A stretch of 64,000 nucleotides of DNA from Eledone cirrhosa (GCA_964016885.1 OZ024744.1:95728001-95792000), one strand, 5' to 3'. Positions 1 through 64,000 are shown, counted from the first letter of the stretch. Translations and numbers: made by a program. The notes: generated by a model not told the origin, from the letters alone.

Positions 1-131
1 GATGATGATTGTGATGATGGAGGGGATGGTGATGATGATGATGATGATGATGATAGGGTTGCTACTGTCAATAGTGGTGATGATTATGCAGGTGATGATG
101 ATGATGTTAGGGTTGCTACTGTCAGTAGTGG

Positions 132-166
<35 letters not shown>

Positions 167-205
167 AAGGTTGCTACATTCAATAGTGGTGATAGTGATG
201 ATGGA

Positions 206-265
<60 letters not shown>
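1..265. repeat. (GAT)n microsatellite-rich tract
   Basis: Long GAT runs with a duplicated 'agggttgctactgtca' spacer. Confidence 0.9.
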
Positions 266-322
266 AAAAAGTAAAAAAAAAAAATAATAAATAAATAAAA
301 AAAAAGGTTCATAACTACTTAC

Positions 323-446
323 AACGGCCACTGCTGAAGATTTGAGCATTTCGTACGGTGACAACACACCAAGGTATGCGACATTTGCAATAAGATAGAC
401 AACAATGACGATGGTCATTGAAATGAAAATTGCCAGTGGTAGATTT
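323..446 (-). CDS. SLC7 transporter coding exon 5; gene continues left of window
   Basis: ttcttttcttccAG acceptor and GTAAGT donor; 124 nt; (R)[41 protein letters not shown], the TM7 region. Confidence 0.93.
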
Positions 447-479
447 CTGGAAGAAAAGAATACAAGTCATAGCTTAATA

Positions 480-821
480 TATGAGAATGGGCTGAAAAGT
501 TCATAGGTTGAATATGAAGGAGTGACGCTAGAGCTGTGAAATCTTACAGGCATTAATTTCAACTTTTCTTACAATAATAACTACATTGTTTCTTTCCAGG
601 CCAGGGACTATGTTGAAAAAGTAAACCTTATTTGGTCATTCCATGAGAGCCTATGAAGGAGTGATGCTAGAGCCGTGAAATCTTACATGCATTAATTTCA
701 ACTCTTCTTATTAATAACTGCATTGTTTCTTTCCAGGGATTATGTTGAAAAAATAAACCACATTCGGTCATTCCATGAGAGTATCTTGGTCAGCCTATAA
801 ACATTTCAGCCAGCTCTCATA
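480..821. mobile_element. Tc1/mariner-like MITE with an internal ~140-bp duplication
   Basis: Imperfect TIRs ta|tgagaatgggctgaaaagttcatagg ... cctataaacatttcagccagctctca|ta with TA flanks. Confidence 0.55.
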
Positions 822-874
822 CAATTTATTAAAACTTATTTTATTGTTATTATAAAAATAATAAAATAAGATGT

Positions 875-1085
875 GAATCGGCAGTATTGGTAGAGGGTTG
901 GATATCATGCTTTGCAGCATAGAGTTACGGCCCTTTACACTCATAGTTCAAATCCCACCAAGGTTAACTTTGCCTTTCATCCTTACAGGGTTGATAAAAT
1001 AAAGTACCAGTAACGCACTGGGGTCAATTTAACCGACTTTACCCCTTTCCCCAAAATTGTTTGTTTTGTGCCTAAATCCGAAACC
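875..1085 (+). mobile_element. tRNA-derived SINE, family B
   Basis: A/B-box-like head (gttcaaatccc) followed by gcctttcatccttacagggttgataaaataaagtaccag. Other copies at ~7062-7220 (-) and ~52434-52608 (-). Confidence 0.7.
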
Positions 1086-1229
1086 TTTCGCATTCGTCTG
1101 TCCATATTAGCATAGTTGGACAGGCTTTTTCTAGCATCCAACCCATGCTAGCATGGAAAAATGAATGTAAACATGATGATGACATTGCTCATATATTAGT
1201 ATTTAGACCACCACATGTTGCATTCATTA

Positions 1230-1650
1230 TCATCATCATCATCGTTTTAACACCTATTTATTATTTTTTTTTTTCGTGCTTATATGTGTTGGACAGGTCT
1301 TTTCCTACAGTTTCTCTCTACTTGCCACATTCCTTTGTTATTTCCTCTGTAAGGTTCAGCGCTTTGAGATCTATTTTCACCACTTCTGTCCTAATCTTCC
1401 TTCGTCTTCCTCTATTGCAATTTCCTTTCACTGACAACTCCTGATAATTCTCCACCCAACAACCAGCACCTAGTACCCATACCCAACACAGTCATCTCTC
1501 TTGCACACTATACCTGATTTCATATACTCATTATTTTTTCTCAAATCATCCATGCTTTGCACATTAACACCACACATTCATCAAAGCACGCTCTCTTCAT
1601 TTTTCTTTAGCCTTCCCATATCCTCTGCATTTATTACCCATGTTTCACTG
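1230..1650 (-). mobile_element. Degenerate RTE LINE 3' fragment
   Basis: Decayed similarity to the RTE C-terminus and (ATG)n tail of the other copies. Confidence 0.5.
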
Positions 1651-1874
1651 GCATATTTCTAATAAAACACATTGCATTATTAATAAAATATTGTCAGCCC
1701 TTGTGGCCAATAAATGAAATCATTATTAATAAAATATCCCAGCTCTTTACTTTCTGAGTTCTAATCCTGCCAAGGTCAACTTTATCATCTCTCTCGAAGT
1801 TAATGTAATCAACTTCCCCTTGCCTAAATTAGAAACAATTACCACTAATAAAACACACTGCACTACATTAACGC

Positions 1875-2305
1875 TTTCAAAAAGCACCCAGTCAACACTG
1901 TAAAATGGTTGTGTAGGTGTCACGACAGAAAGCGGCCAGGCCACACTATAAAGTGGCATGTACGTGCCATGACAAAAAGTGCCCAGGCCACACTATAAAG
2001 TGGTCATGTAGGTGTCACGACAAAAAGCGCTCAGTCCACACTGTAAAGTGGTCATTTTGGTGCCATGATAAAAAGCACCCAGTCCACACTTCAAAGTGGT
2101 TGTTTTGGTGCCATGATATAAAGCACCCAGTCCACACTGTAAATGTGGTTGGCATTAGGAAGGGCATCCAACCGTAGACACCAAACCAGAAACAGTTCTG
2201 TATGAGCAAGACATAGTCAGCTCATCTGGCTTGTCTCAGCACAGGACAACTCGTCTAACCCATGCTAGTGTGGAAAAATAGACGTAAAACGGTGATGATG
2301 ATGAC
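1875..2305 (+). mobile_element. RTE 3' UTR fragment with ~6 tandem ~43-45-bp units and (ATG)n tail
   Basis: Repeated ccacactgtaaagtgg...tgccatgataaaaagcacccagt units, then the shared ggaagggcatcca...cccatgctag tail. Confidence 0.75.
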
Positions 2306-2796
2306 CTTATTTCTAATAAAAGTCATTGTCAATAATTTTAATTAATTATGAAAATAATCAAGAATTTCAAAAGATTTAGTGAAATAATTAACTTTCTCAT
2401 TATTTGGAACACAACTTAACAAAGGATCCTACATAAAATTATGATTAAATTGACCAAGAGTATGTTACCGATACTTTATTTTATTGGCCTTGTAAGGATC
2501 ATCATCATCACCGTTTTACGTCCGTTCTTCCACGCTAGCATGGGTTAGACAGGTTGTCCTGTTGTGGGCAGTGTCTGGTCGGTTGGAAAAAGATGAGTAT
2601 TACGTAAATACTCATCTTTTTCCATTTCTTTCAGGGTCCTAAACCCCACTATTAGGCTAAAATTTCTTTAGTCAAAAATACGGCAAAATCTTCTATTTCT
2701 AATTATAAACACACACACATATAGATATATATAACTGAACTATAACTTAATATATATTATATATACAAGGGAAATTAAATGAAGCTTTTAACACAC

Positions 2797-2841
2797 CTGT
2801 TTGGGTTGATTAATTCACCAGTTAGAAAATTCAAGTAACTC
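2797..2841 (-). CDS. SLC7 transporter coding exon 4 (45-nt exon, not in ORF track)
   Basis: ttcttattctAG acceptor and GTGTGT donor; phase 2/2; (W)SYLNFLTGELINPN(R) fills the expected W-x-YLNF-x-T-x-E-x-x-NP gap between exons 3 and 5. Confidence 0.88.
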
Positions 2842-3106
2842 CTAGAATAAGAAAATATGTTAGATTGTAATTTTTTTTTATGTCAAGTCTCCCACTGCAA
2901 ACAACTAAAAAAAACCCCAAAAACAAAAAAAAAACAAAAAAAAACTCCACAATTCTAACAGAAATCCATTTTGTTTCATCTAAGTCTTGTCCACTTGCTA
3001 ATAACTATCTTTCTATTCTCCATCTCTTATCTACTTGGCCATCTAATACTTGTTTTCTTGTCTTGCTTTCTAAACCTTGGCTTGAAGCCAGCAGAATTTC
3101 CTTTTG

Positions 3107-3567
3107 TGTCCAGTCCAATTGACTGAAGTAATACATCTGTTTACTCCTATGTCCAGTCCAATTGACTGAAGTAATACATCTGTTTACCCCTATGTCCAGT
3201 CCAATTGACTGAAGTAATACATCTGTTTACTCCTATGCCCAGTCCAATTGTCTAAAGTAATACATCTGTTTACTCCTATGTCCAGTCCAATTGACTGAAG
3301 TAATACATCTGTTTACCCCTATGTCCAGTCCAATTGACTGAAGTAATATATCTGTTTACTCCTATGTCCAGTCCAATTGACTGAAGTAATACATCTGTTT
3401 ACTCCTATGTCCAGTCCAATTGACTGAAGTAATACATCTGTTTACCCCTATGTCCAGTCCAATTGACTGAAGTAATACATCTGTTTACTCCTATGTCCAG
3501 TCCAATTGACTGAAGTAATACATCTGTTTACCCCTATGTCCAGTCCAATTGTCTGAAGTAATACATC
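3107..3567. repeat. 43-bp tandem repeat (~11 copies); resumes in diverged form at 4057-4205
   Basis: Unit tgtccagtccaattgactgaagtaatacatctgtttac(t/c)ccta; period 43 (3108 to 3151). Confidence 0.95.
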
Positions 3568-4056
3568 TGTAGCAACGTGGTTAGTCAGTCTGGTCACTAC
3601 TTCCGATCAGATCCGAGAATAGCCCTTAAAAGGACTGCTATCGCATACGGTCTGTCTGATCGTATCTGAAGATAGCCTTTAAAAGAACTGTTGTCACATA
3701 CGGTAAGGATGAACAGACGAAAGCACAAGTTGAAAGGACAAAGCAAGGCGAGAGATGTAACTTCGATCAGCTATTTATTTTCACATGAAGCGACGATACA
3801 AGGTACAAGGCGTGTGTGAGTGACAAGCGTGGCAGAGGAGAGGAACAACAATACGTGAGTTGACTCTGCCAAATGTCGACTGGCGAAAGTGTTTGAGACC
3901 ACTCTATTTATACAGAAATAATCGTTTGATGTTTAGCCGCTGCGTAGGCGTTTATTCTTATGGTTTCTAAGGATTGTTTTGTTTCACGTTGAGGTAGCTA
4001 GCTAACAGGTAGGTGGCGCTGTATATTTCACAGATGTTATTTCCAGTGGCTGTACA
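3568..4056 (-). mobile_element. Solo LTR inserted into the minisatellite
   Basis: TGTA...TACA termini with 4-bp TSD CATC (3564-3567 and 4057-4060); minus-strand TATAAATAG (~3904-3912) and AATAAA (~3774-3779). Confidence 0.8.
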
Positions 4057-4208
4057 CATCTGCTTACCCCTATGTCCAGTCCAAATGGTAGTAATACATT
4101 TGTTTACCCCTATGTCCAGTACATGTGGTAGTAATACATCTGTTTACCCCTATGTCCAGTACATGTGGTAGTAATACATCTGTTTATCCCTATGTCCAGT
4201 CCAAGTAG

Positions 4209-6010
4209 TCATCACCATCACCATCATCATCATCATCGTTTAACGTCCATCTTCCACGCTTGCATGGGTTTGGACGGGAGTTTTCCCACTTGAGGCAAGA
4301 GTGGTTGTCCTGCTCGCATAGGACTGTCTGGCGGGTTTTCTACGGCTGGATGCCCTTCCTAACACCAACCACGTTTACAGTGTGGGACTGGGAGGTTTTT
4401 ACCGTGTTACCTACACGGCCACATTACAGAGTGGACTGTGTGTTTTTTTTTGTCGTGACACCTACACGACCTCATTTGTTTCGGGCTGGATGTTGTGGCA
4501 CCAACATAACTTTACATTGAAAGGGGCGGTGTGGATGGGGTGGGGGTGGTGGGACGGGGGGTGTATTTTGTTAGAGGTGCCTACTGACTGTAGTAGGTTT
4601 TACTTTGTACTTAGGCAAGGCGGGTCTTCTCTATTACTGAGTAGCGCCAGTGACATTGTCTTGGAGAGGTGTAAGTGTGTGAGGTCGGAATTTATCAAGT
4701 CGTCCCAGGTTTTTCTGGGTCTGCCTACTCCGTGGCTACCGTCTATTTTTATTGCCCTGCACTTTTTTATACAGCTGTCGTCTTTCATGCGCATCACGTG
4801 ACCATACCAACGTAGTCTTCTCTCGAGTAAACAACATCTGATCCCTCTTATTTCTAATTTTTCCCTTAGTTCGTTTATGCTTTGCCGTTCACGTATATTA
4901 CTATGACACATCCAGTGGAGCATGCAAGCTTCGTTCCTCTCTAGTCTGCGTATATCCTCTGCACACAATGCCCAGGTCTCACTGCCATGTAACATTGCTG
5001 TTCGTATGCAGGCATCATACAGCCTGCCTTTCATTTTTAGAGAGAACCCTTTAGCGGCTAATAGTGGTATAAGCTCTCTGAACTTTTTCCATCCAGTTCT
5101 GACTCTAGCTACTGTACTTTCAGAGCACCCCCCTCCACTGCTGATTTTGTCACCCAGGTAATGGAAGGTGTCCACTATTTCTATAGAACCATCTGTGCAA
5201 TTGAAAGAGCTAGTATTCTGTGGGCACTTGCTGCTACTTATTGCACCAGAGCACCGGCCACATGTGAAATCTATGTTCTTAGTTAGCTTACCTGTGATCC
5301 CACTACATCTTTTATGCACCCATACTTTGCATTTGGGACATAAAATGGAGTTTCTACCTACTCCTTTCCTACACACTGAGCATGACCATTTCCCGGAAGG
5401 GACCGGTGCCCTATTTTCCTTCCTACAAACTAGAACTTTAGTCTTAGACAGGTTAATTTTAAGGCTTTTTGATTCTAGGCTATGCTTCCATGTTTGGAAT
5501 TTCTTCTCTAGTTCAGCCATTGATTCAGCTAAGAGTGTTAGATCATCTGCATATAGGAGTTCCCATGGGCAGCCGGTCTTGAACTCCTCTGTCATAGCCT
5601 GAAGGGCAATAATAAATAGTAGGGGGCTAAGAACGGAGCCCTGATGAACACCAACTTTTACGCTAAACTCTTCACTATATTCGTTGTTAATTCTAACCTT
5701 GCTGACTGTTTCTTTATACATGGCTTGTATAGTTCTCACAAGCCATTCATCAAGACCTAGTTTTCTAAGAGCCCACCAGATAATGGAATGGGGGACTCTG
5801 TCGAAGGCTTTCTCCAAGTCGACAAAAGCTAAGTATAGGGGTTTACTTTTAGCTAGGTACTTCTCCTGTAGTTATCGTACAATGAAAAGAGCGTCTGTGG
5901 TACTTTTGCCTGACACAAACCCGAACTGCATTTCATCTAGATCAATTCTCTCTCTGATTAGTTGCGTTATTACTTTTTCTGTGACCTTCATGACCTGGTC
6001 GATTAATTTA
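4209..6010 (-). mobile_element. 5'-truncated RTE LINE with PHD-containing RT (ORF 4600-5817)
   Basis: DLEKAFDRVP, GVHQGSVLSPLLF, LLYADD, FHYLG; (ATG)n tail; near-identical to the 22790-24305 part of another copy. Confidence 0.93.
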
Positions 6011-6907
6011 GTAGTAATAATATATCTATTTGTCCGTGCAGCTACTGATCCCAGACAGACTGTAGGTTCACATTGTTTTTACCTACAGTTCCACATTCTA
6101 CCAAGTGTATGACACTAGCACTATGGAGGTTGTCATGCCTTTGGCACAACCCAAGGGTCTTCCCAATCCTTTGTTTGCCAAGCTTTCTATGGCTGGATGC
6201 CCTTCTTATTACCAACCACTTTACAACATATATAGGCTTTTTTATCGTGTAGATCACCAACACCAGGTGGCATCTGTTTATCCCTGTGCTCTGTATAGAA
6301 CTTCAAGTACAACAACTAACTAATAACAAAAATCCTTTCTTTTTCTGGGCAGATTTACAACTAAAACCTAGTTTTTTAATTGAAATGTGAGTAGATATAC
6401 TTAAGAAAATTTATAGTGGACAGATCGTTGTAACAATTTGCAGTATTAGAATTAAGACTCATTTTTAATGTGATGCAATCATAGTGCTCTTTTGTACTTT
6501 TCAAGTATGTCTTGCTAATGTGGTTTCATGTGGTACAGGACACTACGAGTTAAACATTAAACATATAAGAACCACATTGTCAACCAATGTTTCCTTTTTC
6601 ACAAACAGAGTACTGAGGACTGAACCAATATGTTCTATTTCCCATACAGGGTACTTAGGGCTATCTTAACCAATATGTCCTTTTTCACATACAATGAAAT
6701 TTAGCTGCTATTTGTAGCAGGTTGAGCAACTATGTGAAAGCTCCCTTGTCAATGGATTTATTATGGTTAAGATCCAAATAGGCACCAAGAACCCCAGAAG
6801 TCTCCTTACTATCTTATACTTCTTTCATCACTTCAATGAACACACAACTTAAGCAGCTCTGTCAAACAAAGCAACCTGAACTAAATAAAGCAGCAGCTAA
6901 AATTCCC

Positions 6908-7225
6908 TTAACCCTTTAGCATTTAAACCAGCTGTATCCCGCCAGAATTCTCTCACCTCTTTCTGTTCAAAACCAGCCATAACCGGCTGATATTAAGGCA
7001 GTTTTCCTGTATTTAAGGTATATCATCCTGATATTAAGGTATTTTTCTCAAAATAAATAATTGTTTCTACATTTGGCACAATTACCCAGTACATTACTGG
7101 TACTTTATTTTATTGACCCTGTAAGGATGAAAAGCAAAGTTAACCTCGGCGGGATTTGAACTCAAACTGTAAAGGGCTGTAACTATGCTGCAAAGCACGT
7201 TGTCTGACCCTCTACCATTCAATAT
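6908..7225. mobile_element. Partial TTAA piggyBac-like MITE carrying a family-B SINE
   Basis: TTAA|CCCTTTAGCATTTA end; SINE joins at caaaataaataa. Confidence 0.65.
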
Positions 7226-7489
7226 TATGTGAGATGAAGTATTTACCAGGAAAATACAATAGTAAATCATAATATAATAAAGGGAGGAGTGCGGGACTGT
7301 GTCCTGAATATAGTTTTTTATCCCGTTAGTAAAATAAGTTGAATTACTTTGAATAAATAATGAATGAATATTACAATTTATCTACTAAATTTCGTAGCTG
7401 TTGATTAAACGTAAATATTCTTATTGCTTATTTTAAGATTCACTTCTTTTAAAATTTTTCAAATTGTCAATACTTCCAGTTATGATATA

Positions 7490-8795
7490 ACAGATGGCCT
7501 CTTCTCGTGGAGGCAACTACAAGAGAAGTTCTTAGAGAAGAATAAGCCACTATACTTTGCTTTTGTTTGTTGACCTAGAGAAGGCCTTTGATAGGGTACC
7601 CCGATCTGTCATCTGGTGGTCTCTAAGGAAACCAGGTGTTGGCTTGTGAGGACAGTGCAAGCTAAGTACAGGGGTGCTGTCAGTAAAGTGAGAGTAGGCA
7701 TGGAGTTTAGTGAGGAATTCCAGATACAAGTAGGTGCACATCATGGTTCGGTCCTCAGACCGCTCTTGTTCATTATAATCCTCCAAGCCACAACAGGAAT
7801 TTAAGACTGGATGCCCATGGGAACTTCTCTATGCTGATGATCTTGTTCTTATAGCAGAATCAGTAGAGGAGCTAGAGAATAAATTCTGGCTATGGAAACA
7901 GCAGTTGGAATCAAGAGGTCTGAGAGTGAATATAGCTAAGACAAAAGTGTTGATAAGTAGAAGAGAGGACAATACTCTGATTCCATCGGGGAAATGGCCA
8001 TGTTCGATATGTAGGAAAGGAACTGGCATAAATTCCATAAAATGTATGCAATGCAGTTCTTAGGTACACAAGAGATGTAGTGGGATAGCAGGCAAACTAA
8101 CAGGTAGGGAGAAATATGTATGCAGTAGATGTACAGGGAAAGTTGGCAGTATTAATCGCAGCGATAGACACATTTTTCCAATGCAGGTGGGGTCTATAGA
8201 AGAGGTTGATAGCTTCCGGTACCTAGGAGATCAGATTAGCATGGGAGGGGGGTGTTCCGAGGCCATAGTATCTAGAATAAGGACAGGTTGGAAGAAGTTT
8301 AGGGAGCTGCTTCCTCTGTTGACAAAGAAGGGTTTCTCCCTGCGTATGAAAGGACAGTTATATGATGCCTGTGTGAGACGCGCAATGCTGCATGGTAGTG
8401 AGACATGGGCAGCAACTGCAGAGGATATGCGACGGCTGGAGAGAAATGAAGCAAGTATGCTCCGTTGGATGTGCAATGTCAATGTGTGTGAACGACCAAA
8501 CATAGACGAGTTGAGAAAGAAACTGGGTATAAGAGGGATAAGTTGTGGTGTGCAGGAGAGAAGGCTGAGATGGTATGGACATGTGATGCGCATGGAGGAT
8601 GACCGCTGGGTAAAGAAGTGCCAAGAAATCCCAGTGGAAGGAGGATGCAGTAGAGGAAGACCACGAAAAACATGGGCGGAGGTGGTGAGAGCAGACCGAG
8701 ATCGCTGAAACTCACCGAGGAGATGACGAAGGACCGTGACAAATGGAGAGATGCTGTGCAAGCAGGGAAAAGTGGACGTAAAATGATGATGATGA
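7490..8795 (+). mobile_element. Truncated, disrupted RTE LINE (same subfamily as 42370-44105)
   Basis: RT motifs including YADD, PHD finger, ORF 8181-8708, (ATG)n tail. Confidence 0.9.
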
Positions 8796-9200
8796 TATAT
8801 TAATTGCTTATATAAATGTTCATATATTTGCATCGTTATATAATGTTTAAATTCCTGTCGCTAATTTTCTCCTTTTTCGTTTTTATATTTCACCATAATG
8901 CAGTTTATATATAATATCGTCTTTTTTTTAATGCATCATGGATTACTTTACTGATTACAGAAGAGAGTGTAACACAGCCTCTCTTCAATTTCTGTGTATA
9001 TTGTCAATTACAATTTTATTTGATGTATTATATCTACATGTATATATACTTGTGTATAATATCAATATACACACTACACATGCTAGCAGAAAACCACTGG
9101 AGTATAGAGTAATGTAAATGGTAAAGGGTTACACTACTTTTTAAAAAAATTCAAGGAAAATTATTTTAATATGCAGACCATACAGAAAGCTAATACTTAC

Positions 9201-9300
9201 CAACCACTGTAAGCCCAAAAGCCAGAATAAAATGACATTGCGACTGGACCGATTCGAAAGTCTGATCCAATAAATGTGTCTTTAAGGTTTTCATTTGAGC
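9201..9300 (-). CDS. SLC7 transporter coding exon 3 (not in ORF track)
   Basis: cttaccAG acceptor and GTAAGT donor; 100 nt, phase 1/2; (G)SNENLKDTFIGSDFRIGPVAMSFYSGFWAYSG(W), the TM6 region. Confidence 0.92.
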
Positions 9301-9769
9301 CTGGTAAGATTAGAAAACGTTATATAAGAATTATATAAGGAGAAAGTTACTACCAATGCATAAAAAATACCAACATATATTTGAAATAAATTCTAGTATA
9401 TCAGGAAAAAAAAAATATGAAAATGTTTATATAGGGTGTATCAAAAAGAATCATCCGATTTTGTTTACAATTATTACAAATACTCAAAGAATAAAACTTT
9501 ATATTCAGACATATATATTGTACAAGTTACCATATGATTATATATATATATATATTATATGCATGCATGGTCCTATAACTCCTATGGAGCCACAGGGGTG
9601 CTGTATTAACATATGGTGTTCTAGGGCATTTTTAACACCTGGCAGAGCCCATCTCCCCTCCAGATCTGAATACAGCAGATTTCTTCCAAAGAAGGATACG
9701 CAGAGTAAGAGAATGGAAGTGAGAAATAGATATAAAGGAAGAATTGACCCCAGTGCTAGACTCATCATC

Positions 9770-10102
9770 ATCATTCATCATTTCATTTTACGTCCGCTTT
9801 TTCCCTGCTTGCAAGGGTGAGACGGGAACTGATTCTGGCTAGATTTCTACAGCTGGATGCCCTTCCTAACACCAACCTCATTTACAGTGAGTGCTGGGTG
9901 CTTTTTTGCCGTGGCACCTCCACAACCACTTTGCAGTGGAATGATATGGACCCCAGTCCCTATCATCTCATTTCTACAGCTGAGTAAACTGGAGCAATGT
10001 GAAATAAAGTGTCTTGCTCAAGGAAACAACACATCACCCGGTCTGAGAATTGAACTCACATCCTTTCGATTGCAAGGCCAATGCTCTAACCACTAAGCCA
10101 TG
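9770..10102 (-). mobile_element. tRNA-head, CORE-like SINE with RTE-derived 3' tail (family A)
   Basis: Reverse complement of the 45671-46012 copy. Confidence 0.85.
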
Positions 10103-10362
10103 TTTCCTTGAGCAAGACACTTTATTTCACATTGCTCCAGTTTACTCAGCTGTAGAAATGAGATGATAGGACTGGGGTCCCTATCATTCCACTGCAAAAT
10201 GGTCGTGGAGGTGCCACGGCAAAAAAGCACCCAGCACTCACTGTAAATGAGGTTGGTATTAGGAAGGGCATCCAGCTGTAGAAATCAAACCAGAATCAGT
10301 TCTCGTCCCATCCTTGCAAGCAGGGAAAAGCAGACATAAAATGATGATGATGATGATGATGA
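10101..10362 (+). mobile_element. 5'-truncated family-A SINE, inverted against its neighbour
   Basis: Begins at tgtttccttgagcaagacac; ends in (ATG)n. Confidence 0.85.
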
Positions 10363-10379
10363 TATGTAAACACACACAT

Positions 10380-11450
10380 ATATCATCACCATCATCATTG
10401 ATTTTACGACTGCTTTTCCACACATGCATGGGTTGGATTGGTCCTTCTCAGCACAGCATCTCTCCACACGTTGCGATCCTTTGTCATCTCCTCTGCGAGT
10501 CTCAGTGATTTGAGGTCAGCTCTCACAACCTCTGCCCAGGTCTTTCTTGGTCTACCTTTACTGTGACTTCCTTCCACTGGCATTTCCTAGCATGTCTTCA
10601 CCAAATGATCATTGCCCATGCACATCACATGTCCAAACCAATGCAGTCTTTTCTCCTGCACACAACCTCAAAATCCTCTTAAACCCAGCTTCTCTTTCAA
10701 TTTGTCCAAGCTCTGCTTCTCACATTTACATTGCACATCCAACGGAACATGGCTGCCTCATTTCTCTCCTGTCTACTCATGTCCTCTGCAGTCACTGCTA
10801 GTGTTTTACTACTATGCAGCATTGCACTTCACACACAGGTGCTATACAGTCATTCTTTTGTATGCAGGGAGAAACCTTTTGTGGTCAACAGTGGAAGTAG
10901 CACTCTGAACTTTTTCCATCCTATCCTTATTCGAGCTATTATGCTCTCCGAGCACTCTCCTCCATCGCTAATTATGTTGCCTAGATAGCAGAAGCTATCA
11001 ACCACTTCTATGGACCCTTCCTGTGACTTGAAATGGTTTATATCCCCTCAGTTACTCATGCATCCTCTACAAGCAAAGTCTTCCCTTTTTCCGTTAACTT
11101 ACTTATTATCCGACTACATTTCAAGATTTATATTGTGTACATAGTATGGAGTTTATGCCTATTCCCTTTCTACATATTGAGCAGGATCACTTCCCTGAAG
11201 GACTCAGGGTCCCATCTTCTTTCCTATTCATTAGCACTTTAGTTTTGGCTAAGTTTACTTTAGGCCCTTTGATTCTAAATTCTGTTTCCATAGTCAGAAC
11301 TTATGTTCTAGGTCTTTAATGCATTCAGCTAAAAGGACCAGACATCTACATAGAGAAGTTCCCATGGGCAGCCAGTCTTAAACTCCTCAGCTATAGCCGG
11401 GAGGACTATAATGAATAGTAGTGGGCTAAGAATCGAAAACCTTGATGAAC
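10380..11450 (-). mobile_element. Degenerate RTE LINE 3' part
   Basis: Minus-strand GCPWELLY, PHD remnants, FCYLG and RLHW motifs, with stops and frameshifts. Confidence 0.8.
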
Positions 11451-12083
11451 TACGTGTACCATATTTATTCCTATTACACATTCCACAATAGCATCTATCT
11501 TAGCTTGTTGCCTATTTTCACATTTAACATAGCAATTAAAATTCAGATAAGTTGATTGTTTTTCATTATTCATATATTTTCATATTATTACCATCACGAT
11601 GTTAAATTTCATATTTATTCCTATTACATATTAATTATTATATTTAACGGGCAAATTAGCCCACTCTAACTTTCCATGATAGCATCTCCGCTATCCATCA
11701 TAGGCTGGCTCACTATTTGGCTGACACGACCCCCCCCACCTCCCCTGAAAATTAAGGTTGTGATCCACAGAGCAGATTAAAAATGACGGCAAGAGGTAGA
11801 CGAGGGCCCTGTAAGCCGTAGTGAAGGCAACCGATCTAGAAGAGCAGATACTCCTAATAAGAACTAACACAGGGTGGAGAGGACTCTTGAGTTCAATAGG
11901 ACAAACTCTCTAGTGTTGGTGGCATGAATAATACATCCAGTACACACTGTAAGGTGATTGGTGATAGGAAAGGCATCCAGCCAAAAAGTATATACAGTAC
12001 GACAAATACACACATATTATCATCATTGTTTTTACGCCCATTTTTCCACACTTGCATAGGTTGGACATATGTCTGTCTGTCTG

Positions 12084-12129
<46 letters not shown>

Positions 12130-12131
<2 letters not shown>

Positions 12132-12465
12132 CATCATCATTTTACGTCGCTTTTCCCAGCTTGCAAGGGTGGGACAGGAACTGATTCTGGTTTGATTTCT
12201 ACAGCTGGAAGCTCTTCCTAACACCAACCTCATTTGCAGTGAGTGCTGGGTGCTTTTTTGCCGTGGCACCACAACGACCACTTTGCAGTGGAATGATATG
12301 GACCTATCATCCCTATCATCTCATTTCTACAGCTGAGTAAACTGGAACATTGTTAAATAAAGTGTCTTGCTCAAGGAAACAACACATCACCCGGTCTGAG
12401 AATTGATCTCACAACCTTTCGATTGCAAGGCCAATGCTCTAACCACTAAGCCATGTGCCTCCATA
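12130..12465 (-). mobile_element. Family-A SINE
   Basis: Full head-to-tail match to the 45671-46012 copy. Confidence 0.85.
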
Positions 12466-12468
12466 GGC

Positions 12469-12501
<33 letters not shown>

Positions 12502-13120
12502 TGCATGTATGTATGTATGCATACATACATCCTCATTTTTATGCGTGTGCATGCAAACAGGTCAATATGCGTGAGTGTAAGTATGTGTGTGTGTACGTAT
12601 CGAACGTATGGATGTGTAAGTGTGCGTGTGTATATAAGCATGTATATTTTTGCGTATCTTTTGTGAGATATATGTATGTACCTTGTTTGTCTTCTTTTCT
12701 TTAATTTTTTCTTTCTAAATTATTGTTCCATTTTTATAAATATATCGAGATTGATACTTTCCTTTAATTATTACACTCCCTTACCTCTTTAACTTCCGCA
12801 TCTAAGTGTACGTGTGTGTAGGTGTGTTTATGCGCGTGCCTTCATATTCTTATGATGTATCGATTCTGTCTGTAGATTACAGACATACAGATACATTTGC
12901 CCTAAATTATATATTTACGCACACTTTTTCACTATACGTATACATATGTGCATACACATATATGCACATCTGTGAGCGTATATACATACATATACACACA
13001 CCTAACTATATTTCTTGAAAGATTATTATATATTTCATATTGTAATTCATTTGTCTATATATTTTTTGTTTTTTTTTGCTTTTCTTGATGAGACTTTCCA
13101 AGTATTTACCCATGTTTTAT

Positions 13121-13198
13121 ATTGCCTCGTCTGACGAACGAATGAAGATGTTTCTTTCGTATTCGCCTCATTCGGGAAACCTCTGGTAATGAGGTAAT
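13121..13198 (+). ncRNA. Type I hammerhead ribozyme motif
   Basis: Stem I attgcctcgt/atgaggtaat; CTGACGA at 13131-13137; stem II cgaatga/tcattcg; GAAA at 13176-13179; stem III Acc-tct-ggT; cleavage triplet GUA. Confidence 0.8.
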
Positions 13199-13733
13199 TA
13201 TATTGTATTGATTTTTATACATTAAATTTTGCTCTGATACTTACATAGAACACTCTTCACTTCTATGACCTTTTCTGTTTTCAACGGAAATTTCAATACT
13301 TATATATATATATATATAAATTAGTTATGCTTTGCTTGCCCTCAGACTTCAACAGCAAGTATTATAACCTTTGGAAAACTCATTTGATTGAACTTGAATT
13401 CCTACATACTGTTGACCTCAAGTGAGCATTGAGCTTTTCACACCTTGCCAAAAAATAATGGAGGACTCCTCCACTATTATTACTACACATACATATATAT
13501 AGCAAGACACTTTATTTCACATTGCTCCTTCTACCTGGAGTTGAGGCCAATAAATAGTACTACCAACTGGAAAGACCAATGGGAACATTGTTTCGTCGGA
13601 TTTGACGAAAGTCGATCGATCCTTTATATATAGATATCTCATCATCATCATCATTTTACATCCACTTTTCCCTTCTTGCAAAGGTAGGACAGGTCTTATT
13701 CAGCACCTTTACCTTTGTAGCAGTTGACAATGA

Positions 13734-15472
13734 TGCTACAAAGGTAAAGGTGATGCACTCGATAGAGGAAACTATAGAGGTATAAAGCTGATGGACCAGG
13801 TCATGAAAGTAACAGAAAGAGTTATAGCACAGTTGATTAGGGACCGGGTGAAACTAGATGAGATGCAATTTGGGTTTGTACCAGGAAGAGGCACCACTGA
13901 TCCCCTCTTCCTTGTCAGGCAGTTACAGGAAAAGTACCTAGCTAAAAGTTACCCACTCTACTTGGCATTCGTCGATCTCGAGAAAGCCTTTGCTGTAATC
14001 TGGTGGGCTCTTAGAAAACTAGGAGTAGATGAATGGCTTGTGAAAGCTGTACAAGCCATGTATAGGGGAGCAGTCAGCAAAGTTAGGATTAGCAATGAGT
14101 ATAGCGAGGAATTTAGCGTACAGGCTGGTGTCCACCAGGGCTCTGTTCTAAGTCCTCTCCTGTTCATCATAGTCCTGCAGGCAATAACGGATGAGTTTAA
14201 GACCGGATGCCCATGGGAACTCCTGTATGCTGATGACCTCGCACTTATAGCTGAATCTATGGTAGAACTAGAGAAGAAATTCCAAACTTGGAAGCAGGGA
14301 CTAGAAAGAAAGGGTCTCAAAGTCAACATGACAAAGACTAAGGTCCTTGTAAGTAGACGAGAAAACAGAACCCAGATCCCCTCAGAGAAATGGCCTTGCT
14401 CAGTATGTAGGAAAGGTGTAGGTAGGAACTCCATTCTATGCCCCAAATGCAAACAATGGGTACACAAGAGATGTAGCGGGATCTCAGGAAGCTTAATTAA
14501 GAATGTAGGCTTCACATGCAGCAAACAGCCACAGGAAACAAGTACCACCAATCTCTGGGAGGGCTCTGTAGAAACAGTAGACAGCTTCTGCTACCTAGGT
14601 GACCGAATTAGCAGCGGAGGTGGGTGTTCAGAAAGTACAATAACTAGGGTAAGAACGGGATGGAAGAAGTTCAGGGAACTACTGCCACTGCTAGCTGCAA
14701 ATTCTCCCTCAAAATGAAAGGCAGACTGTATGATGTGTGTATCCGAACAACAATGTTACATGGTAGTGAGACCTGGGCGCTGAAGGTGGAAGACTTACGT
14801 AGATTAGAAAGAAACGAAGCCTGCATACTCCGATGGATGTGTAATAGTAATATACGCGAACGACAAAGCATAAATGAATTGAGAGAGAGACTGAGCATAA
14901 GAGGAATCAAATGCTGTGTGCAGGAGAGGCTGTTGCGTTGGTATGGACATGTGATGCGTAAGAAGGATGACAGCTGCATAAAAAGGTGCAGAGCACTAGA
15001 AGTCAATGGAAACCGTGGAGTGGGGAGACCCAAGAAGACCTGGGATGAGGTGATAAAAGCCGACCGTACCCAATTACACCTCTCAAAGGCGATGACACAC
15101 GACTGTGACCTCTGGCGTCACGCAGTAATACAGAGTACCCGACCTCCCATGGGTACAAGCTGAAGCATATAGACAATATGCCCCCACACCCTCCCACTGC
15201 AAGGTGGTCGTGAAGGTGCCACAGCAAAAAAGTACCCAGCCCACACTGTAAAGTGGACGTGTAGGCGCCACGGAAAAAGCACCCAGCACTCACTGTAAAT
15301 GAGGTTGGTATTAGGAAGGGCATCCAGCTGTAGAAATCAAGCCAAATCAGTTCCTGTATGAGCAAGGCATGGTCAGCTGACCAGACACTGCCCACAACAG
15401 GAGAACCCGCCTAACCCATGCTAGCGTGGAAGAACGGACGTAAAACGGTGATGATGATGATGATGATGATGA
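13734..15472 (+). mobile_element. 5'-truncated RTE LINE (ORFs 13791-14717 and 14660-15163)
   Basis: RT motifs; partly deleted PHD; same subfamily as 48380-52145; (ATG)n tail. Confidence 0.92.
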
Positions 15473-15929
15473 TATATATACACATATATATATATGATTA
15501 TATGGCTTATTTAAATAACTGCAGACTAAGACTAAACACTAATTGTGCAACGTTAATTCCTATCCTATTAAATGTTTCACCCTTTACCTTCTTTATTTGT
15601 TACTGAATAAACTTTCCCTCATTTGGCAAGAGGGGGCGGGGGCGTCCTCAAACTACTTTTCTATGCATGGTCTCCAATCTTGGAAACTAATTACGGAAAA
15701 TGCCCCCCCCCCCCACATATCCCACTTCATCATCATCATCATCATCATCATCACTGTTTAACGGCCATTTTCCATGCTTGCATGGGTTAGACAGGTTGTC
15801 CATGACATGAAACTAGTCTGGCCAGATTGGCTGTGATGAACCTTGCTCAGACGGAACTGTAAAATTTGGCCAGGGCTTTTATAGCTGGATGCCCTTCCTA
15901 ACACAATCACATTTACAGTGTGGAACTTA

Positions 15930-16365
15930 CTATATGTATAATTGCACCTCCCAAAGGCGATGACACAGGACCGAGACCTCTGGTGTTGCGCAGTAATACA
16001 GAAGACCCGATTTCCCACGGGTACAGGCCGAAGCTGAAGCATATATACAGTGTGCCCCACCCCACCCCCCACTGTAAGGTGTTGTGTAGGTGTCACAACA
16101 AAAAGCACCCACTCCACACTATAAAGTGGTCATGTAGGTGTCATGACAAATAATACCCAGTCTACACTGTTAAGTGGACATGTAGGCATCACAACAAAAA
16201 GCACCCAGTACTCACTGTAAATAAGGTTGGCATTAGGGAGGGCATCCAGCTGTAGAAACCAAGCCCAAATCAGTTCTGTATGGGCAAGACATGGTCACCC
16301 GACCTAGCACACGAACAGGACAACTCATCTAACCTATGTTAGTCTGGAAAAATGGATGTATGATA
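15930..16365 (+). mobile_element. RTE 3' end fragment
   Basis: Matches the C-terminal end, 3' UTR repeats and tail of other copies. Confidence 0.75.
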
Positions 16366-16624
16366 ATATATAAACTTTTTGATGAAAAGTAAATAAATAG
16401 TAGCTGTATTTCAGATTAGCTTTTTAAGTGGTGGAAATCAGCACCCTATCTCATCTCATGTTTGGCTTGCTGTGCCTTTCCCCACTCAGGACTTAATGGC
16501 TCTTTTCAGTATTTCCGTTTAAGTCCTCAGGACTAGAAGTCTTAATACTGTTTTGGTGTAATAAAAACTATGATAAATGGTGTTCCAATCATGACAATAC
16601 TATTGGCTTGTCAATCAGAAACCA

Positions 16625-18640
16625 CATTCTTCAACGTTCTCCCGTTCATCCGCCCACTGTTCTTCGGTGCGAAGCTATTTGGTCTCACCAAGCCCAATGG
16701 AGATCTGCGCCCCATTGCAATTGGCTGCACCCTTTGCCGCCTCACTGCAAAGGCATGTTTGTTGTTGGTCTCTGACTCACTGGCGGAGGAATTCTCCCCC
16801 ATCCAGCTGCTCTCCTCGTCCCCCGAGGTCATTCTCAAACTTGACCTCAGGAACGCCTTTAACTCCGTCAGCCACGACGTCGTCCTCGGCTCAGTAAGAG
16901 AGAGGGTCCCACAACTCTATCACTTTGCTTGGCAGGCTTATCAGGAGCCCTCCTACCTCTCTTTCAGTGACCAGATCATCACCTCTGCCTCAGGAGTCCA
17001 ACAGGGTGACCCACTCGGGCCAGCTCTGTTTGCACTGGGCATTGATGATGTCACCAAGATCGGGGTTGAGTTGGACCTCAATGTCTGGTACCTTGACAAC
17101 GCCTGTTTGGGGGGAACTCCGGATATAGTTCTCGCCACTGCCAACAGGATGGTTGAGGAACTTGACCGCTGAGGTCTCCAGGTCAATAGCTCCAAATGTG
17201 AGCTCTGGATCCTCAGCCACCCGGCTTCCCAACACAAACAGCTAATTGACCAGTTTGCAGAGACCTTCCCTTCCATCATGGTCTCTCCCCCGTCGGCTTG
17301 GTGCTCCTTAGGAGCCCCAATCACAGACCTGACCTTCGAGTCAATCTTCCAATCCAAGATGGTTGGCCTTGGGCAGCTGCTGAAGAATATTGAAGTTATC
17401 GAACCCCATCAAGGTTTCTTCATACTCAGGAACTACCTGTCTATTCCTAAGCTTCAGTATCTGCTCAGGGTCAGCCCCTCTCACAGATTTCTGTCCTGCC
17501 TCCAACGCTTCGACGAACTAATCTTTGAGAGGCTCGAGTGCTTGGTCAATGTTAGACTCTCTCCAGAGTCCCGCGATTAGGCTGCGTTGCCCAAGCGATT
17601 TGGTGGTCTTGGTCTTCGTAAGTGTTCGTCCCTCTCTCTCTCCTGCTTCCTTTCCTCCAACTATGCTTGTGAGCAGCATCCTCTCCTCTCCAACATGGAC
17701 TAGTTCCAACAGGGAGTTGGGTGAAACTCTCCACAATGGAGTGAGTTGGGCTTGTCTCTTCCTGAGAAGATGGAGGACAGTCGAAGTCAGAGAACTTGGG
17801 ACAGCATAAGTTCGAAGGCCACCTTCGACTCTCTCTTCATCCAGTCAGATCAGTTTGCAAGATGCCGCTTACGATCTGCCATCGACAAATACTCAGGCGA
17901 CTGGGTTGATGCCCTACCCGTGGCCAACGTCGGTGGCCTCCTCAGCCTGGACGAACTTCGTGTCTCCATCGCCCTCAGAGTGGGAGCTGACGTCTGCGGC
18001 AAACTCCAGTCTTTCTTGCTGCCTAAATGCCGGCTGCTTTACACGTCACACGGAGCTAAACCTCATCCTCAAGAGAGCTTTGGCTCGGGCGAACAGCCCC
18101 TCAGTCTTGGAACCATCTGGGTTGTCCAGAAGTGACGGCAAAAGACCTGGATGGCCTTACCCTGTGCCCCTGGTCGTGAGGCAGGTGTCTTGCCTGGGAC
18201 GTCACTGTTAGTGACTCTTTTGCTCTCTCCCACAGCCTGGATGCTGCGGTTAGAACGAGAGCCACAGCTTCCGCAGCCGAGCGGAGCAAGACCCTCAAAT
18301 ACTCTGATCTGTCGGCCAGCTACCTTTTTCAGTCTGTGGCTCTCTTCACTGGCGGCTTGCCTAATAGAGGTAACTGGTGAATCTCGCGAGGGCGCTTGGT
18401 TGTTCCAGCGCATTAACCTCGCCATCACCCGAGGCAATGCTGTGAGTGTGCTGGCTTGTCTCAAAAGTCATTAGAAAGGTCGCCCAGTACCCCTCACTGC
18501 TGTCTTTTGCTCTGGTGTTGGCTCGGTTGTTCACCCCTTCCTTTACTGTTTTAAACTAGGATTTGTTTGTTTGTTTTTTTTTATACTCTTTGGTATTCCT
18601 TCTTAAGTTTCCACACAGTTTTTTCCTATCTTCTTTTATT
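16625..18640 (+). mobile_element. CRE-like non-LTR retrotransposon (RT plus restriction-like endonuclease), 5'-truncated and disrupted
   Basis: KPNGDLRPIAIG, KLDLRNAFNSV, GVQQGDPLGPALF, WYLDN; C-terminal [24 protein letters not shown](DG) and FQRINLAITRGNA; GC-rich island. The 3' UTR probably resumes after the Helitron at ~19824-19940. Confidence 0.85.
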
Positions 18641-18646
18641 TAAACA

Positions 18647-19823
18647 CTAGTAGTGTATCCCAGCGTTGCACGGGTAAGAACATTGGTAATAGCACCTCCA
18701 ATGAGAAACGTTTATTTGTGAGTGCCTGTTAAAAACTCACGAAAATATACCAACAGGAAACTTGTTTTATTTGGAGAAAATTAAGAAGTTGAAAGTACAG
18801 TTTAGCTGTCTACATGCATTGTTCATAGAAATATTGTTGAGCCCCTTCTTTTCATACTCCTCTGTTTTGGACTATTGGAGTAAATGTGAAAGAGAAAGTC
18901 ACAGGTTAAGTTGGCAGAAGGTTCCAGTGTCATAGCAGTAAGGCGTAGGCTACTTACCTCAAAAGTTCATTCGCACTCTTTCCACTAAGTTACTCTTTCT
19001 CTCTATCCCTCTCGGTGCAGTCCCTTGCGAATTTCTCACGTAGGCCTGGTGTAGATTTGCACCCAATCCATCTGCCCGATGCACATGTCCACTTTGTACG
19101 GCTTTTGGAGGAAGGAGTGACCAGCAGTACGTTGTTTGGTATTATTACGGAAAGGCATAGCAGAGAATCCCGCGTGAACTAACAGCTTGGGAGGAAACTC
19201 CTTACCTCGAAGATTCATTCACCATCGTTGTTGTCAACGCTCCATTTAGTTGGTATTTGTTGGTCTACAGTTAGATGAATGGCGCACAAAGAGTTAATGT
19301 TTATTGGCAAGAAGTGGAAACTGGGCTGGCTTGCCTCGCTTATATTATATATTAAAATAACAGATTAAAGTTTAAGCAGAGAATCGCTGCTTTCACCCTT
19401 AACGGAATCTTCTGAAACTAAAAAAAAAATCAATCTGTGAACACAGAAGTAAATATTTCGAAAAACGTTGAAACTGAAGGAAAACAGGAAGATGATACTT
19501 TGGTTCGTGAAGATGTTCCCTGGCAATGAACGGATAATAGCAAACATAATACGTCATCAATGTTCGTCAGAATGTCGTAATGCAGACAGCTAGGCATACA
19601 GACAGCTATTATAAGGGCGCAACGGAGATCGATAACCGGCGCCTAACACTCCTTTAACAACAGAAAATTGAAAAATAAAAGCTGCAGTTAATATCTTTAG
19701 ACCGCAAAGAATATATAAATGCAAGTTTGAAGTCAATCGGTGTAGAAATGTGGATTTGTATAGACTTTGCAAAAATGATGACACGCACACAGACAACTAC
19801 AGTTTTATATATATATGTATAGA
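18647..19823 (-). mobile_element. Non-autonomous Helitron
   Basis: Minus-strand A|TC start at 19823; subterminal hairpin cccgtgcaacgctggg then CTAG|T at 18647; no TSD; internal similarity to 35050-35130. Confidence 0.8.
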
Positions 19824-20244
19824 TTGCCTTTCTCCCTTCCCTTCCCTAAACCTTTTCCTTACTTTCGTTATTTAATTTTTTCCCTTTGTTATTGCAAATA
19901 CTATATAACCGAATTGAAATTTGTCAAATAAGCTTTTATTAAAGATGTAAGAATGTGATTTGTGAGAAATTTGGGAGCTATATTTTTAGTAGGTTAAGCC
20001 ATGTATTAAGATACCTTTTGAACAAATTTTCTTGCAAATGAGTGATTTTTCTCTCTCCTTCTCTTTCTATTTCCTGATTGATTGAACTAACAGGTAAGAA
20101 AAAGGAAGAGTTTGTACATTAGTTCAGTGAGGTGGCTGTGGTTAGGATCACTCTGCATGTATTTTTACTTATTTTTAAGTAAGGTGATAAAAGGGATGAT
20201 TATACATTATACACAAACACACACTATATATACATACACACACA

Positions 20245-20553
20245 CACAATGAAACCTTGGTTCATGAACTTAATTCGCTCCTTAAGACGGTTCATCATCC
20301 AAAATGTTTGTAAACAGAAACTATTTTACCCATACAAAATGTTGAGAGAGAAATACAGTAAGAAAGTGAGACTGTATGTGAAAGACATAGATATCACCAC
20401 AGTAACCAACTACACAGAAAGTGATGCCTTTCCTCTGATACCCAACCTTGTTGCCAACCATTGTTTGTTACTCAATACTGTTCATGAACCGAAATGTTTT
20501 ATGTTCAGAAAAATTATTTGTGATGAGAATCATTCGTGAACCGAGATTACACT
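20245..20553. mobile_element. pogo/Tigger-like MITE
   Basis: Imperfect TIRs caatgaaaccttggttcatgaa ... ttcgtgaaccgagattacacta. Confidence 0.5.
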
Positions 20554-20599
20554 ATATGTTCACCCTTTCAATCACTCCCTTCTCTCACCAAATATAAAT

Positions 20600-23500
20600 A
20601 AACCTCTTACGAGGTACGAATCTCAGAATTTGTCAACGCTTATTAATGCTCAGACCTGCTCGCTCTCCTGCGAAATGTAATGTAAAATGCCATTTTTTTC
20701 TTGTCTCTCCAGCCTCTTGATCCATTCATTCATATATCCGTATCATCGCCCAGAATCCAATCTTTTGCTCTCTCTCAATGCTATTCTATAATTCTGTCTG
20801 GTTGTTCTAAATAATCTTGTATTTTAAAATCCCATTATTCGCTTATTACTGTTATATGCTTGTCCAATTATCCCCAAAATTCGAAGATTTTATTTAAACC
20901 CTCTCGCTAACTACCCCATACCCCTCCCACCTGCCCCCACTCTCCACCATTATTATTAGAACCAATCATAAGTCAGCGGCCTATGCTATCACTTCTGGTT
21001 GCTTTTCGATATGATGGATGGAATAGGAATTCTGGAGAGTCTGAAAAATCTGGACACTCAGTGACAATGCCAAAGATAAAGACAAATTCACCTCATGCTG
21101 CCGGACGAAAAGGCAAGGACTCCCCCTCTTTATTTCGGCCGTGGATGGCCAACATAACCCCCCCCCCCCCCCCCCACCGAACACAATCCAAAACTTCAGA
21201 GTTGGTACCATGAATGTAGGCACCTTAAAAGGTCGCTCTAACACGGTTGTAGAAGTGCTTGAACGTAAGGAGGTTGATGTCTGCTGTATCCAAGAGACCA
21301 GGTGGAGGGGTGGGTCTGCTAGATTCATTGTGGGTAAAAAAACGATGCTATAAGCTTTTCTGGGTGGGAAATGACAGTGGGCTGGGTGGAATAGGAATCA
21401 TGTTAGCAGAAAAATGGGTAGATAAGATAATAGACGTAAATAGAGTGAACGACAGAATAATTAAAATATGACTTGTCCTAAATAGAACTACTGTGACAGT
21501 AATATCTGCGTATGCACCCCAATCCGGACTGCCTGGCGCTATAAAAGACAGATTCTATGAGACATTGATGCTCACTACCTCCCAAATAACTGACAGTGAC
21601 TACATAATTATTGCTGGTGACCTAAATGGTCACGTTGGACAACATTGCAACGGGTATGACGGAATCTATGGAGGCTATGGGTTTGGTACTAGAAATGAGG
21701 AAGGCTCCAGAATCCTGGAATTCTGTGATGCAAATAACTTAACTATCTGTAACAGTAACTTAAAAAAACGAGACAATCACTTGATCACCTATAGATCAGT
21801 GGAACACGCCAGTCAGATAGATTATATCCTTACCAGAAGACGTGATAGAGTGTCTGTTCTAAACACTAAATCCCTCCCAACATAGACTCATAGTCAGCGA
21901 CCTCATAGTCAGCACAAGACGTACTCGACAACAGAGGAGGACTATCCCCAGGAGAAAAATATGGAAGCTAAAGGACCCCACAGCCAGTAATAAATTTAAA
22001 AGCATATTACTTGATGCTTTCGACAGTAAGGAAGAGCAATTAGAGTCGTACAATATAGAGGAACAGTGGGAATTCCTAAAAGCTAACCTGCTGAAAGCGG
22101 CAGATGACGTCTATGGCTGGAGCAGGCCTATAGGCAGGAGGAGAGTAACGTGGTGGTGGAACAGTAAGGTGGAGGAGTCAATTAAGGCAAAAAAGCAGGC
22201 TTGGAAAGTATGGCGGGATGGGGGAAGTTGAGAAGACTATCAAGTGGCCAGGAGGGAAGCTAGGAGACAAGTGTACTTCGCAAGAAGGGAAGCAGAGGAA
22301 AGAAAGTTCAAGCATGTTCTACAACGCGAGGACCAAAACGTGAGGTGTTCAGGATTGCTAAGCAATGTGTCAAGGAAAACCGTGATATTGTCGGGGAGAA
22401 GTGTGTCCTTAATGATGATGGTGTACTTGCCATCACTGACGCTGATAAGAAGGTAGCTTGGAAGTGTCACTACGAAAGGCTACTAAATGAGGAGAATAAA
22501 TGGGAGAAAGACAGTCTCCCCCACATCGATCCAATAGAGGGACCAGCAGTGCTAGTTGAAGGTAGTATAATAAGTAAGGCAATCAAAGATATGAAGACGG
22601 GTAAGGAGGCTGGGCCTTCGGAAATAGTTGCTGAAATGCTGAAAGCATCTGGAACGATGGGACACACTATGGTCACCCGGATAGTAAACCAAGTCATACA
22701 GAATGGGGCCGTTCCGAAGGACTGGCGTAGTAGCATCATCATTAACTGCTACAAGGGTAAAGGAGATGCCCTAGATAGGGGTAACTATAGAGGCATTAAA
22801 TTAATCGACCAGGTCATGAAGGTCACAGAAAAAGTAATAGCGTAACTAATCAGAGAGAGAATTGATCTAGATGAAATGCAGTTCGGGTTTGTGTCAGCTA
22901 AAAGTACCACAGACGCTCTTTTCATTGTACAACTACAGGAGAAGTACCTAGCTAAAAGTAAACCCCTATACTTAGCTTTTGTTGACTTGGAGAAAGCCAT
23001 TATCTGGTGGGCTCTTAGTGAACTAGGTGTTGATGAATGGCTTGTGAGAGCTATACAAGCCATGTATAAAGAAACAGTCAGCAAGGTTAGAATTAACAAC
23101 GAATATAGTGAAGAGTTTAGCGTAAAAGTTGGTGTTCATCAGGGCTCCGTTCTTAGACCCCTACTATTTATTATTGCCCTTCAGGCTATAACAGTGGAGT
23201 TCAAGACCCGCTGCCCATGGGAACTCCTATACGCAGATTATCTAACGCGCATAGCTGAATCAATGGCTGAACTAGAGAAGAAATTCCAAACATGGAAGCA
23301 CGGCCTAGAATCAAAAGGCCTTAAAGTTAACTTGTCTAAGACTAAAGTTCTAGTTTGTAGGAAGGAAAATAGGGCACCGGTCCCATCTGGGAAATGGCCA
23401 TGCTCAGTGTGTAGGAAAGGAGTAAGCAGAAACTCCATTTTATGTCCCAAATGCAAAGTATGGGTGCATAAAAGATGTAGTGGGATCACAGGTAAGCTAA

Positions 23501-24308
23501 CTAAGAATATAGATTTTATATGTGGCCGGTGCTCTGGTGCAATAAGTAGCAGTAGGTGCCCACAGAATACTAGCTCATTCCATTGCACAGATGGTTCTAT
23601 AGAAATAGTGGACACCTTCCGTTACCTGGGTGACAAAATCAGCAGTGGGGGAGGGTGCTCTGAAAGTACAGTAGCTAGAGTCAGAACGGGATGGAAAAAG
23701 TTCAGAGAGCTTATACCACTATTGGCCACTAAAGGGTTATCTCTAAAAATGAAGGGCAGGCTGTATGATGCCTGCATACGAACAGCAATGTTACATGGCA
23801 GTGAGACTAGGGCATTGTGTGCAGAGGATATACGCAGACTGGAGAGGAACGAAGCTTGCATGCTCCGCTGGATGTGTAATAGTAATATACGTGAACGGCA
23901 AAGCATAAACGAACTAAGGGAGAAATTAGGAATAAGAGGGATCAGATGTTGTTTACTCGAGAGAAGACTACGTAGGTATGGTCACGTGATGCACATGGAA
24001 GACGACAGCTGTATAACAAAGTGCAGGCGATAAAAATAGACGGTAGCCACGGAGTAGGCAGACCCAGAAAAACCTGGGACGACTTGATAAACTCCGACCT
24101 CACACACTTACACCTCTCCAAAACAATGTCACTGGACCGAGATCTTTGGCGCTACACAGTAATAGAGAAGACCCGCCTTGCCTAAGTACAAAGCGAAACC
24201 TACAGTCAGTAGGCACCTCTAACAAAAATGAGGTCGTGTAGGTGTCACAACAAAAAAACACACAGTCCACGCTGTAATGTGGCTGTATAGGTAACACGGT
24301 AAAAACCT
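20600..24308 (+). mobile_element. Near-full-length RTE LINE (APE endonuclease, RT and PHD), frameshifted
   Basis: VGTMNVGTL, CIQETRW, SAYAPQ, AGDLNGHVG, SQIDYIL (APE); RT ORFs 22345-22845 and 22876-24033; 5' boundary approximate. Confidence 0.92.
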
Positions 24309-24309
24309 C

Positions 24310-24500
24310 TATTTGTGCTATAGACCAGACTCCAGCCCCGCAGTCTGCTCATCAGACATGTTAATCAAGCAAAACCAGAATCTCATCTCATTTTCTGGTT
24401 TTGCTTGATAACAAGTCTGATGAGCAGACTGCGGGGCTGGAGTCTGGTCTATAAGACAAATATAGATCCTGAGCCATCCATCTGTGAAACCTTGTTTTGT
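24310..24500 (+). other. Fold-back hairpin containing a degenerate hammerhead core
   Basis: ~70-bp inverted arms across 24310-24462; CTGATGA at 24417, gcaga/tctgt stem II, GAAA at 24486. Confidence 0.6.
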
Positions 24501-24510
24501 TCTTCTTAAT

Positions 24511-24542
<32 letters not shown>

Positions 24543-24676
24543 CCCTTGCAAGCAGGGAAAAGCGGACGTAAAATGATGATAATGATGATGATGATATATA
24601 CATATATATATATTCTGACGACTGAAGACAGAGATATAAAAGCTTCAATGTGAAACCTTGTTTTGTTCTTCTTAAT

Positions 24677-24728
<52 letters not shown>

Positions 24729-24833
24729 TATATATATATATACATACATATATATATATAGATATATTCTGACTGAAGACAGACATATAAAAGCTTCAAT
24801 GTGAAACCTTTTGTTGTTCTTAATTACATACAT

Positions 24834-24866
<33 letters not shown>

Positions 24867-25059
24867 TACAGACACATATATATACATACATACATACATA
24901 CACATATACACACACATATATATATATATACATACATATATATATATAGATATATTCTGACAACTGAAGACAGACATAACATCTGCCTTCAAGAAACCAC
25001 TGGTAAATGAAATAATTATCTTATGTTGTTTATTACATAATTAAATATATATATATATA

Positions 25060-25950
25060 TACACATATGGTAAAAGACTCATAAATATTTTTGAAAGCCA
25101 ATACAATGCAGTAGAAAAACATGAATGGCAAATAAAAACAAAACAAAGTAATGGCTTCCCCAGTATATTTTAGCATGATATTTCAGGGTTGTTACCCTCA
25201 GGGACGAAGCTAAAACATCCAAGACAAAACAAATAAGCAATCAAAATTTTTTTTCCCTAACCGGTCTATGTGTTTGCAAGACGCATGTGTGGGGTCGCTA
25301 CTAACCATTATGCCTCCTGCATTTCTGACCTACTATTATTTATCTCTGGTTTTATTTGATTGATGAAAATAGCCTCTTTAATCCTTAAATTTTCTATATT
25401 CCTTTCAATTGCCTCTATGGTGTCTTCAATGTCTTGGTTGCAGTATCTGTCGTGACGTTTTTTAATGGAAGAGGCCTTAATTGTCATGTTTTTTTATTCG
25501 TATGTGTGGTACCCTATGGTAGTTCCGATGTATGAGGAACTACATTTTTCTGTATGTTATCTTATAGACTACGTATGCTCTTATGCACACTTCTGCATTG
25601 TTAATGAGACAATTAGGAAATGTGCCCATATCGCTGTATGTGGGTTGATGCCTGTGGAGCAGTCTCCTCAATGAGGGTCACGAATGTGCCAGCTGTATAT
25701 TCAATCCCTCCTTACAGATGGCTTGTCTGATGGCGGCTGTCATCTCATTGAAATGTGGCAGCTTTAGGTACCACATGTTAGCCTTAGGGGTATGTGTCCT
25801 CCTTGTTCTTTTATGTGTTGCATGGCATTTCTGTGTTAGGTGAAAGAAATAGAATAGCCATTTTTGGTAAGAACTCTCTGAAATTCCTCCATGCTTGTAT
25901 GTCTGTTGCTACCCTCTCTGCCTCTGTTGTGTATCAGAGAGGTACGCAAC
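25060..25950 (-). mobile_element. Decayed Penelope-like element 3' part (GIY-YIG plus pseudo-LTR)
   Basis: Minus-strand VVYKIT...SSYIGTT (25572-25520, frameshifted) and ...ENLRIKEAIFINQIKPEIN; degenerate hammerhead at 25168-25215. Confidence 0.6.
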
Positions 25951-26902
25951 AGATGCAGAGAGCAGTGTGAGTGATCTGGTCCTCAGTCTTGCTGCAATTG
26001 CTCCAGATATGTGTAAGTTCATTTCTTAAATATCTCGTTTTAACTGTTTTAACATATGAATTCACTTCAAGAATCTCGCAAAACAAATGCAAAAACGAAG
26101 TACTGTTTAACCCTTTTGATACCAAACCTCCTGGTTTTACAATAATAAAACTGTTTATTTTAAAGTATTTAAAAAACCTTCCATTGTCATTTTATGTAAG
26201 AACATTTTTTAACGCTTCAGCATTTAAATCTGCTGTCTCCTCACCAACAGCTGCTCATACTTATTTTCAGGTATTGTTCTCAAAATAAATAATATCAAAA
26301 TCTCGTATTTTTGATATTATGTAAGATAAAGTCTTTACCATGAAAATACAATAGTAAATATAGAGTAATGTAAATGGTAAAGGGTTAAATTATGATCTAT
26401 TGTTTCTAGTTAAGGCACAAGGTTAGTTAGTAATTTGGGAGAGGGAAGAGAAAATTGATTATATCAACCCCAGTAATTCATTGGTACTTTATCTTATTAA
26501 CCCCCCACGCCTTCTCAGAAGAATGGAAAGCAAAGTTAACTCAGAATATAACAAGCCAAAACATGCTCTAACAATTCTGCCTATAAACCATCCTCCCCAG
26601 TTTAATAATGAAACAGTTCTTCATCTTCTTCTTCGACCACTTATTCCTGAGAGGGTCATTGGGGCCTTCAAACACTCCTTCCAGTGAGTCCTGCCAGAAG
26701 TAACTGTTTCCAACTGATCCGGTTGGATCCCCAAGTGTGACCAGCACATTCTTGATTAATTTCAAATGTTAATTGAAAACTATGGGAGATGAGAAGGAGG
26801 CAGTGTCTTTCATTAGAATCATAGCAACAAAAAGGAAAAAGGAAAAAAAAAGTTGATCAGTTGTGTTAAATTGTAATGCAAACAAAACAAAATATAACAT
26901 AC

Positions 26903-27028
26903 CATTTCCAATCCAATAAAATCCGACGACTATGATGATTAACAGTGCTATGATCTTGCTGAATGTGATGATAAGTTGGATTCTGGCGACTAATTTCACA
27001 TTTATGCAATTCAATGCGATGATACTCA
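26903..27028 (-). CDS. SLC7 transporter coding exon 2
   Basis: tctctttaacAG acceptor and GTATGT donor; 126 nt, phase 1/1; (M)SIIALNCINVKLVARIQLIITFSKIIALLIIIVVGFYWIGN(G), in frame with exon 1. Confidence 0.92.
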
Positions 27029-28509
27029 CTGTTAAAGAGATAAATAAAGATAATAATTAGAAAAATTTATTAGAAAATGTCATCTTAAAAATCGAAGTAT
27101 AAATAACATAAATAAATACATTTTAAATTATTGTTAGAGAGAAGACTGCACTGGTATGGACATGTGATGTGCATGGATGATGATGATCGCTAGGTGAAGA
27201 AGAGCCAGGAAATGCCAGTGGATGGAAGTCACAATAGAGGTGGGACCTGGGCAGAGTTTTTGAGAGCTGACCTCAGACTGACAGAGATGATGAAGGAACA
27301 CGACAAAATGGAGAGATGCTGTGCTGAGAAAGACCCATCCAACCCATGTAAGCATGGAAAAAGCTGTTGAAGTATTGGCCACTTTCTGATAGTTTTGGCA
27401 TTGAATCTATAGCAGTGGAAACTGCTGGCGTTCTGGGTCTCTTAAACGCCTCTCTAATCACTGTTATTGGGGGCGAAGTTGGCTAACTGCAGGAGTGAAT
27501 CCCACAAGTTTCAAAGTGTCTCCTTCACTATTCTCCGGATAACGTTTTTTTTTTTTTTCATTCTGTCCACTGAGGCCATGGGGACGCTTGCGCCTAGGGT
27601 TCTGCATGCCAGAGACCATTCTCCCATACTGTCAAGGCTTGTATCATTGAGGTAGTGATGGTATAGGTTGTTGTTATATACATTTTTATTAACAATAATA
27701 CAAATAATATATCCAGACATAGAAAACTTGTCAAACAGTCTTCAGCTGTGTCAAAAACATAACCACCCTGGTGTTGATGCCATGATAAAAACACACCTGC
27801 AGCGTACAGGAACATATGCAAACGAGATGTACGCCTCCCAGCTCATCTGAGAGGTCAGTCAGTGGCTCAACTATGATTACCTATCCAACATTTGATAGCA
27901 AGGAAAATGGATGTTAACTGATTATGATGTTACCAAAAAGATAATAATGTCATAGCTCAATGGGTTTTTACAAAACTGTTAATTTAATACCTAAGAAGGA
28001 CTTAAATACTTTTAAGCTTATATCTATTTTATGAATTTTATGATAGGATTTTGAAATCCATTTGTCTTGATGACATAATCTGCACAACGCACATATCATC
28101 ATCATTTTATATCCTGTTTTCTATGCTGACATGGGTTGGACAGGTTGTCATGTTTTGAGGCTACACAGGTCAGATGACCACATTCTGCTCATAAGTTCCA
28201 TATGTCAACAGTTTGATTACCCTTCCTAACATCAACCACTTTATAGAATGTACTGCGTAAATTTTATCATGCCACCAATACTACCACTTTACAGGGTGTA
28301 CTGGGTACATATTATCATAGCACCAACACTACCACATTATATAGTGCACTGGGTACATATTATTATGGCACCAGCACGACCACATTACAGAGTGTACTAG
28401 GCTGCATTGTATTGTGACCCCAGCACTAGGGTAACTGCTGTCTTCAGTCAGGCAGAAATGGGCAAGACAATTTGAGGCAAGATTTTCTGTGTCCAGATGC
28501 CCTTCCTAC

Positions 28510-28758
28510 GTCTAGCCGATTTTCCCAAAATTTCAAGGCATATTATGCACATAAAAAAATTCATTTTCTTGATCCCCTAGGTGAAAACCTGCATTTTTCC
28601 TGCTTTATTGAGGAAAATCTTAAAGATTATCCAACCATCAGAGTATTCGGTTTATTTTCTTTACATATTGTCCAGGCATGCAGTTTCCACAATTAGGTCT
28701 GTTGGCGGCCCGCGTTCCAAAATACCTTATCCCATGCAACGCCGGGTACCACTGCTAG
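28510..28758 (+). mobile_element. Helitron 3' end fragment
   Basis: cccatgcaacgccggg hairpin followed by CTAG|T at 28758; 5' boundary uncertain. Confidence 0.6.
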
Positions 28759-29406
28759 TGTATATATATATATATGTGTTGTATGTATTACTTATACACA
28801 ATTAAAATTTAGAACAAATATACATGACATCTCAATGGAAAGATATCTTTAAGACACCCTATCCAGAAAAGCAAACATATATATAGAATATGTTATACAT
28901 ATCACTAATGGGTTGATAAAATATTGTTTCCTTGTGATGTATAAAATCTCTTAAATATAAGGAGCATGACCAAAATCCCTGACATAAAAACAGTTTATGA
29001 ATTGAAAAATAATAAAGTCAGATCACTTCAATAGCTTGATGTGGTCAAAGTCAGATCACTTCAATAGCTGACGTGGTCATCATTATCCGATCAAGTTCTT
29101 CGATACCTTTTTTTACAGTTTCTGAATCAGAGAATAATTCTAACCAATCAATAAATCGATATGGTCATCATTACCAGAAACCGTATTCTGAGGAACAAGA
29201 TCTCTCCTAACAGGTATATACCAGTCTTGTACTAAATCAGATAACCCCACTGAAGAAGAAAACGGTTTTGACCAATTCATAGGTTTCTGTAGCGTTTTTG
29301 CCAAGCTTGACACAAAACGTTATTGCATAACCCTTAAAGTTGTCCTCAAACACCGACTACATTGTGGAACCAGTCAGTTGACAAGACATGTATGATTAAT
29401 AGTGTT

Positions 29407-29631
29407 TAACCATTTAGCATTTACATTACTCTATATATACTATTATATTTTCATGGTAAAGGCTTTACATCACATAATTATCTCACTTAATATTGATTCT
29501 ATAAGATTTTGATATTTATTTTGAGAATAATACCTTAACATCAGTATGAGTGGCTAGTTATGAGCAGTTTGAACAGAAAGAGGTAAGAGAATTCTGGTCG
29601 GATATGGCAGGTTTAAGTGCTAAAGGGTTAA
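29407..29631. mobile_element. TTAA piggyBac-like MITE (~215-225 bp); further copies at ~26207-26388, 33583-33735, 34112-34327, 34466-34684, 38261-38476, 38625-38846, 54900-55097
   Basis: TTAA-flanked TIRs CCCTTTAGCATTTA / TAAATGCTAAAGGG and a shared internal sequence. Confidence 0.75.
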
Positions 29632-29887
29632 AGTGCTATAGTGGTCAGAACCTTACACCTGGAACAAAAAGATTTGGCATGTTAGTTTATTAAAATCATA
29701 TGAAGGATGTATTAGAACAGTTAGGTAGGTCAATTAAAAGTGTCTGAAAAGAAAAAGTCTCAAAACTTCTTGCGTGTACCTTGTGTGTGTATATATATAT
29801 AGTAATAATAATAAATGTGAAGACTAAAATCCAAAGAGGGCTCAATAAGGATAAAAATATATCAAATATATAAGAACCCTAGAGCAA

Positions 29888-30024
29888 ATATTAATTAAAA
29901 TTACAGATTAAAGTTTAAGCAAAGAATCGCTGCTTTCACCCTTAACGGGATCTTCAGAAGATCCCGTTAAGGGTGAAAGCAGTGATTCTTTGCTTAAACT
30001 TTAATCTGTTATTTTAATTAATAT
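29888..30024. repeat. Near-perfect 68-bp-arm palindrome centred on a hammerhead core
   Basis: Centre at 29956 (cttc-a-gaag); arms match 19350-19414. Confidence 0.9.
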
Positions 30025-30119
30025 GTATGTATATATATATATATATATATATATCATCATTATCGTTTAACGTCCATCTTCCACGCTTGCATGGGTTATA
30101 TATATATATATAGGTGGGA

Positions 30120-31900
30120 GGTTGATATTGGTAGATATCTCTGTGCTGGAAGATGTTCATAATAGAGAGTTCATTGATAGAGCAGAAGTCTAATAAGATC
30201 TCTCCATTTGTATTTAAATCGGGGTTGTCATTCCTTCCAATGACTCCTTTCCATGTCAGCTGGTCAGTTCCAACATGTGTATTGAAGTCTCCCATCAGGA
30301 TATATAACTCACCATTCCTTCCAATGACTCCTTTCCATGTCAGCTGGTCAGTTCCAACATGTGTATTGAAGTCTCATCATCAAGATATATAACTCACCAT
30401 TCTTTCCAATGACTCCTTTCCATGTCAGGTGGTCAGTTCCAACATGTGTATTGAAGTCTCATCATCAAGATATATAACTCACCATTCCTTCCAATGACTC
30501 CTTTCCATGTCAGGTGGTCAGTTCCAACATGTGTATTGAAGTCTCCCATCAGGATATATAACTCACCATTCCTTCCAATGACTCCTTTCCATGTCAGCTG
30601 GTCAGTTCCAACATGTGTATTGAAGTCTCATCATCAGGATATATAACTCACCATTCTTTCCAATGACTCCTTTCCATGTCAGGTGGTCAGTTCCAACATG
30701 TGTATTGAAGTCTCATCATCAAGATATATAACTCACCATTCCTTCCAATGACTCCTTTCCATGTCAGCTGGTCAGTTCCAACATGTGTATTGAAGTCTCA
30801 TCATCAAGATATATAACTCACCATTCCTTCCAATGACTCCTTTCCATGTCAGCTGGTCAGTTCCAACATGTGTATTGAAGTCTCATCATCAGGATATATA
30901 ACTCACCATTCTTTCCAATGACTCCTTTCCATGTCAGGTGGTCAGTTCCAACATGTGTATTGAAGTCTCATCATCAAGATATATAACTCACCATTCCTTC
31001 CAATGACTCCTTTCCATGTCAGGTGGTCAGTTCCAACATGTGTATTGAAGTCTCATCATCAAGATATATAACTCACCATTCTTTCCAATGACTTCTTTCC
31101 ATGTCAGCTGGTCAGTTCCAACATGTGTATTGAAGTCTCATCATCAAGATATATAACTCACCATTCTTTCCAATGACTCCTTTCCATGTCAGCTGGTCAG
31201 TTCCAACATGTGTATTGAAGTCTCATCATCAAGATATATAACTCACCATTCCTTCCAATGACTCCTTTCCATGTCAGGTGGTCAGTTCCAACATGTGTAT
31301 TGAAGTCTCATCATCAAGATATATAACTCACCATTCCTTTCAATGACTCCTTTCCATGTCAGCTGGTCAGTTCCAACATGTGTATTGAAGTCTCATCATC
31401 AAGATATATAACTCACCATTCCTTCCAATGACTCCTTTCCATGTCAGCTGGTCAGTTCCAACATGTGTATTGAAGTCTCCCATCAGGATATATGACTCAG
31501 TCTTAACTACATTTAATGCTGCAATGACTTCATCAAGGAAAGATCTGTATTTAGACTCCTTGTTTGGTACATAAACTTGCACCACCCACAGAGACCTATC
31601 TTTCAGCCTAAGCTTCAAGAGGAAAATCCTTCCCCACTAACGAGATCCTATCCATAACACATTCTGACAGTCGGAGGCTGGTGAGTATTTCCATTCTTGA
31701 CTGTGCACTCATTTCTGGTGCCACACCTGAATAGTGGAGTTTCTATCCTCCATCCAAATCTACAGTGCCAGAGTCATGGAACTTTGTTGAGGAAACCTGG
31801 ACTATATATAGCAGCATCTAGCCTCATCCACTTACTCATTACCTGTAGGGGTTATGATTTTTCAGGTTCCAATTGTCAAGGTTTGCTCCCTTCCGGACCC
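30120..31900 (-). mobile_element. RTE LINE endonuclease fragment containing a tandem array
   Basis: KLRLKDRSLWVVQVYVPNKE...ILMGDFNTHVG...NGEILLDFC. Confidence 0.8.
30229..31493. repeat. 84/85-bp tandem array (~15 copies) derived from LINE endonuclease coding sequence
   Basis: Unit starts at 30229, 30313, 30398 and so on; the minus strand encodes ILMGDFNTHVGTDQLTWKGVIGRN. Confidence 0.95.
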
Positions 31901-34844
31901 TCTTTGGGGGCTCAAGATACACAACCTTTGTGCGTCATCTGATGCCTTCCAAAATAGGTCGCAAACCTACCACCAGTTTTTGCGACATGAGATGGCGACT
32001 GCAATATATTCATAGCAACTTTGAAAAGTTGTCACACAGTAGCTTTGGATTAAAAATACTTTTGTTCTAAGTATCAAAAATTCCATTCAGTGTTTAAGAA
32101 AAACCAAATGTACTCATATTTTATGGTTTGTCTTTTTTTTTACTGTTTGTTGCTTGCATTACATTTTACTAAACATTCAATAACCTATTGAAAAATAATA
32201 TACTATATTTTCAAACGAACAAATTTTTTACATCCTAAATAGCATTTCATGCTGAAAATTATATAAAAATATTGATAATATCAAAGCATTGGGAAGTGTT
32301 TATCTACAAGAAGCATGATTTTAGTGAGCAACTTGAAAACTTTGTTTTCTTTTTGTCCTTGAAGATTACAAAAAGAAATAAGCCAATGGAGATAACGAAA
32401 AGGGTCTTCTGCCCCCATCCCACCCTACCGCTTTGATAATTCAATCAAGTACATTGATTTCAATTTCTGTTAATCTAAAAGAATTCAGACACCCCCCACC
32501 AAACCCAAACCCAACCCCATCTCATCCAGCTAACTGGTTGTCTGCCAACTGGAATATATCCAAGCACACAGTATTTCTCTCTGTTGGCAGACACAACCCA
32601 ACAGGCTTTTGTTTAATGATTCTTAGATAAAACAAGGATGCTACTGTTTTAACCTAGTAGTTCCAGAACACATTGTTTAGAATTGGAATAAAGAAGTCTA
32701 ACAATTCTTTACATGCTTTATAATGGAGCTTTTCAGCAATGGGATATTTACCTGAGATCTCTGAAGAAGGTACTTTCGAGAGTTGAAAATCTCCATCACA
32801 CCATCCCATATTTCCCAAACATCACTCCTGCTCAGTGGTTTTAGAAATATTTACTGATCTGACATGGAATTTTGGATTAGAACTTTGTTTCTATGTCTTT
32901 TGCTTTCACTAATCCTAACAGTTCATCCAACCTATCTTAGCTCCAACTATTCAAAGAACTCTTTCATACTCCTACTTTGCAGTTTCACCTCCTTTCTCAA
33001 AGGTTACATCTAGTCTCTTCACTTTCATTTTTAATACTCATCATCAGCAATATTTTACGTCTGCATGCATGGGTTGGACAGCTCATTTTTCCAGCACTGC
33101 ATCTCTCCACTCATTCATTCTTTTGCCTACTCCTCTGTGACTTTCAACGATTTGAGATTAGCTCTTACCCATGATTATTCAGAATACTCCTAATTTTTAA
33201 ATTATTGTGCTCACCTTGCCTCTAAACAATTTCATGTAAATTTTCAAATGTTAAGTTTCTACACTTCAGGTCATCTCTAAAAGCTTGTCTAATCTGATTT
33301 CACTACATATCTTTTGTGTTTAAAATACATCTCTTCTCTAAAGGGAGCCTCTACATAATCTCTTTCTCTGTTAGAACTACACAAATTCCTTCAAATCATT
33401 CCGTACTATCTTCAATATTAACAGCCTGTACCACATGAAATCACATTAACAAGACATTGTTGAAAAGTACAAAACAGTACTATGACTGTATCACATTAAC
33501 TCTTAACGTCCTGTACCACATGAAACCACATTAACAAGACATTCTTGAAAAGTACAAAACAGCACTATGACTGAATTACATCAACCCTTTGTCATATATA
33601 CTATGGTCTTTTCATATTATTTATTTTGGGAGGAATACCTTAACATAAGTATGAGCAGCTTGTTATAGCTGGTTTGAACAGAAAGACATAAGAGAATTCT
33701 GGCCAGATACAGCTGGTTTAAATGCTAAAGGATTAAATATTGAAGACTTTACTTTAGTTCCTTGCAAATTTTCACAATGATCTGTCTACTAGTAAAGATA
33801 CTAGAAACATTTGAATTAACACAACTACTTTTAGATATTTTCTGCTAAAGCATTACAGGACGTTAAGAGATTATACTGCACTTGAACTATCTACCCCTAT
33901 GCACCTAAAATTTGAGGAACATTATCAATCAAGGCAAGCTATTGAACACCAATGGAAGTAGATTCTCATTGTTCTGTTAAAAAATCCTGTTTTCAACTGA
34001 GTCCTTTTTATTGTGGCACCAAAATGACCATTTTACAGAATGGACATGGTGCTTTTTGTCATTTTTGTTACTACTTATTTCGTAGCTTGATAAACCTTAC
34101 CTAAATTTCACTTAACCCTTTAACACTTACCTTGTTCTATATTTACTATTATATTTTTGTGGTAAAGACATTACCTCCCATAATATCAAATCTATGAGAT
34201 TTTGATGTTATTTATTTTAACAACAATACCTTAACATCAGTATCAGCAACCGGTTACAGCCAGTTTGAACAGAAAGAGGTGAGAGAATTCTGGCCAGATA
34301 TGGCCAGTTTAAATGCTAAAGGGTTAATGGCATCATTCACATTTTTTTTATTCCCTTCCCACTTTCTTTTTCCATTTTTTCGAACATCTTACATACTCAA
34401 AACTTTTCTAGAAAACTTACATCTTCACACTAAACACTTATAACAATGCATTCTCCTTCTCACTTCTTAACTCTTTAGCATTTATACTGGCCATATCCGG
34501 CCAGAATTCTATCACCTCTTTCTGTTCAAACTGGCTGTAATTGGTCACTCATACTGATGTTAAGGTATTGTTCTCAAAATAAATAACATGAAAAATCTCA
34601 TAGCTTCGATATTATTATAAGGTAAAGCTTTTACTGGGAAAATACAATAGTAAATATTAAATAATGTAAATGCTAAAGGGTTAAACTGGCCATATCTGGC
34701 CAGAATTCTCTCACCTCTTTCTGTTCAAACCAGCTGTAACTGACCATTTTTACTCATGTTAAGGTATTGTTCTCAAAATAAATAACATCAAAGTCTCATA
34801 GATTCGATATTATGCGAGGTAAAGCCTTTACCATAAAAATATAA

Positions 34845-35847
34845 TCTACTATATAAATTTGAATTGGTCGGACATTGTATATGCAGGTGTAGTCAGATAA
34901 ACGTCGAAACAGCTAGGTGGAATGCAGTGAAAATTTACAGTTATGCAGAATGACCCGAGGAGGAGTTGGGTCGACTTTCAAGCTATAAGCTTCCATGGTT
35001 ACGGAGAAAATCAATGAAACAGGAATTTCCCATTCAAATTGAACTGAGAGTAATCTGTGAATGCAGAAGTAAATATTTCGAGAAACGTTGCAACCGAAGG
35101 AAAACAGAAAGACGATTTTTGGTTCATGAACAGAAAAAAAGCGAGGATAATACATCGTTATGTAGAGCGAGAAGAACAATTTCATGCAAAGACAAGACCA
35201 AGTTTATGGTATAAATGGAGTCGTTAGACTAATATTCTATTTAAAATAACAGAATGATTTCCAGCCCCGGAGTTTAAGAATGATGTAAATAAAATTGAAA
35301 ACGAAAATGACAGGTTATTAAAATAGTAAAAGTAAATAGTGAAGATTTAGGCCAGTACATACATATGCCCCGACAGACATACACATACATACGCACACAC
35401 AAATACATACACACCCACAAACACGCGCGCGCGTGTATTTATAAACCTTATGCATTTCTACAGTATTTTCACCAAACTTAAGTACTCCGGATGGTCATGG
35501 GCACTTTCATTTTTCCAGATATTGATTATAGGGCCTCCCGGCAGATAACCCCCTTTAACCACTTCCTTGGAGTCGACTGAAGCACTGCAGTGCAATGCAA
35601 CAAAACGTCATAACTTCTGGAGTTCGCAACCGATTTTCACAAAACTTGGGCTATGTTTGTCCTACAGATGAATGTGAACTCTCAGAATTGGCACATATTG
35701 AGTAGGGGACCCCTGGAGGCAGGAACCCCCTTTTGGAAAAAGCCGATGATTTTGTAAAAGTATAGTTTTCGAAGCAGCACTGAAGTATTGACATAAATGG
35801 TATACACAACTATTTAATACCCGAGCAACGCCGGGTATCTCTGCTAG
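34845..35847 (+). mobile_element. Non-autonomous Helitron nested in a TTAA MITE
   Basis: A|TCTACTATAT start; cccgagcaacgccggg hairpin then CTAG|T; removing it restores the MITE sequence aaaatataa|tagtatatat. Confidence 0.88.
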
Positions 35848-36471
35848 TAGTATATATATATAGAGTAATGTAAATACTAAAGTGTTAAACACAACACAGA
35901 TCCAGTCACTTTTACTTCAGCATCTCTTTTATTTTCAGCTCTACCCATTATCATTACATAACATGGTTTGAAACAAAACAAGTTATCTTAAAACAAAGAA
36001 GGTTATTGGTAAACAAATCCTTAATGTTAAAGTTGGTTCTTCAAATGTTAGAAGGAAATCTAACGTCTTTACAAGGGCAACTAATAATAACAAAAATGTT
36101 AGCAATATATAAAAACATGACCTCTAAGAATATTGCATTATGCCAAACTATAAATATCTAAATATCTATGGAATTTAATCTGAAGAAAGAGATTTACATT
36201 CTACGAACAATGTAAGGGAGAGAAAAATAAATAAATAAATAAAAAATAAACAAACAAACAAATAAAGTAATTCTGATACAATTCCACAAGTCAATATTTT
36301 GATATTTAACATTTTAAATATCAAAATATTAGAACCGTGAAAATATTTTGTCCACTCATGAGAATTTCCTAACAGCACCATAATGTGTTGATTAGCAGCC
36401 TCAGCTTATAAATGGGGGTTTGGATTTCTGTACATTTCTCAGACATAAAATAGGGGTTGGCTTATATTAGA

Positions 36472-37051
36472 CTAGCAGAGATACCCGGCTTTGCCCAGGA
36501 GAACAGAGAAAACGACTGTATTTGATGTGTTGTATGGTATGAGGTGAGACAGTAATGTGTCTGTGAGAGAAAGACATAAAACTTCCTTATTAGGCAAGGG
36601 AAGTAAACTGCTGATTAAATGGTAGCATTGGCCTTGGATTTTAAATGTTGTGAAATAACCATAGTCAGTATGATCTTTTTCACCTCCAAAGGACGTCATC
36701 TGATACACAGCAATATACTGCATAACATTGCTTCTGAAGTGTTTAGCTTTGTTAGTACGGACTGTAAGTAGTATATGGATAAAAGCTGGAGAGTAGATTC
36801 ATTTCAAATAGTATCAATTTTTTTTTTTTGTTCTGTAAAACAACTTTATAAAAGCTAACACAATATTATTAAACCTTCAACTGATACTTTTGTGGGATGT
36901 CTCTCTATCTCTCTCGCTGAATATCTAACACTTTAATTGTATCTTTCTCTGCATAACAGCTTATCTCTCTCTTTCTGTCTCTCCCTCTTTAGATGTGTGT
37001 ATAGTTTTCGTGTGATTCAACCAACCAACAAACATATCTCTTATATATAGA
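36472..37051 (-). mobile_element. Non-autonomous Helitron with a RepHel coding remnant
   Basis: Minus-strand A|TC start at 37051 and hairpin plus CTAG at 36472; ORF fragment YQMTSFGG...FTTFKIQGQCYHLISSLLP resembles the Helitron RepHel N-terminal region. Confidence 0.8.
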
Positions 37052-38499
37052 TTATATATGATACGTCATGTGTAAAACAGAAATAATCTACTCCCTTTGT
37101 TGGGTCATTTAACACATTTGAAACCAATCTAACCAAAATTAGCTCTGCTTCTATGAAACAAAACCACCCAGTTTAAAGAATTTTTATTTAAAATATAATC
37201 TTCCAAAATAATTTTATATAAGAGCCATATGTTAAGTTAGTGTCGCGAATGAAATAATTAATATTCTACCTTAATTAATTGAAATAGAGTGTATATCATT
37301 AAAAATATAGCCACAAAAGGGTTAAATTAAAATCTTCCAGCATAATTATATATAAATACCATGTGTTAAGTTATTATCTTAGTAATGAAATAATACTATT
37401 AATAAATCCCTCAAAATTCTTCATTAATTGACTGAAATAAAGTATATATCATAAGAAATACAATCATGAAAGGGATTAAGAAGTTTTTGATCTTCATTTC
37501 CTAGTGCTATTATAACTAAATTACTCTTGAGCATCTACCACATGGAGAAATTTTCCTGCACCCATTGTTTTCATTGAATGATCAACATTGAGTTCCTACT
37601 TTATTTCCTTCCTATGTATTGAGCAATGTTACTTTCCAGATGACGCCAACATTTTATGCTCTGTTACAAATTAGAACTTTAGACCATTCTACCAGATTTG
37701 GAACTTTTGGGGGTAGATTGAGAAGTGGTTGTTATTAGGAAGAGCACCCACCCATAGAAAACCAAACCCATAAAAACAGACTAAGATGTGGTCACCTGAC
37801 CTATCTAGAATCTTCACTTGACAATCCAAAATATCTAATCCATACAAACATGGAAAAGGTTAAACAATGATAAAGATGTATTCTTCGTAAAGTTATTTTC
37901 CTCTGGAACTGTCTAGCCTCATATCATGACAACTCATCTAACCCATGCAATATGGAAAATAGAAGTTAAATGGCAGTAGTGATGATGATGATGATGATGG
38001 TGATAAAGATGATGTAATCTTTATAAAGTTTTTTTTTCTCTTGGACATGTATGGTTGTCGCCTTACAGTTTCAGTCCAAAATCTTATTCTTGTGGATTTA
38101 TAAATCCAGACTTAAATAAAATATAAATTAGGCCGAAATATCTATATCTATATATCTATATATATATATATATAGATAGATAGGTAAGAATAATAGAGTA
38201 CAAAACAAACATATATTAAAACTATACGGATATATGTTACTTCATTTTTATTAATGTAATTTAACCCTTTAGCCATACATTATGCTATATTTACCATTGT
38301 ATTTTCACAGTAAAGGCTTTACCTCACATAATATCAGATCTATGAGATTTTGATATTTATTTTGAGAGCAATACCTTAACATCAGTATGAGTGGCCGCTT
38401 ACGTCAATTTTGAAAAGAAAGAGGTGAGAGAATTCAGGGTGGATATGGCCAGTTTAAATGCTAAAGTGAGAGTTAAGAAAAGATATTATCATCACCACT

Positions 38500-41400
38500 G
38501 TTTAACATCCAAATTTTTCTGGGTGGGCAATGACAAAAGGCTAGTGGGGAGTAGGTATTTTATTAGCTGAAAAACGGGTAGATAAAATAATCTCTGTAAT
38601 TTGTGTGAACAAGAGCATCATCAACCTTTTAACATTTACATTTCTCTATATATACTATTGTATTTTCACAATAAAGGCTTACTTCACATATTTATCTCAT
38701 ATAATATCGAATCTATGAGATTTTGATATTTATTTTGAAAACAATATCTTAACATCAGTTTGCACAGTCGGTTACAGCCAGATTGTGACAGAAAGAGGTG
38801 AGAGAATTCTGATTGGATACAGCCGGTTTAAATGCTAAAGGGTTAAACTTAGACTAGTCCTAAATGGTTACAATTATATCTGCATACACACCTCAATCTG
38901 GGTTGTCAGATGAACTAAAAGAGGGGTTTTCCAAATCCCTAATGCACACAACTACCCTAAAAAATGTCAGTGACTTCTTAATCATTGCAGAGGACTTTAA
39001 TGGACATGTTGTACAACACTGTGATGGCTTCTACAAAGTCAATGGTTTAGTGTGAAAAACAAAGGTTTTAGGCTTCTAGAATTCTGTGACATCAATCACC
39101 TATCTATGTGCAACACAAAGTTCAAAAACCCCAACAACCACCTGACCACCTATAGATCTGAACATGCTAGTTAGATAGACTTTATCGTTATCAGAGGATG
39201 AGATTGTGACAGTTGTTAACACAAAATACTTCTCTGTTGATGAGTGCCCCTCTCAACATAACATAGTAGTAAGCGAGTTCATTGTTAGGGCTGAGGCGAA
39301 AGATATGGAAGTTAAAAGAGACCTCAGCCAGTATCAAATTCAGAGGTATTTTGTTTGGTGTTTACAACAGTAAGGAAGAACAAAAAGAGACATTCAGTAT
39401 AGAGGAGCATTAGGAGTTCCTGAAAGATAATCTGCTGAAGGCGATAGACGAGATTTGTGGTTGAAACAGGGTTCCAGGGAGAAGGAGAGCAACTTAGTGG
39501 TGGAACAGTAAGGCAGATGAGACAGACATGGAGAAAAGGGAAGAATGAAGGAAGTCAGTAGGGAAGCAGAAGATAAAAAATTTAAGCCAGTTTTGTGGTG
39601 TGAAGACTAGAGGTGTAAGGTGTTTAGGACCACAAGGCAATGTGTCAGGGAAAATTGTGATGTCATTGGAGAGAAATGAGTCCTCATGGATGCTGAAAAG
39701 AAAGAAGCAGGGAAGAGCCATTATGAAAGATTACTGAATGCAGAGAATGCATGGGAGAAAGAGACCTTACCCCAAGTGCACTTAGCAGAGGGCCCAGCCG
39801 TACAAGTTAGCAGCAGTGTAGTAAGTAAGGCAATTAAAGATATGAAGACTGGGAAAGCAGCAGGCCCATCGGGAATAATTGCAGAGATGCTGAAAGCAGC
39901 CAGTCCATCGGGAATAGTTGCAGAGATCTGAAAGCAGCTGGGATGGTGGGTAACACCTTAATCACTCGTACTGTAAACTAGGTAATATTAAATGGTGTCA
40001 TACTGAATGATTGGCACAGCAGCATCATTGTCAACTGCTACAAGAGTAAAGGAGATGCACTAGATAGAGGAAACTATACAGGCATCAAGTTGATGGACCA
40101 GGTCATGAAGGTAACAGAAAAAAATTATAGCGCAGCTGATTAGGGATCAGGTTAACCTAGATGAGATGCAGTTAGGATTTGTGGCAGGTAAAAGTACCAC
40201 TGGTGCTCTCTTCCTTGTGAAGCGACTACAGGAAAAGTACATAGTTAAAGGTAAGCCTCTTTACATGGCATTTGCTGACCTGGAGAAAGTTTTTGACAGA
40301 GTGCTCTGTGCCATAATCTTGTGGGCTCTAAAAAAAAATAGAGTGGCTTGTGAAGACTGTAGAAGCCATGTATAGTGGAGCAGTCAACAACATTAGGATT
40401 AACAATGACTATAACGAAGAATTTAGCATGCAGTCCACAGCCCTCACCTGTTTATTATTATCCTGCATGTTATAACAGTTTAAGACTGGCTGCCTGTGGG
40501 AACTCCTGTATGCAGATGATCTAACACTTACAGTTGAATATATGGCAGAATTAGAGAAGAAATTCCAAATCTGGAAGCATGGCCTAGAATCAAGGTACTA
40601 GTAAGTAGAAGGGAAAAAAGGACCTTGATTCCCTCAGGGAAATGGGCTTGCTCAATGTGCAGTAAAGGCGTAGAAATCCCATCGTCTGTCCCAAATGCAA
40701 ACTATGGATACACAAGAGATGTAGTGGGATCTGAAGTAGGTTAGCTAAGAATGTAGGTTTTATACATGGCTGTTGCACAGGAGCAGTAAGCAGCAAATGA
40801 CCACAGCAAACAAGCTCAAACAAATTCTTGGAAGGTTCTGTAGAAACAGTAAACAGCTTCTGTTACCTGGGTGACCCAATTAGCAGTAGAAGTGGGTGTT
40901 CTGAAAATACAGCAGTCAGAGTGAGAATGGGATGGAAAAAGTTCAGGGACCTTCTAATGCTGTTAGCTGCAAAACGTTTTTCCTTCAAAACAGATTGTAC
41001 AATGCATGTATACAAACAGCAATGTTGCATGGTAGTGAGACCTGTGCACTGTGTGCAGAGGACCTGCGAAGATTGAAAAGAAATGAATCTTGCATGCTCT
41101 GACGGATGTGCAATAGTAACATACATGAATGGCTAAGCATGGAATGAACTGAGAGAGACTAGGTATAAGAGGGATCAGATGCAGTGTGCAGGATGGAAGA
41201 CTGCATTGGTATGAACATGTGATGCACATGAAGGACGGCAACTGTATAAAAAGGTGCAAAGCACACAAAGTTGATGGTATCTATGGAGTAGGAACACCTG
41301 CACAATTGCACATCTCGAAAACAATGACACAGGACCGAGATCTTTGGCATTTTGCAGTAATACAGAAGACTCACCTCCCTCCATGCACTTTAAATGTGGT

Positions 41401-41512
41401 TGGTTAGGAAGGGCATCCAGCCAAAGGAACCAAGCCAGAAACAGTTGTGCATGAGCATAACATGGGTCATGTGATCTGACTTGTCTCATAACAGAAAGAT
41501 GGAGATGATCAT
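38500..41512 (+). mobile_element. Old, heavily mutated RTE LINE interrupted by a TTAA MITE (38625-38846)
   Basis: SAYTPQ, AEDFNGHV, DLEKVFDRV, YADD, PHD remnants, FCYLG. Confidence 0.88.
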
Positions 41513-41607
41513 GATATATATGTACATACACACAGACACACACATATATATATACACACACACACACACATATATATATACATACACACACATATATATA
41601 CATATAT

Positions 41608-42262
41608 AAACGAAGCCTGCATGCTCCGATGGATGTGTAATAGTAATATACGCGAACGGCAAAGCATAAATGATTTGAGAGAGAGAGACTGAGCATAAGA
41701 GAAATCAAATGCTGTGCACAGAAGAGAAGGTTGCGTTGGTATGGACATGTGATGCGTATGAAGGATTACAGCTGCATAAAAAGGTGCAGAGCACTAAAAG
41801 TCGATGGAAGACGTGGAGTGGGGAGACCCAAGAAGACCTGGGATGAGGTGATAAAAGCTGACCTTACGCAATTGCACCTCACAAAGGCGATGACACGGGA
41901 CCGAGACCTCTGGCGTTACACAGTAATACAGAAGACCCGACTTCCCACGGGTACAAGCTGAAGCTGAAGCATATAGATAGTATGCTCCCATCTCCTCCAA
42001 TTGTAAAGTGATCATGGAGGTATCACGACAAAAAGCACCCAGCCCACACTGCAAAGTGGTCATGTAGGCGCCACGGTAAAAAAGCACCCAGTACTCACAG
42101 TAAATGAGGTTGGTGTTAGGAAGGGCATCCAACTGTAGAAATCAAGTCAAAATCAGTTGTGTATGAGAAAGACAAGGTCACCTGACCTGGCATTGCCCGC
42201 AACAGGACTACCCGCCTAACCCATGCTAGCGTGGAAGAATGGACGTAAAACGGTAATGATGA
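41608..42262 (+). mobile_element. RTE 3' fragment
   Basis: RWYGHVMRM...GRPKKTW, 3' UTR and tail. Confidence 0.85.
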
Positions 42263-42277
42263 GGACACACGCACACA

Positions 42278-42352
<75 letters not shown>

Positions 42353-42369
42353 ATATATATATATATAAT

Positions 42370-44105
42370 GTGTCTGGGATGATGCCGGTGTACTTAGTGT
42401 CACGAATGATCAGAAAAAGGAGGCCTGGAAATGTCATTATGAGAGACTGATGAATGTGGAGAACAAATGGGAGAGAGAGAAATTACCCTTGGTAGATCCG
42501 ACAGAGGGACCAGCTATTGAGATTGACGAATATAGGGTCCAAGAGGCGATTAGGGAAATGAAAAATGGTAAGGCTGCCGGACCATCGGGAATAGTTGCTG
42601 AGATGCTGAAGGCATCAGGGGACGTAGGCACTAAACTGGTTGCACGCATCATCAATCAGGCTATATATGGTGGTGCCATACCCAAAGACTGGTGCAGCAG
42701 TATTCTCATAAATTGCTACAAAGGTAAAGGGGATGCTCTGGAGAGGAGCAATTATAGGGGTATAAAACTGAGAGATCAGGTTATGAAAGTGGCAGAAAGG
42801 ATATTAGCACAACTAATTAGAGAAAGGGTCAAACTAGATGAGATGCAGTTTGGTTTTGTGCCTGGGAAGAGTACAACAGATGCCCTCTTCTTGGTGAGAC
42901 AATTGCAAGAGAGGTTCTTAGAGAAGAATAAGCCACTATACTTAGCCTTTGTTGACCTAGAGAAGGCCTTTGATAGGGTACCCCAATCTGTCATCTGGTG
43001 GTCCCTAAGGAAGCCAGGTGTTGAGGAATGGCTTGTGAGGACAGTGCAAACTTTGTACAGAGGTACTCGCAGTAAAGTCAGGGTAGGAATGGAGTTTAGT
43101 GAGGAATTCCAGATACAAGTAAGAGTACATCAGGGTTCGGTCCTCAGCCCGCTCTTGTTCATTATAGTCCTCCAAGCCATAACAGAGGAGTTTAAGACTG
43201 GCTGTCCATGGGAACTTCTCTATGCTGACGATCTTGTTCTTATAGTAGAATCAGTGGAGGAGCTAGAGAATAAATTCTGGCTATGGAAACAGCAGTTGGA
43301 AGCAAGAGGACTGAGAGTGAACCTAGCTAAGACAAAAGTGTTGATGAGTAGAAAAGAGGACAAAACCCTGATTCCATCAGGGAAATGGCCATGTTCGATA
43401 TGCAGAAAAGGAACTGGCATAAATTCTATAAAATGCACACAATGCAGATCCTGGGTACACAAGAGATGTTGCGAGATAGCAGGCAAACTAACAGGTTGGG
43501 AGAAATATGTATGCAGTAGATATACAGGGAAATTAGACAGTAGAAGTCGCATTGATAGACACATTTTTCAAATGCAGGAGGGCGCTATAGAAGTGGTGGA
43601 TAGCTTCCGGAATTTAGGAGATCAGATTAGCATGGGAGGAGGGTGTTCTGAGGCCATAGTATCTAGAATAAGGACGGGTTGGAAGAAGTTTAGGGAGCTG
43701 CTTCCTCTGTTGACGAAGGGTTTCTCCCTGCGTATGAAAGGCCGGTTGTATGATGCCTGTGTGAGGAGCGCGATGCTGTATGGTAGTGAGACATGGGCAG
43801 CAACTGCAGAGGATATGCGACGGCTGGAGAGAAATGAGGCAAGCATGCTCCGTTGGATGCACATGGAGGATGACCGATGGGTGAAAAAATGCCAGGAAAT
43901 GCCAGTTGAAGGAAGATGTGGTAGAGGTAGACCACGAAAAACATGGGCGGAGGTGGTGAGAACAGACCTCAGATCATTGAAGCTCACGGTGGAGATGACG
44001 AAGGACCGTGACGAGTGGAGAGATGCTGTGCTGAATAAGACCCGTCCCACCCTTGCTAGCAGGGAAAAGCGGACGTAAAATGATGATGATGATGATGATG
44101 ATGAT
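42370..44105 (+). mobile_element. 5'-truncated RTE LINE with 542-aa ORF (42450-44078)
   Basis: KAAGPSG, NYRGIKL, QFGF, DLEKAFDRVP, LLYADD and PHD; internal deletion in the thumb region; (GAT)n tail. Confidence 0.93.
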
Positions 44106-44119
44106 ATATATACATACAC

Positions 44120-44674
44120 AGCTGGGGGGGTTCTGAAAGTACTGTAGCCAGAGTGAGAACGGGGTGGAAGTTCAGGGAGCTACTGCCACTGCTACCTACA
44201 AAAGGCTTTTCTATCAAAATGAAAGGCAGACGGTATAATGCATGCATAGGAACAACACTACATGGTAGTGACACCTGGGCACTGTTGTGTCCAGAAGACT
44301 TATGTAGATTGGAAAGAAACGAAGTTTGCATGCTCCGATGGATGTGTAATATAGTAATATACGTGAACGGCAAAGCATAAACGAACTGGAGAGAAACTAG
44401 GCATAAGAGGAATCAGATGTAGTGTGCAGAAGAGGAGACTGCATTGGTATGGACATGTGATGTATATGAAGGATGAGATTTGTATAAAAAGATGCAGAGT
44501 ACTCAAAGTCGATGGAAGCCTTGGAGTGAGGAGACCTAGGAAGACATGGGGTGAGGTGATAAGAGCTGACTTCGCTAATTTGCACCTATCAAAGACGATG
44601 ACACAGGACATCTGGGGTTATGCAGTAATACAGAAGACCTGCCTTCTCACGAGGAGTGGCTGAAGTTAAAGGAT

Positions 44675-44705
<31 letters not shown>

Positions 44706-44887
44706 GTAAGCACCCAGCACACACTGTAAATGTGGTTGGTGTTATAGGACGGGCATCCAGCTGTAGAAACCAAGTCAGAAGCAGTTCTGTATGAGTAAGA
44801 CAAGGTCACCTGACCCAACTTGCCTTAAACGGGACCTGTCTAACCCATGTTAGCATGGAAAAATGGACATTAAATGGTGATGAGATG

Positions 44888-44890
<3 letters not shown>
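44120..44890 (+). mobile_element. RTE 3' fragment
   Basis: RTGWKFRELLP...RLHWYGHV...; shared 3' tail. Confidence 0.85.
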
Positions 44891-44930
<40 letters not shown>

Positions 44931-45101
44931 CACACACACACATATATACATGTACACACATATATATATATACATATATATATATACATGTACATTAGCG
45001 CCCGAAACGTAAAGACCCTCTTCCTGTTATTTCAACCGTTAGCCTAATATATTCCTTCCTTTTACGTACCAATTGTGTTGTTATTTGTTTACGTTTTACA
45101 T

Positions 45102-45138
<37 letters not shown>

Positions 45139-45173
45139 ATATAAGATCAAAAGATGGTTAAAAGAGTTCCAAG

Positions 45174-45244
45174 TATTTTATTATGCACATTTCAAAAACA
45201 AATATCATCATGGGATGATATCTGCGTTCTCATCAGATAAAATA
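45174..45244 (-). ncRNA. Type I hammerhead ribozyme motif
   Basis: Minus strand: tattttat CTGATGA gaacgcagatatcatc-ccat-gatgatatttgttttt GAAA tgtgca TA ataaaata; 8-bp stem I, ~15-bp stem II, near-palindromic stem III. Confidence 0.82.
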
Positions 45245-45670
45245 GGCATACATGATATGAAGCTTAAAAAACACTTGCGAGCAGTGAAGTGTTAAATCAA
45301 CATATGAAAAATAAATTAAGATTGATGTATGAGATTGAGAAAAAGTGAGGGGGGGGGGGGTAAGGAAGAGGAAGAGATGAGTGTAAAGAATGGTGGGGGA
45401 GGAGTATAAGAAGGAAGGATGAGAGAGGAGGAGAGATAGCCTTTACAACTGAGAAAAAAATATATATTGTCTCACAGAGAGAAATTAAAAAGCCGTTGGA
45501 AGATAATAGATAATTTAAAAGAATTTGAAATTAAAAGTTAATGAGGTTTATGCATGAAGAAAAAGGAATTAAGAATAATATTAAATTAAAGGTTTGTATA
45601 TTGATTGAAGGGTTTAATAATATGTGCGAGGAAAAGAAATTATTAATATGTATTATTATGTATATTTATT

Positions 45671-46012
45671 GGAGGCACATGGCTTAGTGGTTAGAGCATT
45701 GGCCTTGCAATTGAAAGGTTGTGAGGTCAATTCTCAGACCGGGTGATGTGTTGTTTCCTTGAGCAAGACACTTTATTTCACATTGCTCCAGTTTACTCAG
45801 CTGTAGAAATGAGATGATAGGACTGGGGTCCATATCATTCCACTGTAAAGTGGTCGTGGAGGTGCCACGGCAAAAAAAGCACCCAGCACCCACTGTAAAT
45901 GAGGTTGGTGTTAGGAAGGGCATCCAGCTGTAGAAATCAAGCCAGAATCAGTTCCCGTCCCACCCTTGCAAGCAGGGAAAAAGCGGACATAAAATGAAAT
46001 GATGATGATGAT
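45671..46012 (+). mobile_element. Full-length family-A SINE (tRNA head, CORE-like domain, RTE 3' tail)
   Basis: A box tggcttagtgg, B-box-like ggtcaattc, ccttgagcaagacactt core; 3' part shared with RTE 3' UTR; (ATG)n tail. Confidence 0.88.
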
Positions 46013-46614
46013 ATATATATATATAATAGTTTATTACTCTTTACTTCCTCAAATCTTTGCTGTAAGTAGTGCCAGAGATTTGTGTTGTGTCTATCATTTC
46101 ACTTTGAAGCTTTCTCAGGCATGCCACAAGAATCATTACTTCTGGATGTTTGTGTTAAAACTACTGTGACATTTGCTGATTCTCATGAAATGAAAATGAA
46201 AGACTCACACTGAACAAAGACGTATTATCATCATCATCATCAACACCATCACATCATCCCATCAATGAAAATGAAGCCTCACACTGAACAATAACTGAAC
46301 TCTGACATATCATCATCATCAACATCACCATCACCATCACCCCCATCATTATCACCACCATCACCATCACCCCATCAAGCCTCACACTGAACAATAACTG
46401 AACTCTGACATATCATCATCATCACCACCATCAACAACGTCACCATCACCTCATCATCATCAACGTCATCCCCATCATCATTTAACAATCGTTTACCCTG
46501 CTACAAAAATGTAATTCAGGAAACAGTTGAGGACTTTATTAAACCAATTTATTTACTGCTGTAATAACACATATCCTTGTTTGAAATGTTAAAGTCTCAA
46601 ATAGTATCAAATAT

Positions 46615-46947
46615 ATCATCATCATTTTACGTCCACTTTTCCCTGCTTGCAAGGGTGGGGCGGGAACTGATTTGGCTTGATTTCTACAGCTGGATGCCCT
46701 TCCTAACACCAACCTCATTTACAGTGAGTGCTGGGTGCTTTTTTGCCGTGGCACCTACACGTCCACTTTACAGTGGAATGATAGGGACCCCAGTCCCTAT
46801 CATCTCATTTCTACAGCTGAGTAAACTGGAGCAATGTGAAATAAAGTGTCTTGCTCAAGGAAACAACTCATCACTTGATCTGAGAATTGAACTCACAACC
46901 TTTCGATTGCAAGGCCAATGCTCTAACCACTAAGCCATGTGCCTCCA
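46615..46947 (-). mobile_element. Family-A SINE
   Basis: Reverse-complement copy of 45671-46012. Confidence 0.87.
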
Positions 46948-46959
46948 TATATATATAAT

Positions 46960-47800
46960 AAAGAGTCCCCAAACACTCCTTTCAGCGAGTCCTGTCAGAA
47001 GCAACTGTCTCCAATTGATTTGGCTGGATCCCCAAGCAAAACCACCAGCTAAGCTCAAGGATGTTATCCAATCATCTTGCTCGGGGCTCCCACTTGGTTT
47101 TGCCCATAAAATCTGTCTAGCGATTATTTCCTGAGACATTCTAACTACATGCCCATAATATTGGAGCTGTGATCTCTCAATTTGGAGATGTAGCAGTTCT
47201 ACCTGGAGTGACTTTCTCATCTCCAAGTTAAGCACTTTATCGAGTAACATTATCCGAAGGACCCTTTGGAGGAACCCCATTTCAGCTTCTTGTATTCTTT
47301 CGGTCATTACCCAAGATTCATGATCATAGATAAGGGTTGGCACAAAAACCAAATTGAAGATAGCGAGTTTGGCTTTTACACCTACCTCCCTTCTTATTAC
47401 TGAATGCTAAAGCTGGCGCATTACTGCAGCAGCTCTAGCAATTCTTGCACTTAATTCAGCCTCCTGCCTTCCATCACTCGTGAACATGGCCCTGAGATAC
47501 TTGAACTTCTACTCCTGCTTCAGTGGAACACCATTCACATGAAGAGTGCACTGCGCAGCTTCCTTGAGAGGACGAGTGCTTCAGTTTTCGCAGCACTGAT
47601 TTTCATTCCAGCTATGCAGCACTCAGCATCAAACCTATCAAGTGAAAGTCAGAGATCACCGTCTGTTGAATTAAGTAACACCATGTCGTCTGCAAATTCC
47701 ATCTGACTGATTCTATACCTGCCAGTCATGATATCACTTCTAACTCAACAGTGTATGTCAATCCTGCTCATGAAAATAATGAACAGGAGAGTTGACAATA
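46960..47800 (-). mobile_element. RTE LINE RT fragment of a family lacking the PHD finger
   Basis: FADD...KTE..VLS...LHVNGVPLKQ..FKYL...VFVPTLIYDHESWVMT; no Cys/His cluster between KT and FKYL. Confidence 0.8.
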
Positions 47801-48379
47801 CCTACAATGATTAACGGTTTGTATACATAAATAAATTCTCAAAGTAATTGTCTCACATTCTTATGTGACAGACTCAGAAACTATAATACAGAAAATAACA
47901 TTTTGATTAACAGCCTTGTACTATACTGAATTTTCAGTGAAGTCACATCAGTCAGTTGTAGTAACTTTGATTAACCCTTTCATGACTATTTCTAATTCTG
48001 TAATTCTATTTCAATTTATTAATGTAGAGCAATGAGAATTGATGGAAGCTACGGAGTGGGTAGACCAAGAAAAATCTGGGATGAGGTGGTAAAAACTGAC
48101 TTTGCTCACTTACACTTCTCTAAGACAATGTCACTGGATTGAGATCTTTGGCACCATGCAGTTGTACAGAAGACCTGCCTTCCCTTGCATACAAACCTAC
48201 AGTCAGTAGGTACCTCTTAATCCAATATACACCCCACCCAATCCTCCCATTTCTGTTCACTGTGTGACAACTAAAAAGCACCCGGTCGACACTGTAAAGT
48301 GGTCGTGTAGCAAACACGGTAAAAAGGGTCCCAGTCCACACTGTAAAAGTGGTTGGTGTTAGGAAGGGCATCCACCCTA

Positions 48380-51300
48380 TTCTGAAAGGCTAAAATGAAT
48401 CACTAGAGTTGATTTGGCTTCGTTCCAGTCATCCATCCATACAAATTTTACGACGGTATTTCAGCTCCCACAACACATCTACTTTGTTATTCTCCTACCA
48501 TGCTGACTGTCTATTTTTCCTCGTCTCTGTCTACCTAACAATTTCAATCCCAACCACCCAATCACACAACCATAGCCTATTCGACCAATCAAACCTCAGC
48601 ATGCCATTTCTTCTGCTACTACTACCTAACTAACTCTCTCCTCCCCTGTCCCAGCCCAACACACCCTGCCATTATTCCACCACCAGTTCTTCTAGCCCTG
48701 AATTTTTCTACCGTTATGGATGGATGAGCTGAGAATAAATTTGAGTGACTCTGAATTAATAGATGAAATATGAATCTGCGAGCTACCAAGCACCCATGTG
48801 AAGCGCCAATCCAGAGACCCTTCCCTACGAGTCTCGACAAATGCCCAAAACTCCGAGTTGGTACCATCAATATAGGCACACTGAAAGGAAGAGCAGGAGA
48901 AATCGTAGAAATGCTAGAGCGAAAGGAAATTTATGTATGCTGTGTGCAAGAGACTAGATGGAGAGGAGAGTCTGCTAGAGTCCTTGTAGGAAAAAGTCGG
49001 TGCTACAAATTTTTCTGGGTGGGAAATGACGATGGGATGGGTGGTGTAGGTATACTACTAGCTGACAAGTGGGTAGATAAAGTAATCTCAGTGTACAGGG
49101 TAAATACAACAATCATTAAATTCAGACTAGTCCTGAATAAAACAATTACCACAATAATATCAGCTTACGCACCCCAATCGGGGCTGCCAGACGAACTTAA
49201 GGATAGGTTTTACGAGTCCCTAATGCACACTACTGCTCTAACAGACAACAATGACTTCCTAATCATCGCAGGAGATTTTAACGGACACGTAGGTAAACAC
49301 TGTGACGGCTTCAATAGAGTACATGGAGGCCATGGGGTTGGTACAAGAAATGAGTAAGGATTCAGACTTCTAGAATTCTGCGACGCCAATGACATGTCGA
49401 TATGTAACAAACTTTAAAAAACCCGACAACCACCTGATCACCTATAGATCAGGGGAGCACTCTAGTCATATAGATTTTATCCTCATCAGAGGACGTGACA
49501 GATGGACGGTCGTAAACACAAAAGCCTTCCCTAGTGAGGAATGTACATCCCAACATAGCTTAGTTGTCAGCGACCTCACAGTCAGAACTAGACGAACCTG
49601 GAAACAGAGGCCGACCTGGAGAAGAAGGATCTGGAAGCTGAAAGACCCCTCAACCAGTAACAGATTTAAAGATATTTTACTCAACGCCTACGACAGTAAA
49701 GAAGAACAGATAGAGACATTCAATGTAGAAGAGAACTGGGAGTTCCTAAAAAATAACTTACTAGAGGCGACGGATGAGGTCTGTGGCTGGAGTAAGACCA
49801 CATGCAGGAGGAGAGTGACTTGGTGGTGGAACAATAAGGTAGATGAGGCAGTTAAGGCCAAGAGACAGGCATGGAAAGAATGGAAGAACGGGGGGAGCAG
49901 GTACATTACATAGAGACCAAGAGGGAAGCTAGGCAACAAGTATACTTAGCTAGGAGGGAAGCAGAGGATAGAAATTTCAAGCATGTTTTGCAACGTGAGG
50001 ACCAGAAACAGGAGGTGTTCAAGATTGCGAGGCAGTGTGTCAGAGAGAGAAGTGTATCCGGAATGATTAAGGTGAGCTTGCCCTCACAAGTGCTGAGAAG
50101 AAAGATGCATGGAAGAGTCATTATGATAGATTACTAAATGAGGAGAATGCATGGGAAGAAGAGACCCTACCCCAAGTAGACTCTATAGAGGGGCCAGCAA
50201 AACAAGTCAGCAGCAACGTAGTAAGTAAGGTAATCAAAGATATGAAGATGGGGAAGGCAACCGGTCCATCGGATATAGCTGCCGAGATGCTGATGGCATC
50301 TGGGTCTGTAGGTCACACTATAACCACATGTATTGTTAACCAGGTAATACTAGAAGGTGTCATACCAAAAGATTGGTACAGTAGCATCATTGTCAACTGC
50401 TACAAAGGTAAAGGTGATGCACTAGATAGAGGAAAGTATAGAGGTATAAAGCTGATGGACCAGGTCATGAAAGTAACAGAAAGAGTTATAGCACAGTTGA
50501 TTAGGGACCGGGTGAAACTAGATGAGATGCAATTTGGGTTTGTACCAGGAAGAGGCACCACTGATGCCCTCTTCCTTGTCAGGCAGTTACAGGAAAAGTA
50601 CCTAGCTAAAAGTAAGCCACTCTACCTGGCATTTGTAGACCTTGAGAAAGCCTTTGACAGAGTTCCACGTGCTGTAATCTGGTGGGCTCTTAGAAAACTA
50701 GGAGTAGATGAATGGCTTGTGAAAGCGGTACAAGCCATGTATAGGGGAGCAGTCAGCAAAGTTAGGATTAGCAATGAGTATAGCGAGGAATTTAGCATAC
50801 AGGTTGGGGTCCACCAGGGCTCTGTTCTTAGCTCCCTCCTGTTCATCATAGTCCTGCAGGCAATAATGGACGAGTTTAAGACCGGATGCCCATGGGAACT
50901 CCTGTATGCTGATGACCTCGCACTTATAGCTGAATCTATGGTAGAACTAGAGAAGAAATTCCAAACTTGGAAGCAGGGACTAGAAAGAAAGGGTCTCAAA
51001 GTCAACATGACAAAGACTAAGGTCCTTGTAAGTAGACGAGAAAACAGAACCCAGATCCCCTCAGAGAAATGGCCTTGCTCGGTATGTAGGAAAGGTGTAG
51101 GTAGGAACGCCATTCTCTGCCCCAAATGCAAACAATGGGTACACAAGAGATGTAGCCGGATTTCAGGAAGCTTAATTAAGAATATAGGCTTCACATGCAG
51201 CAGCTGTGCTGGGACAGCAAGCAGAAACAGCCACAGGAAACAAGTACCACCAATCTCTGGGAGGGCGCTGTAGAAACAGTAGACAGCTTCTGCTACCTAG

Positions 51301-52146
51301 GTGACCGAATTAGCAGCAGAGGTGGGTGTTCAGAAAGTACAATAACTAGGGTAAGAACGGGATGGAAGAAGTTTAGGAAACTACTACCACTGCTAGCTGC
51401 AAAAGGCTTCTCCCTCAGAATGAAAAGCAGACTGTATGATGCATGTATCCGAACAGCGATGTTGCATGGTAGTGAAACCTGGGCGCTGAAGGTGGAAGAC
51501 TTACGTAGATTAGAGAGAAACGAAGCCTGCATGCTCCGATGGATGTGTAACAGTAATATATGCGAACGACAAAGCATAAATGAATTGAGAGAGAGACTGA
51601 GCATAAGAGGAATCAAATGCTGTGTGCAGGAGAGGCGGTTGCGCTGGTATGGACATGTGATGCGTATGAAGGATGACAGCTGTATAAAAAGGTGCAGAGC
51701 ACTAGAAGTCAATGGAAACCGCGGAGTGGGGAGACCCAAGATGACCTGGGATGAGGTCATAAAAGCCGACCTTACCCGATTACACCTCAAAGGCGATGAC
51801 ACATGACCGTGACCTCTGGCGTCACACAGTAATATAGAGTACCCGACCTCCCATGGGTACAAGCTGAAGCATATAGACAATATGCCCCCACACCCCCCAT
51901 CGCAAGGTGATTGTGAAGGTGCCACGGCAAAAAAGCACCCAGTAAAGTGGATGTGTAGGCGCCACGAAAAAGCACCCAGCACTCACTTAAATGAGGTTGG
52001 TGTTAGGAAGGGCATCCAGCTGTAGAAATCAAGCCAAATCAGTTCCTGTATGAGCAAGACAAGGTCAGCCGACCAGACACTGCCCGTCTAACCCATGCTA
52101 GCGTGGAAGAACGGACGTAAAACGGTGATGATGATGATGATGATGA
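48380..52146 (+). mobile_element. Near-full-length RTE LINE (APE, RT and PHD), frameshifted
   Basis: ORFs 48770-49357 (APE), 49389-49913, 50242-51273 (RT and PHD), 51195-51806; 3' UTR repeats and (ATG)n tail. Confidence 0.94.
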
Positions 52147-52312
52147 CCAATCCTGCATCAAATGGAACAAAACTGTCTAACCCATGCTAGCGTGGAAGAT
52201 GGACGTTAAACGATGATGATGATGATGATGATTTATTAAAATTATTAATTACTTCATTAGATATTAACTCAACATATGGCTCTTGTATACAACTACATTG
52301 GAAGATTTTAAT

Positions 52313-52684
52313 TTAACACTTTACATTTAAATCGACCATATACGTCCAGAATTCTCTCGCCTCTTTCTGTTCAAACCAGCCATAACGAGCGGTTGATACT
52401 GATCTTAAGGATATTGTTCTCAAAATAAATAATTGTTTCTACTTTAGGCACAAGGCCAGCAATTACCCAGTGCATTACTAGTACTTTATTTTATCGACAC
52501 CGTAAGGATGAAAGGCAAAGTCAACCTCGGCGGGATTTGAACTCAGATCGTAAAGGGACGTAACTATGCTGGAAAGCATGGCGTCCGACCCTCTACCGAT
52601 ACTGCCAACAAAATAAATAATATCAAAATCTCGTAAATGAAAATATCATAGTAAATATAGAGTAATGTAAATGCTAAAGGGTTA
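52313..52684. mobile_element. TTAA MITE with a family-B SINE inserted (52434-52608, minus), TSD caaaataaataat
   Basis: Duplicated sequence at 52421-52433 and 52609-52621; MITE TIR at the right end. Confidence 0.8.
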
Positions 52685-52788
52685 AATAAGAATTCTTTAA
52701 CACCTATTCTTGATTATTTTCAAAATTATTTGAAAATGATAGGCAGTGTCTCTTTTAATAAATACAGTAACGAAAGTGTTAACCCTTT

Positions 52789-54905
52789 AATAATAATAAT
52801 AATAATAATGAAATTATTGTGTAAAGTGCTCAGGTGCACTACAACTCGTCAAAGGTGCATGTATAGTACATAGAATAATACACAAATGTCAGGGAAGTAC
52901 ATGTGTGTATGTGTTAGCTGTAGTGTTGGCGGATCTCGGGAAGCATGGAGGCCTTAAAGGATGCAGTGTCTCGACAGCTAACAACTGGTGCAGGTAGTTT
53001 GTTCCATGCTTCAGCAACTCTGAGCGTGAAAAAATGTTTCCGAAAGTCATGGGAACTGTGCTGTTGTCTGACTTTGTGGGCATGTCCACGTGTGTTAGAT
53101 GGAAATCAAAAAGGTACTCAGGGTTGTTGTTGGCAACATGGTTAACAATTTTGTGGGTGTTTACCAAGTCAGTTGCCAGGCGTCGGAGCTTCAATGTATC
53201 CATGCCCAGGGAAGCAATGTGCTCAGAGTATGGTAGTTGCCTGATGGAGGGTATTCGCTTGGTTGCACGTCTCTGAACAGTTTCCAGACTGGTGATGAAA
53301 AATTCTAAGTGTGGTCGCACCATAGCCATGTACAGCCTTAAATAGATATCTGGAGAGCGGCTGACAAAGGTCTTGCTGAGTGATGCTAAGACACCCTCGG
53401 CTCTCTTGACAATTTTAGAGACGTGCCTCGTCCAACGCAAATCGCTGCTGACCGTAATGCCCAGGTCACGTTCACAAGAAGACTTCTTGATATTAGTGCT
53501 GTGGAGGGAATATGTGGATGCTGGGTTTTTACTCCCAAAATGCATGGTGGTGCACTTGTCCACAGCTAACTTGAGTTGCCAGTCTGAGATCCATTGTTGC
53601 ATTGTGTCCAGGTCAGACTGCAAGCAAGATCTATAGTGTTCAGGATCTGTCCTTTTTATCTCAAGGTACAGCTTGATGTCGTCTGCGTACTTTAGTACCG
53701 TGGCATTCTTTAAGTTGGCATCTATGTCATTAATATATGCCACAAACAAAAGGGGGCCAAGAACAGATCCCTGTGGTACACCAGATGACATCTCATATGG
53801 TGAGGAATGCTGTCTCAGAACCGTGACTACCTCTCTTTGACTGAGAATAAAGGACTTCAACCAGTTAAAAAGATCATCCTTCACATCCATTGCAGAGAGT
53901 TTTGCCATAAGCGTTTTGTGTGGCACAGAATTGAAGGCTTTCGCAAAGTCAAGGTAAACAACATCCACCCATGAGCCGCCATCAGTGATCCGGGTGATGT
54001 CCTCAAGAAACTCTACAAGTTGATCACAGCAGCTGGAGTTGAGGATAAATCCAAATTGCGAGGGCAGGATAAGACTGTGAGAGCTCCAGAAGTTCCAAAG
54101 CGTTTCTCTGACACAGGATTCCATCGGTTTGGCGATGCAACTAGTAAGACTGACTGGACGATAGTTCACAGGTGATGTGTGGTCACCCTTTTTGAACAGA
54201 GGAATGACACTAGCAGTTTTCCACTGTTCTGGAGTAGCACTGTTGTTCAGACAGAATTGGAAGAAGCGTGATAACTGGTGCAGAAGGAAGTACCCACCAC
54301 GTTTAAGAAGCAAGTACGTAACCCCATCAAGACCAGGAGAGGCATGGTTGCGTTTATTTTTTAGGTGACGTCGCAGCATTGCAGGTGTAAATTCCATGGT
54401 TGTGTAGAGTCCGGTGTCATAGGTGGTGGAGATGGTACACTCTGGTCTTCAATAGTGAAAATGCCTGCATAGCATTCAGCAACGAGCTCTGCGCATTCCT
54501 TGGGGTCGTCAGTAACCTGGCTTGTGTGGGGATTGCGAAGAGGACCAACTGGAGAGTGAGGCCTCTGCTTTGAGTGAACATACTTCCAGAACACCTTACT
54601 GTCAGGGCTGGTTGCAATGCGCTGCTCAAATTGAAGCACTGCCTTTTTTGTCACCTGTTTGAGGTGGTTGGACGATCTATTTCGCCTCTTCCTATTAATG
54701 TCTGATTTGTGAAGTTTGTACTCACGTTCAGCATTGCGCCGTTCTTTTCTGGCAAGACGGACTGCTGCAGTCTCCCAAATTGCACTTTGGGGATGTTTTT
54801 TCCGCTTACGTGGCACCGATGCTGCACATGCTGTCCATATTGAGCTCAGGATGTTCTGGAGTACAGTGTTGACATCTCCAGAGTCGTAGAACTCAAGCCA
54901 ATGTT
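52789..54905 (-). mobile_element. 5'-truncated CR1-clade LINE (ORFs 54361-54960 and 52889-54397)
   Basis: SPGLDG, FKKGD..SPVNYRPVSLTS, VDVVYLDFAKAF, SGVPQGSVLGPLLF, YADD; (ATT)n tail. Short 3'-end copies at ~56970-57310. Confidence 0.92.
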
Positions 54906-55691
54906 CAAACCGGCCAGAATTCTCTACCTCTTTCTGTTGAAACTGGCTGTAACTGGTCACTCAAACTGATGTTAAGGTATTGTTCTTAAAATAAATACTT
55001 TCAAAAAAATCTCATAGATTTGATATTATGTGAGGTAAAGCCTTTACCATGAAAATATAACAGTATATATAGAGTAATGTGAATGCTAAAGGGTTAAGAA
55101 TATCTTGCTAATATTATTTCACGTGGTGGATTGGCAAGTCATTTTCACCAACAGTTGAGTTATTCGCCATTTCGGCGAATAACTCAACTGTTGGTGAAAA
55201 TGACTTGTTTTCTACATTAATAACCATAACTATGAAAATATAAATGATTAAATGAAATTTATTTGATAACCATGACTTGTTTTCTAATTTGGCCCTTTTA
55301 AGGGCCACCTATAATTTCATTTAAGTAACTCCACTTACATCGATATGCTTTAATAAAAAAAATAGTACGTTTAACTTTATTCACACGTGGCTAAAAATTT
55401 CGTAAAATAAAGTGTATGCATTAGTAATACACTGAGATAATTGATGGCCTTGTTCCAAAAGTAGAAACAATTATTAATCGGATTATGTGTGTATAAAAGA
55501 TTCATGTAATTATGTTTCAGGAATAAATATATAGAATGTAAAATGTAAATTAAGACAAAAAAATATTTTCTTTTCAATAAAAATATAAAATACAATATAA
55601 AATACAATCATCATAGAAATACAAGGTGTAGCAATGAGATAGTAATTGAAAAATTTAGTCATACGTGTTAAAAAGAAAATACAATACTTAC

Positions 55692-56124
55692 TAACAATTA
55701 CTATCGATATTAAGAGAAGCCCATTTTCAGGAATTTCGCAATCATAAAATATGGGTTTCAGCAAATACGTGGTGAAAATAAGAGAAGCGGCAGCAATACC
55801 AACAGGGCATACTAGAAGAAAATTGATCCATAAACAAACGAATGCAGCGAAATCTCCGAAAGCTTTTTTAATGTAAATATATTCTCCTCCAGAAGACGGT
55901 AGAGAGGTTCCAAGTTCAGCATAACAGAGGGCACAAAGCATATTATATACACCACATATAGACCACATTAAAAGACTAAGACCTACAGATTTTACATTTT
56001 GTAAAATACCTACGGGAGATATAAATATTCCCGATCCTATAATAATTCCAACGATAATGCCGACCCCTTGTAATAAAGTCACTTGTTTTTTAAGCTCTAC
56101 TTTACCATTATCATGTCTAGCCAT
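55692..56124 (-). CDS. SLC7-family (L-type/heteromeric) amino-acid transporter light chain, first coding exon in window
   Basis: ATG at 56124 gives MARHDNGKVELKKQVTLLQGVGIIVGIIIGSGIFISPVGIL...LCYAELGTSLPSSGGEYIYI...LKPIFYDCEIP. Contains the TM1 GSG motif, the YAELG motif and the Cys equivalent to the heavy-chain disulfide Cys. GTAAG donor at 55691, phase 1. A possible CAG acceptor lies 10 nt upstream of the ATG. Confidence 0.93.
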
Positions 56125-56169
56125 GTTACAAACCCTGAGTGGCAGAATTAATGGCGCGAAGTTACACCC

Positions 56170-56171
56170 TG

Positions 56172-56204
<33 letters not shown>

Positions 56205-56294
56205 AATGAAAAGTATAGAAATTGTTGTAGTGAGAAGCTAACAGTATTCCATAACACACATATATATATATGTGTGTATATATATATCTCTATA

Positions 56295-56341
<47 letters not shown>

Positions 56342-56634
56342 GTATATATAGCGTATGTATGCGTGTATATATGTGTGTATGTATGTACGTGTGTATATAC
56401 GTATGATTGTATGTATGTATGTGTATGCAAAAGTACGCGAACTCCAAGCACAGCCGACTATTCCCAGTGAATGTTTGGTTGCCGACCATTTGATCGCAGC
56501 GTGTGTGTGTAGATACGCTTATGTGTGTGCATGTGTGTGTATATATATATGTATATGTATATCATTATTGTTGTTGTCGTTATTATTATTGTTGTTATTG
56601 TTATTATTATTATTATTGTTATTAATGTATGTGG

Positions 56635-56698
<64 letters not shown>

Positions 56699-56703
56699 TT
56701 TTT

Positions 56704-56748
<45 letters not shown>

Positions 56749-57769
56749 TTTTTTTTTTTCGTGCAATGGCCATACTCGATGACGAGGGGGCAGCCATCAT
56801 GTGTATGTATATTCACGTATATACCTGCTCATGTTTGCATACGTGCAGTTATGAACTGCTGCACGCACACGTCCGTGATATATTTATCTATTTATCTGTA
56901 TATTGATTTAGTTACTTTATTTACTTATTTATTTATTTATCCATTTATTTATTTACTTGTTTATTTATAATAATAATAATGATAATAATAATAATAATAA
57001 TGAAATTATTGTGTACAGTGCTCAGGTGCACTACAACTCATCAAAGGTGCATGTATAGTACATAGAATAAAGTACAAATGTCAGGAAAATAAACAGTGTA
57101 TGAGTCATGATATAATAACAATAACAATAATGAAATATTGTGCACAGTGCCCAGGTGCACCACAACCCATCAAAAAAGTGCATGTACAGTACATAGGGCA
57201 ATGCACAAACATCAGTAAAATGAACAGTGCACGAGTCATGATACACACATGTGTGCATGTGTATGGAAGGGGCACATCAGGTGTAGTTTTGGCGTATTTC
57301 GGGAAGCATATTGATTATTTACTGGTTTATTTGTTTATCTGCTTGTTTGTTTGTTCGTTTGTTAGTTAACTCTTTCATTTATTTATTTATTTATTAATTT
57401 ATGAGTAAATGATTAGGTATTGAATAGATAAAGGATAAAAGATAGGTAACGAATAGTGAATGGTAAATAGTAAGTAATAAATAATAATTAGTAATTAATT
57501 ACTTGATGATACTATTAATAACTTAATAGTGACATTAATTATTTTAATCCTCTATCAGGCCCAGTTTAAACTTTTAAAATTTAAAATTTGTCCCACTACC
57601 TTTATATTATAGACACATGTATGAGTGCGAACGAGTGCGTGTTTGTGCATATGCGTTTGTGTACTTATTTGTATGTATGTATGTGTATGTATGCGTGTTT
57701 GCTTGTAAATGTGTATGCGTGTGTATGTATATACGTGTATATATATGTGTGTGTGTGTATGTATATGTA

Positions 57770-57802
<33 letters not shown>

Positions 57803-57832
57803 ATATATATATATATATATATGTATATGTAT

Positions 57833-57900
<68 letters not shown>

Positions 57901-58065
57901 TTATATATGTATGTGTGTGTGTATGTGTATATATGTATATATATGTGTGAATGTATGTGTTTGTGTGTGTGTGTGTATGTATGTGTATGTATGTGTGTGC
58001 AAATGTATGTATGTGTATGTATAGTATAGTTTACACGAGAGAGACATACGTACCTGTAGGTTTTT

Positions 58066-58102
<37 letters not shown>

Positions 58103-58113
58103 ATGTATGCATA

Positions 58114-58200
<87 letters not shown>

Positions 58201-58330
58201 ATGTATATATGTATGTGTATGCGCGCGTGTGTACGTGTAGATATATATATATATATATATATGTGTGTGTATGTGTATGCGTGTATGTGTGTGTATATTT
58301 GTGTGTGTGTAAGTGTTTTTGTATGTGGTT
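56170..58330. repeat. (TA)n/(TG)n/(ATT)n microsatellite-rich region
   Basis: Direct inspection; it generates spurious low-complexity ORFs. Confidence 0.9.
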
Positions 58331-58777
58331 GTGAGTATGTAAATATATTTTATTCTTTCCATCCTACTAAAACACTCTGGCCACCTGTGGCTTGTATGTT
58401 AACTTGACCACTCACCCCAGTCTGTGCCATGATAGAGTCTTGTTAAATGTTTAATTTCTATTACCAACCCACCTAAAAAATTTCCCTACTATATATCTGT
58501 TGAATTACTATTCTTGGGGTTTTTATTTATTTATTTTTTATTTATTTCTTTATTTATTTTATTTATTTATTCATTTATCTATTTATTTATTCATTTATTT
58601 ATTTATTTACTTATTTATTTATTTCAAAAAAGCACTCTGGCTAATTGATCACTCCCCATAGAAAAAACGGCCTGTGCCATGAAGTGGTCCCGTGTATCTA
58701 AATACCCCCCCCCCCATCCACCACCCCTCCCTTGCCATTACCTAAATGTATAAATACCAGAACTTAATATGACACCC

Positions 58778-58828
58778 AGCTTCCTGAAGATTTCATCTGA
58801 ATGAAACAGTACTAGTCCTGTAGAAGCT
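58778..58828 (+). ncRNA. Minimal type I hammerhead motif in a pseudo-LTR-like context
   Basis: agcttc CTGAAGA tttcatctgaat GAAA cag-tactagtc-ctg TA gaagct; TATAAATA ~25 nt upstream and AATAAA downstream. Confidence 0.7.
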
Positions 58829-58913
58829 CCTTCTATAAAATAAAAAAATTTACTCTGCCATGTATTGAGTACCTTACTTACTGTGGTTATCGCCGACTCA
58901 ACCCGGGACCTAC

Positions 58914-58986
<73 letters not shown>

Positions 58987-59114
58987 AAGTTATATTTAAA
59001 ATTGTTGGGTTACAACTAGTAAATATTTATAACTGATATAAAAGCACTCGACAAATATTTGGAGTATATTTACAATATTAAATAAATGGAAAACTATATT
59101 TATAAAACCATATT

Positions 59115-59180
59115 TATTTCATTATATATATTTCGGGGATATCATATTAACAATATGCTATGCCTTCATCAGACAAAATA
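59115..59180 (-). ncRNA. Inverted copy of the 62422-62487 hammerhead
   Basis: Exact reverse complement within the left arm. Confidence 0.75.
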
Positions 59181-59552
59181 CAATATAAACAGTTTTATAG
59201 ATAAATATATTCGACATACCGTAATAAACATCAACTTCATTTGAAGAGGTTTACTCTAGCAGTGAAAATACAGAGAGAAAGAAAGAGAGAAAGAAAGAGA
59301 GAAAGAAAAGAGGGAAAAACGAAAGAAAGAAAGACAAAACGAAGAGAAGGAAGAAAAAGAAGAAAAAGAAAAAGAAGAAATGCATGGAACAAAATAGAGA
59401 GATGGAAAAATAGATAAAGCGAAGAGCTTCAAGTAAAGAGACAGAAAGATATATATATATATAGAGAGAGAGGAAATAGAGATAGATACATATATATATA
59501 TAGAAAATTAAGTAGTGGGAGGTCATTTTGAGTAAGTGTATCAATGATACAT

Positions 59553-59587
<35 letters not shown>

Positions 59588-60221
59588 GCTCAAGTATTAA
59601 TGTAAGGGAGATATATAGAGAGATATAGAGAGATATAGAGAGAGAAAAAAATTTAAAAATATCCAGACATATTCGAGGCGTAGAAAACCCTATGTTTTAA
59701 TGTATTAGTATTTATAAAACTTACACTACACTGTAAATATCAGTATTCCTGAATGAAACAAGTATTCACAATGTGTGAAAATTCATTATCTTATGTTTAG
59801 TTTTAAAAATTCATATGTCTATGTGACAGCTACAAATCTCAATGTGAATCCAACTGATTCACTCCGCAAACTCTAAGTTATCGGAAAACATTCTCAATGT
59901 GGTATAAAAATTTGAGCGTATTATTATTCTTGCGATTACTCTACAAGATTATCTATCAAGCAGAAATAGAGAGCAGATTTCAATATACTAATCGAAAATA
60001 TATATTATATTATAAACATAATAATAAGTAAAAATATAGAATAGAAAACTAAAAAAATATTACGAAAGAATATTACATAATAAAAATATTGCATATTAAA
60101 AATACTACGTATTAAAAAATATTACGTATTAAAGATTTACATATAAAAATTTACATATAAAAATATACATATAAAAATTTACATATAAAAATTTACATAT
60201 AAAAATATATAAAAATATTAA

Positions 60222-60881
60222 TGGTTTGCCCCCCCTTTCTCACTAAACATTAAAACCCACATCGCTAAATTATTTTTCAAAGCTCTTGATAATCGCTTCC
60301 CTAGAACACATAGGTATCACTCAATCTTCAATAGGCATACAATTAAATTAACCTACTCATCCACCAAAAATTTAGCACAAAATATTAATAGAATAAATAA
60401 TAGGAACTTAAAACCTACTGATAATAGCATAAATAATATACAAGTTAACAAATGTAACTGTAGAGATAGATCTAAATGTCCGTTAAATAACAACTGCTTA
60501 GTTAAAAATATAGTATACAATTGTAATGTTAATACTGACTCTAATTCTTTTAACTACGTCGGTTCCACATCGACGGAATTTAAACTTCGCTATAATAACC
60601 ACAAGAATTCTTTCACAGATCCAAATAAAAAATCTTCAACGGCACTATCAGGGGTACTCTGACAACTTAAGCTAGATAACGTTAGATATTCGACGGCTTG
60701 GAATATAGTCTCAAGAGGGATTCCTTTTAATTCATCCTCTGAGACATGTGACCTCTGTGCAGAGGAGATATTCTTTATACTAAAATCTAAAAACTCCCTT
60801 AACCTACGGACAAATTTATTCAGTTGTTGCAAACATAGATTAAACTCAACGTTTAAATATAAATTTAAATTTAAAATGTAG
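60222..60881 (+). pseudogene. PLE thumb/linker and GIY-YIG endonuclease (220 codons, 5'-truncated, one in-frame TGA at 60660)
   Basis: Manual translation: WFAPPFSLNIKT...FNRHTIKLTYS...CNCRDRSKCPLNNNC...NIVYNC...NYVGSTSTEFKLRYNNHKNSF...CDLCAEE...LNLRTNLFSCCKH. Confidence 0.88.
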
Positions 60882-62006
60882 TATATTTAGTTTGATTTAT
60901 ATTTATATGAGAACTAGCCGATAAATCTTTTGATTCCTAAATCTTTGATTCCCTCGTTTTACTCTTTTTATTGTTTATTTTATTTTATTTATTTTTATTT
61001 TTATCTAAACATTCCTCATGAAAAATTAAGCTACCCTAAAAGCCGATGTTCCAAATTTTTTGAATTAACCTTACACTAGATAAACTTCTATATTAAACAT
61101 AGGAACATATGTAGACATAATTGGACATCATAATCTTTTTACGATATTCTTTGCTAGATGTGATTTGATAGATAATTTTTGGCTTTGTCTTGTAGTGAAC
61201 GTGGCAATATATTGTCAATTAACTTTGAAGGGTTGTTTTTTTGTGGTTTATTTTTATTTTTATTTTCATTTTTATTTTTATTTTTATTTTTATTTTTATT
61301 TTTATTTTTACTTTTATTCTTTTAGTATTGTAGTATTCTATAATATTTTTATTTTTATTTTATTTATTTTTTTTAATATTTTTATATATTTTTATATGTA
61401 AATTTTTATATGTAAATTTTTATATGTATATTTTTATATGTAAATTTTTATATGTAAATCTTTAATACGTAATATTTTTTAATACGTAGTATTTTTAATA
61501 TGCAATATTTTTATTATGTAATATTCTTTCGTAATATTTTTTTAGTTTTCTATTCTATATTTTTACTTATTATTATGTTTATAATATAATATATATTTTC
61601 GATTAGTATATTGAAATCTGCTCTCTATTTCTGCTTGATAGATAATCTTGTAGAGTAATCGCAAGAATAATAATACGCTCAAATTTTTATACCACATTGA
61701 GAATGTTTTCCGATAACTTAGAGTTTGCGGAGTGAATCAGTTGGATTCACATTGAGATTTGTAGCTGTCACATAGACATATGAATTTTTAAAACTAAACA
61801 TAAGATAATGAATTTTCACACATTGTGAATACTTGTTTCATTCAGGAATACTGATATTTACAGTGTAGTGTAAGTTTTATAAATACTAATACATTAAAAC
61901 ATAGGGTTTTCTACGCCTCGAATATGTCTGGATATTTTTAAATTTTTTTCTCTCTCTATATCTCTCTATATCTCTCTATATATCTCCCTTACATTAATAC
62001 TTGAGC

Positions 62007-62049
<43 letters not shown>

Positions 62050-62421
62050 ATGTATCATTGATACACTTACTCAAAATGACCTCCCACTACCTAATTTTCT
62101 ATATATATATATGTATCTATCTCTATTTCCTCTCTCTCTATATATATATATATCTTTCTGTCTCTTTACATGAAGCTCTTCGCTTTATCTATTTTTCCAT
62201 CTCTCTATTTTGTTCCATGCATTTCTTCTTTTTCTTTTTCTTCTTTTTCTTCCTTCTCTTCGTTTTGTCTTTCTTTCTTTCGTTTTTCCCTCTTTTCTTT
62301 CTCTCTTTCTTTCTCTCTTTCTTTCTCTCTGTATTTTCACTGCTAGAGTAAACCTCTTCAAATGAAGTTGATGTTTATTACGGTATGTCGAATATATTTA
62401 TCTATAAAACTGTTTATATTG

Positions 62422-62487
62422 TATTTTGTCTGATGAAGGCATAGCATATTGTTAATATGATATCCCCGAAATATATATAATGAAATA
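62422..62487 (+). ncRNA. Type I hammerhead motif in the PLE arm
   Basis: tattttgt CTGATGA aggcatagcatatt-gtt-aatatgatatcccc GAAA tatata TA atgaaata. Confidence 0.75.
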
Positions 62488-63594
62488 AATATGGTTTTAT
62501 AAATATAGTTTTCCATTTATTTAATATTGTATATATATATATATATATGTATGTGTATATATGTATGTATATATATATATATATATGTTTATATGCATGT
62601 ATATGCGTGTGTGTATGCACGTTTGTGTATTTGTATGTATGTGTATGTATGGATATGTTGATATTTATGTGTGTATGTATGTATGTATGTATGTATGTGT
62701 ATATGTATGTCAGTTGGTGCTACTGGTAACATGTATCCCAGTACAACCTGTCCCATGGTCGGGTCGTTGGCGACTAAACTGGCAACCCCACCAAGGCTTC
62801 TTGGTGAGGAGGGTGACTTTGGACATCCTGCAGGACTAAAAACAAAACCTGTCAAAAGGGCAAAGGAGCTCTTAAGAGTCAATGGCCATCCAAAATCACC
62901 GGGAGAGATGACCCCTTAGCCTTTGTCAAGGCAGAATTCTAGGAGAAGGAAAACTCTGATATAACACCTGCAACCCTGATGGTATCCAATGATGTTGACT
63001 TGTTCTTCTCTTTGGTAAATATCATCTTGGTTAAGAGAGTGGGACTGGCTTTGTGCAGTGCCTTTGCTCACTATAAAAGCTTCACGGCGCAGGCATTGCT
63101 TTATATCTGGAGATCTCTCTGCACTTGTCGTCACATGGTACCATGGGCCCAGCACTATGTGTCAATAATTGTCACAGCTGTAGTGTTTGTACCAGAGTTT
63201 TCAAGTCGCTGGCTGGACTAAAAAGTCACACTCGTTCAGCGCATCGGTAGGGGTTCTCCTACATGGATATAAAGTAGTGGCCGTACTCGAAAACGAGTTG
63301 GCAGCCACCATGTATGTGTATGTATATATATATATACACATATATGTGTGTGTGTATGTATGTGTGTATGGATATATATATATATATATATATGTATGTA
63401 TATAATTGTGTGTGTGTGTTTGCATGTTTGTTTTTATTTTTTATTTTTCATTTCCTTCCTTTTCCGGCCTCACTTTCATATAGATTATATCGGCATACGT
63501 CAAGACGGGCGGTCTCAAAAGCGTCTAAACTCATGCTTGCGTGGAAGATAGACGTTAAACGATGATGATGACACAAACACATATATATATACAA

Positions 63595-63619
<25 letters not shown>

Positions 63620-63625
<6 letters not shown>

Positions 63626-64000
63626 CGATATTAAATAAATGGAAACTATTTTGATTTTTTGTTTTTTATTTACTTTTTGTTTCTGATATTTTTATTGATA
63701 TATTGATATCTGTTCTCTATTTATGCTTGAACGATAATCATGTAGAGTAAAGACATGAATAGTATTGTTAAAATTAATGTAGACTCTATATATATTTGTG
63801 TGTATGTACACATATATGTATACTTAAATTTTTATAGCACAATGAGAATGTTTTCGTGTGAAATAGGAATTTGCAGAGCTGATCACGTAAATTCACATGG
63901 ATGTGTATAGTATAAAATCTGGGATAACCTTCTATTTTATCTCAACTCTAATATAAACCTAGGAATTTTAGACTAGACATATGATCATTATTTTTCACAC
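63620..64000 (+). mobile_element. Start of a second, diverged copy related to the PLE arm sequence
   Basis: atattaaataaatggaaacta resembles the arm terminus; gataatcatgtagagtaa...aaatttttatagcacaatgagaatgttttc resembles 61640-61710. Confidence 0.55.

Follow-up and report, generated by a model that had tools for sequence, protein, structure and literature searches.

A very young two-armed Hydra-clade insertion in Eledone cirrhosa, likely copied from one RNA at two fixed sites

Introduction

The window analysed here, a stretch of 64,000 nucleotides from Eledone cirrhosa (GCA_964016885.1 OZ024744.1:95728001-95792000), contains a fragment of a Penelope-like element (PLE) enclosed by two inverted copies of the element's own 3' region. 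The locus raises the question of how a single insertion came to carry two arms that point in opposite directions, to which clade of PLEs it belongs, and whether it matters for the gene next to it. A first-pass annotation had described it as a young, 5'-truncated insertion with an inverted 3' copy, which was borne out, and had placed it in the Naiad clade, which was contradicted. We estimate a probability of about 80% that the locus is a very young Hydra-clade insertion with two arms, now dead, in which a (TA)n tract was cut and one RNA was likely copied from both DNA ends at two fixed sites located 87 nt apart, each of them likely marked by a hairpin.

Results

Structure of the insert and loss of coding capacity

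The features of the locus are listed in table 1. The 2 arms were identical in 1154 of 1157 aligned columns, and their differences consisted of 3 mismatches, one of which was at the outer edge, leaving 2 internal substitutions, plus a single 8-nt indel in a TAAA tract, in agreement with the few substitutions and the TAAA copy number difference noted in the first-pass annotation. The outer limits of the arms given there were also correct, but the insert itself starts at position 58984, the 87-nt tail of the left arm having been overlooked. The inner junction contained neither microhomology nor a TA tract. It was also noted that 2 other Penelope-type ends flank the insert, and that the same site has thus been used before.

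Table 1. Features of the insert and its surroundings, in positions of the window
Feature	Coordinates	Strand	Basis or comment
(TA)n tract, left junction	58915..58983	.	Inferred insertion target; also flanks older Penelope-type end
87-nt one-sided tail, end A (short) to end B (long)	58984..59070	-	Arm comparison
Predicted hairpin A, CUC..GAG then YGCUUU	59041..59065	-	6-8 nt 3' of end A in element RNA
Left arm, inverted 5'-truncated copy of element 3' region	59071..60221	-	Arm alignment
Type I hammerhead motif, left arm, outward-pointing	59110..59186	-	Predicted cut after 59123
RT-endonuclease ORF remnant, last 219 codons (520-738)	60222..60881	+	Translation, homologue alignment
Content of ORF remnant: thumb end, CxCx5C linker, GIY-YIG, CxxC, CxH	60222..60881	+	
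Element 3' region, long, microsatellite-rich	60882..62531	+	Sequence
Right arm, terminating at end A	61373-62531	+	Arm alignment
Type I hammerhead motif, right arm, core at 62430	62416..62492	+	Predicted cut after 62479
(TA)n tract, right junction	62532..62548	.	Sequence
Context: amino-acid permease gene, first coding stretch	55780..56124	-	Pfam AA_permease_2, E 2.9e-16

The frame that begins at the arm junction encodes the previously listed motifs CxCx5Cx5C, IVY..YVG, R, H, CxxC and CKH. It is not the single open frame that had been described, as an in-frame stop (TGA, 60660-60662) interrupts it and a start codon is absent between 60222 and 60881. At position 60662 the window differed from 29 of 29 other copies, and the codon was TGG in 28 of these, with one copy unmatched; the tryptophan is conserved in 89 of 95 aligned proteins. 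The stop is private to the window copy, which is non-coding because of this stop and the missing start codon. A reading of the TGA as a selenocysteine codon of the Naiad type was rejected, since the codon is found only in this copy and replaces tryptophan rather than cysteine. Over 660 nt, the fragment showed only 1 to 3 differences to each of the 29 closest copies.

A young and abundant parent family

In a DNA search of the genome, the endonuclease fragment had 1,991 candidate matches, and the 40 that were scored were 99% to 100% identical to it. The family was also counted by exact matching of the 42-nt hammerhead core to its own genome, which produced 2,937 matches, as compared to 0 for a control pattern. 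The genome search proposed in the first-pass annotation for a parent that encodes a reverse transcriptase (RT) was successful: a full open reading frame of 738 amino acids, with RT and GIY-YIG endonuclease, was present in 4 of 14 other genomic stretches examined. Furthermore, internal stops were absent from 55 of the 58 genomic matches to a homolog that were scored, and the 12 of these matches that were examined were 92% to 98% identical to the family protein. Tandem copies had hammerhead-to-hammerhead periods of 3,969 and 4,028 nt and continued seamlessly from the hammerhead via both ends, through the sequence of the left-arm tail, into the 5' UTR and the start codon.

The family protein had 221 homologs at E<=1e-10, the best of which was 40% identical, and the few named homologs come from the cephalopod Argonauta hians. 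The alignment comprised this protein and 94 of the 120 homologs that were listed (n=95), while the 26 omitted ones were mostly partial in coverage or near duplicates. The endonuclease residues Y618, Y631, G633, R642, H646, E701 and N713 were invariant in all 95 proteins, and the catalytic Y, Y-G, R, H, E and N of a GIY-YIG domain are thus present as residues, the match at the level of the fold being weak. In the structure model (pLDDT 90.8), the top 5 Foldseek matches were TERTs, with a telomerase RT as the best (E 6.4e-10), and the C-terminal domain resembled the GIY-YIG nucleases T4 EndoII and I-TevI (E 0.10-0.28). Two sub-threshold matches aside, neither the fragment nor the full protein nor any of 6 homologs was matched in Pfam, and a profile search of PDB sequences gave 0 matches at E<=1.

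The family thus has the single reading frame with a telomerase-like RT of endonuclease-bearing (EN+) PLEs, as well as their layout, with partial tandems (pLTR), inverted 5'-truncated copies and a one-sided tail. On sequence grounds, we consider it to be a new, young, high-copy family within the known Hydra clade, with a published layout. The locus alone carries little weight, as the clade is a known one and about 1,500 or more such insertions are present, whereas the family is useful material, very young, with dozens of uninterrupted reading frames and sharply defined ends.

Two fixed ends, paired short with long

The 2 ends at which arms terminate, here called end A and end B, lie about 52 nt and about 139 nt past the predicted hammerhead cut and thus 87 nt apart. 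All of the 30 sampled arms of the window family terminated at one or the other. Among the first 100 core matches listed, neighbouring cores within 10 kb formed 35 back-to-back, 0 face-to-face and 3 tandem pairs, such that 70 of these 100 cores belonged to back-to-back pairs. One A end was combined with one B end in 11 of 12 back-to-back pairs of the window family, the exception being an A+A pair, and in all of the 14 two-armed inserts that were read, the window included.

The same pattern was seen in 2 other Hydra-type families, in which all independent pairs (7 of 7 and 4 of 4) combined one short with one long end, a fifth pair in the second family having been dropped because it shared its flanks with another pair. 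Over the 3 families, short and long ends were paired in 22 of 23 cases (p 2.9e-6 against 0.5). The 48 arms sampled from the 2 other families all ended within one of 2 clusters. In the comparison of arms, 12 of 15 were nearer to their own mate than to any other copy and the remaining 3 were ties; mates differed by 1 to 4 substitutions, as compared to a median of 6 between inserts. Primer-template homology alone was rejected as the basis for the choice of start site, since stem III offers a perfect (UA)4 and yet 0 of 30 arms ended there.

A model with two primings on one RNA

The observed family, domain order, fixed ends, short/long pairing and hairpin motif suggest a mechanism in which the element protein would cut the (TA)n tract and both DNA ends would prime on one RNA, at sites A and B. 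Both cDNAs would then run towards the 5' end of the RNA and stop early, presumably at 60222 for one and at the position equivalent to 61373 for the other, after which the 2 unfinished cDNAs may have been joined head to head without microhomology. The 2 primings would be coupled, as we infer. The template would be an uncut or re-ligated RNA because both ends are located 3' of the hammerhead cut, and the hammerheads, which any read-through RNA is predicted to keep locked in a duplex, would be passengers. The similarity of the arms could also stem from later gene conversion.

The model has a partial parallel in PAc, a Poseidon element from Anolis carolinensis studied in vitro (PMC11167929, Frangieh et al. 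2024). According to that study, both target strands are cut and extended, copying starts at 2 internal sites, the spacing of which corresponds to the tail, the protein is predicted to act as a dimer and hammerhead cleavage is not required. The 2 internal start sites that define the tail, the AT-rich target cut on both strands and the uncut RNA template are thus common features. The PAc start site is placed within the reading frame, at an AC-rich stem-loop lacking homology to the target, whereas both ends are here in the 5' UTR and consist of UA-like patches that could pair weakly with a (TA)n primer, each of them 5' of its own hairpin. Moreover, the start site in PAc is reported to be the same on the top and bottom strands, and the strict A+B pairing is therefore not predicted by that system; we found no mention of short/long pairing in its main text.

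It is less probable, and in our view unlikely, that the inverted arm resulted from a single priming after which the new cDNA switched template or folded back, or from 2 independent insertions into one (TA)n tract. A fold-back of the right arm would be unable to add the 87-nt tail that is unique to the left arm. Separate inserts do share TA tracts, as seen from the 2 Penelope-type ends that flank the insert and from another genomic stretch (L038) with 3 adjacent inserts. Independent insertions would not, however, yield short and long ends in 22 of 23 pairs, and they would make neither arms that are closest to their mates nor an inner junction that is free of TA.

Predicted twin RNA hairpins at the ends

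In the window family, a CUC..GAG hairpin followed by YGCUUU was located 4 to 12 nt 3' of each end; the hairpin after end B occurs in tandem or full copies only. The same motif was found past both ends in 2 further Hydra-type families, namely the family of the left neighbour (2,144 exact core matches) and a third family (3,765 core matches) with a protein of 714 amino acids that is 38% to 39% identical to that of the window family. It had been predicted beforehand that end A in these families should lie 4 to 12 nt before the first hairpin, which was the case for 8 of 13 and 11 of 13 arms, while the remaining arms ended 13 to 22 nt before it.

A motif filter gave exactly 2 matches per 260-nt template, one past each end, and 0 of 2000 shuffles matched at both ends, a result that is partly circular as the filter was built after the sequences had been seen. 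The stems contained compensatory changes in 2 of 4 base pairs, CUC/GAG versus CAC/GUG and a closing A-U versus G-C. The folding energies, ranging from -1.3 to -6.5 kcal/mol for 5 of 6 hairpins, are weak on their own. By eye, the consensus end of the coral element Hydra-2_Amil has a hairpin of similar shape.

These comparisons suggest that the hairpin just 3' of each end likely marks the start site of the copying enzyme. We lean, if only slightly, towards a broader rule for the Hydra clade, whereby a twin hairpin (CWC..GWG then Y-R-CYY-U) would set 2 RT start sites, and a dimeric protein would extend both ends of one (TA)n break from one RNA. If true, this rule would provide one cause for the Penelope footprint of an inverted copy with a one-sided tail, and it would offer a direct test of start-site choice in PLEs and of inverted arms with one-sided tails; this step was left partly open by the in vitro study (PMC11167929). 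The literature searched, which excluded most subscription papers, older ones by Arkhipova and Evgen'ev among them, and the supplements of PMC11167929, contained no relevant work on twin priming or on conserved hairpins at PLE start sites.

Hammerhead motifs and the neighbouring gene

The first-pass annotation had noted a hammerhead with a palindromic stem III in each arm, and both motifs were recovered, with cores at 62430 (+) and 59172 (-) and the self-complementary stem III sequence AUAUAUAU. They have the conserved core and 3 stems of a type I hammerhead, with 8+5 bp in stem I, 2+3+6 bp in stem II and 2 bp in stem III, or 8 bp in a dimer, and the right-arm motif has one extra A after A9 as well as the pair G10.1-C11.1. 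A descriptor search gave one match in the 3' region and 0 in 1000 shuffles. The proposed scan with Infernal and Rfam failed to recognise a hammerhead, whether 6 kb was searched at E<=1 or 141 nt at E<=10. The Rfam output was limited to TA-repeat noise that matched microRNA models. In monomer folding, the hammerhead fold had an energy of -1.7 kcal/mol, as compared to -8.7 kcal/mol for the minimum-energy fold (z 0.81).

In the sister subfamily next door, 4 of 77 hammerhead positions differed, all of them in a fold-compatible manner. Specific conservation of the hammerhead (73/77 versus 454/600 upstream) was considered and rejected, since the next 126 nt were kept equally well (117/126) and the part upstream holds microsatellites. 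The motifs are of the minimal type described for metazoan PLEs, with an extra base after A9, G10.1-C11.1, a long stem II and a palindromic stem III (PMC4209133, Cervera and de la Pena 2014). In that study, single motifs failed to cleave and dimers cleaved poorly.

A full 3.5-kb insert RNA from either strand was predicted to form about 1,150 long-range pairs, in agreement with the earlier proposal that read-through would fold into more than 1 kb of dsRNA. The working self-cleavage site proposed within it was not supported, as 50 of 50 core bases were predicted to pair with the other arm, in a local duplex of -123 kcal/mol. On either strand, transcription reaches the antisense arm before the sense arm. 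Each strand also contains a single sense hammerhead, such that a hammerhead dimer is impossible in cis. In a read-through RNA, the 1.15-kb duplex is thus predicted to enclose the hammerhead, which should not self-cleave, making a self-cleaving dsRNA unlikely.

The exon of the amino-acid permease gene starts at 56124 (-), 2.86 kb from the insert, which fits the distance of about 3 kb previously given to a first SLC7 exon; the SLC7 label is that annotation's own, and agrees with a known motif. By eye, a possible splice acceptor is present about 70 nt upstream of the permease start codon, and the insert may therefore lie in a 5'-UTR intron. This location and the extensive pairing predicted for both strands are what speak for a present role of the insertion as a regulator of the permease gene, through an edited, diced or cleaved 1.15-kb dsRNA. 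We regard such a role as very unlikely, since the hammerhead is predicted to be locked and the copy, with so few differences from its closest relatives, is too young for conservation to be visible. Furthermore, 10 of the first 100 listed cores opened a pair with a width above 1 kb. Extrapolated, this amounts to roughly 300 fold-backs of kilobase size for the window family alone, and one of them near a gene is therefore to be expected. Nothing singles out the window copy as a regulator, its layout being the default of the family.

That the inverted arm is an artefact of assembly or of a chimeric read, named in the first-pass annotation as the finding that would overturn it, has a negligible probability, since 2 sites and one indel distinguish the arms, with both left-arm alleles missing from 28 and 29 other arm copies, the tail is confined to one arm, both ends meet (TA)n at the fixed points of the family, and the layout recurs across the genome.

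Assignment to the Hydra clade

The encoded peptide had been identified as a PLE endonuclease with a cysteine pattern that fits Naiad. The GIY-YIG domain is indeed that of a PLE, but its markers are those of Hydra. According to Craig et al. 2021 (PMC8557442), Naiads have an N-terminal endonuclease, DKA, a CCHH motif and no canonical hammerheads, whereas members of the Hydra clade have a C-terminal endonuclease, RWK, DKT, CxCX5C, CxxC and CxH, no CCHH, hammerheads and (TA)n targets. In the 738-aa family protein the RT comes first, with YRDD at 353, and the endonuclease is C-terminal, at about 597-724; RWR was found at 38-40, DKT at 119-121, CxCx5C at 597, CxxC at 695 and CxH at 722. The family protein sequence contained no CCHH and no Cys pair within the GIY-YIG core.

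Among the 95 aligned proteins, RW[KR] was present in 85 and GxK[FY] in 1, DKT in 88, CxCx5C in 74, CxxC..E in 95 and CxH in 91, and the window's own fragment contains CxCx5C, CxxC and CxH. With the hammerhead near the 3' end and the insertion into (TA)n, all of the Hydra markers examined were found, and none of those examined for Naiad, namely an N-terminal endonuclease, DKA, CCHH and the absence of a hammerhead. The element is accordingly assigned to the Hydra clade from its motifs and domain order, the Hydra-1_Obim rows having been compared by eye. A Naiad, to which the CxC-containing cysteine cluster, the (TA)n targeting and the cephalopod Naiads listed in File S1 of PMC8557442 could point, is hardly credible given the C-terminal endonuclease, DKT in place of DKA, the lack of CCHH, a canonical-type hammerhead and a private TGA at a tryptophan position.

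The same paper (PMC8557442) allows a more detailed comparison. Naiads share the insertion layout and the (TA)n preference and differ by the reversed domain order, DKA, CCHH, an insertion in the fingers and the lack of a canonical hammerhead. With Hydra elements such as Hydra-1_Obim and Penelope-13_HM, the family shares an RT followed by GIY-YIG, RW[K/R], DKT, CxCx5C, CxxC, CxH and the absence of CCHH, as well as a hammerhead about 100 nt from the 3' end and (TA)n targets. An inverted 5'-truncated copy, as seen here, is listed for Penelope-13_HM, and a one-sided tail is described in the legend to Fig. 2. The unit is about 4.0 kb here, as compared to generally under 3 kb in the clade, because of the 1.6-kb microsatellite-rich 3' region, and the tail is 87 nt rather than 30-40. 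Finally, the hammerhead is unlike the one listed for Hydra-1_Obim, and the element therefore represents another family.

Nested Hydra-Type Families Around the Insertion

The two-armed insertion under study is flanked on its left by the 3′ end of another high-copy family, whose hammerhead carries a U.U at the base of stem II (Table). The (TA)n flank of this neighbouring end is the landing site of the studied element. Judging from ORF pieces located 5′ of two other copies, the neighbouring family also looks to be of the Hydra type. At another locus (the fetched stretch L077, minus strand), the tail of the sister subfamily, a close relative of the studied family, was located directly within the (TA)n flank past a long end of the neighbouring family, repeating the nesting found in the window.

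The sister subfamily is also represented at the right edge of the window, by an insertion with a short-end arm of about 24 nt and a long-end arm of 1.2 kb, the two ends being the fixed 3′ stop points of the arms. It was about 76% identical to the studied family in the 3′ region and 93% to 95% identical in the hammerhead and end module.

Features identified in the window and across its right edge
Feature	Position	Strand	Remarks
Long frames, presumed non-LTR retroelements	42369-44075, 48767-51803	+	Permease gene region
Long frame, presumed non-LTR retroelement	52892-54960	-	Permease gene region
3′ end of left neighbour's family, hammerhead-bearing	58493-58914	+	Core at 58784; long end
Two-armed insertion, sister subfamily	~63625 to L045:4820		Extends beyond window end

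The long frames are taken here to belong to other non-LTR retroelements on the basis of their motifs. The hammerhead descriptor gave one additional match in the window, a candidate at position 45236 on the minus strand.

Joined and Tandem Copies

Many back-to-back pairs in the left neighbour's family (L136-L159 and the listed core matches) had hammerhead cores only 4 to 8 nt apart, which means that both arms were cut short within the 5′ strand of stem I. Perhaps stopping or joining is favoured at this point. Outside the window, a perfect tandem of three full-length copies with a spacing of 4,011 nt was identified at G000:C7:78452867-78463066 (L097-L099), a longer-than-unit product consistent with copying around a circular RNA or with repeated template jumps.

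The Hydra-type family encoding a 714-aa protein (L100-L111) contained one hammerhead-like motif in the 5′ region and a second, different one about 400 nt past the stop codon, after which the copies continue into shared non-TA sequence. The second motif is possibly a captured second end within a long 3′ region.
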